From the NCBI GenBank assembly GCA_963795085.1, contig CAWCFX010000004.1, positions 713,072-777,071 of the forward strand: DNA of 64,000 nucleotides. Reading direction: 5' to 3'. Under the pieces are notes generated by a model that saw only the letters and a list, made by a program, of their open reading frames with translations, was not told the origin of the DNA and did no database searches. Numbering within the stretch: position 1 is the first letter of the stretch; every line of letters starts with the position of its first letter. Position numbers and translations under genes: made by a program. The DNA is from an uncultured Gemmatimonadales bacterium. GTDB taxonomy: Bacteria > Gemmatimonadota > Gemmatimonadetes > Gemmatimonadales > GWC2-71-9. Positions 1 through 64,000 of the stretch are shown here, piece after piece.

Positions 1-2
1 AC

Positions 3-563
3 ATGACCGCCACCGCCGGACAACTCGCCGGCTCCCCGCTGCCCGAAAGCGGCACCGCCGGCGCCGGCCCGCCGGACCACGGTGACATGATCCTGCAGCA
101 TGCGATGCTGACGGGTGCCCTCGAGTTGCTGCCGGATCGTTTGGCCAATATCGCGGTGCTCCCGGTGCAACTGCGGATGGTGTACCAGATCGGCCAGGGC
201 CACGGCCAGAAACTGGATGCCAGCCAGGTAAAGGATCTCGCGGCGACCATGGGCCTGGGCATCGCTGCGCAGGCGGTCGAGAGCGTCGTCATCAAGGCAG
301 TGGGGGGTCTGCTCGGCGGTCTACTGGGCGGCGCGTCCCGGGTGGCCGGCGGCGCGGCCATCACCTTTGCCGCCACCTATGCGCTGGGACATGTCGCCGA
401 CCAGTACTACGCCCAGGGCCGCACCCTGAGCGCGACGGACCTGAAGGCGCTCTTTACCAGGTTCCAGTCGGATGCGAAGACACTGTATCCCCGGGTGCAG
501 GAACAGATCCAGGCTCAGTCGCGATCGCTCAACCTGGCGGCGGTGCTGGACAAGGTGAGGTAG
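3..563 (+). CDS. YcjF/DUF697-like protein (probably 5'-truncated by the window edge)
   Basis: ORF with the pattern GALELLP..LA.IAVLPVQLRMVYQIG..HG, a Gly-rich hydrophobic segment and FAATYALG, typical of DUF697-domain proteins. Confidence 0.65.
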   Translation: MTATAGQLAGSPLPESGTAGAGPPDHGDMILQHAMLTGALELLPDRLANIAVLPVQLRMVYQIGQGHGQKLDASQVKDLAATMGLGIAAQAVESVVIKAVGGLLGGLLGGASRVAGGAAITFAATYALGHVADQYYAQGRTLSATDLKALFTRFQSDAKTLYPRVQEQIQAQSRSLNLAAVLDKVR

Positions 564-692
564 GAATTGAGGGAATGGGGGAATTGAGGAATTGATGGAA
601 TTGATGGAATTGAGGGAATTGAGGGAATTGAGAAATTTGCTGCCAATTCCCCCATTCCCCCATTCCCTCAATTCCCCCCTCCCCTCAATTCC
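563..692. repeat. Head-to-head 9-mer tandem array: (GGGAATTGA)n followed by (TCAATTCCC/CCCATTCC)n
   Basis: Read directly: G-rich arm about 563-632, C-rich arm about 644-692, between convergent genes. Confidence 0.95.
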
Positions 693-1587
693 TTCCGTTG
701 CCGCTGTCCAGCAGGAACTTGTAGCTCCCGTCGGGCTGCCGGCGCCACACGGTGAGATACTTGCCCTGGTAAACCGAGGCGCCCGGTTCGCGCGATGACC
801 GGATCGTTGCTTCGCCGGCAGTGAACCCGAGGTCGCCGCCGGCGGCAGCGCCGCCAAAGACCGGGTGCCAGGCCCACACCGAAAGCATCCGGGCCGGCGT
901 GGAGAGGCGTGCCTGGATAGCCTCGGGGCCAATCAGCAGGGGCCGCTCTCCCGGCGGTGTCGTCGCGTCGGGCGCCGCGTAGCGCCCAAAGGCGATACCG
1001 GCTCCACTGTCCCCCGCCAGCCTGGCAAAGGCCAGGTCCGCCTCGGCCATCAGCCGGGCCGGGCCGTTCATCAACGGCACCGGCCCCCGGTCAGGATCCG
1101 CCAGCGGCTGCAGCTTTCCTTCCCCGATGAGCCCGTTCTCGAGCAGCGCGACGATCTTCCAGGGTTGGGTCGGCGCCATCCGCCGCCAGACGATGATGTA
1201 GTGCCCATGAACCGAAGCCGAATCGGGCGGGTGGGCCATCCGCCGGATGATGGTGGCGCCGGTCGTAGCTCCATAGGTGCCATCGCCGGAAACCGCCAGA
1301 AATACGGGCAGACGCTCCAGCCGGACCTGGCTGATGGCCGGCTGGGAGGCGAGGGCGTGAATGATGCGGCTCCGGCTGGCAATAAAGGGCGCCCCTTCCA
1401 GCAGCAGCACCGCGTCTTCGGCCAGCGCTCCCTCGAGCCCGGCGACCAGGCCCCGGTCGAAGACGGATCTCGCGACCGCCTGCTCCGCCTCCAGCAGAGA
1501 CGCCTGGGCTTCCGGGGCGCCCTGGGCATGCAGGGGCGCCAGGGCCGTGACCAGCAGGATGGATGCGGTAACAGTGAAGCGATTCAT
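685..1587 (-). CDS. Secreted tandem DUF4440/SnoaL (NTF2-like) domain protein
   Basis: Signal peptide; two repeats ending GHYIIVWRR..WKIV and GKYLTVWRRQPDGSYKFLLDSG. Confidence 0.8.
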   Translation of the reverse strand: MNRFTVTASILLVTALAPLHAQGAPEAQASLLEAEQAVARSVFDRGLVAGLEGALAEDAVLLLEGAPFIASRSRIIHALASQPAISQVRLERLPVFLAVSGDGTYGATTGATIIRRMAHPPDSASVHGHYIIVWRRMAPTQPWKIVALLENGLIGEGKLQPLADPDRGPVPLMNGPARLMAEADLAFARLAGDSGAGIAFGRYAAPDATTPPGERPLLIGPEAIQARLSTPARMLSVWAWHPVFGGAAAGGDLGFTAGEATIRSSREPGASVYQGKYLTVWRRQPDGSYKFLLDSGNGRN

Positions 1588-4500
1588 TATCCGGCTGAAC
1601 CGGTGGCCCGGTCCCCAGGTGGAGGGTTCAGCGCCCGGCGGCGAACCAGGGCGCGTTCGATTTCATATGCGGTGTACGACCCGAAGTCTCCCAGCTGGCG
1701 CACGGTACCTCCCTCCAGCGCCGCGAGCGGCACACCGTCGCCGAAGACGATCCGGTTCTTGCGAAGTGCCGGCACCCGCTCGCCCGGCGTGACGATACCC
1801 ACGAGGTTGAGCGGATCGGCGGCGCTGATGCTGATCAGCCGGCCCGCAGGCGGCTCCCGGCGGACCGCCCGAAGCGAGCCCACCGCCTCGGGCAAGGCGA
1901 ACTGTTCGCCCGACATGCCATGCACGAAGCGGCCGCCCCGGATTTCGCCCCGCGCCTCCAGACGGCGGTACACCATCGCCAGTTTCCGCCAGGGAATCGT
2001 CAGGCTCTCCCGCAGCAGGGCCCGGCGGAAGACCACCCCATAGCGGCGGAGAAAAGTCCAGGCCGCGGCCTCGATGGCCTCGCCCTCGTCCCGCGGGCCG
2101 GCATGGCTCAGCAGCGACCAGCGCCCCGCGCTCTCCACGCCGGCCGCCGCCATGCGGAACCGGCGGGTGCTGCTTCCGAACGGCTTTCGCCTGTCGGAGG
2201 GAACCAGCAGTGCCCGCAACCCCGCGAAACTGTCCGAGGTCACCAGGCCCGCCGCCGCCAGTTCGCCCAGCGCGGCTTCGACCTGGGTATTGAGCAGGCC
2301 GGACCCCTGCACCAGATCATGATAAAACGAAGCGCCCCGCTGCTGTAGTACGCTCAGCACTTCCCTGGCATAGGTTGACAGCCCCTCGCCCGGGTTTTCC
2401 GGGACGCTCTGCAGGGCCAGCCACAGGTCGGCATGGGGACGGAGGAACAACGCGATGGGGGTGGAACGAATCGGCCGGCCCGCCTCTCCGCCCCCCCGTT
2501 TCCCGTCGAGCCGTCCCCACATCACCCGGCCGGTCAGGCAGAGCGTATCCAGGAGCGTGGGATCGTAGTCTTCACAACGGGCCGCCAGCAGGTCGCTCTC
2601 CCAGGCTGCCGCCGGACTCTCGAATCCATCCAGCTGGCCGACGACGGAGGCGAGTCCTTCCACTCCGCGCACCCGGTGGTCCGGATCCATGCGCTGCCAG
2701 GCGAAGAGGAAGCGCAGGTACTCCGCCTGGGTGACCGGCGCGATTTCCGCACGGAGCCGGTTGAGCGTGTAGCGGTGAATCCGGGCCAGCAGCCGGCGGT
2801 CGCACCACTCGAGGGGGCCAGGGGGCAAGGCGGCCAGGGGGCTGTTGGTCCTGTCACGCGGGGTGAATGTCCCCCGTAGCACCACCCCTTCGCCTTCCAG
2901 CTGGGCCAGGGCAATGTCGGCGTCCGAACTATCAATGCCCAGTGATTCGGCCAGGGCTGCAGCGGTGACGGGACCAACAACCTCCAGCCGCCCGCGCAGC
3001 AACTCCCGGATTGCCCCGCTGCGGTCCAGGGTAGAGCCCGGGGGAGCCGGCTCGGCGGGGCGCAGCAGGGCTTCGGGGTGAACCCGAACGATCTCGTCGG
3101 TCCGCTCGGTGGCCACCCAGAGGAAGAGGCCTCTCGCCGGGACCGCGATGCGCTTGACCCGCCCAGTCGCCTCCAGCTGGTCCAGCAGCGGCACCCAGCC
3201 GGACGCCGCCTCTCCCGCCGGCCTCGTGGCTTCCGGGTTCGAGACAAAGCCGGCCATGAGCAGCGCGTCGTGCATCTCGTCGGCGTCGCGGGGGTCGGGC
3301 CAGGCTTCTTCCCGCACCCGCTCGATGGCCGCGGAGTCCAGCGCTCCCAGGTCGGCGGCGGTCGAAGGGTCGAGCGCGCGGCGGGTCAGCACGGCCTGGG
3401 TCCGCCGCTCTTCGAGCGGCGCATCGTCGAGGAAGGCGTACGGCTTGGCGTTCAGGATTTCGTGGGTAAGCGGCGATGGCTCGGGCAGGTCCCGGGCAAT
3501 GAGCCGGACCCGGCCGCCGTGAATCTTCTCCAGGATCTCCTTGAGCTGGTCAACATCCATGGCCTCCCGGAGGCAGTCGCTGATGGTCTGCCGGGCCAGC
3601 GGATGGCCGGGGATCTCCCGGTCGCCGGGAATGTTTTCCAGGCAGGCGGCCGCATCCGGGAACACGGCGGAGAGCAGGTCTTCCGACATCATCCGCTGCA
3701 GTTGGGGGGCGACCTTGGCGCCGTTCCTGTTGCGGGGGACCGCCAGCGAGATGTTCGCGTTCCACCGCCACCGGGTGCCGAACACGGGCGCGTCCAGCAG
3801 GGCCTGCACCAGGATATTCTCCAGCGAGGCCGGATGGAGGAAACGAAAGACATCGTCCAGCGGGAACGAGTGCTGCGGCCCCAGCGACAGGAGAATGGCT
3901 TCTTCGGTCGCGGCCGCCTGCAATTCGAAATTGAACTGGCGGCAGAAGCGTTTGCGCAGCGCCAGTCCCCATGCCCGGTTGACCCGGCTGCCGAAGGGCG
4001 AGTGAATCACCAGCTGCATGCCGCCGGCCTCATCGAAGAACCGTTCGATGATGATCGTATCCTGGGTCGGGAGGGCGCCGAGGAGGCGGTGGGACTCGCC
4101 GAGGTAGGCGACGATCTGCTCGGCCGCGGCCCGCATCGCCGGCTCCCCTCCTTCTGACAGGGAAGGGGTGACCGCCAGTTCGGCTTCCAGCCAGGCGGCC
4201 GCGGTGCCGTCGTCGAGGCGCTGCTCCACCTCGCGGCGCAGGGCTGCCACCGCCTGCGACAGTTCGGCGCTTCGGGCCGGCGCCTCGCCCAGCCAGAACG
4301 GGATAGTCGGCGGCTGGCCCTTCGCATCCTCGACCCGCACCGTGCCGCTCGCCACCTGCAGGATTCGCCAGGAGGTGTTGCCCAGCTGGAAGATGTCGCC
4401 GGCCGAGCTCTCGATGGCGAAGTCCTCGTTCAGGGTGCCGATGGTGATCCGCTCCGGCTCCAGCACCACCCGGTAGTCGGCATTCTCGGGGATGGCGCCG

Positions 4501-5981
4501 CCGGACATGATGGCCGCCATGCGGGCGCCGCGGCGTCCCCGGATCCGCTGGTTAATGGCGTCCTGGTGTACCAGCGCGCCCCGGCGGCCGCGCTGGGTGG
4601 CGAAGCCCTGCGACACCATTTGAACCACTTCGTCGAATTCTTCCCGCGCGAGGCCCCGGTAGGGATACGCGCCTCGATACAGGTCATACAACTCGCCCTG
4701 GCCCCAGTCCTCCGCCGCCGACTCGGCCACGATCTGCTGGGCCAGCACATCGAGAGGCTTCTCCATCACGATGAGGTGGTCCAGCTCCCCGGCGCGCACC
4801 GCCCGGACCAGGGAGGCGCATTCCACGAGGTCGTCCCGGGTGAGCGGGAAAATCCGGCCTTTCGGCGTGCCCTGGACGGTATGACCTGACCGCCCCACCC
4901 GTTGCAGGAAGGTCGCGATGCGGTGGGGCGAGGAGATCTGGCATACCAGGTCCACGTGGCCGATATCGATGCCCAGCTCGAGCGAGGCGGTCGCGACCAG
5001 GGCGCGCAGCTTGCCGCCCCTGAGGCGCTCTTCGGCGTCCAGCCGGACCTCCTTGGCCAGGCTGCCATGGTGCGCGGTCACCGCGGACTCGCCCAGCCGT
5101 TCCGCCAGCTGCCGGGCCAGTCGCTCGGCCAGCCGGCGGGTATTGACGAAGACCAGGGTGGTCTGGTGCCCGGTAATCAGCTCGGTAAGACGCCCATAGA
5201 CTTCTTCCCATACTTCCCCGGACATGACCGCCTCGAGCGGAGAACCGGGAAGCTCGAGCGCGAGATCCATCTCGCGGCGATGGCCGCGGTTGATGATCGT
5301 GACTGCTTCCGCCATCCCGCCGGTGCGGCCGCCGGCCAGCCACTTTGCCACCGTTTCGATGGGCTTCTGCGTCGCCGAGAGGCCGATCCGCTGAACCGGC
5401 TGCTCCGCCACATGGGCCAGCCGTTCCAGGGTGAGGGCGAGGTGGGCGCCTCGCCGCGACTCGATCACCGCATGGATTTCGTCCACGATGACCGTGCGGA
5501 CCGTCTTGAGCATGTTGCGGCTGCGCTCGGCGGTCAGCAGGAGGTAGAGCGACTCGGGGGTCGTGACGAGAATGTGGGGCGGGTGGCGCAGCATGGCTGC
5601 CCGGTCCGCGGTCGGCGTGTCCCCGGTGCGCACCGCGGCGGTAATGCGGGCCGGGGCCAGGCCCATCGCCTCCGCCATCTGGCGGATCTCGCGCCGCGGC
5701 TCGGCCAGGTTCTTGTGGATGTCGCTGCTCAAGGCCTTGAGCGGCGACACGTAGATCACCCGCACCTCCTCCGGCAACTCGTGGTCGATGCCTTCCCGGA
5801 GCAGCTGGTCCAGCGCGTTGAGGAAGGCGGCCAGGGTCTTGCCGGAACCGGTCGGGGCCGCGATCAGCGTGTCCCGGCCGGCCCGAATGGCTTCCCAGCC
5901 CTCCTGCTGGGCAGAAGTAGGCTGGCCGATTTTCTCAAGAAACCAGCGGGCAACGGCGGGATGGAAACCAGCGAGGGACAT
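1587..5981 (-). CDS. lhr: Lhr-like SF2 DEAD/DEAH helicase with long C-terminal region
   Basis: APTGSGKT, DEIH, GLSAT, AHHGSL, LELGIDIG and QRVGRSGH motifs; Lhr-type C-terminus (LRRYGVVFR, RGEIRGGRFV, EQFALPEAV, SAADPLNL). Confidence 0.9.
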   Translation of the reverse strand: MSLAGFHPAVARWFLEKIGQPTSAQQEGWEAIRAGRDTLIAAPTGSGKTLAAFLNALDQLLREGIDHELPEEVRVIYVSPLKALSSDIHKNLAEPRREIRQMAEAMGLAPARITAAVRTGDTPTADRAAMLRHPPHILVTTPESLYLLLTAERSRNMLKTVRTVIVDEIHAVIESRRGAHLALTLERLAHVAEQPVQRIGLSATQKPIETVAKWLAGGRTGGMAEAVTIINRGHRREMDLALELPGSPLEAVMSGEVWEEVYGRLTELITGHQTTLVFVNTRRLAERLARQLAERLGESAVTAHHGSLAKEVRLDAEERLRGGKLRALVATASLELGIDIGHVDLVCQISSPHRIATFLQRVGRSGHTVQGTPKGRIFPLTRDDLVECASLVRAVRAGELDHLIVMEKPLDVLAQQIVAESAAEDWGQGELYDLYRGAYPYRGLAREEFDEVVQMVSQGFATQRGRRGALVHQDAINQRIRGRRGARMAAIMSGGAIPENADYRVVLEPERITIGTLNEDFAIESSAGDIFQLGNTSWRILQVASGTVRVEDAKGQPPTIPFWLGEAPARSAELSQAVAALRREVEQRLDDGTAAAWLEAELAVTPSLSEGGEPAMRAAAEQIVAYLGESHRLLGALPTQDTIIIERFFDEAGGMQLVIHSPFGSRVNRAWGLALRKRFCRQFNFELQAAATEEAILLSLGPQHSFPLDDVFRFLHPASLENILVQALLDAPVFGTRWRWNANISLAVPRNRNGAKVAPQLQRMMSEDLLSAVFPDAAACLENIPGDREIPGHPLARQTISDCLREAMDVDQLKEILEKIHGGRVRLIARDLPEPSPLTHEILNAKPYAFLDDAPLEERRTQAVLTRRALDPSTAADLGALDSAAIERVREEAWPDPRDADEMHDALLMAGFVSNPEATRPAGEAASGWVPLLDQLEATGRVKRIAVPARGLFLWVATERTDEIVRVHPEALLRPAEPAPPGSTLDRSGAIRELLRGRLEVVGPVTAAALAESLGIDSSDADIALAQLEGEGVVLRGTFTPRDRTNSPLAALPPGPLEWCDRRLLARIHRYTLNRLRAEIAPVTQAEYLRFLFAWQRMDPDHRVRGVEGLASVVGQLDGFESPAAAWESDLLAARCEDYDPTLLDTLCLTGRVMWGRLDGKRGGGEAGRPIRSTPIALFLRPHADLWLALQSVPENPGEGLSTYAREVLSVLQQRGASFYHDLVQGSGLLNTQVEAALGELAAAGLVTSDSFAGLRALLVPSDRRKPFGSSTRRFRMAAAGVESAGRWSLLSHAGPRDEGEAIEAAAWTFLRRYGVVFRRALLRESLTIPWRKLAMVYRRLEARGEIRGGRFVHGMSGEQFALPEAVGSLRAVRREPPAGRLISISAADPLNLVGIVTPGERVPALRKNRIVFGDGVPLAALEGGTVRQLGDFGSYTAYEIERALVRRRALNPPPGDRATGSAG

Positions 5982-6041
5982 GGAGGGAAGATAATTGGCG
6001 ATGGTTCAATAGTCATTGATCCATGCACCCATGGCCAGGGG

Positions 6042-7493
6042 CTACTGGCCGCTGGCCAATGCCTTGCCCAGGCTCTGCACCGTCTCCACCAGCATCCGCA
6101 GGTCGTCGATACGGGTTCTGTGATTGGTGATCGCGCAGCGGATGGCGAACCGGCCACGCAGGACCGTACTGGAGGGCAGGGCGATACCAGAGTCCTGGAG
6201 CCGAAGCAGCAGTTCGCGGTTGAGCGCATTCAGGCCGGTGTCATCCATTCCGGGACGGGTATAGCGGAAGCAGACCACGTTGAGCGGCACCGGGGCGAGC
6301 CGCTCCAGCTCCGGGGCGGCGTCGATCAGGTGGGCCAGGTGGCGGGCCTGCTCCACGTTCTGCCGGGCGAGGCGGCCGAAGGTTTCGGTGCCGTGTTCCA
6401 GGAACGACATCCACACCTTGAGGCTGCGGAACCCGCGGGAGAGTTCCGGGCCCAGCTGGGAGAAATCGACCGGGCCGGCCGCGGCTCCCCGTTCCAGCGG
6501 CTCCAGGTAGCTGGCGGCGGCCGCGAATGACGCCTGCCGGTGGGCCGCCGCGTCCCGGAACAGGATGCAGCCGGCATCATACGGGACGTGCAGCCACTTG
6601 TGCAGGTCAAAGGCGAGCGAGTCGGCCCGCTCCATGCCCTCAAGCAGCGGCTTGAGCTCGGGTGCCAGGGCGGCAATGGCGCCGAACGCCCCGTCCACGT
6701 GGAGCCAGATCTTCTCGGCCTGGCAGAAATCGGCCAGGTCCGCGAGTGGATCGATGGCGCCGGTATTGACCGTGCCGGCGTTGGCGACGATGCAGGCGGG
6801 CGTCATTCCGGCCGCCCGGTCGCTCTCGACCCGGGCCCGGAGCGCGTCCATCTCGAGCCGGAACTCGCCGTCCACCGGGATCTTGCGGAGGAATGCCCGG
6901 CCGATCCCGAGCAGGGCGACGGCCTTGTCGATGGAACTGTGGGTCTGTTCGGAGCAATAGATGGTGCGCTGGGCCGGCTGGGCCCGCAGTCCGTCACTGG
7001 CGATATCGCCGGCCGAATCGCGCGCCACCGCGAGGCCCAGCAGGTTGGCCACCGACCCGCCGGTCACCAGGATGCCGCTTCCATCCCGGGGAAACCCCAT
7101 TAGTTCCCGGCACCATTCCAGCACCTGCAGCTCTACCAGCGTCGCCGACTGCTGCCCCAGGGAGGCGTTGGTGTTCATCGCCGCCGCGATCAGTTCGGCC
7201 AGGATGCCGCCCGCGGTGCCGGAACCATTGACCCAGCCCCAGAAGCGGGGATGCCGGTTTCCCCACGCATAGGGAATCACCAGTTCCTTCGCAGCCTGGT
7301 AGCTGGCCTCGGCACCGATGCCGTCCCGGGGGACGGGCCGGCGCAGTCCCGCCCGGACCGACTCGGGGATCGGTTGCCAGACCGGGCGCTCTCGGACCGA
7401 CTCCAGCTGGCTGAACATGTCGTCGAGAATGGTGTGGCCCAGCGCGCGGAGGGCGGTCCAGTCGGAAGGGTCGAGGGTCGTTTCGTCGGTCAC
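6042..7493 (-). CDS. PLP-dependent group II amino-acid decarboxylase (aromatic-L-amino-acid/DDC-like)
   Basis: HPRFWGWV, GGSVANL, AGTVNTGAIDPL, WLHVDGAFG, DSLAFDLHKW (PLP Lys); GTG start chosen at 7493 because the longer ORF overlaps the upstream gene. Confidence 0.9.
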   Translation of the reverse strand: MTDETTLDPSDWTALRALGHTILDDMFSQLESVRERPVWQPIPESVRAGLRRPVPRDGIGAEASYQAAKELVIPYAWGNRHPRFWGWVNGSGTAGGILAELIAAAMNTNASLGQQSATLVELQVLEWCRELMGFPRDGSGILVTGGSVANLLGLAVARDSAGDIASDGLRAQPAQRTIYCSEQTHSSIDKAVALLGIGRAFLRKIPVDGEFRLEMDALRARVESDRAAGMTPACIVANAGTVNTGAIDPLADLADFCQAEKIWLHVDGAFGAIAALAPELKPLLEGMERADSLAFDLHKWLHVPYDAGCILFRDAAAHRQASFAAAASYLEPLERGAAAGPVDFSQLGPELSRGFRSLKVWMSFLEHGTETFGRLARQNVEQARHLAHLIDAAPELERLAPVPLNVVCFRYTRPGMDDTGLNALNRELLLRLQDSGIALPSSTVLRGRFAIRCAITNHRTRIDDLRMLVETVQSLGKALASGQ

Positions 7494-7527
7494 CGGGGCG
7501 TCCTGTAGTTTTGCCCCTAAGATAGCC

Positions 7528-8919
7528 TCAACGATGGAAGGCCAGCGCGCGCACCGCGGTTGCGGCCACCTGGGCGCTGCTGTCGTAGTTGGAGAGAATG
7601 ACCACGGTATGGCCCGATTCGGGGTACATCTCGATCTGGGCGCTGGTACCCGGGGCGTTGCCGCCTTTCCCGACCCGGTCCGGATGGCCGGCGAGTTCGA
7701 ACCCGTAGCCGTTGGCCCGACCGAACGGGAGCTCGGTCCGTGGGGCCAGCAACTCCGCGGTGATGGCCAGCGGGAACAGCCGCGCCGATCGTAATGCATC
7801 GAGAAACGCCACCATGTCCCGGGCGGTGGAGTAGGCCCCTCCCGCCGGGGTGCCCTTGAGGCCCTGGAGGTCCGACGCGTCACGCCGGGCGGCTGGGCCG
7901 CCGGCCGTGGCGACCGTGTAGGTCGCCGCCCGCCGCGGATCCAGGCTGGTGATGGGCTCCCAGTTGGTATCCACCATGCCGGCGGGAGCCAGGATGTTGC
8001 GGCGCACATACTCCTCGTAGGAAACGCCCGAGACGCGTTCCACGATCAGGCCGGCGACGAGGTAGCACTCGTTGCAGTACCGGGTATCGGTGCCCGGCGC
8101 AAACTCGGGGGGAGCCGCGACCCGGCGAACCAGTTCCGCCAGGGAAATGTTTTCGCGGAGCGCAATCCAGTCGGTGCTGGCACGGCCCAGGCCCGCCGTG
8201 TGGGCGAGCAGTTGGCCCACCGTGGCCCCGCGTGACGCCGCGATGGGATAGTCGGGAAGGAACCGGGACAGGGGGTCGTCAAAGGAGAGTTTTCCTTCGG
8301 CGACCAGCTTGCCGAGCGCGGCCGCGGTGATGGCCTTGCCCACCGAGGCGATGGGAAACCGGGTGACCATCTGGTTGCGGGTCTGCTGCTCGCGGTTCGC
8401 CCATCCGAAGGCGCCCTCGAAAAGCACCCGGCCATGCCGGGCCACGATGACCGACCCGGAAAAGAGATCGGCCTTCTCCATCGCCTCGAAATAGGCGGCC
8501 AGGCGGCGGGCGAGTTCCCTATCCTCCACCGCGCGAAGCGCGGCCTGGCGGAGTTCCGGCGGCGGGCCGCCTCCCATCCAGAAGACGGGCGCCTGGTCGG
8601 GTACGAAGCCCCCCAGGCTGTCGACCCGCACCTCGAACCCGAGCCAACCCCGGGACGTCGTCCCCTCGACCCACACCCGGAGTTGGCGGGGTGAGGCCTC
8701 CTCGATTCGCCTGGCTTCCACCGGCCCGACAGCCAGTCTCCATCGTCTCCAGCGGGCCGCCTCCAGCTGGTTGGCATTGAACGTACGAATGAGCGTGGCG
8801 GCGGCGGTTCCGGCCGGCGTATCGGGCAGCCGGTCAAGCACTCGGGCCGGCTCCCCCTGGGGCGAGGCCAGGGTGGAGGTGAGGGAGAGCAGCAGGGAGA
8901 AGAGCAGAACCCGGGGCAT
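7528..8919 (-). CDS. Secreted serine hydrolase (beta-lactamase family)
   Basis: Signal peptide MPRVLLFSLL; SxxK (SVGK), LLAHTAG, YCN, GGAYSTARD. Confidence 0.9.
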   Translation of the reverse strand: MPRVLLFSLLLSLTSTLASPQGEPARVLDRLPDTPAGTAAATLIRTFNANQLEAARWRRWRLAVGPVEARRIEEASPRQLRVWVEGTTSRGWLGFEVRVDSLGGFVPDQAPVFWMGGGPPPELRQAALRAVEDRELARRLAAYFEAMEKADLFSGSVIVARHGRVLFEGAFGWANREQQTRNQMVTRFPIASVGKAITAAALGKLVAEGKLSFDDPLSRFLPDYPIAASRGATVGQLLAHTAGLGRASTDWIALRENISLAELVRRVAAPPEFAPGTDTRYCNECYLVAGLIVERVSGVSYEEYVRRNILAPAGMVDTNWEPITSLDPRRAATYTVATAGGPAARRDASDLQGLKGTPAGGAYSTARDMVAFLDALRSARLFPLAITAELLAPRTELPFGRANGYGFELAGHPDRVGKGGNAPGTSAQIEMYPESGHTVVILSNYDSSAQVAATAVRALAFHR

Positions 8920-9076
8920 GGCAGGTCTGACGTGTCGGGATCCCATAGGGTTGCCCCAGGGCCGGCCGGGCGGACCAGGACCGGTTGGTTTATCCGCCGT
9001 CGGGCCCGCCCAGCTGCCCCGCGCGGTTCCCGGTCGCCGGTCCGCCGGTCCGGCCCCCGCTCCTTATATTCCTTCC

Positions 9077-9655
9077 ATGCCGCCCGCGATCTCCGACCTC
9101 GTCCACCGGGCTGAATCAGACCCCGCCGCCGCGGATCAGTTGTTTGCCCTGCTGTACGGCGAGCTGCGCCGGCTGGCCGATCATCATCTCCGCAGGAACG
9201 CCGGTCTCACCCTCAGCACCACCACCCTGGTCCACGAAGCGTGGCTCAGCATGTCCGGGCGGAAGGATGTCGAGTTTCCCGACCGCTCCAGGTTCTTCGC
9301 CTACGCCTCCCGCGCCATGCGGGGACTGGTGATCGACCGTGCCCGCCGCCGTGCTGCCCGGAAGCGGGGGCGCCAACTGGAGATTACTCTCGAAGAGGGC
9401 GTGGACGGTGCCGCGGTCCAGGCCGCGGCCGATCTTCCCGCCCTGGGTGAAGCGCTTGAGGAGTTGCAGGCGCTCGATCCCCGCCTGGCAGAACTGGTGG
9501 ACCTGCACTTTTTCGCGGGCTTTTCCTTCGCGGAAATCGCCGGCTTCCGAACGGTCTCCGAGCGAACGGTCCAGCGGGACTGGAAGAAGGCGCGGTTGCT
9601 GCTTCACCGGATGCTCCGGGATACCGGCGCCGCCGGCTCACTGGCCGGAGACTAG
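9077..9655 (+). CDS. ECF sigma factor, TIGR02999/Sigma70_ECF type
   Basis: LYGELRRLA, TLSTTTLVHEAWL, MRGLVIDRARRR.A.KRG, VSERTVQRDWKKAR. Confidence 0.9.
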   Translation: MPPAISDLVHRAESDPAAADQLFALLYGELRRLADHHLRRNAGLTLSTTTLVHEAWLSMSGRKDVEFPDRSRFFAYASRAMRGLVIDRARRRAARKRGRQLEITLEEGVDGAAVQAAADLPALGEALEELQALDPRLAELVDLHFFAGFSFAEIAGFRTVSERTVQRDWKKARLLLHRMLRDTGAAGSLAGD

Positions 9656-12301
9656 GCTCCGGCCCAGCCGAGCCCCGAGCGCGCGCGCCTCCAGCGTTCG
9701 GGCATGACCCGCTCCGTATCCGCGCGTCAGGGCGGCAATGGCGCGATCGAGATCCATCGCGACCCGGGACGTGTCGCCTCTCGCCCGCCTCGCCTCCGCA
9801 CCCACCAGCAGCGCATAACCGATGATCCCGCTTTCGCCCTCGAGGTGCCCCTCCCCGCGGGCCAGCCGGAGGGCATGGGCCGAGAGCGTGTCGGCCGCGA
9901 CCGCATCGCCGTCCTGCCGCGCCATGATGGCGGCGTCGAGGACCAGGTTGGCGAAATGGGTGGTGCTGCGGCCCCGCCCGGGGAACCCCCGCGCAATCAA
10001 CACGTCCAGGTAGCGCCGGCGGGCTTCCTTTCCTTGCCCTTCGGCGAAGAGCAGCCGGGCGCCGAGGAGGTCGCGGCGCCAGGTCAGTCGGGGGGGGAGC
10101 ACGGTGTCCAGCGCCTGCAGATACTCCCGGGCATCCTGAAGCCGTCCCCGCTCTATCAGTACTGGAATCAAAGCGGTCAGCGCGCGCAGCTGATACGGCG
10201 CATCGTTACGAGCCCGGCTCTCGGCCAGCCCCCGGTTCAGGGTGGCCAGCGCGGAATCGGTCTGCCCCAGGTCGGCTGCCAGGCCGCCCGCGAACAGCGT
10301 TACATAGGTGGGCACCCGCCGCTCCGGGTCTATGCCGCCGGCCAGGTCCACCACCCCTCTGAGCGTGGCGTCCGCGTTTCGCTTCTCGCCCAGCCAGGAC
10401 AGGAGGCTCGCCTCGTTGTGACGTTCGACCACCATGTTGAGGGTGGATCCCCGCCCGGTCTGCTGCAGGGCGCGAATCAGCTCACGGGTCTTGACCAGCG
10501 CCTCCCGCACCTGGCCGTCGTCGTGGAGGGCCCGGGCCAGTTCGTTCACCGCCCCCAGGTGGGCGGATGACAGGGTGTCGCCGGCGGCCTGCCCCAGCGC
10601 AATCGCCGCGCCGGCGCTCGCGACCGCGGATTCGGTATCGCCCAGGAACCGGGAGAGGGCCGACCGGGCCCTCAGGCACTGGACCCGGGGCGTAATGATC
10701 TCGGCCGACAGGCTTTCGATATATCCGGTGGCCCGGGCCAGGTGCCCTTCCGCCCCCGGGACATCGCCATCGTCGGCGGCGCTCTTCGCCAGCCGGCAGG
10801 CTGCCAGGGCCGCGGTTTCCTGGTCGCCGGAGGCGAGCGCCAGGGTTTCGCCCCGGGTAAGGAGGGGAAGCTCTCGTTCCCGGTCGTGCAATTCGAAATA
10901 GTGCCCGGCCAGCTCGACCATCATCTGGCCGGTAAACCGGGGATTCTGTGCGGCATTCTGCTCCAGCATCCGGCGGGTGTGGTCGAGCATTTCCTGCATC
11001 GTGTACGCCTGGCCGGTCGGCGCGATGTTCTGGAGGAGAAACTCCATCAGGGCGAGGGACGCGGCGGCTCGCCGGTCGTGGTACACCGCGATGTCCCGCT
11101 GGGTGCGGGCCTCGTCGCGCTGGGTGCGGGCTTCGCCCATCTGGACCAGCGAGAAGGCGGTCGCGCCGACCAGCCCGAGCAGCACGGCGGCGACAGTGAT
11201 GACCGCGGTGCGGTTCCGGCGGATGAACTTGGCCCCCCGGTGCCACACCGAATAGGCCCGGGCGCTGACCGGCTCCCGCCGGAGGTAGCTGCCCAGGTCG
11301 GACGCAAAGGCGCCGACCGTCTGGTAGCGCTCGGCGGGCGGCTTCCGGAGCGCCTTGCCGACCACGTTGCCGAGATCGCCCAGCCCGAGGGGGGCCGGGT
11401 CGCGCTCCAGCACGGCACTCACCGCCTCGGACTGGCTGCGCGAGGGTTCGCTGGTGGGGTGGCGGCCGGCGATGAGGACATACAGGAGCACGCCCAGCGC
11501 ATAGACGTCGGTCGCGGTGGTGAGCGTCTCGCCCCGGATCTGTTCCGGCGCCGCGAAATCCGGAGTGAAAACCCGGCCGCCTTCGAGGGTCAGCGCGGTG
11601 CGGTCGCCACCCGACTCATCGTCCAGCAGCTTGGCAATGCCGAAATCGAGCAGCTTTACCTGGCCGGCCGGGGTCACCAGGATATTGGACGGCTTGAGGT
11701 CGCGGTGGACGATCAGGTTGGCGTGGGCATGCTCCACCGCGTCCAGCACCTGCAGGAAGAGCCGGATGCGGCCATCCAGCGACAGGTCCATGTCCTGGAC
11801 GAAGCGGTCAATCGGTTTCCCCTCGACATGCTCGAGGACCAGGTAAGGCTGTCCGCTCTCGCTTACCCCCGCGTCCAGCAGCCGCGCGATGCCGGGATGC
11901 GTCAGCCGGGCCAGCACCGAGCCCTCCCGGTGAAACCGTTCCTGCCCGGTCGGGCTCACCAACCCCAGGTTCAGGATCTTGACCGCGGACGCGCCCTCGA
12001 ACTGGCCGTCCGCCCGGTGAGCCAGCCACACCGTCCCCATGCCCCCCTGGCCCAGCAGCCGGTCCAGCCGGTACGCCCCCAGCTGCATGCCTTCCAGGGT
12101 GCCGCCCGGCGGCGCGGTCAAGAACCCCCGCCGGTCGGCGTCCGACTCTTCGGCGAGGATGGCGACGATCTGCGCGCCCAGTTCCGGGGAGCGGGTGCAC
12201 AGGTCCCGGACCCACGCGCTCCGCTCCTCTGGATTGAGATCGAGCGCGTGGTCCAGCAGCGGCTCCAGTTCCTGCCAGGTGTTCCCGGGAAAGAGCGACA
12301 T
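9638..12301 (-). CDS. Membrane Ser/Thr protein kinase with C-terminal TPR-like helical domain
   Basis: LGQGGMGTV, AVK, HRDLKPSN, DFG and APE motifs; one TM segment; helical C-terminus. Confidence 0.92.
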   Translation of the reverse strand: MSLFPGNTWQELEPLLDHALDLNPEERSAWVRDLCTRSPELGAQIVAILAEESDADRRGFLTAPPGGTLEGMQLGAYRLDRLLGQGGMGTVWLAHRADGQFEGASAVKILNLGLVSPTGQERFHREGSVLARLTHPGIARLLDAGVSESGQPYLVLEHVEGKPIDRFVQDMDLSLDGRIRLFLQVLDAVEHAHANLIVHRDLKPSNILVTPAGQVKLLDFGIAKLLDDESGGDRTALTLEGGRVFTPDFAAPEQIRGETLTTATDVYALGVLLYVLIAGRHPTSEPSRSQSEAVSAVLERDPAPLGLGDLGNVVGKALRKPPAERYQTVGAFASDLGSYLRREPVSARAYSVWHRGAKFIRRNRTAVITVAAVLLGLVGATAFSLVQMGEARTQRDEARTQRDIAVYHDRRAAASLALMEFLLQNIAPTGQAYTMQEMLDHTRRMLEQNAAQNPRFTGQMMVELAGHYFELHDRERELPLLTRGETLALASGDQETAALAACRLAKSAADDGDVPGAEGHLARATGYIESLSAEIITPRVQCLRARSALSRFLGDTESAVASAGAAIALGQAAGDTLSSAHLGAVNELARALHDDGQVREALVKTRELIRALQQTGRGSTLNMVVERHNEASLLSWLGEKRNADATLRGVVDLAGGIDPERRVPTYVTLFAGGLAADLGQTDSALATLNRGLAESRARNDAPYQLRALTALIPVLIERGRLQDAREYLQALDTVLPPRLTWRRDLLGARLLFAEGQGKEARRRYLDVLIARGFPGRGRSTTHFANLVLDAAIMARQDGDAVAADTLSAHALRLARGEGHLEGESGIIGYALLVGAEARRARGDTSRVAMDLDRAIAALTRGYGAGHARTLEARALGARLGRSLVSGQ

Positions 12302-12312
12302 GTATCCGTTCA

Positions 12313-12374
12313 ATCGAAAGTCCCGCGACCCGCACGACAGGCCCGCCTGTCAGGAGGCCGGGGTGGAATACGAT
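12313..12374. promoter_or_regulatory. Pair of divergent TGTC-N19-CGAT motifs (candidate ECF promoters)
   Basis: + strand TGTC 12348-12351 and CGAT 12371-12374; - strand TGTC 12339-12336 and CGAT 12316-12313; identical 19-nt spacing. Confidence 0.45.
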
Positions 12375-12423
12375 ATAGGCAGGGAGGGGACAACTCAACC
12401 CAACATCCGATGGCAGGTACCCC

Positions 12424-13797
12424 ATGCTTCGTCTCCCGCGTCACCTCCCGTGGTTGGTTGCTATCTCGTTCGCATCATTGAGTTTGGCCGCATGCTCGGA
12501 GGACGATCGCCAGTCCGCCACCGCCCCGGACCTGGCCGCCGCCCACGCCCTGAGCCTGCCCGACTCGGTTCGGGCGCTGGCCGCCGGCCGGGGGATCGGG
12601 CCGCTGCCGACCCCCTCCACCGTTCGTCCGGCCCTGGTCCGGCTGGGCCAGTTTCTCGCGTTCGACAAGATTCTCTCCGGCAACCGGGACATCGCCTGCA
12701 TGACCTGCCACATGGCCGAATTCGGGACCGGCGATGGACGGAGTCTTTCGGTTGGCCAGGGCGCGAGCGGGCTGGGGAAACGCCGCAACCACCCCCAGGG
12801 GCTCTTCATTCCCAGGAACGCACCGCCCCTCTTCAACATGACCGCCCTCACCACACTGTTCTGGGACGGGCGGGTAACCACGGACAATCTGGGGAACTTT
12901 CACACCCCGGCTGGTGCCGAGCTGACTGCGGAGATGGCCGGTGTGTTCGAGTTCGGGCCGCTGTCCGCGCTGCCATTGTTCCCGGTGCTCTCCCGCGAAG
13001 AGATGCGGGCGTTCAGCGGCAACGAGCTGGCTGACGTGCCGGACGCCGACCTGCAGGGAACCTGGTCCCTGCTGATGCAGCGGCTGGGGGCGATACCGCA
13101 ATACCGGGCCCTGTTCGAGGCCGCCTATCCGGGAACCGCATTCGACGACATGACCTTCGCACATGCCAGCAACGCTATCGCGGGGTTCATCATCCAGAAG
13201 CTCAACTTCAGCAACACACCGTGGGACCGCTTCCTGGCTGGAAACGACCGGGCCATGAACGAGCGACAGCTGGAAGGAGCCCGGCTCTTCATGGAACTGC
13301 GCTGCTCCATCTGCCACAACGGCCCGGCCTTCACCGATAACCAGTTCCATAACGTGGCGCTGGCCCAGTTCGGCCCCGGCAAGGGCAATGGCCCGGGGCT
13401 GAACGACGATTTCGGGCGGATGAACGTGGATGGCCGCCCGGAGTCGCAGTACGCCTTCCGAACCACGCCGCTGCGCAACGTGGTGCTCTCGGCGCCGTAC
13501 GGGCACGATGGGGCCTTCTTCAGCCTCCGGGACTTCATCGGGCACTACAGCGAGTCCGACCTCAAGCTGCGGGCCTTCGATCCCATGGGCCTGGAGCAGC
13601 TTCTCCAGGGCACCCTGCTGGCCAACGCGGACGCCATCCTGGCCACTCGGGATACTATCCTTGATGGCGTGGTTATCCCCGATGCCCTGGTGGACCAGCT
13701 GGTTGATTTCATGTCCGCCCTGACCGACGACCCGCGAAACTACCCCAGCGTGGTGCCGAAAAAGGTGCCGAGCGGGTTGCCGGTGGACGCACCTTAA
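12424..13797 (+). CDS. Di-heme cytochrome c peroxidase / MauG family lipoprotein
   Basis: Lipobox LAAC; two CxxCH motifs (CMTCH, CSICH); RNAP, LFWDGR, FRTTPLRNV..SAPYGHDG. Confidence 0.9.
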   Translation: MLRLPRHLPWLVAISFASLSLAACSEDDRQSATAPDLAAAHALSLPDSVRALAAGRGIGPLPTPSTVRPALVRLGQFLAFDKILSGNRDIACMTCHMAEFGTGDGRSLSVGQGASGLGKRRNHPQGLFIPRNAPPLFNMTALTTLFWDGRVTTDNLGNFHTPAGAELTAEMAGVFEFGPLSALPLFPVLSREEMRAFSGNELADVPDADLQGTWSLLMQRLGAIPQYRALFEAAYPGTAFDDMTFAHASNAIAGFIIQKLNFSNTPWDRFLAGNDRAMNERQLEGARLFMELRCSICHNGPAFTDNQFHNVALAQFGPGKGNGPGLNDDFGRMNVDGRPESQYAFRTTPLRNVVLSAPYGHDGAFFSLRDFIGHYSESDLKLRAFDPMGLEQLLQGTLLANADAILATRDTILDGVVIPDALVDQLVDFMSALTDDPRNYPSVVPKKVPSGLPVDAP

Positions 13798-13807
13798 ACA
13801 CGGCGTA

Positions 13808-13885
13808 AGACAGGGCGGTATATCAGGGCGGTAAGACAGGGCGGTAAGACAGGGCGGTATAACAGGGCGGTATAACAGGGCGGTA
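13808..13885 (+). repeat. 13-mer tandem array (WRWCAGGGCGGTA) x6
   Basis: Six consecutive 13-bp units starting 11 bp after the stop codon. Confidence 0.95.
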
Positions 13886-13894
13886 TGACTCCAA

Positions 13895-14029
13895 TGACCC
13901 ACTGTCCCACTGTCCCACTGACCCACTGTCCCACTGTCCCACTGACCCACTGTCCCACTGTCCCACTGACCCACTGTCCCACTGTCCCACTGTCCCACTG
14001 CCCCACTGACCCACTGACCCACTGACCCA
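13895..14029 (-). repeat. 8-mer tandem array TG(A/T)CCCAC x17 (GTGGGACA on - strand)
   Basis: Read directly; ends about 12 bp before the cupin ATG. Confidence 0.95.
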
Positions 14030-14040
14030 AGGATCTCTGC

Positions 14041-14487
14041 ATGCGAACTCAGCTTTTTTCTCTTCTTTTCCTGGGCGCCGCGGCGCCCCTTATGGCCCAG
14101 GCGCACGCTCCCGAGGTCAAATGGGGCCCGGCGCCGACGGTGTTCGCCCCAGGAGCCCGGCTTGCCGTGCTGCACGGGGATCCTTCCGGCACCGGCGAAT
14201 TCACCGTCCGGCTCGAGCTGCCGGGTGGCTACTTCATCGCCCCCCATTCCCACCCCGGCAACGAGCACGTCACGGTTATTTCCGGGCTGCTCCGGGTAGG
14301 GATGGGCGATGCCGAGGATATTGCCAAGACCATGGTATTCAAGCCGGGCGAGTTCGGCAGCATTCCCGGGGAGATGCCCCACTATGCGCGGGCGCTCGAA
14401 AAGACCGTCGTCCAGATCCACGGCGTCGGGCCGCTGGGGCTGACCTACGTGCATCCCAAGGACGATCCACGAACGGCGGGGCAATAG
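14041..14487 (+). CDS. Secreted cupin-domain protein (DUF4437-like)
   Basis: Signal peptide; PHSHPGNEHVTVISG and PHYA cupin motifs. Confidence 0.85.
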   Translation: MRTQLFSLLFLGAAAPLMAQAHAPEVKWGPAPTVFAPGARLAVLHGDPSGTGEFTVRLELPGGYFIAPHSHPGNEHVTVISGLLRVGMGDAEDIAKTMVFKPGEFGSIPGEMPHYARALEKTVVQIHGVGPLGLTYVHPKDDPRTAGQ

Positions 14488-14597
14488 ACATCAGCGGACA
14501 AACCGGGCGGGTGTAACGGGCGGGCCATTTACTGATATTCCGGCCCGCCCGTTTGCTCGCCCTTTACGCCGGTCTGCGAGGCGGTTCAATTCTGGGC

Positions 14598-17500
14598 ATG
14601 GCTACTCCATTCCCCCAGTCGGCGGGTCAGCGGCCCGACCGTGCCGGGCCGGCCATGCGCGACCTGATCGACGCCTTTGACTGGCCGTCTTCCCCGCTGG
14701 GCCCCCGGGATACCTGGCCTCAGAGCCTTCGTACCACCGTCGATCTCGTGCTCGCCTCCGGGTTCCCGATGTATGTCTCCTGGGGCCCCGACTACATCCA
14801 GCTCTACAACGACGCCTTCCGGCCGATCCTCGGCAGTACCAAGCATCCCGAGGCCCTGGGCAACAGTTCCCGGCTCACCTTCCATGAAATCTGGGACGTG
14901 ATAGGCCCCATGTTCGAGGAGGTCAAGGCCAGCGGCAAGGCGACGACGCAGGCCGATGCCATGATGCCGCTGGACCGGCACGGATTCCTCGAGGAATGTT
15001 ACTTCACCTTTTCCTACAGCGCGATCACCGCGGAAGGCGGAAAGGCGGGCGGTGTGCTGGTGACCTGCACCGAGACGACGGAGCAGGTCCTGAGCGAGCG
15101 GCACCTGCGGACCCTGCGGGACCTGGGCAGCGTGTCCGCGCGGGCCCGCAGCACCGCGGAGGCCTGCGCCCTCAGCGTCGAAACCCTGGCGCTCAACCCC
15201 CACGACGTCCCCTTCACGCTGCTTTACCTGGTCGACCACCAGGCCCGCCGGGCCCATCTGGCCGGGAGCGCCGGCCTGGCGGCTGCCTCGCCGGTCGCGC
15301 CCTTGTCGGTGGATCTCTCTCCGGGTACCTCGGCCTGGCCCCTGTGCCAGGCGGCCGAATCCGGACAGCGGCTTCCCGTCGAGTGTCCGCCTGGCCTCTT
15401 CGGCGCGCTCCCCGGGGGGCCCTGGCCGGAACCTGCCCATCGGGCGGTCGTGCTGCCGGTCGCAGGGACCGGCGACGAGGCGCTCGCCGGCCTGCTCATC
15501 ACCGGCGTGAGTGCCCGGCGCCCCCTCGACGACAGCTATCTCCGCTTTCTCGACCTGGTCGCCGGAAACATCTCCACCGCCATCGGCAATGCCCGCGCCT
15601 ATGAAACCGAGCGGCGGCGCGCCGAGTCGCTGGCCGAACTGGACCGGGCCAAAACGGCGTTCTTCTCCAATGTGTCCCACGAGTTCCGGACCCCGCTCAC
15701 CCTCCAGCTGGGTCCCATCGAGGACGTCCTGGCCGACGCGGAGCATCCGGTGGATCCGGTCAATCGGAACCGGCTGGAAATGGCGCACCGCAACAGCCTG
15801 CGGCTGCTCAAGCTGGTCAACACGCTGCTCGATTTTTCCCGGATCGAGGCCGGCCGGGCCGATGCCGCCTACGAGCCGACCGATCTCGCCGCGCTGACGC
15901 GCGACCTGGCCAGCAGCTTCCGGTCGACGATGGACCGGGCCGGCCTCGCGTTCGTCGTCGAGTGCGAGCCGCTGCTTTACGAAATGTTCGTGGACCGGGA
16001 GATGTACGAGAAGATCGTGCTCAACCTGCTGTCCAATGCCTTCAAGTTCACCCTGCAAGGACAGGTCTCGGTCTCGCTTCGCCAAGACCAGGGGGCGGCG
16101 TGCCTGGAGGTCCGCGACACCGGGGTCGGCATTCCTGCCGATTCGCTCCCCCGGATGTTCGAACGGTTCCACCGGATCAAGGGGCAGGGCGGGCGGACCC
16201 AGGAGGGCAGCGGGATCGGCCTGGCCCTGGTCCAGGAGCTGGTCAAGCTGCACCACGGGCGCATCGACGTCGAGAGCGAGCCGGGCCGGGGATCGACCTT
16301 CCGGGTTTTCCTGCCGGCCGGCTCCTCGCACCTGCCTCCCGACCGCATCGGTGGCCGGAAGAGTCTCGACGCCACCACGCTGCGCGCCGAGCACTTTCTC
16401 GAGGAGGCGCTGCGCTGGTTGCCGGAGGGTGACCGGGCGTCTCGCCCCCTCGCTCCCCCCGCGGCGCGAACCGCCCCCAGTCCCCCGCCGGTCGACGGCG
16501 ATGTCGTCTTCGTGGTCGACGACAACGCGGACATGCGCGACTATCTCGGGCACCTGCTGGGGGGCCGCTACGCGATCCGGGCCTTCAACCGCGGCGACGC
16601 GGCCCTCGAGGCGGCGCGCGCCGATCCACCCGGCCTGGTCGTCAGCGATGTCATGATGCCGGGACTCGACGGGTTCGGGTTGCTGCGCGAGCTTCGCGCC
16701 GATGCCCGGACCGGCTCGGTCCCGGTCATACTGCTCTCCGCTCGCGCCGGCGAGGAAGCGCGGGTCGAAGCCCTGGCCGCCGGGGCGGACGACCACATGG
16801 TGAAGCCTTTTCTCGCCCGTGAGCTGCTGGCGCGGGTGGACGCGCACGTCGCCCTGGGACGCGCGCGGCTGGAGGCGCGGGAACGAGAGACCACCCTGCG
16901 CACCCAGGCGGAGAGCGATCGCCGCCGGCTACGCGAGTTCATCCAGCAGGCCCCGGCGTCCATCCTCATCGTGCGGGGTCCCGGCCACATCGTCGAACTG
17001 GTCAACCGGAACGCCGCCATCGCGACTGGCCGGCCGCCCGAAGCCCTGGTGGGCCGGCCCCTGACGGAAGCGCTGCCGGAGGTTGCCCAGCAGAAGTACG
17101 CCGCGTTGCTGGACCGGGTCTACCGGACCGGCGAGCCCCACGCCGAGCGGGATGCCCGGCTGCGGATCAGTCCCGGCGAAGGGCGAGACGATTACGATAT
17201 CTATTTCGACTACGTCTACCAGCCGCTCAAGGACGCCGATGGCCAGGTGACCGGCATCCTGCTGCACGGGGTGGACGTCACCGACCGGGTCCGGGCCCGG
17301 ACCCAGACCGAGGCGAGTCAGGCCCAACTCCGGCTGGTCACCGACGCCCTGCCCGGCCTGGTGACGTACATGGACCGGGAGTACCGATACCATTTCAGCA
17401 ACCAGGCCTACCGCCACTGGTTTGGCATCGACCCGGCATCCATGATCGGCCGGACCGCCAGCGAGATCTTCGGCGCGGCCCAGTTTGCCCAGCGGCAAGG

Positions 17501-19205
17501 GTTCGTTGACCAGGCGCTCAAGGGCCAGTCCACGGTCTTCGAGGGCCCGGTGGAGACGCCGGCCGGTGTGCGCCATATCCGCGTCGTCATGGTGCCCGAC
17601 CGGGGCCCCGACGGCGAGGTCCGCGGCATCGTCACCCTGAGTACAGATGTCTCGGAACAGCTGGCGGCGGCGGCGGCGTTACGCCGGAGCGAAGAACGCT
17701 ACCGCCTGGTCGCCCAGGCCACCCGCGAGGCCATCTGGGACTGGGACCTCGGCCGCGGGGCGATGGAATGGAACGAAGGCGTCCGCCTCCTCTTCGGGTA
17801 CGATCCTGCCGACGTGGTGGAAACGGCCGCGTGGAAACGGGACCGCGTCCACCCGGGCGACCGGGAACAGTTCGACCGCAGCTTTGACGCCCTGCTGGTC
17901 ACCGGGAGCCGGCATTGGCAGGAGGAGTACCGGTTCCGCCGGAAGGACGACAGTTACGCCATCGTCAGCGACCAGGCCTACGTCATCCATGATGAGGCGG
18001 GCCGGCCTGCCCGGGTGCTGGGGACCATGTCCGATATTACCGAGCAGCGGAATACCGAGCAGCAGTTGCGGCAGGCCCAGCGCATGCAGGCGATCGGCAA
18101 GCTGGCGGGGGGGATCGCGCACGAGGTCAACAACCAGATGACGGCGGTGCTGGGATTCAGCGAGTTTGCGCTTCGCCAGGTGGGCGACGCGGTGGTCCGC
18201 CGCGACATCCAGCAGATCATCAAGGCCGGGACCCGGGCCGCCTCCATTACCCAGCAGCTGCTTGCCTTCAGCCGGCAGCAGGTCCTCCAGCCGCAGGTGC
18301 TTCGGCTGAACGACGTGATCGACGGCCTGGCGCCCATATTCCGCCAACTGCTGGGCGCCGACCTCCAGCTGGACCTTCACCTGCTCCCCGACACCGGACA
18401 GGTGCGGGTGGACCGGAACCAGCTGGAGCAGGTGCTCATCAACCTCGGCCTCAACGCCCGCGATGCGACCCCCAGCGGCGGCACTCTCACCATCACCACC
18501 GAACGGCTGCTGGTAGGAGACCGGGAGGGGCGGGTCCCCGGCTGGTACGCCATGATCCGGATGACGGATACCGGAACGGGGATGGATGCCGCGACCCTGG
18601 CCCAGGCTTTCGAACCGTTCTTTACGACCAAGGCGGTAGGCAAGGGGAGCGGTCTTGGGCTCTCGACCGTGTACGGGATCATTACCCAGAGCGGCGGCTT
18701 CGTGGAGCTGGAGAGCGATATGGGCCGGGGCACCGAAGTGCGGGTGTTCCTGCCCAGCCACGCCGGACCGGCCACCGCGGCGGGAGATGAGGAAAGCCGG
18801 TCCCTGCCCAGCCAGGGTGAGCGCATCCTGGTCGTGGAAGACGAAGAGAGCGTTCGCTTGCTGATTGGCCGGTCGCTGCTGGAGGCAGGCTACCAGGTGG
18901 CGAGTGCGGAGAGCGGCGAGGCGGCGCTCGACCTGGCCGCCGCGCAGGAGCCCGACCTCGTCATTTGCGACCTCGTCATGCCAGGCCTGAGCGGCCGGGA
19001 AGTGGGTGAGCGGATCGCGGCCATCGGTCCCCGCATCCCGGTGCTCTATATCTCGGGGTACCCGGGCGAGGAAGTCATGCAGCGGGGATTGCTGCCCGAG
19101 GGAGCGGCCCTGTTGCAGAAGCCGTTTACCCCCGGACAGCTGGCCCAGCGGGTGCGGGAAGTGCTGGACGGCATTGGAGAGCCGGGCGAGAGGACCCGGC
19201 GTTAG
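14598..19205 (+). CDS. Multi-sensor hybrid histidine kinase: PAS/GAF-HisKA-HATPase-REC-PAS x3-HisKA-HATPase-REC
   Basis: SHEFRTPL and AHEVNN H-boxes; two sets of N/G boxes (NAFKFT, DTGVGI, GSGIGL; NARDA, DTGTGM, GSGLGL); receivers VVDD..SDVMMP..KPF and VVEDE..DLVMP..KPF. Confidence 0.92.
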   Translation: MATPFPQSAGQRPDRAGPAMRDLIDAFDWPSSPLGPRDTWPQSLRTTVDLVLASGFPMYVSWGPDYIQLYNDAFRPILGSTKHPEALGNSSRLTFHEIWDVIGPMFEEVKASGKATTQADAMMPLDRHGFLEECYFTFSYSAITAEGGKAGGVLVTCTETTEQVLSERHLRTLRDLGSVSARARSTAEACALSVETLALNPHDVPFTLLYLVDHQARRAHLAGSAGLAAASPVAPLSVDLSPGTSAWPLCQAAESGQRLPVECPPGLFGALPGGPWPEPAHRAVVLPVAGTGDEALAGLLITGVSARRPLDDSYLRFLDLVAGNISTAIGNARAYETERRRAESLAELDRAKTAFFSNVSHEFRTPLTLQLGPIEDVLADAEHPVDPVNRNRLEMAHRNSLRLLKLVNTLLDFSRIEAGRADAAYEPTDLAALTRDLASSFRSTMDRAGLAFVVECEPLLYEMFVDREMYEKIVLNLLSNAFKFTLQGQVSVSLRQDQGAACLEVRDTGVGIPADSLPRMFERFHRIKGQGGRTQEGSGIGLALVQELVKLHHGRIDVESEPGRGSTFRVFLPAGSSHLPPDRIGGRKSLDATTLRAEHFLEEALRWLPEGDRASRPLAPPAARTAPSPPPVDGDVVFVVDDNADMRDYLGHLLGGRYAIRAFNRGDAALEAARADPPGLVVSDVMMPGLDGFGLLRELRADARTGSVPVILLSARAGEEARVEALAAGADDHMVKPFLARELLARVDAHVALGRARLEARERETTLRTQAESDRRRLREFIQQAPASILIVRGPGHIVELVNRNAAIATGRPPEALVGRPLTEALPEVAQQKYAALLDRVYRTGEPHAERDARLRISPGEGRDDYDIYFDYVYQPLKDADGQVTGILLHGVDVTDRVRARTQTEASQAQLRLVTDALPGLVTYMDREYRYHFSNQAYRHWFGIDPASMIGRTASEIFGAAQFAQRQGFVDQALKGQSTVFEGPVETPAGVRHIRVVMVPDRGPDGEVRGIVTLSTDVSEQLAAAAALRRSEERYRLVAQATREAIWDWDLGRGAMEWNEGVRLLFGYDPADVVETAAWKRDRVHPGDREQFDRSFDALLVTGSRHWQEEYRFRRKDDSYAIVSDQAYVIHDEAGRPARVLGTMSDITEQRNTEQQLRQAQRMQAIGKLAGGIAHEVNNQMTAVLGFSEFALRQVGDAVVRRDIQQIIKAGTRAASITQQLLAFSRQQVLQPQVLRLNDVIDGLAPIFRQLLGADLQLDLHLLPDTGQVRVDRNQLEQVLINLGLNARDATPSGGTLTITTERLLVGDREGRVPGWYAMIRMTDTGTGMDAATLAQAFEPFFTTKAVGKGSGLGLSTVYGIITQSGGFVELESDMGRGTEVRVFLPSHAGPATAAGDEESRSLPSQGERILVVEDEESVRLLIGRSLLEAGYQVASAESGEAALDLAAAQEPDLVICDLVMPGLSGREVGERIAAIGPRIPVLYISGYPGEEVMQRGLLPEGAALLQKPFTPGQLAQRVREVLDGIGEPGERTRR

Positions 19206-19238
19206 CGTGCGCAGGGTCCCGCCCACCTGCCCGACTCT

Positions 19239-19970
19239 CTACATCCCTTCGAACATGTTTCCGCCTCGGCCGAAACCGCCGCCCATCGCCTGGTTGAGCA
19301 TCGCGCGATAGATGATCTTGGTGAGCCAGGCCGTGGCGACCAGCATGATGGGAATCGCCAGGGTGGCGGCGCGCTCGGAGATCTTGTAGATCCGGGTAAT
19401 CCCGGCGAAGAGCATCAGGATGGTGAGCGTGCTGGCGAACATCGCCAGGAAGTAGATGATCTCGAAGTTCCCCATGCCGAGCAGGCTGGCGATGAGCAGG
19501 AGGAAGCCGAACGGCAGCAGGGAGGCCCCGGCCAGGAAGCTGTCACTGCCCAGGGCGCCTTCTCCCCGGAAGATGCTGCGGACCGCCAGGGCAGAAACCA
19601 TCAACGCGATGAAGGGCACCACCGCGACCAGCACGATCATGAAGAAGCCGCCGGCGCCGTCGGGCCGGAACGGCACCATGCGGTACACGCCGAGAATGAC
19701 GCACACCGCGAAGACGGCGCCGAAGGTCAGTCCGACCCCCAGTGCCCTGGATGCTCCCAGCGCGTGATAGGCATCGGCCAGCCCGCCCACCGGATTCCCC
19801 ACGAAGGTCTTGAAGGCCCCCAGGGCATCGCTCGAGGCTGCCTTCATTTTCTGGCCTGCCATGGCCGCAGCGGCGCCGCCGCCAGGTGCTCCGGCGGCGA
19901 AGGAGGTGCCACAGCTGGAACAGGCGACGGAGCCGTCGGGCAGTTGCGTCCCGCATTTGGGGCAGAACAT
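19239..19970 (-). CDS. Zinc-ribbon membrane protein (about 5 TM, Yip1-like topology)
   Basis: N-terminal CPKCG...CSSCG followed by several hydrophobic helices. Confidence 0.75.
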   Translation of the reverse strand: MFCPKCGTQLPDGSVACSSCGTSFAAGAPGGGAAAAMAGQKMKAASSDALGAFKTFVGNPVGGLADAYHALGASRALGVGLTFGAVFAVCVILGVYRMVPFRPDGAGGFFMIVLVAVVPFIALMVSALAVRSIFRGEGALGSDSFLAGASLLPFGFLLLIASLLGMGNFEIIYFLAMFASTLTILMLFAGITRIYKISERAATLAIPIMLVATAWLTKIIYRAMLNQAMGGGFGRGGNMFEGM

Positions 19971-20168
19971 GGATGAACCTCGCTCAGGAGAGGCTGGGAA
20001 GGAAAACGACCTGCTATGCCGAGCGCGGAGAGGCTCCGCGCGAGGGGCCTGAGCTGGAAGCCCCGCTATGATACACCTTTTGGGTCCGGACGCCAGAGAG
20101 AGCCGGGCGGAAGGGCGGGGCGGGATGGCGGACCATGCCAGGTACTCCGCTGCCGGTCTGCGCCCCCG

Positions 20169-21335
20169 TCACATTCGGTACCGCTCCACCCGCTGGAACC
20201 CGTCCTCGTCCACCGCGAGGAGATACACCGCCGCCCGGCCCACCGCAAGCAACCTCCGCCCGGCGGGCAGCCGGACGCTCCGGATGCGCGACCCGGTGTG
20301 GTCGAAGACGTCCCACTCGCTTGCCGCCCCGAATGGAACCGATCGCTCGACCCACAGCCGGCCGTCGGGTGCCAGGATCGGCGCGGCATCGGTGATCGGC
20401 GCCTTCATGGTGCCGAACTTGTTCTGCTCGACCATCCTCGTCACCTCGGCCTCGGAGCGCATGTCCGCGGGCAGGTTGCTCTCCCCGCTGGGCGCCGAGC
20501 CGGGCCCCCCGCGCCCCCCGATGGTGGCGGCTTCGAGGAAGCGGCGCACGTAGGCCACCTTGTCGGGACGGGTGACCGGCAGGCTCGGGGTGCGCACCGG
20601 CGCTCCGGTGATCGCGGGTCGCCCGGACTCGTCCCACCATTCCACGTGATAATCGTTGCTGCGCACCAGGACCAGGCGTCCCTCGCGGGTCACGCTCCAG
20701 CCGTCCTCGGGGGTAAAGGGAATGTAGGGCAGCCCGAACTTGCGGGGCCCCGGATCGGCGGCCTGCACGACCCAGGTGAGGACCTGGCCGCGTGCGGCCC
20801 CCTCGCGGGGATCCACCCGCACCACCGGCACCGAGTCGCCCCGGCGGCCATAGCTCTCCGATGCCCAGCGCGGAATCTGCAGATACATCCGGCCGCGCTG
20901 GTCCACGGCGCGGGGCGCCAGGGTGGTCGGTACCCCGGGAAGGCCGAGGGTGAAACTGCGCGCGATCCGAAGATCGGGCCCGATGATGGCGAGCCGGTTG
21001 TTGCCTCCATCGTTGAGCAGGATCGAGTCCCCGGTCCACGGGATGAGTCGCCCGGGCAGGCGGTATTCTCCGGGGCCGGAACCCTTGCCCCCGATGGGGG
21101 TGGTGTTGCCCGCCGTGAAGTCAACTACGACCAGCCGTTCCTCGCCGCGGTCGCTGACCAAAGCGCGTCCGTCGCGAAGTTCGAGAAAGCCGGCAACCTG
21201 GGTGAACTCGGCCGGCAGTACCCGGTCCGGCCGAGCCAGGGTCGTGAGCGGCGGATCACCCCGCTGAGCCAGGGCGGGGAGGAGGGCCAGGGACAGGAGA
21301 CCGGCCACGAGGAGAGCGGATGACGTGAGGCGCAC
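20169..21335 (-). CDS. Secreted 6-bladed beta-propeller-type protein
   Basis: Signal peptide; IGGKGSGPGEYRLP, DGRLWVER, WDVFD..G and DEDGFQRVERY patterns; GTG start inferred. Confidence 0.75.
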   Translation of the reverse strand: MRLTSSALLVAGLLSLALLPALAQRGDPPLTTLARPDRVLPAEFTQVAGFLELRDGRALVSDRGEERLVVVDFTAGNTTPIGGKGSGPGEYRLPGRLIPWTGDSILLNDGGNNRLAIIGPDLRIARSFTLGLPGVPTTLAPRAVDQRGRMYLQIPRWASESYGRRGDSVPVVRVDPREGAARGQVLTWVVQAADPGPRKFGLPYIPFTPEDGWSVTREGRLVLVRSNDYHVEWWDESGRPAITGAPVRTPSLPVTRPDKVAYVRRFLEAATIGGRGGPGSAPSGESNLPADMRSEAEVTRMVEQNKFGTMKAPITDAAPILAPDGRLWVERSVPFGAASEWDVFDHTGSRIRSVRLPAGRRLLAVGRAAVYLLAVDEDGFQRVERYRM

Positions 21336-21531
21336 GGTTATGCCCAAGTGGGAGATGCCGGGTGGATGTGCCGATCGTGCAAAGCGTCGCATGGGACAAG
21401 GCCGGTACCGGCTGGCCTCCTTCCCTGGTGCCATGGGCTGATTCCGGGTGCGGGCGCTGGCCCGACGCCCCCGCGCTGCCCTACATTCATGGTTCCGCCA
21501 CGATGTTCAACGCTTTTGCCCGGAGGGTCCC

Positions 21532-21966
21532 ATGCGAATGCTCGCCCTTGCGCTGGCCGCCGCCGTTCTGCCCCTCGCGCGGACCGCCGAGGCCCAGGTC
21601 GTCCTGCCGGCGACGACCCACTGGGACATCGAATGGCGGAATCCCGAAGGGCACTTCTACACCGCCGACCTCCTGCTGCAGACAACCGGGAACAAGGTCG
21701 AAGGCGCTTTCACCTGGACTCTCCGCGCGTCGCCCCGGGCGGAGGAGCAGGGCAAGATCGGGCTCACCGGAGTGGAGCGTTTCCAGGGGATATATGATGT
21801 TCATTCCGGCACGCTGATCTTCGACGGACTCACCCTGGAGGATCCCAACACCATCCTCGGCCTGGACCAGTACCGGTTGCTGGTAAGCCCCGGGGCCCGG
21901 CGGATCCTGGGCATGACCTCGCACGGTGGCGCCTGGACGGGGGAGCTGAAGGGAGAGCGGAGGTAG
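21532..21966 (+). CDS. Secreted hypothetical protein, family A copy 1 (144 aa)
   Basis: GGAGG upstream; signal peptide ending AEA; paralogue of 28680-29111. Confidence 0.85.
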   Translation: MRMLALALAAAVLPLARTAEAQVVLPATTHWDIEWRNPEGHFYTADLLLQTTGNKVEGAFTWTLRASPRAEEQGKIGLTGVERFQGIYDVHSGTLIFDGLTLEDPNTILGLDQYRLLVSPGARRILGMTSHGGAWTGELKGERR

Positions 21967-22014
21967 ATCCCGAAACCGCATCCCTCGCAGGCCGTATGAA
22001 GTCTCCAGCGACGC

Positions 22015-22345
22015 AACCAGCCCGGCACTCAACACGTGGACCAGGCGGTGCCCCAAATGGGCTATGTCTCCGGCGCGTCGGACCTGCTGCCGGCGGCCGT
22101 GGGATTCAAGGCAGGGGATGTCTACATCGCGCGTCTGGCACCGGACATGGAGACCGCCGAGGACCGGATCTTCTCGGTAATCGGGAAGGAAGGATGATGG
22201 TCGGGGGGGCCGAGTGGGAAGCCTGGCGGGTGGAAGAGCGGTGAGTCCGATCGCTCCATGGTGGCGATCTGGCCTGACCGATGTCTCGCCCTACATGGTA
22301 GCGGGCGATTCCTACCTGGCCCCGAGCAGATCAACAAGATGAGGC
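22015..22345 (+). pseudogene. Decayed 3' half of a paralogue of the 24670-25422 gene (family B)
   Basis: Aligns by eye to about 25069-25405 (QHVDQAVP..G..SDLLPAAVGFKAGDVYIA, RIFSVIGKE, WRVEER, TDVSPYMVAG) with several indels; 5' half missing. Confidence 0.85.
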
Positions 22346-22460
22346 AGGACAGCAGGACGGTAGGGCGGTATGAGTGGGCGGCGAGCGATCGCCGCTCACT
22401 TTTCATTCCTGATTGTCGTTTCGTGATGGCGCGGTCCGTCCAGGCTCAGGTGAAAGGTTC

Positions 22461-24434
22461 ATGCGAAGATTCCGGCTTCCCCTCCTGCTTTTGCTGGCGG
22501 TCCCATCGTGCCGGGCGTCCGGTCCTCCAGGGCAGGAGGTCGAGTTCTTTCTCCGCGGCCGGGCTGTCGGCGCCGAGCGGGTGGTCTACCGGAACCCGGC
22601 GGGGGACTCGCTGGAGGTGGAAACGAACCTCAAGGCTGGATCGGGGATTGCGCTGAGCACCAGCATGAAGCTGGACCCGGCTGGCCGGATCGTCGTCGCC
22701 GCCGCGTCGGGCCAGGCTTGGCCCTGGCTGGAGGTAACGCCGGAGCGGGCAGGCCCTTTCCCGCTCTATCGTCTGACCGACGGGGTCCGGCGCTTTGCCG
22801 CGGGAGACAGCGTCGGCCGTGGGGAAACGATCCAGCGATGCGAGGATCCGGATCGAGGCGCGCCGGCTCGCAGCGAGGATCTCGCCGGCGAGTGTTTCAG
22901 CGTTCGCGAGGCCACCTGGGGCCAGGTGCTGGTCTGGATCGACGATGACCGGCTGGTCGCCGCGGCCATCCCCACGGCGTTCGGCCTGGTCATCGCGCTT
23001 CCCGCGGGCCACGCACCACGGCTGGCGACGGTGCTCGCTGCGGCCGCGCGGCAGGGAACGGCGGCGCCTGGTAATCTCCCGGATCTTCCGGCCGAGCCGC
23101 TGCTCGTTCGCGACGTCAGGGTCATCGTGGGTGACGGCACCCCTCCGCGTGAACAACAGGACGTCTATATCGAAGATGGCCGGATCAGGGCGCTGGGCCC
23201 GGCCGGTTCGTTGGGTGACCTGCCGGCCGGGGTCGCGACCCTCGACGGCACGGGCCGAACACTCCTGCCCGGCTTGTGGGACATGCATGCCCACCTGAAG
23301 CAGGTGGAATGGCTCCCGGCCTATCTCGCCGCCGGAGTCACCACCGTTCGCGACCTGGGCAACGACCAGCCATATCTCCTCGGCCTCAGAGCAAGCGTGA
23401 CCGCGCGACCCTGGATCGGGCCGGCGATCCTGGCCGCCGGCTGGATCGATGGTCCCGGCACCTCGCACCCGGCCACCGACACCGCGGGAACTCCCGCGGA
23501 AGCTCGCCGGCTGGTCCGCCGGTATCACGCGGCGGGATACCAGCAGGTCAAGGTGTGGAATTACCTCTCTCCCCGACTGCTCCCCGAAGTGACCGACGAG
23601 GCTCACCGGCTCGGCATGACGGTGACCGGGCACGTCCCGTCCGGCATGACGCTCCGTGACGCCGTCACCGATGGCCTGGACCAGGTCAATCACGTCACGT
23701 TCGTGGACCAGGACGACGTCGAGACTTTGGCACGGGCTGGAACGGTGGTGGACCCGACCCTGGTGGTTCCGGCCTACGGCGCCAGGTACCGGGGCGAGCC
23801 CATGGCGGCGTTCGAGCCCTGCGCGGCCAGGATGCCGGCCGAGGTGGTCGAGGTCTGGGAGCGGCTGGGGGCCGAAGCCCGGGACACCGCGGCGGCGACG
23901 CGTCAGCTGGAGAATGCGAAAGCCACCGTGCTCCGCCTGCACCGGGCGGGTGTTTCGCTGGTGGCGGGGAGCGACCAGGGGTTACCCGGCTGCACGCTGC
24001 TCAAGGAGCTGGAGCTGTACGTGGCCGCCGGCCTGACTCCGCTCGAGGCGATCGCCACCGCCACCGCCATCCCGGCCCGGGTGAGCGGGCTCGAGCAGGA
24101 AGTGGGCACCGTGTCCCCCGGCAAGCGAGCCGACCTCCTGCTGGTGGAGGGGAATCCGGCGGAGAACATCAACGACTTGAGGAGAGCGGTCAGCGTGATC
24201 CGGGCCGGCCGGCGACTGGACCCGGAGGCCCAGTGGTGCGCGGCGTTTTGCGGTGCGGAGAGGCGTCAAGTCAGCCAGCCGGTCGCCGGAGGGGGAAGAC
24301 CGGCATGGCCCCGGGGCGCTCGTCGGGGTACGTGGAGCCGTCCGCACATGGCCGGAAGTCGGGGCCACGATTTTCCAGCCTTCACCGGGGAGCTTCTCAT
24401 ACGAATGCCCAGTCTCGCGCTTTGCTGCAGGTGA
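22461..24434 (+). CDS. Secreted/lipoprotein metal-dependent amidohydrolase
   Basis: LLPGLWDMHAH, GVTTVRDLG, VTGHV, VNH, AGSD, GKRADLLLVEGNP; the last about 60 aa look like read-through. Confidence 0.85.
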   Translation: MRRFRLPLLLLLAVPSCRASGPPGQEVEFFLRGRAVGAERVVYRNPAGDSLEVETNLKAGSGIALSTSMKLDPAGRIVVAAASGQAWPWLEVTPERAGPFPLYRLTDGVRRFAAGDSVGRGETIQRCEDPDRGAPARSEDLAGECFSVREATWGQVLVWIDDDRLVAAAIPTAFGLVIALPAGHAPRLATVLAAAARQGTAAPGNLPDLPAEPLLVRDVRVIVGDGTPPREQQDVYIEDGRIRALGPAGSLGDLPAGVATLDGTGRTLLPGLWDMHAHLKQVEWLPAYLAAGVTTVRDLGNDQPYLLGLRASVTARPWIGPAILAAGWIDGPGTSHPATDTAGTPAEARRLVRRYHAAGYQQVKVWNYLSPRLLPEVTDEAHRLGMTVTGHVPSGMTLRDAVTDGLDQVNHVTFVDQDDVETLARAGTVVDPTLVVPAYGARYRGEPMAAFEPCAARMPAEVVEVWERLGAEARDTAAATRQLENAKATVLRLHRAGVSLVAGSDQGLPGCTLLKELELYVAAGLTPLEAIATATAIPARVSGLEQEVGTVSPGKRADLLLVEGNPAENINDLRRAVSVIRAGRRLDPEAQWCAAFCGAERRQVSQPVAGGGRPAWPRGARRGTWSRPHMAGSRGHDFPAFTGELLIRMPSLALCCR

Positions 24435-24578
24435 CCGGGAGCAAGGCGGAGGCGCGTTCACCTGGATGACCCTCCGCCTTCCCCCCCACGGCTGGTGAGC
24501 CCCGGGGCCCGGCGGATCCTGGGCATGACCTCGCACGGTGGCGCCTGGATGGGGGAGCTGAAGGGAGAGCGGAGGTAG
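24399..24578 (+). pseudogene. Internally deleted remnant of family A (copy 2)
   Basis: Start mutated ATG>ATA (IRMPSLAL vs MRILSLAL); 24491-24591 matches 21879-21979 at 99 of 101 bases. Confidence 0.9.
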
Positions 24579-24669
24579 ATCCCGAAACCGCTCCCGCCCG
24601 GTTCCGTATGGAGACCCCAGCGACCGTTTCCCCATTTCGTTGCCTTTCGAGACCTTCCGGAGGTTCGCC

Positions 24670-25422
24670 ATGCCCTTCGCTCCCCTCCTTCTCCTGTGCC
24701 TTGCGGCTCCCGCGCCGGGCGGACACGCGGCGGACACGACGCGCATCGAAATCGGGTCTCGGCTGGTCAACGGCAGCGTTTACAAGCCGCACCGCGCCCG
24801 GGTGCGCGTGCACCTCAACTCGCTCGACACCCCGCCCACCAATGAATGGACCAACGAGCTCACCATCGGCGACTCGGCCGGCCGCAAGGTCATGCGCTGG
24901 GTGACGCTGGGGCAGTTCGACTCCACCCGGACGGCGGGCTTCGAGCTGCGGCAGACCTACGACCTGGTCACCCTGGCGCCGATGGGCTACAACCTGAAGA
25001 CCCGGACCGGCACCGCGATCTCCCTGGCCATCTCCGGAAACCGCATGCGCGGCACCCGAAAGCTGGCCAACCAGGCCGACACCCAGCACGTGGACCAGGC
25101 CGTCCCCCGGCTGGGGTTCTTCGCCGGGGCCTCCGACCTGCTCCCGGCGGCCGTGGGGTTCAAGGCCGGGGACGTCTACATCGCGCCGGTCTGGAGCCCG
25201 ACGTCGGAGGCGGAAAACCGGATCTTCTCGGTCATTGGGAAGGAACGGATGATGGTGGAGGGGCAGGAATGGGAGGTCTGGCGGGTCGAGGAGCGAAAGG
25301 AGTCGGATCGCACACTGGCCGCCACCTGGTTCCTGACCGACGTCTCTCCCTACATGGTGGCGGGTGAAGCCTATCTCCCCAACGGCCAGGTCCAGAAGAT
25401 GACGGAGATCGCCCTTCCCTGA
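24670..25422 (+). CDS. Secreted hypothetical protein, family B (DUF3108-like beta-rich)
   Basis: GGAGG upstream, signal peptide, strong GC3 codon bias; domain assignment tentative. Confidence 0.75.
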   Translation: MPFAPLLLLCLAAPAPGGHAADTTRIEIGSRLVNGSVYKPHRARVRVHLNSLDTPPTNEWTNELTIGDSAGRKVMRWVTLGQFDSTRTAGFELRQTYDLVTLAPMGYNLKTRTGTAISLAISGNRMRGTRKLANQADTQHVDQAVPRLGFFAGASDLLPAAVGFKAGDVYIAPVWSPTSEAENRIFSVIGKERMMVEGQEWEVWRVEERKESDRTLAATWFLTDVSPYMVAGEAYLPNGQVQKMTEIALP

Positions 25423-25542
25423 AGAACAGCGGCGGCATAAACACGGCGGTAGAACAGCGGCGGTAGAAGAGCGGCGGTAGAACCCAGTTTTCCGCCCGTT
25501 TTCTACCGCCGCTCTTCTACCGCCCTTTTGTCTACCGCCCTT
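25423..25542. repeat. Head-to-head 14-mer array (AGAASAGCGGCGGT)n / complement, with a 24-bp perfect stem
   Basis: 25459-25482 GGCGGTAGAAGAGCGGCGGTAGAA is the exact reverse complement of 25501-25524. Confidence 0.95.
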
Positions 25543-25598
25543 ATTAGCCAGTTCTTGCGTTTTCCCGCCCCGGAGGCATCTTATCAGGCCCAGCCTAC

Positions 25599-25844
25599 AT
25601 GGAGGCCCTTGTGCATCGAGGCCAGATTGAAGCGCTCAAGCGGGCCGAGCGGGAAGCGGCGGAGCGGGTCCTGGAGGCATCGCGAGCGGAGCCGTTCGAC
25701 GCCACCCGGCATCGCTCGGCGGTGCTCGAATGGCAATCGGCGCGGATCGCGCTCCGGAGCGTCGGGATCGAGGTGAGCCGGAGCGAACCGGGTCCCGTCC
25801 GCCGAAGCCGGTCCGGCACGCCGCGGGAGGGCGCAGGCCGTTGA
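25599..25844 (+). CDS. Small hypothetical protein (81 aa)
   Basis: Helical-looking sequence; TGATG stop/start overlap with the next gene. Confidence 0.5.
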   Translation: MEALVHRGQIEALKRAEREAAERVLEASRAEPFDATRHRSAVLEWQSARIALRSVGIEVSRSEPGPVRRSRSGTPREGAGR

Positions 25845-26323
25845 TGAAGCGGATCCTCCAGTCACTGCTGATTGGTTTTTTCCTGTTGTCGCCGTGCTGG
25901 AGTTCCGCCGAGGCTCAGCTGGGGTCTCGACGCACCCTCACCCTCGACGCGGCCAAGACCATGGTCGCGGCGGCGGAGGAAGAGGCGCGGGCGAACGGCT
26001 GGAAGCTGGTGATCGTCGTGGTGGACGAATCGGGGAACCTGCTGCTACTCCACCGGATGGACGGGGTCCAGCTGGGGAGTCTCCAGATTGCCCAGGCCAA
26101 GGCGCGCACCGCGGCGCTCTACCGGCGCCCCACGAAGGATTTTGCCGACCGGGTGGCCGGCGGTAACCTGACGACCCTGGCGCTGCCGGAGGTGATGCCG
26201 CTGGAGGGGGGCCTGCCCATCGTGGTGGATGGCGAGGTCATCGGCGCCATGGCCGCCAGCGGCGCCACCGGGGCGCAGGACGCCCAGGCCGTCCAGAAGG
26301 GGATCGCCGCCCTCTCCCCGTGA
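25844..26323 (+). CDS. GlcG/HbpS-family heme-binding protein, secreted
   Basis: IVVVDESG.L...RMDG, IAQAKARTAA, GGLPIVVDGEVIGA..ASGA...QD. Confidence 0.9.
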   Translation: MKRILQSLLIGFFLLSPCWSSAEAQLGSRRTLTLDAAKTMVAAAEEEARANGWKLVIVVVDESGNLLLLHRMDGVQLGSLQIAQAKARTAALYRRPTKDFADRVAGGNLTTLALPEVMPLEGGLPIVVDGEVIGAMAASGATGAQDAQAVQKGIAALSP

Positions 26324-26442
26324 ATCCAACCTTCAAGTCCCTAAATCTCTGAATCACTAAATGACAAAGACCCTCTGCCCCACGCAGAAGGTCCTTTGCC
26401 ACCCACACAGTTTCCCATGACTGCACCATCTCCCTTCTCCGG

Positions 26443-27620
26443 ATGACACTCACTCAATGGCGGGCGGATACGCCCGCCACGGCCACCATCTGTCACCTCA
26501 ACAACGCCGGGGCCGGCCTGATGCCGGCGCCCGTCCTCCAGGCGATCACCGATCACCTTGCCCTCGAAGCCCGGGTCGGCGGGTACGAAGCGGCAGAAGG
26601 CCGGGCCGAAGCCCTCGAGCGGGCCTATGCCTCCCTCGGCCGGCTCCTCGGCGCCGATCCCCGTCACCTCGCGGTGGTAGAGAACGCCACGGTCGGCTTC
26701 TGGCAGGCGCTCGACGCGTTCGATCTCCAGCCTGGCGACCGGATTCTCACCACGGTGAACGAGTACGCCTCCTACCGGATCACCTGGCTTGCGCTGGCCC
26801 GGCGGATCGGCGTGGAGGTAGTGACCGCGCGGGAGCTGCCGGAGGGGGGCGCCGACCCCAATGACTGGCGCCGGCAGCTGGCGCATCCCCTGACCCGGTT
26901 CGCCACGATCTGCTGGTCCCCGACCAACTCGGGGATCCTTCAGGATGTTCCCCGCCTGGTCGCGCTGGCCCGGGAGGCCGGGGTTCCCTCGCACGTGGAC
27001 GCCTGCCAGGCGGTGGGCCAGGTTGCCATCGACTGCGCGGCGCTGGGCTGTGATTTCCTGAGCGGCACCGGCCGGAAGTTTCTCCGCGGTCCCCGCGGCA
27101 TCGGCTTCCTGTATGTCTCCGGTGAGGTCCTCGGTGCCGGGCGGTATCCCCGGCACCTCGACGGCCGCGGTGCCACCTGGACCGAGGCGCAGGAGTTCAC
27201 GCTCGACCCGACCGCCCGGCGGTTCGAGAACTGGGAGTTTCCCTATGCCCTGGTGCTGGGACTGGGGGCCGCCGCCGACTACGCCCTCGGCGTCGGCATG
27301 GAGAAGGCCAGCGGGCGGGCGCGCCGGCTGGCGGCCGAGGCCCGTCGCCGCCTGGCGGAGATTCCGGGAATCTCGGTGATGGACCGGGAGAGAGGCTCGG
27401 TGCCATCGTGAGCCTGGCGGCGGCAGGATGGGACGCCGGTGACCTGGTTATCTCGCTGCGACGCCAGGGGATCAACACCAGTGCCACCAGCCGCGACTGG
27501 GCGCTCCTCGACATGGACCGGAAAGGCGTCGGGAGTACTCTGCGGGTTTCCCCCCATTACTACAACACCGAAGAGGAGCTGGACCGGCTGGCGGGGGCAC
27601 TCGCGGCCCTGGCCAGGTGA
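26443..27620 (+). CDS. Class V aminotransferase / cysteine desulfurase-like, frameshifted near 27385
   Basis: HLNNAGAG, VDACQAVGQ, SGTGRKFLRGPRG; C-terminus LRVSPHYYNTEEE is in another frame; adding one G to CGGG restores DRGERLGAIVS. Confidence 0.85.
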
Positions 27621-27675
27621 CCGAAACCTCGCCGATCCGCGTGACGTACAGTCGCCACAATCAACGGGAGCCAGC

Positions 27676-28311
27676 ATGCGGACACGGTGGATGATCGCCC
27701 TCGCGGGGGCGGCAATCGCGGGTGTTCCTGCCGCCGCCAGCGGGCAGAGTCGCCATGGCGATCGGCCGGTGATGGACCGGGTCACCGAGATCGCGCTGGC
27801 CCGGAGCGCGGCCCCGGCGGCGGTGAGCGAGAAGGCCCGGATCTGGGTCTGGACCGGGCAGCGGTATGCGGTGGCTGATTCGGGAACCAGCTCGGTTCAG
27901 TGCTTCCTGGCCCGCCTCTGGGTTCCTTCGGTCGAGCCGCACTGCTTCGACGAAGAAGGAGCCGCCACCATCCTCCCGGTCCTGATGCGCCGGGTGGAGC
28001 TCTATGCCCAGGGCCGGCCCGACTCGCTGGTCGAGCGGGAGATCGCCCGGGGATTGGCCGGAGGGACGTTTCGCCTTCCCCGCCGCCCGGCGGTGACCTA
28101 CATGATGTCGGCCGAGCAGAAGCTGGTGAACGGGGAAGGAGTCGCGGTCGGCCCGTGGCAGCCCCACCTCATGATCTACTATCCCAACCTGACCGGGGCC
28201 CAGACCGGCCTCGCCGGCTTTGTACCCGGCGTCGGGTTCGTGGAGAATCCCGGGCAACCGATGTCCGCCCTGGTCGTTCCTCTCACTTCGTTCGTCGCGG
28301 TCGCGCAATAG
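27676..28311 (+). CDS. Secreted hypothetical protein
   Basis: Signal peptide; EIALARSAAP, PHCFD..GA, YMMSAEQ, WQPHLMIYYP; GC3 bias. Confidence 0.75.
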   Translation: MRTRWMIALAGAAIAGVPAAASGQSRHGDRPVMDRVTEIALARSAAPAAVSEKARIWVWTGQRYAVADSGTSSVQCFLARLWVPSVEPHCFDEEGAATILPVLMRRVELYAQGRPDSLVEREIARGLAGGTFRLPRRPAVTYMMSAEQKLVNGEGVAVGPWQPHLMIYYPNLTGAQTGLAGFVPGVGFVENPGQPMSALVVPLTSFVAVAQ

Positions 28312-28530
28312 CTGCGCGCCCCGCTACGAGCTGCAGCAAACCTACGACACCGATCGTTCCAGGCTGGCCGTGCCATAGTGCCGGGAGAACACGACCTCGT
28401 GTCCCCCCGCCACGCTGACCGCCACGCCGGGGATTCCCCGCTCGGCCATGGCCTCGCGGACGATGGAATCCACCGCGGGATCCTGCGGAGAGGAGCCCGC
28501 GGAGAGCGAGCATGGGAGCAGTCCTGCAAT
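28312..28530 (-). pseudogene. N-terminal remnant of a serine hydrolase (beta-lactamase family)
   Basis: Translates DSIVREAMAERGIPGVAVSVAGGHEVVFSRHYGTASLE, the typical segment preceding SxxK, then breaks off. Confidence 0.65.
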
Positions 28531-28679
28531 GGTAGGTTGGAGGCAAGCTGGCCGGCCGTGCTGAGCGCGGAAGCCGTGCGCTTCCTCTGGCCCCGGGACG
28601 CTCGAACGGGGTATGTTGGAGTCGCCCTCCATCGGGCCGGAAGTCCCAGCCACGATTCTCAGCCTCCCGGGAGCTTCTC

Positions 28680-29111
28680 ATGCGAATCCTCAGCCTCGCG
28701 CTGGCGGCCGTGCTGTTCCTTGCGCCCGGCGCCGAGGCGCAGGACGTGCTTCCCGCCACGACCCAGTGGGATGTCGAGTGGCGGAACCCCGACGGGTATT
28801 TCTACACGGCCGATTTCCGGCTGCTGGTCGCCGGGAGCAATGTGACGGGGGTCTGCACCTGGACCCTCCGGGCATCTCCCCGGGCGGAGGAGCAGGGCAA
28901 GGTCGGCCTCACCGGCGTCGAGTACGTGGAAGGAACCTACGATGCCCAGGGCGGCACGTTGTTCTTCAACGGGCTTCGGCTGGAGGACCCCAACGCCGTC
29001 CTCGGCATGGACCAGTACCGTCTCCTGGTGAGCCCCGGGGCCGCACGCATGGCGGGCATGACCTCGAATGGCGGAAGCTGGACCGGAGAACTGAAAGGCG
29101 CACGAAAGTAG
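28680..29111 (+). CDS. Secreted hypothetical protein, family A copy 3 (143 aa)
   Basis: Shares VLPATT.WD.EWRNP.G.FYTAD, TWTLRASPRAEEQGK and DQYRLLVSPGA with copy 1. Confidence 0.85.
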   Translation: MRILSLALAAVLFLAPGAEAQDVLPATTQWDVEWRNPDGYFYTADFRLLVAGSNVTGVCTWTLRASPRAEEQGKVGLTGVEYVEGTYDAQGGTLFFNGLRLEDPNAVLGMDQYRLLVSPGAARMAGMTSNGGSWTGELKGARK

Positions 29112-29204
29112 CAAGGCAACCGGGGGCCGGGGACTGGCGACATTGAACGCGGAAGGTATTTTCTCCCAGCCCCCGGCACCCCTTCACCCGCCACCCGCCC
29201 GTCC

Positions 29205-30551
29205 ATGACTGAAACCATCGAACGCTGGAACGCCGCCCTCAACGGTCTCGTCTGGGGCCCGCCCATGCTGATCCTCCTGGTCGGCACCGGGCTCCTCCTC
29301 ACCGTCATCACCGGCGGCATCCAGTTCCGCCACCTGGGCACCGCCCTGGGCGAGGTGCTGGGCAAGCTCCGGCAGAAGACCACCGACGCCGGTAGTGTCA
29401 CTCCCTTCCAGGCCGTCGCCACCGCGCTGGCCTCCACGGTCGGGGTCGGCAACATCGCCGGCGTGGCCACCGCGATTTTCATCGGCGGGCCGGGCGCCCT
29501 CTTCTGGCTCTGGGTCTCCGGCATCCTCGGCATGGCCACCAAGTTCAGCGAGATCGTGGTGGCACTGCACTACCGGGAACCCGATGCCTCCGGCACCATG
29601 CGGGGCGGCGCCATGTACACCCTCAAGAAGCTGGGCCTGCCGTGGCTGGGCGCCGCGTTCGCGCTGCTGACCGGGCTCGCCGCGTTCGGCATCGGCAACA
29701 TGGTGCAGGCCAACTCGGTGGCCCAGGTGCTCGGCGCATCGTTCGGAATCTCCGCGCCGGTGGTGGGCATCATTCTTATCGTCGTCACCGGCGCGGTCAT
29801 CCTCGGCGGCATCAAGCGCATCGCCCAGGTCACCGAGTACATGGTGCCGTTCATGGCGCTCTTCTACCTGGCCGGCGGCATCATCATTCTCATCCTGCGG
29901 GCCGGCGAAGTGCCCGCCGCCCTCGCCGCGGTGTTCGAAGGCGCCTTCAGCGGGAGTGCGGCCGCGGGCGGCTTCGCCGGCAGCACCATCATGATGGCCA
30001 TGCGCTTCGGGATCGCCCGGGGACTCTTCTCCAACGAGGCCGGCCTGGGGAGCGCTCCCATGGTCCACGCCGCCGCGAAGACCGACCACCCGGTGCGGCA
30101 GGGCCTCTACGGCATCTTCGAAGTGTTCGTGGACACCGTGCTGATCTGCACCGTGACCGGCCTGGTCATCCTGGTCACCGGGGTGTGGACCGGGGGCGCG
30201 ACCGGCGCCGAACTGTCGTCCCAGGCGTTCGCCGTCGGGCTCCCGGGGACCTGGGGCCACATCGTCGTCACCACCGGCCTGGTCCTGTTCGCCTACTCGA
30301 CGATCATCGGGTGGAGTTACTACGGAGAAACCGGGATGGTCTACCTCTTCGGCCCCCGGGCCACCCTGCCGTACCGCATCGCCTGGCTGGCGTTCATCTA
30401 CCTCGGCGCCACCGGGTCGCTGCACCTGGTCTGGAACATCGCCGACACGCTCAATGGCCTCATGGCCATTCCCAACCTGGTCGCTGTCCTGATGTCGCTG
30501 GGCCTCCTGCGCCGGCTGATCCGGGAATTCTTCGAGCGCAAAGACGCCTGA
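29205..30551 (+). CDS. Alanine/glycine:cation symporter (AGCS family)
   Basis: STVGVGNIAGVATAI..GGPGALFWLW, RGLFSNEAGLGSAP, FVDTVLICT, LMAIPNL. Confidence 0.93.
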   Translation: MTETIERWNAALNGLVWGPPMLILLVGTGLLLTVITGGIQFRHLGTALGEVLGKLRQKTTDAGSVTPFQAVATALASTVGVGNIAGVATAIFIGGPGALFWLWVSGILGMATKFSEIVVALHYREPDASGTMRGGAMYTLKKLGLPWLGAAFALLTGLAAFGIGNMVQANSVAQVLGASFGISAPVVGIILIVVTGAVILGGIKRIAQVTEYMVPFMALFYLAGGIIILILRAGEVPAALAAVFEGAFSGSAAAGGFAGSTIMMAMRFGIARGLFSNEAGLGSAPMVHAAAKTDHPVRQGLYGIFEVFVDTVLICTVTGLVILVTGVWTGGATGAELSSQAFAVGLPGTWGHIVVTTGLVLFAYSTIIGWSYYGETGMVYLFGPRATLPYRIAWLAFIYLGATGSLHLVWNIADTLNGLMAIPNLVAVLMSLGLLRRLIREFFERKDA

Positions 30552-32046
30552 TGCATCTCTCCGTACTGCTGCTCGCTCTCCCGCTGGCGGCGCAGGCTCC
30601 ACGTGCCGCGGCCCCGGAGATCGCGCGGTCGGTTGATACGCTGGCCGCGCGAGTCGTCGCGTCGGGCCTGAGCCCGGCGCTCGGCGTGGCCGTCGCGATG
30701 GATGGAAAGACAGTCTTCTCGAAGGCGTACGGCTGGGCCGACGCCACCGCCCGCATTCCCGCCGATGACCGGACCCTCTGGTATGTCGCCTCGACATCCA
30801 AGTCGTACACCGGGTTCGGGATCATGCTGCTGGTGGCGCAGGGGAAGCTCGGCCTGGCGACGCCGATCACCGCCCTGCTCCCCGGCGTGCAATGGCCGGA
30901 AGGGAGTGGATGCCGACCCAGCTCACGCTCGCCCGGTTCCTCGCCCATACCCACCACCTCGACGACAACGCGGTGGTGCTCAGCGCGGCCTTTACCGGCG
31001 CCATTCCCGAAAAGGAATGGCCCCGGCTGATCCGGCTGGCCCGGCCCACCGGCAACCAGGACCTGGTGTACAGCAACTTCGGCTACAACGTCGCGGCGAT
31101 GGTCATCGACCGGATCCGGCCGGAGGGATGGCGCCGCTTCCTGGAAACCGCGGTCAATGGTCCGGCCGGCATGTCCGAGACCTACACCCGGGTGAGCGGC
31201 CTGGATCCCCGGCGGATCGCGAAACCCCATGACATGGCGGGGGACAGTGGCTTCATCGCCCGCCCCTTCGAAAAGACCGATGCCACCATGAACTCCGCCG
31301 GTGGCCATCTCGCGACTCTCCACGACCTGGCCCGGTGGATGATCGTCCAGATGGACAGCGGCCGGATTGACGGGCGCCAGGTATTCCCGGCCGCGGCGGT
31401 GCTGCAGGGTCAGGAGATCCTGGGCCGGCAGACCAGGGACCGGAGCCGGCGGTTTGCATATTTCGACCGCGAGGGATGGGGAGCGGGATGGGACATCGGC
31501 TCCTATCGGGGCGAGCGGATGGTGGGCCGGTTCGGCGGCTACCACTCGTTCCGGTCCCACCTCTCCATGCTGCCGGCCCGCCGGATCGGGGTGACGGTCC
31601 AGGTCAATGGCCCGGGCGCGAGCCTGGCGACGGATATCCTGGCCGCCCTGGTCTATGATCTCGAAGCTGGCCGGCCCGATGCCCGCGCCGTCGCCTCAGC
31701 CCGGCTGGATTCGCTGGTCGGGCGCCTGCCCGCCGCCCGGCAGGGCGCCGCCGTCAGTGATTCGACGCGCCGGTCCCGGCAGCGGCCGCTCCGGCGTCCG
31801 ATCGCCGACTTCGCCGGCTCGTACACCAGCGAGGCCTACGGCACCATCGCCTTCACCAGGGATGGTGCCGGGTTGCGCTACCGCTGGGGGGTCCTGGAAG
31901 GGCCGGTGGAAGTGCTCAACGCCGAGCAGGACCGGCTCCGGATCGAGTTTGCCGGGTCCGGGTACCCGGTGTCGTTCCGATTCGAGGGCGAAGGAGTTGC
32001 TCGGGCCATCGAGGTGATGGAAGTGCGGTTTGAGAGACGGCCGTGA
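30551..32046 (+). CDS. Serine hydrolase with C-terminal DUF3471-like domain, frameshifted near 30905
   Basis: Signal peptide and STSK in the first frame; YSN, SAGG and YGTI..RYRWG in the second frame; TGATG coupling to the symporter. Confidence 0.85.
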
Positions 32047-32051
32047 ACACA

Positions 32052-32203
32052 GGGGGACAGTGGGTCAGTGGGACAGTGGGACAGTGGGTCAGTGGGACAG
32101 TGGGACAGGGGGACAGTGGGACAGTGGGACGGTGGGACAGTGGGTCAGTGGGACAGTGGGACAGTGGGACAGTGGGACAGTGGGACAGTGGGACGGTGGG
32201 ACA
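32052..32203 (+). repeat. 8-mer tandem array GTGGG(A/T)CA, about 19 units
   Basis: Starts about 6 bp after the stop codon; same family as 13895-14029 and 39792-39836. Confidence 0.95.
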
Positions 32204-32263
32204 TCCCCTCTATGGTTTAGAACTTCTGCTAGTATGAATGTCTGTCCAGCAACGGAGACTTCC

Positions 32264-33442
32264 ATGCCCCGACTCGCTCTGGCCGGCGCACTCGCCCTTG
32301 CCTTCCTCACCGCCTGCGGCTCGCCGCCGGATAACCAGGCCGGTTCCGAATCGACCCCGGGTGGGGAGGCGGGTGGGACCGCCGGCACGCCGCAGCAGGA
32401 TGGGCTGCAGGCCAACGCGCTCCGGGTCCAGCGGCTGGATATCATGGACCGCCGGGGCTTCGAGAAGCCGCTGGTGGCGTACACCATGTTCGTCCCCACC
32501 GGGTGGCGAGGGACCGGCGAGGTCGAGTACGCTCCCCCCGCCGACAATTGCGGCCCCGGCCAGCGCCTCAACTGGCAGGCCACGGCGCCCGATGGCGTGG
32601 GTACCATCTCCATCATTCCCGAGGAGAAATGGAGCTTCTCCTCCTTTCCCACCCCTCCTGACAACTGTCTCCATTCCCGGGTGGACAACACCCGCGGCTA
32701 CCTCGAGTGGTGGGTGCAGCGGAATCGTCCCGGGGCCCGGGTGCTCGACTATCGCCCCCGCCCCGAGCTGGCCCAGTCGCTCCGGCAGCTGGAGCAGGAC
32801 GCCAACGGCCTCAAGAGCTGGGCCGACGCCGGTGAACTCCTGGTTGCCTATGCCGTCAACGGCACCGAGGTGCGGGAGAGCATCGCCAGCGCCGTGTTCT
32901 TCATGCGGACCCGGTTCCCCGGAATGAACCCTGGCCAGGACATGGAAATGCTCCAGGGCATGACCTCGCCGGGCTTCGCGATGCGGATGCCGGAGGGCAA
33001 GCTGGATTTCAACGCCGCGGAAGCGCTGCGGCAGTCCATTCGATCGGCGCCGGAGTGGCAGCAACGGATGAACCAGGTGATGGCCGAGCGGGGCCGGATC
33101 AACCTGGAACACGGCCGGCGCATGTCCGAAATCAACCTGCAGGGCGCCCGGGACCGCTCGGCGATCATCGCCAATACCGCGAAAGAGATCAACGAGATCC
33201 AGATGGGCACCTGGCAGAGCCGGAGCGAGAGCATGGATCGGCAGCAGCGGGAGACCATAGAAGGGATCCGGGGCGTGGAGACCTACAATGACCCGCACTA
33301 CGGCGGCACCGTTCAGCTTTCGAATCAGTACAACCATGCCTGGCAGCTGCGCGATGGCAGCTACGTGCTGACTAACGACCCGAACTTCAACCCATCGCGG
33401 ACGCTGAACGTGGAGGGCCGGCAACTGGACCGCACGCAGTAG
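32264..33442 (+). CDS. Hypothetical lipoprotein
   Basis: GGAG RBS, lipobox LTAC, C-terminal coiled-coil-like region then IRGVETYNDP. Confidence 0.8.
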   Translation: MPRLALAGALALAFLTACGSPPDNQAGSESTPGGEAGGTAGTPQQDGLQANALRVQRLDIMDRRGFEKPLVAYTMFVPTGWRGTGEVEYAPPADNCGPGQRLNWQATAPDGVGTISIIPEEKWSFSSFPTPPDNCLHSRVDNTRGYLEWWVQRNRPGARVLDYRPRPELAQSLRQLEQDANGLKSWADAGELLVAYAVNGTEVRESIASAVFFMRTRFPGMNPGQDMEMLQGMTSPGFAMRMPEGKLDFNAAEALRQSIRSAPEWQQRMNQVMAERGRINLEHGRRMSEINLQGARDRSAIIANTAKEINEIQMGTWQSRSESMDRQQRETIEGIRGVETYNDPHYGGTVQLSNQYNHAWQLRDGSYVLTNDPNFNPSRTLNVEGRQLDRTQ

Positions 33443-33456
33443 GGAGCAGGATGGAT

Positions 33457-33501
33457 CTTGCCCTCCTTGCCCCCTTGGCCCCCTTGCCCCCTTGCCCCCT
33501 T
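33457..33501 (-). repeat. 9-mer array (CTTGCCCCC)-like x5
   Basis: Read directly, just upstream of the Smr ATG; related 8-mer at 39754-39790. Confidence 0.85.
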
Positions 33502-33508
33502 TGAGATC

Positions 33509-33853
33509 ATGTCCGGCGTCCTGACCATCAACATCAAGGCCGACATGCCCACGGTGGAGGAGGCGCGGAAGCGGCTCCTCGCCGAGCTGGCCAGTGCCAG
33601 GGCGAAGGGGTTTACCGCGATCAAGCTGATCCACGGCTACGGTTCCACGGGGCAGGGCGGGGCGCTCCGCGACGGGTTACGCCGGTCGCTGACCCTCCGG
33701 CGGAAAGAAGGAAAGATCCGGTCCTGGATCGCCGGCGAGCGCTGGGATCCCTTCGAAGCGGCGGCGCGGGAGATGATGGACGCGTGTCCCGAGCTGGCGC
33801 GGGACCGGGACATCGGGATGGGGAACGAGGGGGTGACGGTGGTGCTGTTGTGA
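33509..33853 (+). CDS. Stand-alone Smr/MutS2-domain protein
   Basis: MPTVEEAR, KLIHGYGSTG.GG.LR, GNEGVTVVLL. Confidence 0.85.
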   Translation: MSGVLTINIKADMPTVEEARKRLLAELASARAKGFTAIKLIHGYGSTGQGGALRDGLRRSLTLRRKEGKIRSWIAGERWDPFEAAAREMMDACPELARDRDIGMGNEGVTVVLL

Positions 33854-33897
33854 GTGCAGAGTGCAGAGTGCAGAGTGCAGCGTGCAGCGTGCAGCGT
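33851..33897 (+). repeat. 7-mer array (AGAGTGC/AGCGTGC)n
   Basis: Begins inside the Smr TGA stop codon. Confidence 0.95.
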
Positions 33898-33941
33898 TCC
33901 ATGCCCGATACCCGGACGGAGACCACCCCGGCGCCCATCCC

Positions 33942-34433
33942 ATGGAAATCAGATCTCCCGATCCCGCTGAAGTGGACTCGCTCGCCCGGATCTGGTACGA
34001 CGCCTGGCGGGATTCCCACCTCGAACTGCTTCCGGCCGAATTGATCCGGCATCGCACGCTGGAGAGTTTCCGGGAACGTATGGCGGCCGGCCTGGCGCAT
34101 GTGCGGGTCGCGGGCCCGCCCGGCGCGGCGGTGGGTTTCCATATGCTCAGGGGCGACGAGCTCTACCAGCTCTTCGTCGCGGCGCCGGCGCGGGGGGGCG
34201 GAGCCGCGGCCGCCCTGGTCGCGGACGCGGAGCAGCGGCTCCGGGAGGATGGTGTCGAGACCGCCTGGCTCGCGTGCGCCATCGGGAACGACCGGGCCGC
34301 CCGGTTCTACGAGAAGACCGGGTGGCGGCGGGTTGGGACCTTTGTCAGCAACCTGGAAACCCCGGACGGCACCCTCCCGCTGGAGACGTGGCGGTATGAA
34401 AAGGAACTGGGCGGGCCCCCCGCTCACGCGTGA
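33942..34433 (+). CDS. GNAT-family N-acetyltransferase
   Basis: LFVAAPARGGGAA..L (motif A), GNDRAARFYEKTGW. Confidence 0.88.
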   Translation: MEIRSPDPAEVDSLARIWYDAWRDSHLELLPAELIRHRTLESFRERMAAGLAHVRVAGPPGAAVGFHMLRGDELYQLFVAAPARGGGAAAALVADAEQRLREDGVETAWLACAIGNDRAARFYEKTGWRRVGTFVSNLETPDGTLPLETWRYEKELGGPPAHA

Positions 34434-34475
34434 GGCCCGCCCAGCCTGTCCGCCCAGGAGACTACCGCGGGGTTG

Positions 34476-35489
34476 TCACCGGGCCGCCACCGCGCCCGGC
34501 CGGCTCACCTGGAACAGTCCCACGGCTCCCTTTGTCGCGTCGGCGAAGGCGTGGGTCACAAAGGCGTAGGTGCCTTCCCCGCTATACCCCTGCATGAATT
34601 CCAGCTCGAACACCGCACCGCCGCCGGTGGGCACCGTGTAGGTCTGCACCCCATCGATCGCCTGGCGGACGTTCCCTCCGGGATACACCCGGCTGAAGAT
34701 GTTGCCTACCACGTGGAAGTCACTGCGCGCGTTGGGGCCGGCGTTCATCACGAAGAGCCGGACCCGGTCGCCTTCGGCCACCTGCAGCGGGGCGATGTCC
34801 TTGTACTGGAAGGCCCGCCCGTTGAAGGTCACGTACTGCGGGGCCCCGTTCTGCATCCGGGCCCAGTCGCCCTCGAGGATGGTGCTGTCCCCGGCGGAGC
34901 GACGGGGGTAGAAGTCGCTCTGCACCAGCACGAACTCCTTGTCCACGCTGCCGGGCCAGCCGTCTTCCGGGTCCACGATGATGGGCAGGTACATTCCCTG
35001 GGCGATATGCATCAGCGCCGGCGGCGTGCCGCAGTGCACCATGAACACGCCCGGCGTGGTGGCCTCGAACTCGAACTGGAGGCTGTCGCCCGGGGCGATG
35101 GACTTCATGGCGTGGTTCATGGGGATCTTCGAGGCATGAAAATCGATCGAGTGAGGCATGTCCTTCGCCTCGTTGACCAGCGTGATCCGGACCAGGTCGC
35201 CCTGGCGGACCCGGATCACCGGGCCGGGCACCGTGCCGCCGAAGGTCCAGCCCACGTAGCGGACCCCTTTCGCGATCTCGACGGTGTCGTGAGTCATCGG
35301 GATGCGAAACTCCTTCTGTTCCGCCCGCGATGCCGGCAGGACGGCCGCATCATATACCGGGGTCACGTTGTGGGGGGTGAGCCCGAAGTCCGTCCGCTCG
35401 GTGGCCGGGGCATTCGACCGGGTCCCGATGAAGGCGATGCCCAGCAGCAGCGTGGTGAAGGCGGTCAGGGTGATGGTCTTCGCTTTCAT
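34476..35489 (-). CDS. nirK: Copper-containing nitrite reductase (two cupredoxin domains), secreted
   Basis: PHSIDFH (type 1 His, catalytic Asp, type 2 His), HCGTPPALMHIAQGM (His, Cys, His, Met), SDFHVVG (catalytic His), YAFVTHAF (type 2 His). Confidence 0.8.
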   Translation of the reverse strand: MKAKTITLTAFTTLLLGIAFIGTRSNAPATERTDFGLTPHNVTPVYDAAVLPASRAEQKEFRIPMTHDTVEIAKGVRYVGWTFGGTVPGPVIRVRQGDLVRITLVNEAKDMPHSIDFHASKIPMNHAMKSIAPGDSLQFEFEATTPGVFMVHCGTPPALMHIAQGMYLPIIVDPEDGWPGSVDKEFVLVQSDFYPRRSAGDSTILEGDWARMQNGAPQYVTFNGRAFQYKDIAPLQVAEGDRVRLFVMNAGPNARSDFHVVGNIFSRVYPGGNVRQAIDGVQTYTVPTGGGAVFELEFMQGYSGEGTYAFVTHAFADATKGAVGLFQVSRPGAVAAR

Positions 35490-35608
35490 GGGGCTGTCCT
35501 CGTGACGTGAGTGCGCGGAACCCGGGGTCCGGGGATTCGATGCTGGGAGGATAGAGCGGGGCGGGAAAAAGCGGGGTGAAGGGGACGTGAAGGATCGTTC
35601 AGCTTCCC

Positions 35609-35686
35609 TGCACTCTGCACTCTGCACTCTGCACTCTGCACTCTGCACTCTGCACTCTGTACTCTGTCACTCTGCCCTCTGCCCCT
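35609..35686 (-). repeat. 7-mer array (GCACTCT)n, i.e. AGAGTGC on the - strand
   Basis: Directly follows the RES gene stop on the - strand; inverted relative to 33851-33897. Confidence 0.95.
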
Positions 35687-36140
35687 ACCTTCCCACCAGC
35701 CTCGGATCAAACCGGAACGCCCGCTCGGCCACCACCGTCACCTTCGCGAAGGCGGGATGGCCAGGGTGGAGGATCAGGTTCGATTCCTCGGGAACCAGCG
35801 CGGACGGTACCAGCAGCGACAGCGAGTCTCCGGTGGCGAGCCAGCGGGCTCCGTAGTCGGCGCACCAGGGATGCTCCGGGATCCGCTGCCAATCGGCGGG
35901 AAGTTCGACCGGGTCCAGCCGGTGGACCGGCTGGTCGGGCAACTCAATGGTGAGAGCGATCAGGTCAGAAGGGGCCTGGGCAATCTCGAGATGAACCAGG
36001 TATTCCAGTGCCGCGAGCGAGAGGGTCGTCGAGGTGTACACCGCGGCGGTTCCCGGCCGGTTCCATCGCCCGCCATACCGGAACGCCCCCTCGCCGTCCA
36101 GTGCCCGATAGGCCGCTCGACACAGCCGATAGACGATCAC
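35685..36140 (-). CDS. RES-domain toxin (NAD+ phosphorylase family)
   Basis: YRL, GGRWN..G..VYTS..LSLAALE, LLVPSALVP.E.N, FDPRL. Confidence 0.9.
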   Translation of the reverse strand: MIVYRLCRAAYRALDGEGAFRYGGRWNRPGTAAVYTSTTLSLAALEYLVHLEIAQAPSDLIALTIELPDQPVHRLDPVELPADWQRIPEHPWCADYGARWLATGDSLSLLVPSALVPEESNLILHPGHPAFAKVTVVAERAFRFDPRLVGR

Positions 36141-36146
36141 CGGGAC

Positions 36147-36584
36147 TCAGCTGGCGATGCCGTGCTCGATCCGGCCCAGCACCCGCTCGACCGCGAGCGA
36201 GCCGGCATCGCTCCCGAGGAGCGAGATGGGCGTCCGCCCGCCCAGGGCTCGGTTGGGCGCGGCGAGCCAGGGGCGCACCTGTCCCGGGTTGCCCAGGGCC
36301 GCTTCGGTTCGGACCACCATGCGGGCCAGCCGCGCCAGCCGGTCGGACTCCTCGGCGGAGAGGGTAGTCCCCTGGGAGCGCTTGCGCTGCAGGGTGCGGG
36401 CGCTGCCCACCACCCCATACACATCGGCCTGGGAGACGAACTCGCCCACCAGGTCGCCCAGCAGCGTGTCCAGCGCCTTCACCGGAAGCCCGGCCCTGAT
36501 GGCGGAATCCAGCTCCAGGTCGCTCTTGAACTTGCGGCGGAACACCCGGTACCCGCCCAGTTTCTCCATGACCACGTTTTCCAT
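36147..36584 (-). CDS. Xre/MbcA/ParS-type antitoxin
   Basis: RTLQRK...LSAEESDRL.RLAR, WL..PNRALGGRTP.SLL....G...VERVLGRIEHG; directly upstream of the RES toxin. Confidence 0.9.
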   Translation of the reverse strand: MENVVMEKLGGYRVFRRKFKSDLELDSAIRAGLPVKALDTLLGDLVGEFVSQADVYGVVGSARTLQRKRSQGTTLSAEESDRLARLARMVVRTEAALGNPGQVRPWLAAPNRALGGRTPISLLGSDAGSLAVERVLGRIEHGIAS

Positions 36585-36640
36585 GCCCGCTCCATGCGCC
36601 AAATGACGTATACAAGTTACCCGGAGGGCGGGGCGAAAGC

Positions 36641-36940
36641 AATTGGGGGAATGGGAATGGGAATGGGGAATTGAGGGAATTGAGGGAATGAGGGAATTGA
36701 GGGAATGTGGGAATTGTAAAGGCATCCTCCAATTCCAACATTCCCTCAATTCCACCATTCCCTCAATTCCCCCATTCCCTCAATTCCCCCATTCCCTCAA
36801 TTCCAACATTCCCTCACTTCCAACATTCCCTCAATTCCAACATTCCCTCAATTCCCCCATTCCCTCAATTCCAACATTCCCTCAATTCCAACATTCCCTC
36901 AATTCCAACATTCCCTCAATTCCAACATTCCCTCAATTCC
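36641..36940. repeat. Head-to-head 8/9-mer array: (GGGAATTGA/GGGAATG)n then (AATTCCAACATTCCCTC)n
   Basis: G-rich arm about 36641-36717, C-rich arm about 36729-36940, between divergent genes; same family as 563-692. Confidence 0.95.
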
Positions 36941-36961
36941 TCCTTTCCCTTACCTTGCGAC

Positions 36962-39589
36962 ATGCCCCCTCATCTCGATCGCCTCAAGACCCTCCTCCGG
37001 GAGCGCTACGCCATCGAGCGCGAACTCGGCAGCGGGGGGATGGCCACGGTCTATCTCGCCGAGGACCTGCGGCACCACCGCAACGTGGCGGTCAAGGTGC
37101 TCCGCCCGGAGATCGCCGCCTCCCTCGGCAGCGAGCGGTTCTTCCGGGAAATCGAGGTGGCCGCACGGCTGCAGCATCCCCACATCCTCCCCCTCCTCGA
37201 TTCCGGCGAAGGCGACGGGCTCTACTGGTTCGTCATGCCCTATGTGGCGGGGGAATCGCTGCGCGACCGGCTGACCCGGGAGGGCGAGCTGCCGGTGCAC
37301 GACGCGGTGAAGATCCTGGCCGAGGTGGTGGACGCGCTGGCCGCGGCGCACGCGGAGGGCGTGGTGCACCGGGACATCAAGCCGGACAACGTGATGCTTT
37401 CCGGCCGACATGCGCTGGTGACCGACTTCGGGGTGGCCAAGGCGGTGAGCGAGGCGACCGGCCGGCAGACGCTGACCACCGCCGGGGTGGCCCTCGGCAC
37501 CCCGTCCTACATGGCGCCGGAGCAGGCGACGGCCGATCCCCAGCTCGACCACCGGGTGGACATTTACGCCGCGGGAGTGTTGGGCTACGAAATGCTGACG
37601 GGCAGCCCGCCGTTCGTCGGGCGGAGTGCGCAGGAGATCCTGGCGGCGCAGGTAACCCAGGCGCCGATGGCGATCACGGCCCGGCGAGCCGCGGTGCCGG
37701 CGGCGCTCGAGGCGGTGCTGATGAAGTGCCTGGAGAAGCGCCCCGCCGACCGGTGGCAGCACGCGGAGGAGCTGCTGGCCCAGCTGGAGGTCCTGGCCAC
37801 GCCGAGCGCGGGGATGACCCCGGTCCAGACCCGGCCGATCCCCGCGGTGGCGGCGCCGCCCCGGCAGTTTCCCCGTTGGGCCGCGTGGCTCACGGGCGGG
37901 GCGCTGGTGGCGGGCGGCGCGCTGGCGCTCAGCCTTCGGCAGTCGCCGCCCGACCTGGTGCGGCTTGGTCAACGCACCGTGGTGGCGGCCGAGCCGGCGT
38001 TCGAGGGCTGGCCCTCGCTCTCGCCGGATGGGAAAGTCATCGCCTATGGCCGGTGGGAGGCGGGCGTCCAGGAAGTCATCGTGCAGCAGGTGGACGGCGG
38101 GGCGCCTGTCGTGGTGACCGCCCCGGTGCCGGGCGCCAACGGCTTGTCGGCCATCTCGCCCGATGGAAGCCGGATGCTCATGGTCGGCGACGATGGGCTC
38201 TACCTGATGCCCACCCTTGGGGGCCAGGCGCGGGTGGTCGCGACCGCGCCCGCCCTGTTCCCGGCCTGGTCAGCGGATGGCTCCCGGTTTGCCTTCGTCG
38301 GCGGCGGTGCGCTCGACACCCTCTACCTGCAGGCGCTGGAGGGGTCGGGCCGCACGGTGATCGCGACTGGGGCGATGATCCATTCTCCCGCCTGGTCCAC
38401 CGATGGCGAATGGGTCGCCTACGTGGAGGGGAACGTCTTTTTCCATACCAGGGGAAACACGGCGCCCAGCTCTCTCAAGCTGGTCCGCGCTTCGGGGGGC
38501 ACGCCCATCGCGCTCAGCGATTCGACTTCGCTCAACACGAGCCCGGTGTGGATCCCCGGGCGGCGGGCGCTCCTGTTCATCAGCAATCGCGAAGGGGGGC
38601 GGGACATCTACCAGCTGGAGGTGAAAGGCTCGGGGCAGCCGCAGGGCAGGGGCGTCAGGATCACCACCGGCCTCAACCCGGAACGGCTCAGCTTCTCGGC
38701 GGACGGCCGCCGGCTGGCCTGGTCGGTCCTGACCCAGACCTCGAACGTGTGGTCCATCGCCATTCCCGGCCGGGACTCGGTGCCGCTCTCCCGGGCCCGC
38801 CAGGTGACCAGCGGAACCCAGAATATCGAGAACGCAGTGGTGTCCTCCGACGGGTGGCTCTACTACGACTCGGACCGGAGCGGCAACTTCGATATCTGGC
38901 GGATTCCCCTGGCCGGCGGCCAGCCGCAGCAGCTCACCACCGATCCCGCCGATGATTTTGCGCCGGATCCCTCACCCGACGGTAAGCAGGTGGCCTTCCA
39001 CTCCACGAGAAACGGGGTCAACAACCGGGACATCTTCGTGATGCCTGTAGGGGGAGGAGCGGCGGTCCAGGTTTCGACCAGTCCGGGGGACGATCGCGGC
39101 CCCAACTGGTCGCCGGATGGCCGGTTCCTGTCCTGGGGTGATAACTACTCCGACAGCGGGGTGCTGTTGGTGGAGCAACAGCCCCGCGGCGGCTGGTCGG
39201 CCCCGAGACGGTTCCTCGGCCACGGAGGAGATTCCTGGTCAGCCGATGGGCGGTTTGTAATCTTCGATTCGCTGGGCATGCACCTCGTGGATCCGGGCGC
39301 CGGGGGGCGCAGCCTGCTGCTCTCCATGCAGGCGATAGGAGGCCGGGGCTTCTCCTACAGCGTCCTGTCCGCCGACCTGCGCACCGTGTACGCCCCGAGA
39401 GTGGACAGCACCGGCCGGTTTTCCATCGTGGCCTTTCCGGTGGGAGGGGAAACCTCCCGCACCCTGGTGTACGCCGATAACCCGCTGGCACAGCAGCACC
39501 GCTACGGGCTGGAGGTGTCCGGCGGCCGGTTCTATGTGCCGGTGTTGGAGGCGAAGCTGGACGTATGGGTGGGGGAGGTGAGGCAGTGA
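36962..39589 (+). CDS. Ser/Thr protein kinase with TM segment and TolB/PD40 beta-propellers
   Basis: LGSGGMATV, AVK, HRDIKPDN, DFG, YMAPEQ; repeated PxxSPDG blades. Confidence 0.92.
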   Translation: MPPHLDRLKTLLRERYAIERELGSGGMATVYLAEDLRHHRNVAVKVLRPEIAASLGSERFFREIEVAARLQHPHILPLLDSGEGDGLYWFVMPYVAGESLRDRLTREGELPVHDAVKILAEVVDALAAAHAEGVVHRDIKPDNVMLSGRHALVTDFGVAKAVSEATGRQTLTTAGVALGTPSYMAPEQATADPQLDHRVDIYAAGVLGYEMLTGSPPFVGRSAQEILAAQVTQAPMAITARRAAVPAALEAVLMKCLEKRPADRWQHAEELLAQLEVLATPSAGMTPVQTRPIPAVAAPPRQFPRWAAWLTGGALVAGGALALSLRQSPPDLVRLGQRTVVAAEPAFEGWPSLSPDGKVIAYGRWEAGVQEVIVQQVDGGAPVVVTAPVPGANGLSAISPDGSRMLMVGDDGLYLMPTLGGQARVVATAPALFPAWSADGSRFAFVGGGALDTLYLQALEGSGRTVIATGAMIHSPAWSTDGEWVAYVEGNVFFHTRGNTAPSSLKLVRASGGTPIALSDSTSLNTSPVWIPGRRALLFISNREGGRDIYQLEVKGSGQPQGRGVRITTGLNPERLSFSADGRRLAWSVLTQTSNVWSIAIPGRDSVPLSRARQVTSGTQNIENAVVSSDGWLYYDSDRSGNFDIWRIPLAGGQPQQLTTDPADDFAPDPSPDGKQVAFHSTRNGVNNRDIFVMPVGGGAAVQVSTSPGDDRGPNWSPDGRFLSWGDNYSDSGVLLVEQQPRGGWSAPRRFLGHGGDSWSADGRFVIFDSLGMHLVDPGAGGRSLLLSMQAIGGRGFSYSVLSADLRTVYAPRVDSTGRFSIVAFPVGGETSRTLVYADNPLAQQHRYGLEVSGGRFYVPVLEAKLDVWVGEVRQ

Positions 39590-39680
39590 GAGTGCAGAGT
39601 GCAGAGTGCAGAGTGCAGAGTGACGAGTGACGAGTGCAGAGTACAGAGTACAGAGTACAGAGTGACGAGTACTGAGTAAC
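39588..39680 (+). repeat. Heterogeneous 7-mer array HGAGTRM, about 13 units
   Basis: AGAGTGC, AGAGTGA, CGAGTGA, AGAGTAC, CGAGTAC and TGAGTAA in unbroken 7-bp register, directly after the stop codon. Confidence 0.95.
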
Positions 39681-39727
39681 TAATCCTTGTTCAAATCACC
39701 AACGTTGTTGTCCGCCTTTGCCGGTTC

Positions 39728-39838
39728 AGATCCCTAACCCCCTGACCCCCTTTCCTTGCCCCCCTGCCCTCCTGCCCCCTTGCCCCCTTCCTGTCCCACT
39801 GACCCACTGACCCACTGACCCACTGTCCCACTGTCCCT
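39728..39838 (-). repeat. Composite C-rich tract: AGATCCCTAACCCCC fragment, (TGCCCCCY)n and (TGWCCCAC)n 8-mers
   Basis: Read directly; abuts the -35 box of the ankyrin promoter. Confidence 0.85.
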
Positions 39839-39839
39839 C

Positions 39840-39868
39840 TTGACGACCCGCCACCCCGCCTGTACTCT
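39840..39868 (+). promoter_or_regulatory. Sigma70-type promoter TTGACG-N17-TACTCT
   Basis: Near-consensus -35 (39840-39845), 17-nt spacer, -10 (39863-39868). Confidence 0.65.
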
Positions 39869-39884
39869 GGTCGCAGGCGTGCAG

Positions 39885-40000
39885 GACGCCTCCCGTCCGC
39901 GGGAAGGACCGAGTCCACCTGCGTAGTGCGCAGGACGAAGAGTTCGAATCCCACGAACCTCCTTCGCCCGGGCCAGCGGACCTCGGGCGCCACAGGAGGC
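39885..40000 (+). ncRNA. Candidate structured cis-regulatory 5' leader RNA (four-way junction)
   Basis: Nested stems GTCCGC/GCGGAC, GGAC/GTCC, CCTGCG/CGCAGG, CGAAG/CTTCG plus GTTCG/CGAAC, directly before AGGAGG and the ATG. Confidence 0.55.
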
Positions 40001-40005
40001 TCGTT

Positions 40006-41304
40006 ATGCCCGTTCGTCGCCTGCCGGTTCGTCCCGATCTCACCCAGCTCAAGCACCAGGCCAAGGACCTGCTCCGCGCGTTTCGCCGCGGTGATCGCCG
40101 AGGCGGTGGCACTCTTCCGCCGAGTGGCATCCAGGCGTCATACCGGAGGGAGCGAAGCTGGCCGACGCGCAGCATGCGCTGGCGCGGTCCTACGGCGCCG
40201 CCAGTTGGACCCGGGTGGTGCAGTGCTGCCAGCTGATCGACGCCATCTGGGACGACGACCTCGACAGCGTTCGCCGCCTGGTCACGGCCCATCCCAATCT
40301 CCTCACCGAGAACGCCGGCATCGGCAACCGGAACTGGGGGCCGCCGATGAGCTACGCCGCCAATCTCGGACGCGACCGGATCATCCGGCTGCTGTACGAC
40401 CTGGGCGCGCGTGATCTCGAGACGGCGATCGACCGCGCGGTGCTCCAGAGCCGAGTGAGCACCGCCGCGATGCTGCACGAGATGCTGGGCCGGGCGACGC
40501 CGCCGGACGACGCCTTCGGCGGGCCGGCCTATACCCTGAGCGTGCCGGGCACGGAGTTTCTCTTCCGGGTGGGAGCGCGGGTCCGGTTTCCCGATGGCAG
40601 CCAGCGGGCACCGGTCGAGGCGGCGATCGGGTCCGACAGCCGGAACCCGGCGGCCAAGCGGCGGATCCTCGAGCTCTACGCCGAGCATGGGTACGAGTAC
40701 CCGGACACGCCGATCATGGCGTTTCACCGCGGGCGGTTCGACCTGCTGGAAGAGCACCTGGCCCGGGACCCCGGGCTGCTCGCACCGCCGGTTCGCGATC
40801 CACGAGATCTTCCCGCCGGAGGTGGGATGCCACCACCCACCGTACGAGTGCATGGGGACGCCGGTGGACGGCGGCACGCTGCTCCACCTGGCGGTGTACT
40901 GGGACGAGCTGGACATGGCGGAGTGGCTGCTGGAGCGCGGCGCCGACGTCAACGCGGGGACGGCCCTCGAGGTCGACGGGTTCGGGGGACACACCCCGCT
41001 CTTCAACGCGGTAGTATCCCAGGCCGCTTTCTGGATGAACTACCAGGGCGGCGGGCCCCCTCGGCCGGAGGACGCACGGTTCGCCGAGCTGCTGCTCGCG
41101 CGCGGGGCCGACCCGAACGCGCGGGCGTCCATCCGGATGCGGCTGGGCGAGGGCCATGGCGATCCCCGCATCCGGGAGTTCCGGGATGTCACCCCCCTCG
41201 ACTGGGCTCGGCGGTTGCACGACGAGACGCTGCCGGAGAGCAAGCACAGCGAGCGGCTGTTTGTGAACCAGGCGGCGGTCAAGCTACTCAGCATTGAGGA
41301 CTGA
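40006..41304 (+). CDS. Ankyrin-repeat protein with N-terminal LPxRPDLxQLKxQAKDLL domain; three +1 frameshifts
   Basis: Removing single bases near 40096, 40118 and 40783 gives one ORF of about 431 aa: KLADAQHALARSYG, GPPMSYAA, GTLLHLAV, LLERGADVN, GHTPLFNAV, LLARGADPN, VTPLDWA. Confidence 0.8.
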
Positions 41305-41321
41305 GTGCTGAGTGCCGAGAA

Positions 41322-42111
41322 GTCATTGCGAGGAGCGCGCAGCGCGACGAAGCAATCTGGCTCGGGTGAGCCGGTGAGCGGATTGCCACGTCGGCCTGCG
41401 GCCTCCTCGCAATGACTGCGCTATTTATCCGGTGCAGTCGTCTGTCGCACTGGGAGTTTCCATAGTCATTGCGAGGAGCGCGCAGCGCGACGAAGCAATC
41501 TGGCTCGGGTGAGCAGGTAAGCAGTGCCACGTCCCGGGCCTCCTCGCAGTGACTGCGCATTCATCCGGCGCAGCGTCGGCCTGCGGCCTCCTCGCCATGA
41601 TTGCCCTATGTTCCGGCGGCAGGGAGCAGGTTCTTTCGCACTGGGAGTTTCCATAGTCATTGCGAGGAGCGCGCAGCGCGACGAAGCAATCTGGCTCGGG
41701 TGGGCAGGAAGCCCGCTCCCGAGCCAGGTGAGCAGATTGCCACGTCGGCCTGCGGCCTCCTCGCAATGACTGCCCTATGTTCCGGCGGCAGGGAGCAGGT
41801 TCTTTCGCACAGGGAGATTCCATAGTCATTGCGAGGAGCGCGCAGCGCGACGAAGCAATCTGGCTCGGGTGCGAAGCCGGTGAGCAGATTGCCACGTCGG
41901 CCTGCGGCCTCCTCGCAATGACTGCCTATGTTCCCAAGCCAGGTGAGCAGATTGCCACGTCGGCCTGCGGCCTCCTCGCAATGACTACCTCGGTTCCCAA
42001 GCCAGGTGAGCAGATTGCCACGTCGGCCTGCGGCCTCCTCGCAATGACTGCCGAGGTTCCCAAGCCGGGTGAACAGATTGCCACGTCGGCCTGCGGCCTC
42101 CTCGCAATGAC
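41322..42111. repeat. Cluster of RPE/REP-like palindromic elements (GTCATTGCGAG...GCAATCT and AGATTGCC...CTCGCAATGAC arms)
   Basis: Left arms at 41322, 41465, 41656, 41825; right arms near 41381, 41735, 41887, 41949, 42013, 42076, plus two degenerate copies. Confidence 0.9.
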
Positions 42112-42197
42112 TGCCCCCCCGTCCGGCCTGGCCCCGCATTAGGATTCGAGGCCCGCGCCCGGTGCGATCCCGGATGTCTCCTTCAAGGAGGATCTCC

Positions 42198-42725
42198 ATG
42201 CCCCTTTGGCCCCCAGCGGCTGCCGCGCTCGCCGCACTCGCCCTCTCCAGCCTGGCCGCCGCGGCCGAGGCGCAGCAGCCGGACAGCACCCAGCTTCGTC
42301 CGACCACCGTGATCGTCAGAATAGCCAACGATGCGACCCCGCAGTACAACGGGGTGTATCAGGCGTCGGGGATCTCGACCAAGTGTGGCCTGGCCGACTA
42401 TGGCTATCCGCACCGGGCCCATTCGTTCGCCGTCATGTTCCCCGACGATACGGCTACCATCGCGGTGCGCTCGGTGAATTTCGACGCGGATACGCTCGCC
42501 GCGGGCACGACGGGGTCGAGCTTTAATCTCGCGGTTGGAATCCGGGTGGGCCAGACCGGCACCCCGCCCCTGTATGTCGTTCGCGCCAACCAGCCCCAGT
42601 TCAACGAGCCCGGCACGGCCACGCGCACCCGGACGACGAGCGGCATTGACTCGCTCCACGTGGTGGGCACGGCGACCAAGGGCACCAAGGTTCGGGTCGA
42701 GATGACGCTTGTGTGCCAGCCGTGA
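42198..42725 (+). CDS. Secreted hypothetical protein
   Basis: AGGAGG RBS, signal peptide ending AEA, two Cys. Confidence 0.75.
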   Translation: MPLWPPAAAALAALALSSLAAAAEAQQPDSTQLRPTTVIVRIANDATPQYNGVYQASGISTKCGLADYGYPHRAHSFAVMFPDDTATIAVRSVNFDADTLAAGTTGSSFNLAVGIRVGQTGTPPLYVVRANQPQFNEPGTATRTRTTSGIDSLHVVGTATKGTKVRVEMTLVCQP

Positions 42726-42729
42726 ACTG

Positions 42730-42812
42730 TCCTCACCCCTGACCCCTCTCCAACCTCACCCCTGACCCCTCTCAAACCTCACCCCTGGCCCCTCTCCATT
42801 TCATGGAGAGGG
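42730..42812. repeat. REP-like CCTCACCCCTGRCCCCTCTC x3 ending in hairpin CCCCTCTCCAT-TTC-ATGGAGAGGGG
   Basis: Read directly, between convergent genes. Confidence 0.8.
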
Positions 42813-42855
42813 GAATTACCGCCAGGTGCATGGAAAGAAACGGTGGTAAAGCGCC

Positions 42856-44592
42856 TCACTCCACCGCCGGCAGGATGTACTCCGGCACCAGCACTCGGCC
42901 GGGGATAAACGTCGCGGCCTGGCCGTAGTTTCCCGCGGTGAACCCGATGGCGAGGTCCAGGTCGGGGATGGCCATGAAGATCTGGCCACCGTTGCCGCCG
43001 GCGAAGAAGGCCCGGATGCTCCGGCCCTGCCAGGTGTAGGCGACCGAGTTCCAGAGCCAGCCCCAGTCCTGCCCGGGGAAGAGGGGCCGGAGCGGCAGCA
43101 CCGATTGCCGGGCCCAGTCCCGCTGGACGATCTGCCGCCCGTTCCATTTCCCTCCGTTCATCATCAGCTGCGCCAGCTTGAGAAAATCCCGGGGGCGGAA
43201 CTGGTGTCCGCCGCCGCCGTAGGCCTCGCCGGTCGGGGTGAGGAACAGGTGGTAGTCCTCCATCTGGAGCGGCCGGCCGACCAGCCGGGCGAACATCTCC
43301 GGGAGCGGCTCGCCGCTGATCTTCCGGAGCATCCCGGCGGCGAGGTTGGCCTCGCCGCTGCAGTAGACCAGCGTGTCTCCCGGCGCGGTAACCAGGGGAA
43401 CCTTCAGCATGTAACGATACCAGTCCGGCTCCTCGCTCTGCTCCTGCATCACGTCTTCGTTGCCGACCGACTCGTCGGGCCCGCAGTCGTATCCGGCGGT
43501 CATTGACACCAGGTGCTCCAGCGTCATGGCGCGCTTCCTGGGGTCCGGGTCCGGCGGCTGGGTCCCCTGCAGCGTGGCATAGACGGGGGTGTTGAGTTGG
43601 ATCTGCACGCCGTCCTGCATGGCGGCGCCGAGGAGCACGCTGGTCCAGCTCTTCGCGGCGGAACGGGTGTCGTGGGGGCGGGCGCGGTCGAAGCCGTGGA
43701 AATATTCCTCCACCACCAGCCGGCCGTGCCGGGCAATGAGCACGCTGTGGATCTGGAGCGTGGCGAGCGAGTCCATGGACATGCCGATCAGCATCCGCAC
43801 CAGGTGTTCGATGCCGGCGCGGGAGATCCCCACGTCCTCCACCGTGCCGACCGGCCACCCGTCGGCCAGTGACACCGGCGGGATGTAATGGTACGCGGCC
43901 GGTGGCCGGCCCCGGGGGTAAAACGGGCTCGCGGTGGTGTCGCCGACTCGCCGAAAATCGAGCGACATCCCGTTGAGCGGCAGCTGCAGCGCGTCCTCCT
44001 CGATGCGTCCCTCGGCCAACACCCGGGTCGTCGTGTCGCGCCGGCCGCCCGTCAGGCGGATGACCGGGCCCTCGACACCGAGGCGCTTGGCGGGGAAGAA
44101 GCGTCCCTGGTTGCGCTCCGGGTTCCGGAGGTAGGTGCTGTAGCTGCCGTCGGGCTGGCGGGTGAGGGGGAGGAACCAGGTGAAGGTGTCGTCCAGCGGG
44201 TGCACCTCGCCGGCCCAGGTCTCGTTGCCCCGGGCGGCGAGCACAACCGGCGTGGCGAAGGGCATTCCGCTGGACTGGGTGGGCGCTGCGATCCACTGGC
44301 CGGTGATGTCGGCTCCCTGCCGCCGACCGCGGAACCGGCCGAGCCCGTCGGGGAGCTCGAATGAAATGGCGGGCCCGTCCATCCGAGCGGGGACCCGGAA
44401 CCCGGCGATGTCGGCGGTCCACTCCAATCCGTTTTTGAGGAGCAGGAGCGGACCGGCGACCGGGCTGAACCGTACCTGGGCGGCCCAGAGGCCGGAGAGG
44501 TCGGGTGGAGTGGAGGGGGACTGGGCCCGGGCCGGGGATGGGAGGAGGAGGGCCAGGGCGAGGGCGGCGGCAGCGAGTCTGGGCATGGGCAT
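42856..44592 (-). CDS. Secreted serine hydrolase (beta-lactamase/AmpC-like) with N-terminal extension
   Basis: Signal peptide; SAAK, LVSMTAG, YCS, AGGNGGQ. Confidence 0.88.
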   Translation of the reverse strand: MPMPRLAAAALALALLLPSPARAQSPSTPPDLSGLWAAQVRFSPVAGPLLLLKNGLEWTADIAGFRVPARMDGPAISFELPDGLGRFRGRRQGADITGQWIAAPTQSSGMPFATPVVLAARGNETWAGEVHPLDDTFTWFLPLTRQPDGSYSTYLRNPERNQGRFFPAKRLGVEGPVIRLTGGRRDTTTRVLAEGRIEEDALQLPLNGMSLDFRRVGDTTASPFYPRGRPPAAYHYIPPVSLADGWPVGTVEDVGISRAGIEHLVRMLIGMSMDSLATLQIHSVLIARHGRLVVEEYFHGFDRARPHDTRSAAKSWTSVLLGAAMQDGVQIQLNTPVYATLQGTQPPDPDPRKRAMTLEHLVSMTAGYDCGPDESVGNEDVMQEQSEEPDWYRYMLKVPLVTAPGDTLVYCSGEANLAAGMLRKISGEPLPEMFARLVGRPLQMEDYHLFLTPTGEAYGGGGHQFRPRDFLKLAQLMMNGGKWNGRQIVQRDWARQSVLPLRPLFPGQDWGWLWNSVAYTWQGRSIRAFFAGGNGGQIFMAIPDLDLAIGFTAGNYGQAATFIPGRVLVPEYILPAVE

Positions 44593-44623
44593 CAGACCCC
44601 GGGGAAGGGGAGAGGGTTGCATG

Positions 44624-44690
44624 GGGACCCAACCCCCCGCGACCGAGCGCAGATCCCTAACCCCCTGTTACCGAGCGTAGCGCGGGCAGT
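44624..44690 (+). repeat. Degenerate copies of the GATCCCTAACCCCCTGCGACCGAGCG element
   Basis: Two partial tandem copies. Confidence 0.75.
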
Positions 44691-44814
44691 GCTGGACCCG
44701 GAGGTTCGGACCTGGCCAGTGCTGGCCGATGCCTCGCCTTCCATGCTAGCTTAGCACCGCGGCTAGCTTTGCAACGCGGCTCACCGCCGGCATCACCCCT
44801 TCCCGGTCACCCTG

Positions 44815-45336
44815 GTGCCACACAGCGACCCATCGGTGGACGAACTGTTCAGCCTCACTTACGAGGAACTGCGCCGGCTGGCCGCCACGGTCAGCCGGGG
44901 CGACCCCGCGCTGACGCTCACACCCACCGCCCTGGTCAACGAGGCGTGGCTCAAGCTCCACGGCTCTCCCCGGCTCGCGGGGCTCTCACACCTTCACTTC
45001 AAGCGGATCGCGGCCCGCGCGATGCGGCAGGTGCTGGTCGAAGCGGCCCGGCGCCGGCTGGCCGAAAAGCGGGGCGGCGGTGAAGCCATGGTGACCCTGG
45101 ACGAGGGAGTGGACGCTGCCCCCTCGACCGGCGAGGAAGTCCTGGCGCTGGAGGCCGCGCTCGAGGAGTTGGGCCGCCGGAACCCGCGCCAGGCCGCGAT
45201 GGTCGAGTACCGTTTCTACGGCGGTCTCGACGCGACCGAGATCGCGGCCCTGCTCGAGGTCTCCGAGGCGACGGTGCTGCGCGACTGGCGGGCGGCCCGC
45301 GCCTGGCTGGCCCACGAGCTTCGGATTCAACGATGA
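44815..45336 (+). CDS. ECF sigma factor, TIGR02999/Sigma70_ECF type
   Basis: YEELRRLA, TLTPTALVNEAWLKL, ARAMRQVLV..ARRR.A.KRGG, VSEATVLRDWRAARAWL. Confidence 0.9.
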   Translation: MPHSDPSVDELFSLTYEELRRLAATVSRGDPALTLTPTALVNEAWLKLHGSPRLAGLSHLHFKRIAARAMRQVLVEAARRRLAEKRGGGEAMVTLDEGVDAAPSTGEEVLALEAALEELGRRNPRQAAMVEYRFYGGLDATEIAALLEVSEATVLRDWRAARAWLAHELRIQR

Positions 45337-47930
45337 CCGGGCCTTCCGCCGCCGAGCGCTGGGAACGGGTCCAGCAGCTCTTTCACGACGCGCTGGACCG
45401 AACCCCGGAAGAGCGCGAGGCCTGGGTTACCGCCGCCGCGGGCGACAACCCCGGCCTGGCCGCCGAGGTGATGGCGATGCTCGCCGCCGATGAGGACCAT
45501 GGCCTGCTCGACCGCGGCGTGGCGGACGCCGCCGGCCAGGTGCTGGGCGGGCCCGGACCGGCGCCGCTTCCCACCGGCCGGTTCGGCCCCTATCGGGTGC
45601 TCCGGGTGCTTGGCGAGGGCGGGATGGGCGTCGTTTATCTCGCCGAGCGGGAGGACCTCGGGACCAGTGCGGCGATCAAGATCCTCCGCGACGCCTGGCT
45701 CTCGCCGGCCCGGCGGGAACGGTTCGACAGCGAGCGGCGGACCCTGGCCCACCTGAACCATCCCTCGATCGCCCGGCTGTTCGATGCCGACGCGCTCCCC
45801 GACGGCACGCCCTGGTTCGTGATGGAGTTCGTCGAAGGCGTCCCCCTCTTCACCTATTGCGTCGCCCGGTCGGCCCCGCTGGAGGAGCGCCTCAGGCTCT
45901 TTCGCGCGGTGTGCGAAGCGGTCCACCATGCCCACTCCCACCTGGTGGTGCACCGCGATCTCAAGCCGTCCAACATCCTGGTCAAGAACGACGGGACCAT
46001 CAAGCTGCTGGACTTCGGCATCGCCAAACAGCTGGAGAGCCTCGACGGCCCGGTGGACCAGACCCGGACCGGGCTCCGGCTCCTGACGCCGGCCTACGCC
46101 GCGCCCGAGCAGCTGCGGGGCGAGCCGGCCGGTGTCGCCGGCGACATCTACTCGCTGGGCGTCATTCTCTACCAGCTCCTGTCCGGCCGGCTGCCGTTCG
46201 AGATGACCGGCGCCGCCGGCGACCTCGAAGCCGTCCTCTCCGAGCGCGAGCCCGAGCGCCCGTCGGCGGTGGCCCGCCGGGACGGGGCAGGGGAGAACGC
46301 ACCGCCCGATGCCCGGTCGCTCAGCCGGTCGGCATGGGCCGACCTCGACGTGCTCTGCCTGACCGCCATGCGGAAGGACCCGGCCCGCCGCTACCGCTCG
46401 GCCGAAGCGCTGATGCGGGACGTGGACCAGTACCTCGCCGGCGAGCCGCTGGACGCCCGGCCCGACAGCCTGGGCTACCGGCTGGGCAAGTTCTCCCGGC
46501 GGAACTGGCGGCCGCTCACGGTAACCGCGGCACTGCTGCTCGTGCTGATCGGCGTGGTCGGGTTCTATACCTGGCGCCTGGCCCAGGCGCGGAACGCCGC
46601 GGTCGCGGAGGCGGCCCGCACCCAGCGGATCCAGGGGTTCATGCTGCGCCTCTTCTCCGATGACGAGGTCGGGCCGGCCGACACGCTGCGGGTGGTGACG
46701 CTGCTCGAGCGGGGTTACCGCGAGGCGCAGGCGCTGGACCAGGACCCGGCCGTGCGGGCCGAGCTGTACGCGACGCTGGGCGGGATCTTTCAGCAGCTGG
46801 GCAACCTCGACCGGGCCGACACCCTGCTCACCGCCGCGCTGGCCGAGCGCCGGCGGGTGCTGGGCGAGGAGCACGCCGACGTGGCCGACAACCTGGTGGC
46901 CCTGGGTCTCCTCCGGAACGCGCAGGCTTCCTATGACGAAGCCGACAGCCTGGTCCGGGAAGGACTGGCCATGAACCACCGCACCCTGCCGCCGAACCAC
47001 CCGGCGATCGCGGGGGCGCTGGTGTCGCTCGGCGAAGTCCTCATCGAGAAGGGAGAGTACGACAGCGCGGTCGTCGTGCTGGAGGACGCTGTCGCCCGGC
47101 AGCGCGGGGCGGGCTCGGCCCCGGCCGACCTGAGCGTCAGCCTCACCGACCTGGCCAACGCCCATTACTATGCCGGCCGCTACACTGTCTCCGACTCACT
47201 GAACCAGCGGGTGCTGGACATTGACCGCCGGGTCTTCGGCTCCCACCACCCCAACGTGGCGATGGACCTGATCAACCTCGGCGCCATCCAGTTCGAGGCG
47301 GGCAAGTATCCCGCCGCCGAAGAACGCTACCGGCAGGCGCTGGAGATCCTGCGGCCGTGGTACGGGGCGGAACACCCCGAGGTCGCCTCAGTCCTCACCA
47401 TGCTCGGCCGCGCGATGGTGGCGCAGGACCGGAACGAGGAGGCCGCCGGCATTCTCCAGCAGGCGCTGGCGATCCAGGAGCGCGCCTACGGGCCGGTGCA
47501 TCCCCGGGTCGCGTCCGCGCTGAACGAGCTGGGCAAGGTGGCGCAGGACCAGGGCAGGCTGGACGACGCCGAAGCCAGCTTCAGGCGGATGGCGGAGATC
47601 TACCGGCAACTGTACGACGATCGCCACTACCTGATCGGGGTCGCGCTCTCCAACCTGGCCGGGGTGTACGTGGATGCGAAGGCATACGACCGGGCGGAGG
47701 CGCTCTTCCGCGACGTGCTCCGGCGGTACGCCGAGGTGCTGGATCCGGGGCACCAGTTGATCGGGATCGCCCGTACCCGCTATGGCCGGACCCTGCTGCG
47801 TCACGGCCGCCTGGCCGAGGCTGCGGTGGAGAGCCAGCGCGGCCTGGACATCCTGCTTCAGCAGGACGACCCGCCCCAGGCCTGGATTGACATGGCCCGG
47901 AAGGACCTGGCCGAAGCGGCGGCGAAGTAA
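45333..47930 (+). CDS. Membrane Ser/Thr protein kinase with TPR repeats
   Basis: LGEGGMGVV, HRDLKPSN, DFG, YAAPEQ; TM segment; repeated HP.VA..L..LG TPRs; ATGA overlap with the ECF gene. Confidence 0.93.
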   Translation: MTGPSAAERWERVQQLFHDALDRTPEEREAWVTAAAGDNPGLAAEVMAMLAADEDHGLLDRGVADAAGQVLGGPGPAPLPTGRFGPYRVLRVLGEGGMGVVYLAEREDLGTSAAIKILRDAWLSPARRERFDSERRTLAHLNHPSIARLFDADALPDGTPWFVMEFVEGVPLFTYCVARSAPLEERLRLFRAVCEAVHHAHSHLVVHRDLKPSNILVKNDGTIKLLDFGIAKQLESLDGPVDQTRTGLRLLTPAYAAPEQLRGEPAGVAGDIYSLGVILYQLLSGRLPFEMTGAAGDLEAVLSEREPERPSAVARRDGAGENAPPDARSLSRSAWADLDVLCLTAMRKDPARRYRSAEALMRDVDQYLAGEPLDARPDSLGYRLGKFSRRNWRPLTVTAALLLVLIGVVGFYTWRLAQARNAAVAEAARTQRIQGFMLRLFSDDEVGPADTLRVVTLLERGYREAQALDQDPAVRAELYATLGGIFQQLGNLDRADTLLTAALAERRRVLGEEHADVADNLVALGLLRNAQASYDEADSLVREGLAMNHRTLPPNHPAIAGALVSLGEVLIEKGEYDSAVVVLEDAVARQRGAGSAPADLSVSLTDLANAHYYAGRYTVSDSLNQRVLDIDRRVFGSHHPNVAMDLINLGAIQFEAGKYPAAEERYRQALEILRPWYGAEHPEVASVLTMLGRAMVAQDRNEEAAGILQQALAIQERAYGPVHPRVASALNELGKVAQDQGRLDDAEASFRRMAEIYRQLYDDRHYLIGVALSNLAGVYVDAKAYDRAEALFRDVLRRYAEVLDPGHQLIGIARTRYGRTLLRHGRLAEAAVESQRGLDILLQQDDPPQAWIDMARKDLAEAAAK

Positions 47931-47956
47931 CTCGCCGCCGGGCCCGGTCGCCAGGC

Positions 47957-48970
47957 TCATGGGCTGTGGAACAACCCGATATCAATGGACCCGCTGGTAA
48001 TCACCAGGGGCCCCAGCTGGGCCGCAGCGGTGTTGGGCTGGGGGGTGAGCGTCGCGCTGAAGCTGCCCCGGGCCCGGGTGCTCGAGATGCTGGTGAGGGT
48101 GACGCTGCCGACATCGCCGGGGATGCCCCAGCAGCAGCGGGGACCGTTCAGGGTCACCGGGTCCCAGGCCTGGAGTATGTTGCCGCTCGTGTTGTTGAGG
48201 GCGTAGGTGCCGGGGGCGCCGGGCAGGGGAACGTTGAAGATGAAGGTCTGGGCCAGGTTGATCCCCGTGACCGTAAACCGGCCGTTGATCGCACCGGCGC
48301 TTATGATGGCCGCGTTCCAGGGGTTTCCGCCGAGGGTGGCGCTCATCCGGCTGCCGACGGAGTCGGGCAGCACCGGGACCGGGGCGACGGCGCTCGTCCT
48401 GATATTGAAGGCACCGTTGGTCACCACCCGGCTCCCGCTGATCACGCCGCCGCTCGAGTCGGCGGTGAAGGCAAAGGTCCCGGCCACGCTGGAATCGGTG
48501 AGCGCGGTGATGGTGATGCTGCCGGCGGCGCCGGAGAGCGGGGTGCCCCACTGTCCCCCGCCGCCGCTGGATTGGGTGATGCCGGCGAAGCCGCCGGTCA
48601 CGCTCACCCCGTCCACGCCCAGGGGATAGGTGCCCGGCGCGGCGATGTTGTTGATCGTCAGCAGCAGGGTGGTCCCGATGGTGCCGTTGGGCAACCGCTC
48701 GATACCGGTGATCAGGTAGCCGCCGCTGGCGGGGAGGTACTGGATCGCGGTGGCGAATCCCGCCAGGGTGTCCGCCTTCCAGGGCTGCCCGTCAATGTTG
48801 GCGGTCATCGGCGAGGGCTGCGGTGTGCCTCCACCCCCGCCACCGCCGCCGCCTCCTCCACCTCCTCCGTTCCCGTTGTTATTGGGCCCCGTCCCGTCGC
48901 TGCCGCCGCACGCGGCGATGGCCAGCCATCCGGCGGCGACCAGCGCGCCGCCCATTCGTATGAACCGCAT
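47957..48970 (-). CDS. Hypothetical lipoprotein with poly-Gly linker and two repeated beta domains
   Basis: GGAGG RBS, lipobox IAAC; internal repeats MTANIDGQPW/MSATLGGNPW and GSITIT/GSVTLT. Confidence 0.78.
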   Translation of the reverse strand: MRFIRMGGALVAAGWLAIAACGGSDGTGPNNNGNGGGGGGGGGGGGGGTPQPSPMTANIDGQPWKADTLAGFATAIQYLPASGGYLITGIERLPNGTIGTTLLLTINNIAAPGTYPLGVDGVSVTGGFAGITQSSGGGGQWGTPLSGAAGSITITALTDSSVAGTFAFTADSSGGVISGSRVVTNGAFNIRTSAVAPVPVLPDSVGSRMSATLGGNPWNAAIISAGAINGRFTVTGINLAQTFIFNVPLPGAPGTYALNNTSGNILQAWDPVTLNGPRCCWGIPGDVGSVTLTSISSTRARGSFSATLTPQPNTAAAQLGPLVITSGSIDIGLFHSP

Positions 48971-49006
48971 ACTGCCTCCTCGAGAAATCATGGTGAACCC
49001 CGGTGC

Positions 49007-49810
49007 CTACGCCTGGCTCCGGGCAACGAGAAACCGGCGGATCCCGGCGAGCGCGAAGTAGCCGGCCACCGCGAGGGCCAGGTAGGTCCCCAGCCCGATC
49101 GAGATCGCGTCGCTGATCTGGGCCTGCATCTCGGCCCGGATCTGGTTGGCGCCGGGGCCTTCGAAGGCGTTGCCCCCGCCCATGCTGCTCCGGACGCTGC
49201 TGTAGAGCTTGAAGGCGACGACCAGCATGAGCCCGAGCGGCAGCAGCGCGCCAAGATGGGCCCGGCGGTCTTTCCAGTAGTGGTGGACGAAGGGACCGGC
49301 CAGCGCGGCGATGGCGATGAAGCCATAGATCCCGGCACTCGCGCCCTGGCCGGAGATCTGGCTCAGGACTCCCAGCGCGCCCGCGTTGATCACGCCGAGC
49401 ACCTCCCAGAAAGTGAAGCTCAGGGTGCCGAGCCCCATGTCGATCGAGCCGGCGCTGAGGAAGAACCAGGCGATGGCGAGGAGCCCAAGGGCGGCCAGCT
49501 CCCGGCCGCCGAAGCGGGCGACCATCACGCCCATCACGGCGGTTCCCTTTTCCCGGGCGGCGGCGAGCGCCACCTGGGCCTGTTCCTTGGCGACCTGCGA
49601 CTCGGCGACCACCGTAATGGCCGCGACCTGGCCCGGGGCGCTGAAGGCCACCTCGACCGTCATCCCCGCCCTGGGGGGGAGGTCGGAGCGCCACATGCCT
49701 TCGAGCTGGAAGGGGTACTGGGTGCCGGCGACCGAGATGATGCCGGGACCCCGGCTGGTGTCCTGCAGAACGGTGCCGCGTGCGGTAAGCGATCGTGCGG
49801 TGGTGCCCAT
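49007..49810 (-). CDS. Hypothetical membrane protein with N-terminal OB-like region
   Basis: AGGAGG RBS; RGTVLQDT..GPG.I, YPFQLEG.W; about 4 TM helices. Confidence 0.7.
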   Translation of the reverse strand: MGTTARSLTARGTVLQDTSRGPGIISVAGTQYPFQLEGMWRSDLPPRAGMTVEVAFSAPGQVAAITVVAESQVAKEQAQVALAAAREKGTAVMGVMVARFGGRELAALGLLAIAWFFLSAGSIDMGLGTLSFTFWEVLGVINAGALGVLSQISGQGASAGIYGFIAIAALAGPFVHHYWKDRRAHLGALLPLGLMLVVAFKLYSSVRSSMGGGNAFEGPGANQIRAEMQAQISDAISIGLGTYLALAVAGYFALAGIRRFLVARSQA

Positions 49811-49934
49811 GGGGCCTCCTGGTGAAGGAAGGGGTGCACCAGGCATTGCGTGGAGAGGGGAGGGAAACCGTCAAACCTCCGGGAGACCCGCCGTTCACCC
49901 TGGAAGCACGAGAGCCCACGGAGGCCTCAACCGT

Positions 49935-49964
49935 TTGACATTCCCTCGACGCGACGACGATCTT
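49935..49964 (+). promoter_or_regulatory. Possible sigma70 promoter for a leaderless kinase mRNA
   Basis: Perfect TTGACA 49935-49940, weak -10 GATCTT 49959-49964, ATG 7 nt later, no RBS. Confidence 0.3.
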
Positions 49965-49970
49965 GCCCTG

Positions 49971-51632
49971 ATGCCACCTCCTTCCCGACCCCAACCGGGC
50001 CACCCCGCCATCCTCGAGCGGGGACTCGATACCTCCAGCGGGTCGGAGTTCGTACGGGAGCGGCTGGCGCTGCTGGCCCGGACCCTGTTCCTCGTCTCCT
50101 TCGGCTTCTATCTCTTCCTGCTGGCCAGCCTGGTCCTGCTGGGCGGCGCCCCCTTCGGCGCGGTGTTACTGGCCCCGGCCTCCCTGGGACACCTCGCCGC
50201 CAGCCTCACGATGGCCCTGCTCTGGTGGCTGGCCCGCCGGACGCGGGCCATCCCCCTTGGCCTGGGGGCGCTCGATGCGCTCGGCTTTGTCCTGGCCGGC
50301 GGGTTTCTGTCGTTCATGACCGTGGAGGACGAGGGACAGATCCTGCAGACCCTGCTGGCCCTGACCGTGACCGTCATGCTCCGCGCGATCCTGCTGCCCT
50401 CCCGGCCGGGCCGGACCATGCTGCTCTCCGCCCTGGTCTTCGTCCCCACCGTGGCGGTCTGTATCGGGTTCCACGCGCCCACCGCCTTCCTGCCGGGATT
50501 CGCCGCCGGGTATCAGAAGTTCCACATGACCCTCAACACCATTCTCTGGAGCGTGCTGGGGACGACGCTGGCCACCATCACCTCGCGGGTGACCTACGGG
50601 CTCCGGCGGCAGGTCGCCGAGGCGCGCGAGCTGGGGCAATACGTCCTGGAGGAGAGAATCGGGGGCGGCGGCATGGGCGATGTCTGGCGCGCGCGGCACC
50701 GCCTGCTGATCCGGCCGGCCGCCATCAAGCTGATCCGCCCCGAGGCGCTGGGAGCGATCTCCGGCGACGCCGAGCTGCTGCACCGGCGCTTCGAGCGGGA
50801 AGCGCGGGCCACCGCGGCGCTCAAGTCGCCCCACACGGTGCAACTGTACGATTTCGGCGCGACCGATGACGGCACCCTGTACTACGTCATGGAGCTGCTC
50901 GACGGTCTCGATCTCGACACCCTGGTCCGGCAGCACGGCCCGCTGCCGGCCGAGCGGGCCATACATCTCCTGCGCCAGGTCTGCGCGTCGCTGCTCGATG
51001 CGCACCGGAACGGGCTGGTGCACCGGGACATCAAGCCGGCCAACATCGTGGTCAGCCGGGCGGGCACCACGTTTGATTTCGTCAAGGTGCTCGACTTCGG
51101 ACTGGTCAAGCTTGACGCGAGCCGCGCCACCGGGGACGACGCCGTGGCCCGGCTCAGCGCGGAAGGCAGCACCAGCGGCACGCCGGCCTTCATGGCGCCG
51201 GAGGTGATCCTGGGGGACGCCGTGACCGACCACCGGGTCGATCTCTACGCGCTGGGTTGCGTCGGGTATTGGCTGCTGACCGGCAAGCTGGTCTTCGAGG
51301 GTGAGAGCGCGATGCAGGTGCTGGTCCACCACGCGAAGACCCCGGCGCCGCGGCCGTCCAGCCGGGTCGCCTGGCCCATCCCGGCCCAGCTGGAGGACCT
51401 GGTCATGGCCTGCCTCGAAAAGGATCCGGCGTCCCGCCCCGCCAGTGCGGAGGAGGTAAGCGCGCGGCTCGGCGCCGTGCCCCTGGCCTCGGCGTGGACC
51501 GCGGTTCGGGCGGAGGAGTGGTGGGCCGCGCACCGGCCGCCCGCGCCGGATGCGCGGCCGGTGGCGGACCTGCTGCTGTCGCAAGAGGGGAGGGAGTTGC
51601 GGGTGGGACCGGGGGTCAGGCCTCGGCAGTAA
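49971..51632 (+). CDS. Ser/Thr protein kinase with N-terminal multi-pass membrane domain
   Basis: About 6 TM helices, then IGGGGMGDV, AIK, HRDIKPAN, DFG, GTPAFMAPE. Confidence 0.9.
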   Translation: MPPPSRPQPGHPAILERGLDTSSGSEFVRERLALLARTLFLVSFGFYLFLLASLVLLGGAPFGAVLLAPASLGHLAASLTMALLWWLARRTRAIPLGLGALDALGFVLAGGFLSFMTVEDEGQILQTLLALTVTVMLRAILLPSRPGRTMLLSALVFVPTVAVCIGFHAPTAFLPGFAAGYQKFHMTLNTILWSVLGTTLATITSRVTYGLRRQVAEARELGQYVLEERIGGGGMGDVWRARHRLLIRPAAIKLIRPEALGAISGDAELLHRRFEREARATAALKSPHTVQLYDFGATDDGTLYYVMELLDGLDLDTLVRQHGPLPAERAIHLLRQVCASLLDAHRNGLVHRDIKPANIVVSRAGTTFDFVKVLDFGLVKLDASRATGDDAVARLSAEGSTSGTPAFMAPEVILGDAVTDHRVDLYALGCVGYWLLTGKLVFEGESAMQVLVHHAKTPAPRPSSRVAWPIPAQLEDLVMACLEKDPASRPASAEEVSARLGAVPLASAWTAVRAEEWWAAHRPPAPDARPVADLLLSQEGRELRVGPGVRPRQ

Positions 51633-51680
51633 ATTCTCCGGGCCTCTCTGCGGGTAGGAGAACCCGCACGCCCTCACCCA

Positions 51681-51742
51681 CTACGACCGAGCGCCCTGGA
51701 GGGACTTCCTCGCTACGCTCGGTCGCAGGGGGTTAGGGATCC
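51681..51742 (-). repeat. Palindromic element copy (...GCTCGGTCGCAGGGGGTTAGGGATCC)
   Basis: Reverse complement of the family at 57502, 61259 and 63911. Confidence 0.85.
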
Positions 51743-51765
51743 CGAGGCGAAGGTGGCCTCACGAA

Positions 51766-52941
51766 TCAGTCCTTCCTCAGCTCCCGATGCAGCGGCGTGG
51801 GAAACCGCGGCATCACCGTCACCTCCTTGAGCCAGCCCTGCAGCCGCTCCGCCTCCTGCTCCACCATCCGGGTGCGGTCCCGCCCGATGTCCTCCAGCAG
51901 CCGGGTCACCACCTCGCCGCCTTTCCGCACCGCCCAGCCGCCCACGATCCGGCCGTCGCTCCAGATGGTCGCACCGGCGTTGCCGTTGGTGTCGAAGAGG
52001 CGGGGCTGGTGGGGGCCCAGGTACCAGTCGCGCCGTTTCCAGCCCATCGTCGTGGGATCCAGCGAGGGGAGGAGGGCGACCCAGGGCTTAGGGGCGCGGG
52101 TCGGCTCGAGGTCATCGGGCAGCAGGTAGCCGGTCTCTCCATCGAGCGAGACCTCGACCGCGCGGTTCGCGGCCAGCGCCTGGCGCACCGCGGCCAGGGT
52201 CCACCCGGTCCACCAGCGGAGATCGTCCAGGGTGCCAGGGCCGAAGCGGGCCAGCCAGCGCCTCACCACCTCCGCTCTCGCCGTCTCGAGCGGCACCTCG
52301 GCCAGGGGAGCGCCCAGCCACCCGGTCATCGTCGCCCAGCGGTACTGGCTGCTCACCCAGCTGCCGCGGGGGCGGGCCCGCACCGCCTTGCCTTCCAGCG
52401 CCAGGAGCAGCAGCACTCGACTCACCATCCCGATGTCGCCGGCGTAGGCCTTCCCCTCGTTCACCCGCACCTTGCGGGCGAGGGCGGGGACTTCGCGGGC
52501 CAGCTCCTGCGCGGTCGCTTCGCCCAGCCGCTCCAGGGCAGCCAGTCCATCCTTCTCCGCCTTCCGGAGCCAGGGGCCGGGCCGGGCGATGCCCAGCATC
52601 GTGACCAGCTGCTCGTTGCGCCGGCGCTCCACCCGGGCGAGGGCGGCCAGGGTGGCGGCGTGGAAGATCGGCGCTTCCTCGGCGGGGAGCACGAACATCG
52701 TGCGGCGCATGGCCAGCATGCGGACCAGGGTGCGGTCGTCGTAGAGCGCCTTGTCGAGCGCGGCGACGGAGGGCCGCTTCATCCGGGGGAAGATGGAGAG
52801 ATAGACGGTGGCCGGGTCGGTGGCGTGGAGGGCGACGAGGTCCCGGGCGACCTGGAGCACCGACGTACACCGTGCCGCGGGGGCGAGGTGGTGGCGGAGG
52901 GCGAGGCGGGCGCGGCGCTCAGTGATTGAGATAGTGAGCAT
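51766..52941 (-). CDS. AlkZ/HTH_42-family winged-helix DNA glycosylase
   Basis: LVRMLAMRRTMFV, RRWLARFGPGT.DD..WWTG, LLPSLDP, DGRIVGGW; HATD at the QxQ/QxD position. Confidence 0.85.
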   Translation of the reverse strand: MLTISITERRARLALRHHLAPAARCTSVLQVARDLVALHATDPATVYLSIFPRMKRPSVAALDKALYDDRTLVRMLAMRRTMFVLPAEEAPIFHAATLAALARVERRRNEQLVTMLGIARPGPWLRKAEKDGLAALERLGEATAQELAREVPALARKVRVNEGKAYAGDIGMVSRVLLLLALEGKAVRARPRGSWVSSQYRWATMTGWLGAPLAEVPLETARAEVVRRWLARFGPGTLDDLRWWTGWTLAAVRQALAANRAVEVSLDGETGYLLPDDLEPTRAPKPWVALLPSLDPTTMGWKRRDWYLGPHQPRLFDTNGNAGATIWSDGRIVGGWAVRKGGEVVTRLLEDIGRDRTRMVEQEAERLQGWLKEVTVMPRFPTPLHRELRKD

Positions 52942-52955
52942 GGTCTATAGCCTTC

Positions 52956-52988
52956 AGCGTGCACCGTGCACCGTGCAGCGTGCAGCGT
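52956..52988 (+). repeat. 7-mer array (CASCGTG) x5
   Basis: Fills most of the gap between the ERCC4 and AlkZ genes. Confidence 0.85.
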
Positions 52989-52991
52989 TGC

Positions 52992-54053
52992 CTAGACCCA
53001 GCGGGCCTTGTCGCCGCGGCCGCTCTTTACCAGCACTCCTTCCTTCACCATCTGTCCCAGCACCCGCTTGATCCTGCTCACCGGCGCCTCGGGGAACCGC
53101 TCCTGCACCTGGCTCAGCGCGAAGGGGCGAGGCAGCTCGGCGGTCGCCGCGTGGCGGATCCGCTCATCCAGGCCCGCCTCGCGGGGGAAGGGATCGTAGT
53201 TCCGCTCGATGTCCAGCGCCAGCTGGGGAGCGGACTCGAGGCGAGTCCGGGCGATGGCCAGGAAGAAGTTGTGGGTCCAGGCGTTGGCCGCCTTGCGGTT
53301 GCCGGCATAGACGATGGGCAGGGTCGGGTGGAGCGCCGCCAGCTCGGCCAGCACCCGGGCCAGGTGTTCCGGGGGCCAGCGGCCGGCCATCTTCCGCGGG
53401 TTGAGGAAGTCGCGGTACTCCGCCTCGATCACCAGGGCGGCGTGGCTCAACCCGGCCAGGTCGGAGAGCTGGTGGTGCAACCCCTGGATCTTGCCGACCT
53501 CGCCCAGCAGGTTCTCGAACGTCTTCCGCTCCACCGCGGCGAGCACCAGCCCGTCCTGGACCAGGGCGTAATCGCCGCTGGCCAGCCTGCGCCGAGCCTG
53601 CGTGGCCCCGGGAAAGCGCCAGGGGTAGCGCTCGGCGCTGTCCACGACGACTTCCAGGTTCTCCGGCATCGCCCGCAGCTCGACCCGGCCGCCGGAGCGG
53701 TGGGCCCGGATCCCCCGCTCGGTGCGGAAGAAGACCTGCTCCACCATCTCGCCGCCGTTCTTCGCCGGCTTCTGGATCGCGAGAAACTCGCAGCGCTTGC
53801 GGTGGGGGCGGTCCAGCACCACGCTCAGCTTGCGGCCGACCCGGGAGAGCTGGGCGACGGGCACCCGTTCGACAAAGTCGAGCGGCTCGTCGGCCTCCAC
53901 CTCGCGCTCCCGGAGACAGAAGACCTGCTGGCCCGGTCCGGGCCACGCCTCCTGGGTGCGGAAGGCGGCCAGGACTCGGCCGTGCTGCTCCAGGCTGATG
54001 CGGTAGCGAAAGCGCCGGTGCTCGGTGCGTTCGAGGGTCCAGGTGGTGGACAT
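52992..54053 (-). CDS. ERCC4/XPF-domain nuclease
   Basis: VVVDSAE..PW.F, LASGDY, VERKT, ALVIE motifs. Confidence 0.8.
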   Translation of the reverse strand: MSTTWTLERTEHRRFRYRISLEQHGRVLAAFRTQEAWPGPGQQVFCLREREVEADEPLDFVERVPVAQLSRVGRKLSVVLDRPHRKRCEFLAIQKPAKNGGEMVEQVFFRTERGIRAHRSGGRVELRAMPENLEVVVDSAERYPWRFPGATQARRRLASGDYALVQDGLVLAAVERKTFENLLGEVGKIQGLHHQLSDLAGLSHAALVIEAEYRDFLNPRKMAGRWPPEHLARVLAELAALHPTLPIVYAGNRKAANAWTHNFFLAIARTRLESAPQLALDIERNYDPFPREAGLDERIRHAATAELPRPFALSQVQERFPEAPVSRIKRVLGQMVKEGVLVKSGRGDKARWV

Positions 54054-54060
54054 GCCTTAA

Positions 54061-54142
54061 AAGTGCAGAGTGCAGAGTGCAGAGTCCAGAGTGAGAACAA
54101 AGAGTACTGAGTACTGAGTGCTGAGGGCTGAGTGCTGAGTAC
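54061..54142 (+). repeat. 7-mer arrays (AGAGTGC)n and (TGAGTRC)n
   Basis: Read directly, upstream of the ERCC4 start. Confidence 0.9.
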
Positions 54143-54282
54143 CGCCACGGAGGGCACGGGTCCGGGCGTGGGGTGGATCACATCCCGCCGCCGTGCCGAG
54201 GGGGTAAGGTGCTTCTCCGGCGGGGAAAACATCTCGTGCGACATTCCCACGGATTGACCCGCAGACTCTTGGGAGGTGCACC

Positions 54283-54660
54283 ATGCTGGCAAGCGCCAAT
54301 GCCGTTGCGACCATCGCGGTCCGGGACCTGGACCGTGCCACCGACTTCTACCGCGACACCCTGGGGCTCAAGCCGGTCGAGACCGGGGAGGAGGGAGTCG
54401 CCGGGTTCAAGAGCGGTGATTCCAGTGTCCTGGTGTATCAGTCGCAGTTCGCGGGCACCAACCAGGCCACCTCCGCGACCTGGATCGTCGGCGACCGGCT
54501 GGACGAGATCGTCGAGGGGTTGCGGGGCCGAGGGGTGCGCTTCGAGCATTACGACCTGCCGGAGACCACGCGCCAGGGCGATATCCACGTGAGCGGGAAA
54601 ACGAAAGTCGCCTGGTTAAAGGACCCGGACGGGAACATTCTTTCGCTGGTGAATGGGTAG
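54283..54660 (+). CDS. VOC/glyoxalase family protein
   Basis: GGAGG RBS; VRDLDRA.DFY..TLGL, AWLKDPDGN.L. Confidence 0.9.
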   Translation: MLASANAVATIAVRDLDRATDFYRDTLGLKPVETGEEGVAGFKSGDSSVLVYQSQFAGTNQATSATWIVGDRLDEIVEGLRGRGVRFEHYDLPETTRQGDIHVSGKTKVAWLKDPDGNILSLVNG

Positions 54661-54674
54661 GAGGGAGAGGGGCG

Positions 54675-54728
54675 AGTACAGAGTGCAGAGTGCAGAGTGC
54701 AGAGTGCAGAGTGCTGAGGACTGAGTAA
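54675..54728 (+). repeat. 7-mer array (AGAGTGC)n
   Basis: After the VOC stop codon; followed by a partial palindromic element (54740-54795, similar to 57586-57640). Confidence 0.9.
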
Positions 54729-54971
54729 TTCTTGATCGGCTGTTCAGGGGAAGGGGGTACGCACGTCCAGGATTGGTCGGGTTTGATGCTGAGCACGGGG
54801 CGGCATCGCCGGCAGGCTTCGGAGATGGGGCAGGGCCTTCCCCTCTTGCACTTCTTCTCGGCCGATGCATACTACCGGAGTCCGGCGAAACCCATCGAGC
54901 CGCAGGATTGGTGGCGGCCGGCGTCGCGGATCCTGTGACCCATGCTCCAGGCCAACTCAGGCTACCACTCC

Positions 54972-56456
54972 ATGATCGCGCGGACCCTTCGGTCATCCTC
55001 GGCGGTTCTCCTGTGCCTGCTGACATCGTCGTGTGGCGGTGGGGAGGGTGGCACGGGGTCTCATGATCCACTGCCGGTTTCCACCACCCTGAACGTCTCA
55101 CCCAGCCCCGCCACCCTTCCCCAGGCCGGGACACTCCAGCTCGCGGTGGAGGTACTGGACCAGTTCGGCGATCCCATCGCGGCCTACGTCACATTTCGCT
55201 CCGGCGATCCGAGCGTGATCAAGGTCTCTGCCGACGGGCTCCTCCAAGCAGTGGGACGAGCTCTCCAGACCACCGTCGTTATCCAGGCCGGCGCCCTGAG
55301 CAAGACGCTTCTGGTGGCCGTCTCTGCGGTGCCTGCTTCGGTGCGCTTCACCCGCGACTCCCTTGTCCTCGGCCGCACCGGCGTCGAGCGGGTTCCGGCA
55401 GTCATTCTCGACCTGGCCGGCGATGTCATTTCTGCCCTGAGTCCGCTGATCACCCCGGAGGATCCTGGCCTGCTCAGCATCCTTCCGGGAGGCGCTATCC
55501 GCTCCATCGGAGGGGTGGGGAGCACGACGGTCCGCGCCACGTACCAGGCGCTTCCCGCGGATACCCTGTTTGTCTCGGTCCTGCATGCCGTCCACCCGGC
55601 CGGCCAGTTGAGCGCGACGCTCAACACGCCGTCGCATCCGTATGGTGTCGCGATCTCGATCGATCGGATCGGGTACATCCTGAACTACCCCAGTTCGACC
55701 AGCCTGCTCCGGGTCGACCTCGCTACGTCCCTGTTCCTGGCCAGTATTCCTGGGGTGGGAGCCGGCCTGGGTATCGCCGTGAACCACGCGGGTACCCAGC
55801 TTTACGTCGGGCGGCTGGCGGCGGGCGGTCTGTCGTCCGCGGTGGTCCGGGTGGATGTCGCATCGGCCACCGTGACCGACTCGCTGCTCCTCGACACTCC
55901 CTGGGCCGTCGCGGTGTCGCCCGATGACCAGCTGGTGTTCGTTACGACCAACCAGCCGCAGATGCTCATTCTCGACGCCGGCCTCGGCCTCGTGGACTCG
56001 GTAACTCTCCCCAACCCGGCCATCCAGCTCGCCGTGCATCCCACCCTGCCCCTGGTCTACGCCAGTGGGCCCGGCGGGGTCACCGAAGTGAATACCTCCA
56101 CACACACGGTGGGGCGGCTGTTCTCGTCGGGCGCTCGTACCCAGGGAGTCGCCGTCTCACCGGACGGCACCCAGCTCTACGTGGTCACCGAAACGAACGT
56201 CCTGACCATCTGGGACCTGCAGAATGGCGGGCTGATTGCCAACATCCTGGGCGCGGGCGGCTACGGTGCGGCGGTCAGTCCCGATGGCGAGCGGCTGTAT
56301 GTCACCGGGACCTATAATATCAAGTTGATCGATCTCCCCAACCGCGTCCTGCTTGACAGTGTCGTGGTCTCTTCTGCCGACCGTGTGGCCTTCAGTTATG
56401 ACGGTGGAACGGCGCTGGTAACCGATCAGACCGGGCATGTCCATATCCTGAAGTGA
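54972..56456 (+). CDS. Lipoprotein with Ig-like (Big_2) domains and YVTN-type beta-propeller
   Basis: Lipobox TSSC; VTFRSGDPSVIKVSADG; repeated VAVSPDG..LYV blades. Confidence 0.8.
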   Translation: MIARTLRSSSAVLLCLLTSSCGGGEGGTGSHDPLPVSTTLNVSPSPATLPQAGTLQLAVEVLDQFGDPIAAYVTFRSGDPSVIKVSADGLLQAVGRALQTTVVIQAGALSKTLLVAVSAVPASVRFTRDSLVLGRTGVERVPAVILDLAGDVISALSPLITPEDPGLLSILPGGAIRSIGGVGSTTVRATYQALPADTLFVSVLHAVHPAGQLSATLNTPSHPYGVAISIDRIGYILNYPSSTSLLRVDLATSLFLASIPGVGAGLGIAVNHAGTQLYVGRLAAGGLSSAVVRVDVASATVTDSLLLDTPWAVAVSPDDQLVFVTTNQPQMLILDAGLGLVDSVTLPNPAIQLAVHPTLPLVYASGPGGVTEVNTSTHTVGRLFSSGARTQGVAVSPDGTQLYVVTETNVLTIWDLQNGGLIANILGAGGYGAAVSPDGERLYVTGTYNIKLIDLPNRVLLDSVVVSSADRVAFSYDGGTALVTDQTGHVHILK

Positions 56457-56490
56457 CCCAGATTCCCCATGGGCCGTCGGGATGACCCTC

Positions 56491-56560
56491 ATCAGGGAGC
56501 GAAACGGGCCTGATCACCGGATCCCGGAACTTCCACCGGTCCCGTCCGAAGTATCCCTCC
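56491..56560 (-). pseudogene. Degenerate duplicate of the 3' end of the 56671-57348 gene
   Basis: Translates GYFG....KFRDPVIRP versus GYFVHGTSVGDFRDLVIRP in the intact gene. Confidence 0.6.
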
Positions 56561-56670
56561 CTTTTCCCGGTTAGGGATTCGATTCAACGCATTCGGACCA
56601 GCCAGGGGGACGGGCGCGACTTCGCCCGGCACCGAGCGCGGTTACGTGGCGGCCGATCGGCGAGCGGCCT

Positions 56671-57348
56671 TCAGGGCGCCGGCCGGATCACCAGGTCGCG
56701 GAAGTCTCCCACCGATGTTCCGTGCACGAAGTATCCCACCCCGCCCGAGCGGTACGCCGACGGGCTCACCACCGACAGCGCTGGAACCTCGGCCCGGTCG
56801 AGGTAGACGTCCACCGCGGGGCCGCGCACCCGCAGCCGCACGTGGATCCACCCGTTGGGGTCGAGCGACGCCGGCACCGGCTGCTCGAACCGGCCCGGCT
56901 GCTCGGCGCGGAGCCGGTCCCAGGGATAGTCGGGGGAGGAGACGAACTGCACCGCGTGGGCGTGCCGGGCCGAGTCCGCTGCCCGGAAGTTGAAGGGCCG
57001 GAGATAGACCGCGTCGAAGCTGGTCTCGCTGGTGACGTGGAAGGCGATGCCGACGAAGCTGTGGCCCACGATGTCCCGGCCCCGCACATCGAACTCGATC
57101 TCGCCGTCGGTGAATCGAAGCTCGGGGGACCAGGCGAGCCCCACCGTGTCCGGCTCCCCGACGAACGCCAGGTACTCCCGTCCGCCCTCGACGCGGGTCT
57201 CGATGGCGCGGGTGAAGAGCCGCCACCCGCCGGCTGGCGCCTGGGCGCCCGGGAGCTGGGCGGTGACGGTCCCCTGGGCGGCCAGGGTGCCAGGGAGAAG
57301 GGCGAGGGCGGCGGTGAGGAGCGACCGGGTGACTGCGAGACGGTTCAT
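56671..57348 (-). CDS. Secreted concanavalin-like (DUF1080-like) protein
   Basis: Signal peptide; FTDGEIEFDVRG, FVGIAFH, VYLRPFNF, WIHVRLRV. Confidence 0.75.
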   Translation of the reverse strand: MNRLAVTRSLLTAALALLPGTLAAQGTVTAQLPGAQAPAGGWRLFTRAIETRVEGGREYLAFVGEPDTVGLAWSPELRFTDGEIEFDVRGRDIVGHSFVGIAFHVTSETSFDAVYLRPFNFRAADSARHAHAVQFVSSPDYPWDRLRAEQPGRFEQPVPASLDPNGWIHVRLRVRGPAVDVYLDRAEVPALSVVSPSAYRSGGVGYFVHGTSVGDFRDLVIRPAP

Positions 57349-57438
57349 TACTGACCTTGAGCGGTGGGGGTTGCCTGGGTCAGCCATCGGACGGCGGGGG
57401 TGGAGGGTGGGTTTCGGGTCTTCCTAGCCACTGATAGG

Positions 57439-57946
57439 CTCCCTAACCCCGTATCCCCCTTCACCTGTTTGGATCCCCATCCCCTCTCCCCCTTCCCCTG
57501 TAGATCCCTAACCCCCTTCGACCGAGCGCCCCTAAAGGGACTTCCTTCGGTCGTAGCGAGGAAGTCCTTTAGGGTCCCCCTTCCCCTGTTCAGGGGAAGG
57601 GGGGACGCCCGTCCAGGATTGGCACGGCATGACGCCGAGCGCGCCGGCAGATCCCTAACCCCCTACCCCCCTTCCCCCGTCGGGGGAAGGGGGAACGAAG
57701 GGCTGGGGTCTTAGTCAAAGGAGCAGGGACGTGAACTACACGGACCGCGAGTTGGCACCAGGGCGCGCCCCGGAGGGGCGCGAGTCAGGAGCCCGGGAGG
57801 CGGACTGCGGTCCCCCCTTCCCCTGTCAGGGGAAGGGGGAAAGGGGGTTAGGGATCCCGACAGTGAAATGGGACACCAAAGGACTTCCTCGCTACGACCG
57901 AAGGAAGTCCCTTTAGGGGCGCTCGGTCGCAGGGGGTTAGGGATCC
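57439..57946. repeat. Cluster of palindromic GATCCCTAACCCCC-family elements in inverted arrangement
   Basis: + copies at 57502-57610 and 57647-57696; - copies at 57809-57858 and 57871-57946; internal hairpins CCCTAAAGGGACTTCCT/AGGAAGTCCTTTAGGG and CCCCCTTCCCCTG/CAGGGGAAGGGGG. Confidence 0.9.
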
Positions 57947-57962
57947 TGACAGGGGCAGCGAG

Positions 57963-57987
57963 AAAACCGCCTCCTCCGGGGAGACGG
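57963..57987 (-). terminator. Likely intrinsic terminator of the peroxiredoxin gene
   Basis: On the - strand CCGTCTCC-loop-GGAGGCGG followed by TTTT, about 37 nt after the stop. Confidence 0.55.
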
Positions 57988-58023
57988 CCTGGCTGCTCGC
58001 GGGCTCTCAACCACAAGGCCGGC

Positions 58024-58683
58024 CTACTGCGGCTGCGGCACGATCCTGATGTAGGGGAGCGGCGCTTTCCACCCCGCCGGATACGCCGCCCTGGCGTCCG
58101 CGTCGGACACCGACGGCAGGATGATCACGTCCTCCCCCTGGTTCCAGTTGGCCGGAGTCGCCACCTTCTTCGCCGCGGTGAGCTGGCAGGAGTCCATCAA
58201 CCGCAGGATCTCGGCAAAGTTGCGTCCGGTGCTCATCGGGTAGGTCAGCATCGCCTTGATCTTCTTGTCGGGGCCGATGATGAAAACCGACCGGGCGGTC
58301 GCATTGTCCATCGCCGTTCTCCCCACGCACGAATCCCCCGACTCGGCGGGCAGCATGTCGTACAGCTTGACCACCGCCATGGTGGGATCGCCAACCAGCG
58401 GGTAGTTCACCGCGTGACCCTGGGACTTCTCGATGTCGCCGGACCACTTCACGTGGTCGCTGACCCCGTCCACGCTGATCCCCAGGATCTTGCAGTTCCG
58501 CTTGTCGAACTCTTTCTTGAGACCCGCCAGGTGCCCCAGCTCCGTGGTGCAGACCGGGGTGAAGTCCTTGGGGTGGGAGAAGAGGATCGCCCAGCCGTCC
58601 CCGATCCAGTCGTGGAAGCGGATCTCCCCCTGGGTGGTATCGGCCGTGAAGTCGGGGGCGATATCATTGATGCGTAAGGCCAT
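58024..58683 (-). CDS. 1-Cys peroxiredoxin (Prx6 family)
   Basis: FSHPKDFTPVCTTE, YPMSTGRNF, VATPANW; GGAGG RBS. Confidence 0.95.
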   Translation of the reverse strand: MALRINDIAPDFTADTTQGEIRFHDWIGDGWAILFSHPKDFTPVCTTELGHLAGLKKEFDKRNCKILGISVDGVSDHVKWSGDIEKSQGHAVNYPLVGDPTMAVVKLYDMLPAESGDSCVGRTAMDNATARSVFIIGPDKKIKAMLTYPMSTGRNFAEILRLMDSCQLTAAKKVATPANWNQGEDVIILPSVSDADARAAYPAGWKAPLPYIRIVPQPQ

Positions 58684-58847
58684 AGGGACTCCTCCGAGGA
58701 TGGTTCGAGGGCAACGTTGGCAGTCGCCATCTTACGGCCAGCATCGCGGTCTTGTCCAGAGGCGGGGGGGTCCTCTTTCGCCTGCAGATCCCTGACCCCC
58801 TGCGACCGGGGCCAGACATTCGGGAGGGAACTGGCGCAGAAGGCCAA

Positions 58848-58884
58848 TGGCGGATCACCTTCTCGGCTTCATCTCCCACAGCAC
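58848..58884. repeat. 37-bp direct repeat of 60716-60752 (3' end of the 60723-61169 gene)
   Basis: 33 of 37 bases identical, with a 21-bp perfect core CGGCTTCATCTCCCACAGCAC. Confidence 0.9.
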
Positions 58885-58941
58885 TCTGTCGCGGACGCCA
58901 TACCCTAGCGCACCGGCGGTTCGAATGCCAGACTATTGAGC

Positions 58942-60429
58942 ATGTCTCCAACGATTGTGGCTCAACGAGCCTGGCAGGTCTGCCTGGGCCTGGCGGTCGC
59001 TGCTTGCGGCGAGTCGACCGGATCGGATCCCGATGCGACACCTGTCGTGGAGATCGCGGTCGGCGATACGGTGACAGGGACCGCGAAAGCGGGAAAGATC
59101 GACATATACTCTCTTGTCCCGAGCCACTCGGGACCGGTTGCCGTCTTTCTCCAGGCGCTCGATAACAATATTGTCGAGCTTTGGATTCCCATAAACAGCT
59201 TCCGTACCTCAGCGTCCTTTGCTGCGCATACCCTGGCGGCCAATCGGACTCCTATGTTCTTCATAACGGCCGGTTCAGCCTTCCAGATCCGGATCCAGCC
59301 GGGGCCCCATGCCAACCCCGACTACGTGAACGGCCGATACCGTTTCGTTGTCGTGCCCATCGACTTTGCCCCAGAGAACGGGCCGGCGGCGATGGTCCCC
59401 GGCACCACGGTCACGGGTGAGCGGTTGCTTCATTCCGCGGACATTGACGTATGGAGTTTGCCGTCTTTTGCCGACACCCTGGGGCTGCTGCTCACCTTCG
59501 GCCTCGACACGCCGACCCCTGGATTAGAGATCTCCGCTGTCCTCAGCTCCCAACCGCACGTCACGCTGGAGAATCCAGGGGATACATCCACGGTGGTCTC
59601 GGGTCTGGTCTCGACGGTGATTCCCCTTGTTTGGTCGGCGGCGGTGAGCAGCCCGACGCCGCCCTCGTTCTCCCCGGATCCCCCGCCTATGCCCGCTTAT
59701 CGTGTCGGCACCCGGTTGGTGGATCTTCGGCCGGAGCATCGCTCGGCCATTCTCGCGCTGGCGGACAGCCTGACGACGGAGGCGATTGATAGTGTCAATG
59801 ACCGGGATTCCTACAAAGTTGTGTCGAGCGGGACGCCAACCATGTATTCGGCATATCTCATCACCCTCGGGAGCCCGGGGGACACCCTCGAACTCAAGGT
59901 ACGCTATCCGTTTGAGTTAGGGGGAGGATTGTCGTTTCGGTCAGCGGCGGGCGATACGGCGCTCCTGGAGCAGGGAGCCGGCCCCTTCGATTCGCGCTTC
60001 GGCCAGTTCACTATAACCGTCGAGGCCGTCAGTATCGGGCAGCCAGGGATACTTCCGTCGTACCGGTTTGCCCTGCTCACATCGTCGGACGCCCCGGAAA
60101 CAGCCCCCGCTGTGATCAGCGTGGGAGACACCGTTGATATCGAGCGAATCGACCATCCGGCGGACGCGGATCTGTTCACGTTCCAGGGCACGATCGGCCA
60201 GCTGGTGACGGCCGACCTCGAGATCCCCGCCGACTTCACTGGGCAGTTACGCATGAGCATCTTCATGCCGGGAGGTTCGGCCCTCCACGCCGTCACGGCG
60301 GACCCTGGTATACCGCTGGGCACCAACCCCGTTTCCTTCAACCTCGAAGCCACTGGGACCGTCAATGTGTACCTGATCAATCCGCCAGCCAGCCGCGGTC
60401 ACGGGTCGTACCGGTTCGTGGTGAAATAG
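58942..60429 (+). CDS. Lipoprotein with repeated PPC-like (pre-peptidase C-terminal) beta domains
   Basis: Lipobox VAAC; repeats of D.D.Y/F (IDIYSL, DIDVW, DRDSY, DADLFTF) and G.YRF; visibly more A/T-ending codons than neighbours. Confidence 0.75.
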   Translation: MSPTIVAQRAWQVCLGLAVAACGESTGSDPDATPVVEIAVGDTVTGTAKAGKIDIYSLVPSHSGPVAVFLQALDNNIVELWIPINSFRTSASFAAHTLAANRTPMFFITAGSAFQIRIQPGPHANPDYVNGRYRFVVVPIDFAPENGPAAMVPGTTVTGERLLHSADIDVWSLPSFADTLGLLLTFGLDTPTPGLEISAVLSSQPHVTLENPGDTSTVVSGLVSTVIPLVWSAAVSSPTPPSFSPDPPPMPAYRVGTRLVDLRPEHRSAILALADSLTTEAIDSVNDRDSYKVVSSGTPTMYSAYLITLGSPGDTLELKVRYPFELGGGLSFRSAAGDTALLEQGAGPFDSRFGQFTITVEAVSIGQPGILPSYRFALLTSSDAPETAPAVISVGDTVDIERIDHPADADLFTFQGTIGQLVTADLEIPADFTGQLRMSIFMPGGSALHAVTADPGIPLGTNPVSFNLEATGTVNVYLINPPASRGHGSYRFVVK

Positions 60430-60656
60430 GCATATTGGGCCAGGTGAGCGCGCGGGCTGCCCATCCGGCCATCTTCCCGCCAGTATAACGCGACTACCGT
60501 CGCTGCTCGGCCCACCGTCGCCTCCGGCGACTCCCCGGGAGGACTTTCGGTTGGGGTGGCTTTCTCCACACCGTGTGAGTCAGCGTGAGCACACCGCAGA
60601 TGCAGCTGGGCCAAGGCCGGAGTCGCAGCAAAATGATGTCACTAGCATCAGTAACC

Positions 60657-60695
60657 CCTGCTTACTTCTCCCTGCTTCCTGCTCCCTGCTCCCTG
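60657..60695 (-). repeat. 7-mer array (CAGGGAG)n on the - strand
   Basis: CCTGCTT CCTGCTC CCTGCTC CCTG on the + strand, downstream of the - gene stop. Confidence 0.75.
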
Positions 60696-60722
60696 TGGAC
60701 CTTACTCCTTCCCGGTGGCGGC

Positions 60723-61169
60723 TCACCCCCGCGGCTTCATCTCCCACAGCACGTTGACGATCACCCAGCGGCCGTTGAACCGCGCCAGCTGCATGTAGTC
60801 GATCCAGTCCGACATCGTGGCCCGGACCGCGGCCACGTTGTGGAAGATGTCGAGGATCGCCACGTCCTTCTGCTGCCGCTCGGGCGGGGTCTCCTTGCCG
60901 AAGCCACGGGCGGCGCCCGCGACCAGCCGAGTGGCGCCCATCTGGTCGATCATGCTGCCCAGGCTGTCGGTGCGGATGATCCGCTTGACCAGCTCGGGAT
61001 GCACCGCGCGGGCCATCCGGGCCGCGTCCCCGGTGTACCACCCTTCGACGTAGTCCAGCGCCGTGGCCCGGATGGCGGCGGAATCGGCGGCGGTCTGGGC
61101 CCGGGCCGCCGTTGTCGCGAGGGTAAACGCCAGGACGAGGGTCGCCCAAGGCACCAGTCTGGTTTTCAT
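60723..61169 (-). CDS. Secreted NTF2-like (lumazine-binding-like) protein
   Basis: Signal peptide; ALDYVEGWYTGDA.RM.RA.HPEL.KR, DY.QLAR.NGRWVIVNVLW. Confidence 0.85.
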   Translation of the reverse strand: MKTRLVPWATLVLAFTLATTAARAQTAADSAAIRATALDYVEGWYTGDAARMARAVHPELVKRIIRTDSLGSMIDQMGATRLVAGAARGFGKETPPERQQKDVAILDIFHNVAAVRATMSDWIDYMQLARFNGRWVIVNVLWEMKPRG

Positions 61170-61258
61170 GGCCGGGAGTCCGTGTAGGGGAGACTGGAGT
61201 ATGGCGGCGGGGGCGGAGGGAGCCAAGGCCGAACCTTCCATATCCCTTCGCCTGACAA

Positions 61259-61338
61259 ATCCCTAACCCCCTGCGACCGAGCGCAGCGAGGAAGTCCTTT
61301 AGGGTCCCCCATCCCCTGTTCAGGGGAAGGGGGGACGC
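61259..61338 (+). repeat. Short form of the GATCCCTAACCCCC palindromic element
   Basis: Same as 63911-64000 but lacks the internal 25-bp fold-back segment. Confidence 0.9.
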
Positions 61339-61419
61339 ATGTCGAGGTCGCCAAGCTTGGGGGGCAGTTCCTCGAACACGGAGCCCACCAACACATTCGG
61401 TTCCCCCTCATTCCCACCC

Positions 61420-63685
61420 TCACGACACCCACGACCCATGTCCCACCACCAGCCACCTCCCCTCACGGTATTCCAGGGTCAGGATCGATCCGCCGCCGCA
61501 GAGGCATCCGGCTCCATAGCGGGTGTAAGGCCGTTGGTCCACCTCCACGTAGTACCGCTGTTCGATACGCCGGACTGGGGAGATCTGGTATCCCATCACG
61601 ATCTGTTCCCGCTGGGCGCGTGCCAGTAGACTGTCGCGAGTCAGCATTTCGAACCGGTCTCTCCAGCGCTTGTCACGGAGAACCTGGGGGACGATACCTT
61701 CGATGTTGAGAAGACGCTGGTCGGGGCGCTCGTCATGGCTGCTGAATCGGTTATATCTGTCGTCCCTGGCGAACTCCAGCCCCGTCCCGGTGGTGACGAA
61801 CTGGAGAAGCCGATCCTGCAGGTCGGCCAGGAGCACGGTATCCCGCACGGTGTCCTGCACCAGCGGCCGGAACCGTTCCAGGACGGCGTACGCCCGGTTA
61901 CGGGACGCACTATCGGGAGCCGCCGCCCTCTGGCGCAGCCAGGGCAAGGGCAGGGTGTCGTTGAAAGTGAGGAGCCAGGTCGCCCAGGTCACTCGGCCCT
62001 GGAGCGTGGTGTCGCGCTGGAAGCGGACGCGCAACTTGCCATGGCCCGCGGGGTCGTGTGCCCGCGCCCATTCCCGGATGATCGCGAGATTGACCGTTTC
62101 GAAGTCGAACAGTCCCCCTGTCCCCAGCTAGCTTCGCAGCGTCGAGGTAGGCCAGATGCGCCTCGAGCGGCGCGTCAAAGCCGGGGAAGGGAGCCTTCTG
62201 CCGTTCTTCGCCTGAGGAACTCCAGGTCGGCCGGTTCGGATCGCCCTCCACGTAGGCCCGCACCTCCCGCCCCTGGGTCCTGGAGGTGTCCACGTCGGTG
62301 CGCACCCTGGCCAGGTAGCGAGGGGGATCGGCGCGATAGGCCGCGAGCAGAAAGACGGCTGCCGCCTGGGGGTCGTCGCTGGCGCGAGCCGCACCGGCAA
62401 AGGCTTCCCCGGCTGCCGGAGTCACCGAATCCACCGACCGGATTGTGGTGAGGAGGTCGGAGACGCCGGGCCCGTATTTCCCTCGATGGATTCGCTGGTC
62501 CTGCCGGGTGCCGAACGCGCTGATGTATATCCGGGCGAGCAGGGTGTCGAGGATAATCCCTGGTTCCGCGCTTTGCCGGACCAGCTGGCTGGTAAGCCAG
62601 GCATCGCCCCGACGCCAGGCGCCCGCGTAATGCCGACGTGCAGAGGGTGTTCCCCGGGAGCCACGGTACAGCGCCCATTCTATCGCTTCGCGCTCCTCGA
62701 CCGACCGGGCCTGCCCCCGGAGCTGGAGGAGCTCCAGGAAGGCGGTGGTGTCGCCCTGCTCCATACGGAGCACATGATGCCAGTGCGGCGGCGGCGGCGC
62801 GGCGGCGGTTGAGGTGGTGTCCCTGCCGTGCCTGATGAATGCCCGGCTCCGCGCCTCATGCTGGGCCGCAGGGTCGGGAGCCCACTCACCCCGCCGCACC
62901 ACCAGCAGCGTGCCGCCGGAGCTATCCATCGTGCCCGTCGCATGGTAATGCTCCGAGACCACGGCCAATCGGCCGATGGCCACCATACTGTCGAACCGCC
63001 CGGTCAAGGGATCGTAGCGGAACTTCTCGACCAGCCGGCCGGTGACCCGGTCGACCCGCCGGGGTTCCTCCGGGTCATCAACGTAGTCCGGGCGGCTGGT
63101 GATCCGCAGGTCGAGCCAGGTCTCCGCGGTTGCCGCTCCGGCGTTGTCCAGCCGGCCGGTCCGGATCCGGAGCACCCACGCCGTGTCGGGAAGTGTTGCA
63201 CCCGTATAGTCGGTTTCCTCGGCGCCGGGGACGATGAAGGTGTAGGCGACCGTGTCGGCCCAGCTATCGTCGGGCTGGAGCGGCAACGGGGCGAGCCAGG
63301 CAGGGAGGTCGAAGAAGACCGTCCCGGCATTGTTCACGAGCATGTCGGCTAATGGTCCATTCACCGTCAGGGTGAGCGGCCCGTCCGGTGTGGCGCGGGC
63401 CAGCTGGCCGGACGTGTGCCCTCCTCCCTGCACGCTACCTAGAGTGAACTGGACGAGGTCCGTGCCTGCCGGTCCGGCGCCCGGGGTAGGCATGATGACC
63501 AAGCCAGAGTCTGCACTGGAGGCGAACACCGAATCGCCGCCAGTGGGGATCCAGATCGAGTGCTGGGTCAGCAGGAAGGCCGTTCGCGGCGCCGGGTCCG
63601 CGCTTTGCGCCTGGGCCTGGGACACGAGGAGAATGAAGCTCAGTGCGGTGAGCGACGAGAATGGGAACAAACGTATGGTGAACAT
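61420..63685 (-). CDS. Large secreted hypothetical protein, frameshifted near 62118
   Basis: Signal peptide ending AQA; removing one G from a G5 run joins 61910-63736 to 61420-62034 (…DRGLFDFETVNLAIIREW…CLCGGG…GSWVS). Confidence 0.65.
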
Positions 63686-63859
63686 GGGATACCCCGCTCC
63701 AGGGGTTGACCAACGATACTGCCCACGCACCGACACTAGCGGACCTGGATGGTTTCGCTATGGAGCCTGGATGACAACCCGATGACGACGGAGTGAGGCT
63801 CCTGGATAGGGGACGTTGAGGGGGGAGAGGGGTGCACCGGGGAACGGAAGCAGAGGGCC

Positions 63860-63900
63860 GAGTACTGAGTGCTGAGTACTGAGTGCTGAGGGCTGAGTAC
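63860..63900 (+). repeat. 7-mer array (TGAGTRC)n
   Basis: Nearly the same string as 54102-54142. Confidence 0.9.
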
Positions 63901-63910
63901 CGCCTCTCTG

Positions 63911-64000
63911 GCAGATCCCTAACCCCCTGCGACCGAGCGCCCCTAAAGGGACTTCCTTCGGTCGTAGCGAGGAAGTCCTTTAGGGTCCCCCTTCCCCCGT
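63911..64000 (+). repeat. Long form of the GATCCCTAACCCCC palindromic element (runs off the window)
   Basis: Near-identical to 57502-57590. Confidence 0.9.

Follow-up and report, generated by a model that had tools for sequence, protein, structure and literature searches.

The question raised by this locus is whether the leader of about 130 nt that precedes an ankyrin gene is a regulatory RNA, which fold it adopts and to what it responds. The first-pass annotation had drawn a cis-acting riboregulator with a four-way junction closed by CGCC/GGCG (39887-90/39986-89) and GTCCGC/GCGGAC (39895-900/39976-81), enclosing three hairpins (GGAC-CGA-GTCC, 39906-16; CCTGCG-TAGTG-CGCAGG, 39918-34; CGAAG/GTTCG/AATCCCA/CGAAC/CTTCG, 39936-66), with a free Shine-Dalgarno sequence (SD) and two anti-SD segments, CCTCCT (39958-63) and GCCTCC (39888-93). 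All these strings were found at their coordinates in the window (the whole stretch of 64,000 nt analysed), and the length of the leader agrees; within hairpin 3, CGAAC and CTTCG are separated by three bases, where two had been drawn. Comparison of homologues shows that the leader belongs to a family of structured 5′ leaders with a wide distribution. The conserved helices all fit one predicted fold, and the SD is buried in that fold.

The locus, its putative promoter and the encoded protein

The elements flanking the leader are the following:

39840-39845, + strand: -35-like hexamer TTGACG, assigned because 17 nt separate it from the -10-like hexamer
39863-39868, + strand: -10-like hexamer TACTCT, at a conserved position relative to GUCCGC
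40006-41304, + strand: regulated gene, N-domain plus ankyrin region, in three reading frames in the window assembly

Concerning transcription, the strings and the spacing of the promoter proposed earlier, TTGACG-N17-TACTCT, are exact. Among 150 loci, 85 have a TAnnnT element 32-36 nt 5′ of GUCCGC, versus 10 with one in a control window; the promoter position is thus conserved, and the cis-acting riboregulator that had been proposed is supported. However, a sigma-70 promoter scan of the window called no promoter at TTGACG/TACTCT and, the scan being empty here, the conserved position is the one argument for the -10 element. Deduced from this element, the transcription start lies probably at about 39875-76, which corresponds to the base of the P1 hairpin. 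No RNA run is listed that contains the stretch, a negative that bears neither for nor against its expression.

The start codon of the downstream gene is the ATG at 40006, preceded by the SD AGGAGG (39994-99). The orthologue in genome G004 is uninterrupted and encodes 434 aa. The frame change at 40783 is missing from an independent contig, which over 266 nt differs by this gap and one other letter; the frame changes near 40097-40135 fall outside that comparison. The assignment of the gene as an ankyrin gene was borne out by the same-genus orthologue L010, which scored 35.6 bits on PF00023 (cut-off 21.1), and other family members reached up to 100 bits on Ank_2. Throughout the family the C-terminal partner changes (Ank, LRR, HEAT, Clp_N), and the N-domain and the leader are constant.

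The N-domain, with the signature LPxRPxLxxLKxQAK...ADAQ..AR.YG..SW in the window gene, lies at the extreme N-terminus of the protein; among 150 rows listed, most have it beginning between residues 1 and 20. It is basic, with a median net charge of +4 and a positive charge in 90% of cases, and the remainder of the protein is acidic (median net charge -12). Clustered at 50% identity, the family amounts to more than 5,000 clusters, and twelve N-domains compared in alignment A6 showed 33-65% identity to the first sequence. The predicted structure has four helices (pLDDT 81.4). It gave no match to the PDB with Foldseek at E <= 0.001 and a best Z of 3.8 in a wide VIA-align search, and the sequence search of the PDB gave nothing below E 0.4. 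The ESM Atlas returned 'hypothetical' clusters only, with scores under 0.9; NCBIfam and PADLOC gave generic ankyrin or HEAT rows only, all of them below cut-off; and in Pfam the N-terminal part had a single sub-threshold match, PF20066, in one protein. The N-domain has no Pfam model and is previously undescribed.

The conserved fold and the Shine-Dalgarno sequence

The fold was derived from the comparison of more than 130 homologues, and the main covariation test was run with 100 sequences. Its elements in the window are the following:

39876-39890, + strand: P1 hairpin, GGCGU 39876-80 with ACGCC 39886-90, loop GCAGG 39881-85
39882-39885, + strand: PK1 5′ strand CAGG, within the P1 loop, partner 39918-21
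39891-39893, + strand: P2a 5′ strand UCC, partner GGG 39901-03, closing stem of the C-GUCCGC loop
39895-39900, + strand: kissing-loop 5′ strand GUCCGC, in the P2a loop, partner GCGGAC 39976-81
39901-39905, + strand: GGGAA, P2a 3′ strand followed by conserved unpaired AA
39906-39916, + strand: P3 hairpin GGAC-CGA-GUCC
39918-39921, + strand: PK1 3′ strand CCUG, 3′ of hairpin P3, from covariation
39922-39953, + strand: variable region, with most of the former hairpins 2 and 3, length and sequence not kept
39954-39963, + strand: P5b 5′ strand, the anti-SD CGAACCUCCU, from covariation and duplex energies
39966-39970, + strand: P5a 5′ strand GCCCG, pairs with 39984-88
39976-39981, + strand: kissing-loop 3′ strand GCGGAC, in the P5 apical loop, partner GUCCGC
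39984-39988, + strand: P5a 3′ strand CGGGC, pairs with 39966-70
39994-40003, + strand: P5b 3′ strand AGGAGGCUCG, including the SD AGGAGG, from covariation and duplex energies

Conservation and covariation upstream of the homologues were evident for the fold as a whole: 92.4% of the cells pair, versus 82.8% in shuffles (none of 500 as high), and 19 of 30 pairs show two-sided changes. In a control with the partners shifted by 1-3 columns, pairing fell to 36-47%. Compensatory changes across many sequences occur in P1, PK1, P2a, P3, P5a and P5b. The covariance model excluded PK1, P2a and the loop-loop pairing; all three nonetheless covary. Since G-U pairs are frequent (for example, UG in 37 cells at columns 109/200), the sense strand is fixed.

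In P1 (A4 columns 4-7/21-24) two-sided changes affect three of four pairs, with the variants GGCG/CGCC, GCAU/AUGC, GCAA/UUGC and GUGC/GCAC. All five pairs of PK1 show them (CAGG/CCUG, UCGGA/UCCGA, GGCAGA/UCUGCC, CGAUCG/CGAUCG), as do four of the five pairs of P5a (GCCCG/CGGGC, GCCUG/CAGGC, GGCCG/CGGCC, GUCUG/CAGAC) and five of the six modelled pairs of P5b. The first of the former hairpins stands as P3, in which 99.5% of the cells pair and two of four pairs change on both sides (GGAC/GUCC, GGGC/GCCC, GGGA/UCCC). P2a is a short stem of 2-3 bp; a two-base stem is possible in 131 of 131 sequences (shuffles: mean 111, maximum 118), and the 14 rows with a 3′ dinucleotide other than GG are all compensated (UC/GA, AC/GU, GC/GC).

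About 45 nt of the 5′ domain are conserved in sequence across phyla, and it has to be considered that the search pattern itself fixed 19 positions of the RNA core. So, the A4 columns 40-44 (G100, G100, A71/G29, A100, A100) are positions imposed by the pattern; in A5, which was not pattern-selected, the columns equivalent to GGGAA do vary (GCA, AGA, GC-AA), and GUCC-GC is retained in most rows, not all. Likewise, GUCCGC shows no variation among pattern-selected sequences, and its pairing with GCGGAC is compensated in three sequences only, all from matches outside the pattern selection; the loop-loop variants are GGCCUGC/GCAGGCC, CCCGC/GCGGG and GUCCAC/GUGGAC. The GTCCGC/GCGGAC pairing claimed earlier is therefore supported, not as a junction stem but as a contact of the P2a loop with the P5 apical loop. 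As far as the sequences tell, P2a and the loop-loop helix may either coexist, as a kissing interaction, or alternate.

The rest of the four-way junction fared worse. Its CGCC strand pairs with GGCG 39876-79 in P1 and its GGCG strand (39986-89) lies in the CGGGC of P5a, and the CGCC/GGCG stem pairs in 66.2% of cells versus 65.7% in shuffles (155 of 500 shuffles match it, n=100). Hairpins 2 and 3 fall in the variable region, across which A3 and A4 contain zero conserved columns. In the window lineage, CCUG 39918-21 doubles as the start of a local hairpin, 39918-34, which is retained in L010 with one G-U pair and lost beyond it. The likeness to a tRNA T-arm did not hold, as ARAGORN found no tRNA in the window and the GTTCGAATCC loop is already changed in L010. 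Concerning the anti-SD segments, the pairing of CCTCCT with the SD AGGAGG covaries and is thus supported, while GCCTCC turned out to be the P1 3′ strand plus the P2a stem; and the SD, taken before as free, is sequestered in the covariation-backed fold.

The anti-SD pairs with its own SD at a median of -12.3 kcal/mol, versus -8.2 kcal/mol with the SDs of other sequences, the own SD being the better partner in 95 of 100 sequences. Energy minimization of the + strand (39875-40010) gave -63.8 kcal/mol (z = -2.30, equalled by 3 of 200 shuffles), and this minimum is the SD-paired fold and not the four-way junction; since the z of the - strand of the same region is similar (-2.54), folding energy alone is indecisive. 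Four leaders folded singly gave z-scores of -2.06, -1.30, -2.32 and +0.09. P5 by itself has a median of about -20 kcal/mol; the pseudoknot-free minimum contains it in only 41-47 of 100 sequences, and at least five of the six SD columns are paired in the minimum-energy fold of 62 of 100 homologues. Single-sequence folding is of limited use for this leader.

Distribution and coupling to one protein family

The absence of a known riboswitch at this place was confirmed with Rfam 15: no match in the 64-kb window reached the gathering score, the region 39500-40300 had none at E <= 10, and a set of 20 homologous loci, drawn from many phyla, had none at E <= 1. A description of the motif was also sought by full-text searches of the literature and by term look-ups in PMC11109978, PMC5737381 and PMC2864571, and none was found in the texts so covered. 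'Solibacter-1' of PMC2864571 was never deposited in Rfam and lies outside the Rfam comparison.

Among 301 genomes in the order of the window, 86 carry the exact pattern GTCCGCGGRAAGG-N50-80-GCGGAC, versus two hits for a reversed control pattern, and the covariance model scored the window copy at 99.8 bits and the next, unrelated match in the genome at 19.6 bits. The motif instances among the matches listed number hundreds, under record titles that span about 12 phyla; many come from Acidobacteriota and Gemmatimonadota records, and some from cultured Actinomycetota and Pseudomonadota. The cultured carriers among the covariance-model matches include Streptomyces sp. P1-3, Nonomuraea typhae, Amycolatopsis sp. 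A133, Jiangella anatolica, Thalassospira xianhensis and Roseibium suaedae. The RNA core is shared by up to five paralogues per genome.

In 11 genomes, picked for carrying the RNA, it lies directly 5′ of 25 of 27 N-domain genes, and an N-domain gene follows 25 of 27 RNA matches. Over many phyla, an N-domain begins no more than 150 nt downstream in 98 of 102 motif loci, as compared with 0 of 18 chance pattern matches and 0 of 102 control frames. In the genomes and loci examined the RNA was never seen before an intact gene of another family, and three loci read for gene neighbourhood had no neighbour in common. The genes behind the leader thus belong to one protein family, a feature of autogenous leaders. 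The same one-to-one link between RNA and N-domain would also arise if a 5′ gene module were inherited as a unit.

Candidate effectors and comparison with known systems

Two leading options remain for the effector, as the first-pass annotation had proposed: sensing of a ligand or binding of the downstream protein. The second is tentatively ranked slightly above the first, in the form of a feedback of the encoded N-domain on its leader. A compact 5′ domain would fold first, with P1, PK1, P3 and P2a presenting GUCCGC as a loop; after the variable spacer, the pyrimidine-rich anti-SD and GCCCG pair with CGGGC and the SD to form the long hairpin P5, whose apical loop offers GCGGAC as the complement of the GUCCGC loop. 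Since the ribosome-binding site is buried in the conserved fold, the default state would repress translation downstream. How often P5 opens would then depend on a factor acting on the 5′ domain and on the loop-loop contact, either to stabilise or to disrupt them. The likeliest such factor would be the basic four-helix N-domain, whether that of the encoded protein or that of a paralogue; by binding the leader it would exert autogenous feedback on every gene with an N-domain. In favour of this reading are the almost one-to-one link of RNA and N-domain, the constancy of both among changing C-terminal partners, and the extreme N-terminal position and basic charge of the N-domain, the charge being indirect support for RNA binding. 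It counts against this reading that the predicted fold of the N-domain matches no known RNA-binding fold (Foldseek, VIA) and that near-invariance of the RNA core goes together with divergent N-domains; such invariance is no less typical of metabolite aptamers than of protein sites.

A riboswitch, placed a close second, is also possible: the pseudoknotted 5′ domain and the loop-loop contact would form a binding pocket, with a small molecule or an ion as ligand, and the ligand could either lock the kissing complex and the SD helix (OFF) or break them (ON). The leader shares with riboswitches in general a conserved, structured candidate aptamer with covariation and an expression platform coupling the fold to SD access (P5 covaries). 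The complexity of the fold, with two tertiary pairings, and the near-invariant unpaired bases (GG-RAA, A before PK1) in about 12 phyla argue in the same direction, as do the variants of the RAA bases, of a kind also seen in riboswitch subclasses, and the likeness to translational riboswitches with the SD helix inside the aptamer. However, gene context pointing to a ligand is absent: the downstream genes encode N-domain repeat proteins only, the products being protein-binding repeats with no metabolic role, and no associated transporter or enzyme genes would suggest a ligand. The lack of the RNA before intact genes of other families and the rarity of domains without it in the RNA-carrying genomes also weigh against a riboswitch, and we know of no metabolite riboswitch with an equally tight two-way gene link. 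Furthermore, a conserved alternative ON helix was sought and none was found; GGRAAGG, tried as an anti-anti-SD, was rejected as too weak (-6.85 kcal/mol versus -6.08 kcal/mol shuffled, better in 71 of 100). The nadA motif (PMC6859854) is a precedent for a riboswitch class tied to a single gene family.

A reading in which the leader has no effector of its own is unlikely; it might then damp translation constitutively, act as an RNA thermometer or be acted on by a global factor such as an sRNA, an RNase or a helicase. The stability of P5 alone would suit this reading, and so would the U-rich anti-SD (CUUCUUUC) that pairs with the SD in many members, reminiscent of fourU/ROSE elements. Nevertheless, thermometers and simple dampers require the SD helix alone, and the conserved 5′ domain and the two tertiary pairings exceed that need; a fourU/ROSE-type thermometer was rejected because such an element has no additional domain, and here one is conserved that brings in PK1, P2a and a pairing between loops. 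The weakest reading, a four-way junction with free SD alternating with an OFF fold that uses either anti-SD segment, has in its favour that the window strings are complementary, as are the two inner pairs of the CGCC/GGCG stem in 80-87 of 100 sequences, and is highly improbable, as its closing strands each covary with other partners and not with one another, hairpins 2 and 3 are not kept, and the second anti-SD GCCUCC is replaced by GCACCCA in L011 and by GCAUCCA in many others.

Be it an orphan riboswitch or the RNA partner of a new RNA-binding domain, the leader probably represents an uncatalogued, broad class of regulatory RNA that controls the N-domain/repeat family. Complex and widespread cis-regulatory RNAs absent from catalogues are rare discoveries nowadays, and this family is present in dominant soil phyla. 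It provides the first functional handle on a large repeat-protein family with a Pfam-less N-domain, since the signal of the leader, whatever its nature, also governs that family. Should the N-domain bind its leader, the two would form a module for RNA-protein recognition of a new kind, and the proteins might serve as adaptors joining RNA to protein targets. The system is also a clean test case for riboswitch versus autogenous control and, as a natural kissing-loop SD switch, a reusable part for synthetic biology.

Concerning known systems, cobalamin riboswitches have a regulatory kissing loop, L5-L13, between a loop of the sensing domain and the apical loop of the hairpin carrying the ribosome-binding site. 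The ankyrin leader would similarly control SD access by a loop-loop contact, but it matches no Rfam cobalamin model (E <= 10 in the window region, E <= 1 in the 20 homologues), its 5′ domain is far smaller and its genes are unrelated to B12. In riboswitches of the SAM-II and preQ1-II types, an SD/anti-SD helix lies inside the conserved fold, so that folded means OFF. The SD helix of the ankyrin leader is also part of the conserved fold; in contrast, its SD lies in a long internal-loop hairpin with a separate kissing interaction, and no Rfam match exists. The S15 and L20 pseudoknot operators are examples of the autoregulatory leaders of genes for ribosomal and other RNA-binding proteins, and the ankyrin leader would resemble such leaders in being family-specific and pseudoknotted, with an occluded SD and proposed binding of the product; it differs in that its product is not a known RNA-binding protein and that the same core extends over about 12 phyla and up to five paralogues per genome. 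The nadA motif, the class I NAD+ riboswitch of Acidobacteria, has another fold and another gene, and nadA hints at the ligand whereas repeat proteins do not; it is reported to occur only 5′ of one gene family and largely in Acidobacteria (PMC6859854), and the ankyrin leader is likewise cis-regulatory and confined to a single one.

Locus and comparative fold of the leader

The leader begins at about 39875 and reaches the ATG at 40006, and all the strings listed by the first-pass annotation are present in the sequence where it placed them. Starting with MPVRRLPVRPDLTQLKHQAKDLL, the gene behind the leader runs to 41304 and, as assembled here, needs three frames to be read, with frame changes near 40097, 40117-40135 and 40782 relative to the intact 434-aa orthologue of the same-genus genome G004 (locus L010). 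An independent soil-metagenome contig over 266 nt of the gene has one other letter and is without base 40783, so at least one frame change, within a check that covers the 40783 site alone, probably reflects an error of assembly or variation between strains. The leader sequence is confirmed by another soil contig, which spans 39899-40049 with zero differences.

The surrounding intergenic DNA contains tandem repeats (39585-39678, 39732-39837, 36647-36940 and 42731-42798), which give long spurious ORF extensions: about 12 copies of a 7-mer directly behind the kinase gene, about 13 of an 8-mer adjoining the leader promoter on its upstream side, 12.4 of a 17-mer lying upstream of the kinase gene, and further 7-mer and 23-mer repeats. 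Many short soil-contig pieces match 39757-39870, at a higher depth than the gene. The region 41300-42150 has 3.9 copies of a 63-nt unit (41874-42115), accompanied by more related copies on both strands; these repeats generate overlapping spurious ORFs sharing recurrent peptide strings, and resemble a REP-like element, dispersed or in tandem.

Comparative sequence alignments support a fold of the leader that differs from the four-way junction of the first-pass annotation.

Elements of the leader fold (window positions)
39876-80 / 39886-90, + strand: helix P1
39882-85 / 39918-21, + strand: pseudoknot PK1, CAGG of the P1 loop with CCUG
39891-93 / 39901-03, + strand: helix P2a, UCC with GGG, closing the loop C-GUCCGC
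39906-09 / 39913-16, + strand: helix P3
39922-53, + strand: variable stretch
39954-63 / 39994-40003, + strand: helix P5b, anti-SD with the strand that includes the SD
39966-70 / 39984-88, + strand: helix P5a, GCCCG with CGGGC
39976-81 / 39895-900, + strand: loop-loop pairing, GCGGAC of the P5 apical loop, complementary to the GUCCGC loop

Alignments A2 and A3 were made by MAFFT, while A4 (100 hits) and A5 (31 hits) were aligned to R1, a covariance model built from 51 leaders; A4 and A5 are thereby fitted to P1, P3 and P5, and their counts for these helices lean towards the model. In A4, 92.4% of the cells paired versus 82.8% in shuffles (0/500 as high), both-side changes occurred in 19 of the 30 pairs, and cells with both-side changes numbered 303 versus 100.9 in shuffles. 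When the partners were slid by 1-3 columns, pairing was 36-47%. PK1, which lies outside the model, showed both-side changes at 5/5 pairs, its variants being CAGG/CCUG, UCGGA/UCCGA, GGCAGA/UCUGCC and CGAUCG/CGAUCG. P2a could be formed in all 131 sequences (mean of 111 and maximum of 118 in shuffles), and the 14 rows with a 3′ dinucleotide other than GG were all compensated (UC/GA three times, AC/GU four, GC/GC six and AU/GU once), these rows stemming from few lineages rather than from independent events. The search pattern enforced much of the sequence invariance of A4, including that of GUCCGC/GCGGAC, both of whose strings it required; A5, not selected by pattern, contained three compensated variants of the loop-loop pairing (GGCCUGC/GCAGGCC, CCCGC/GCGGG and GUCCAC/GUGGAC). 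Kissing complexes are known to have such a geometry, in which a loop of 6-7 nt, here closed by P2a, pairs fully with the loop of another hairpin. The loop-loop helix may coexist with P2a or alternate with it. Concerning the anti-SD, its duplex with the SD of the same leader had a median energy of -12.3 kcal/mol versus -8.2 kcal/mol with the SDs of other sequences, the own SD being better in 95/100. G-U pairs were frequent, which fixes the strand.

Two kinds of variant were observed. In seven leaders from Acidobacteriota and Planctomycetota records (L163, L180, L184, L195, L204, L214 and L218), about 20-45 nt of extra GC-rich sequence is inserted between GCGGAC or the P5a 3′ strand and the SD, where the alignment is unreliable; the expression platform of these leaders seems to have a variant architecture. 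The unpaired RAA after P2a, otherwise invariant, is GCA, AGA or GC-AA in some Gemmatimonadota paralogues of A5 (loci L093, L094, L096, L107, L229-L232, L245 and L247), and these may be specificity variants.

Folding energy and the first-pass model

The + strand folded with -63.8 kcal/mol (z = -2.30), equalled by 3/200 shuffles, and the - strand was comparable (z = -2.54). Since both z-scores are alike, energy by itself decides nothing. In the MFE structure CCUCCU was paired with the SD, instead of forming the proposed junction.

The CGCC/GGCG stem that was to close the junction paired in 66.2% versus 65.7% in shuffles, with 155/500 shuffles equal and no covariation; its strands covary with other partners, in P1 and P5a. 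Neither the second nor the third hairpin of that model proved to be conserved; both lie within the variable region. The PK1 3′ strand is overlapped by hairpin 2, which was seen kept in the same-genus orthologue L010 only. Visual inspection showed a GGUUC/GAACC hairpin like hairpin 3 in about half the members of the nearest subfamily, not beyond. In the window (39942-39958) and in the relatives L042, L050 and L054, the 3′ strand of this hairpin overlaps the base of P5b (CGAAC), and it could compete with the lower SD helix. The supposed second anti-SD, GCCUCC, corresponds to the P1 3′ strand plus P2a. On the other hand, the promoter reading gained support: TAnnnT occurred 32-36 nt upstream of GUCCGC in 85/150 loci, about 18 of which are chance matches, versus 10/150 in a control window. 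From this conserved position the start was placed at the base of P1.

Searches for known families gave no match with Rfam 15 in the whole window at gathering score, in 39500-40300 at E ≤ 10, or in twenty of the homologous loci at E ≤ 1, in line with the suggested novelty. The likeness to a tRNA arm was not borne out by ARAGORN, which found no tRNA in the window. No description of the motif was found by full-text literature searches or by term look-ups in the main texts of discovery papers.

Distribution and association with the N-domain

The genome of the window contains a second leader copy (contig 1, locus L002) before a paralogue starting MSRILPGRPSLEHLKSQAK. The two copies had R1 scores of 99.8 and 78.2 bits, and the match after them reached 19.6 bits (E 0.2). 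Within the genus, leader identity was 87% in G004 and about 68% in G003. The exact pattern GTCCGCGGRAAGG-N50-80-GCGGAC matched 86 of 301 genomes of the same order (families f1, 30/136; f2, 50/137; f3, 5/27), versus 2 matches for the reversed pattern. Of the 151 genomes sampled from the phylum, 41 had R1 matches, up to 5 in a single genome.

A pattern scan of all prokaryotic species genomes gave at least 120 loci. Among the pattern matches listed, R1 at E ≤ 0.01 recognized 87 of the first 100 loci (86 at 39.8-106.6 bits, one at 19.4 bits), and 12 further loci were confirmed beyond these. The 98 confirmed loci, which are those among the matches listed and not a census, and which were assigned to phyla by record title, with the phylum of some genera presumed, belong to Acidobacteriota (48), Actinomycetota (13), Pseudomonadota (11), Gemmatimonadota (8), Verrucomicrobiota and Planctomycetota (4 each), Chloroflexota, Armatimonadota, Eremiobacterota and Eisenbacteria (2 each), and Poribacteria and Myxococcota (1 each). 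The distribution is patchy; in Streptomyces the motif is rare (2/121 sampled genomes). None of the conclusions depends on the unpublished genome G018.

The downstream proteins share an N-terminal domain (N-domain) of about 80 aa, with the consensus LPxRPxLExxKKQAKxLL...DPEA...HP...LADAQxVIAREYGFxSWPxL (alignment A6), followed mostly by ankyrin repeats, or else by LRR, HEAT or Clp_N domains. Pfam and NCBIfam contained no model of it. A profile search gave 10,137 cluster representatives at E ≤ 0.001 (5,300 at E ≤ 1e-10), nearly always with the domain at the extreme N-terminus and often doubled. The 3,962-aa representative P0121 has 57 stretches matching the profile, and many other proteins have two; the N-domain, whole or in part, thus also occurs as a repeat. 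AlphaFold2 predicted a four-helix fold (96 sequences; pLDDT 81.4, pTM 0.68), for which neither Foldseek (nothing at E ≤ 0.001) nor VIA (best Z 3.8) found a structural relative. The domain is basic (median net charge +4, positive in 90%) and the remainder of the protein acidic (median -12).

Coupling was analyzed in 11 genomes chosen for carrying the RNA: six Gemmatimonadales, Streptomyces sp. P1-3, Burkholderia sp. LMG 21824, Nonomuraea typhae, a Bryobacteraceae MAG and a Pirellulaceae MAG. In these, an R1 match lay directly upstream of 25 of the 27 N-domain genes, and an N-domain gene lay behind 25 of the 27 R1 matches. Divergent N-domains (31 and 35.5 bits) made up two of the four exceptions; the other two were weak RNA matches of 43.6 bits each, L242 (G128:C48:15723-15836) and G362:C70:4413-4548. 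L242 is visibly truncated, without the P5a/GCGGAC part, and both of these RNA matches may be decaying copies. When an N-domain HMM (threshold 10 bits) was applied to the 150 nt that follow each pattern locus, the threshold was reached by 98 of 102 motif loci (98 model-confirmed plus 4 by eye), by 0/18 chance loci (13 model-negative, one at 19 bits and 4 by eye) and by 0/102 control frames.

Proposed control of SD access

The conserved fold buries the SD in P5, whose apical loop is complementary to the loop presented by the pseudoknotted 5′ domain. For P5 alone the median energy was -20 kcal/mol; MFE structures had at least five of the six SD columns paired in 62 of 100 sequences. An effector would set access to the SD by acting on the loop-loop contact and the 5′ domain. 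A conserved alternative ON helix was sought by duplex energies and none was found.

Autogenous control, with the N-domain as the effector, is tentatively favoured because the link between RNA and N-domain is near one-to-one in both directions, whatever the C-terminal domain, and because the N-domain is basic and N-terminal. A small-molecule riboswitch seems only slightly less likely, given how complex the fold is and how little its unpaired bases vary between phyla. That the leader has no dedicated effector, or is a thermometer, is improbable in view of the conserved 5′ domain.

Structured leaders that sequester the SD are a known kind, and this leader is regarded as a new class of them; it stands out by its phylogenetic breadth, by having two tertiary pairings and by being tied exclusively to one uncharacterised domain family.
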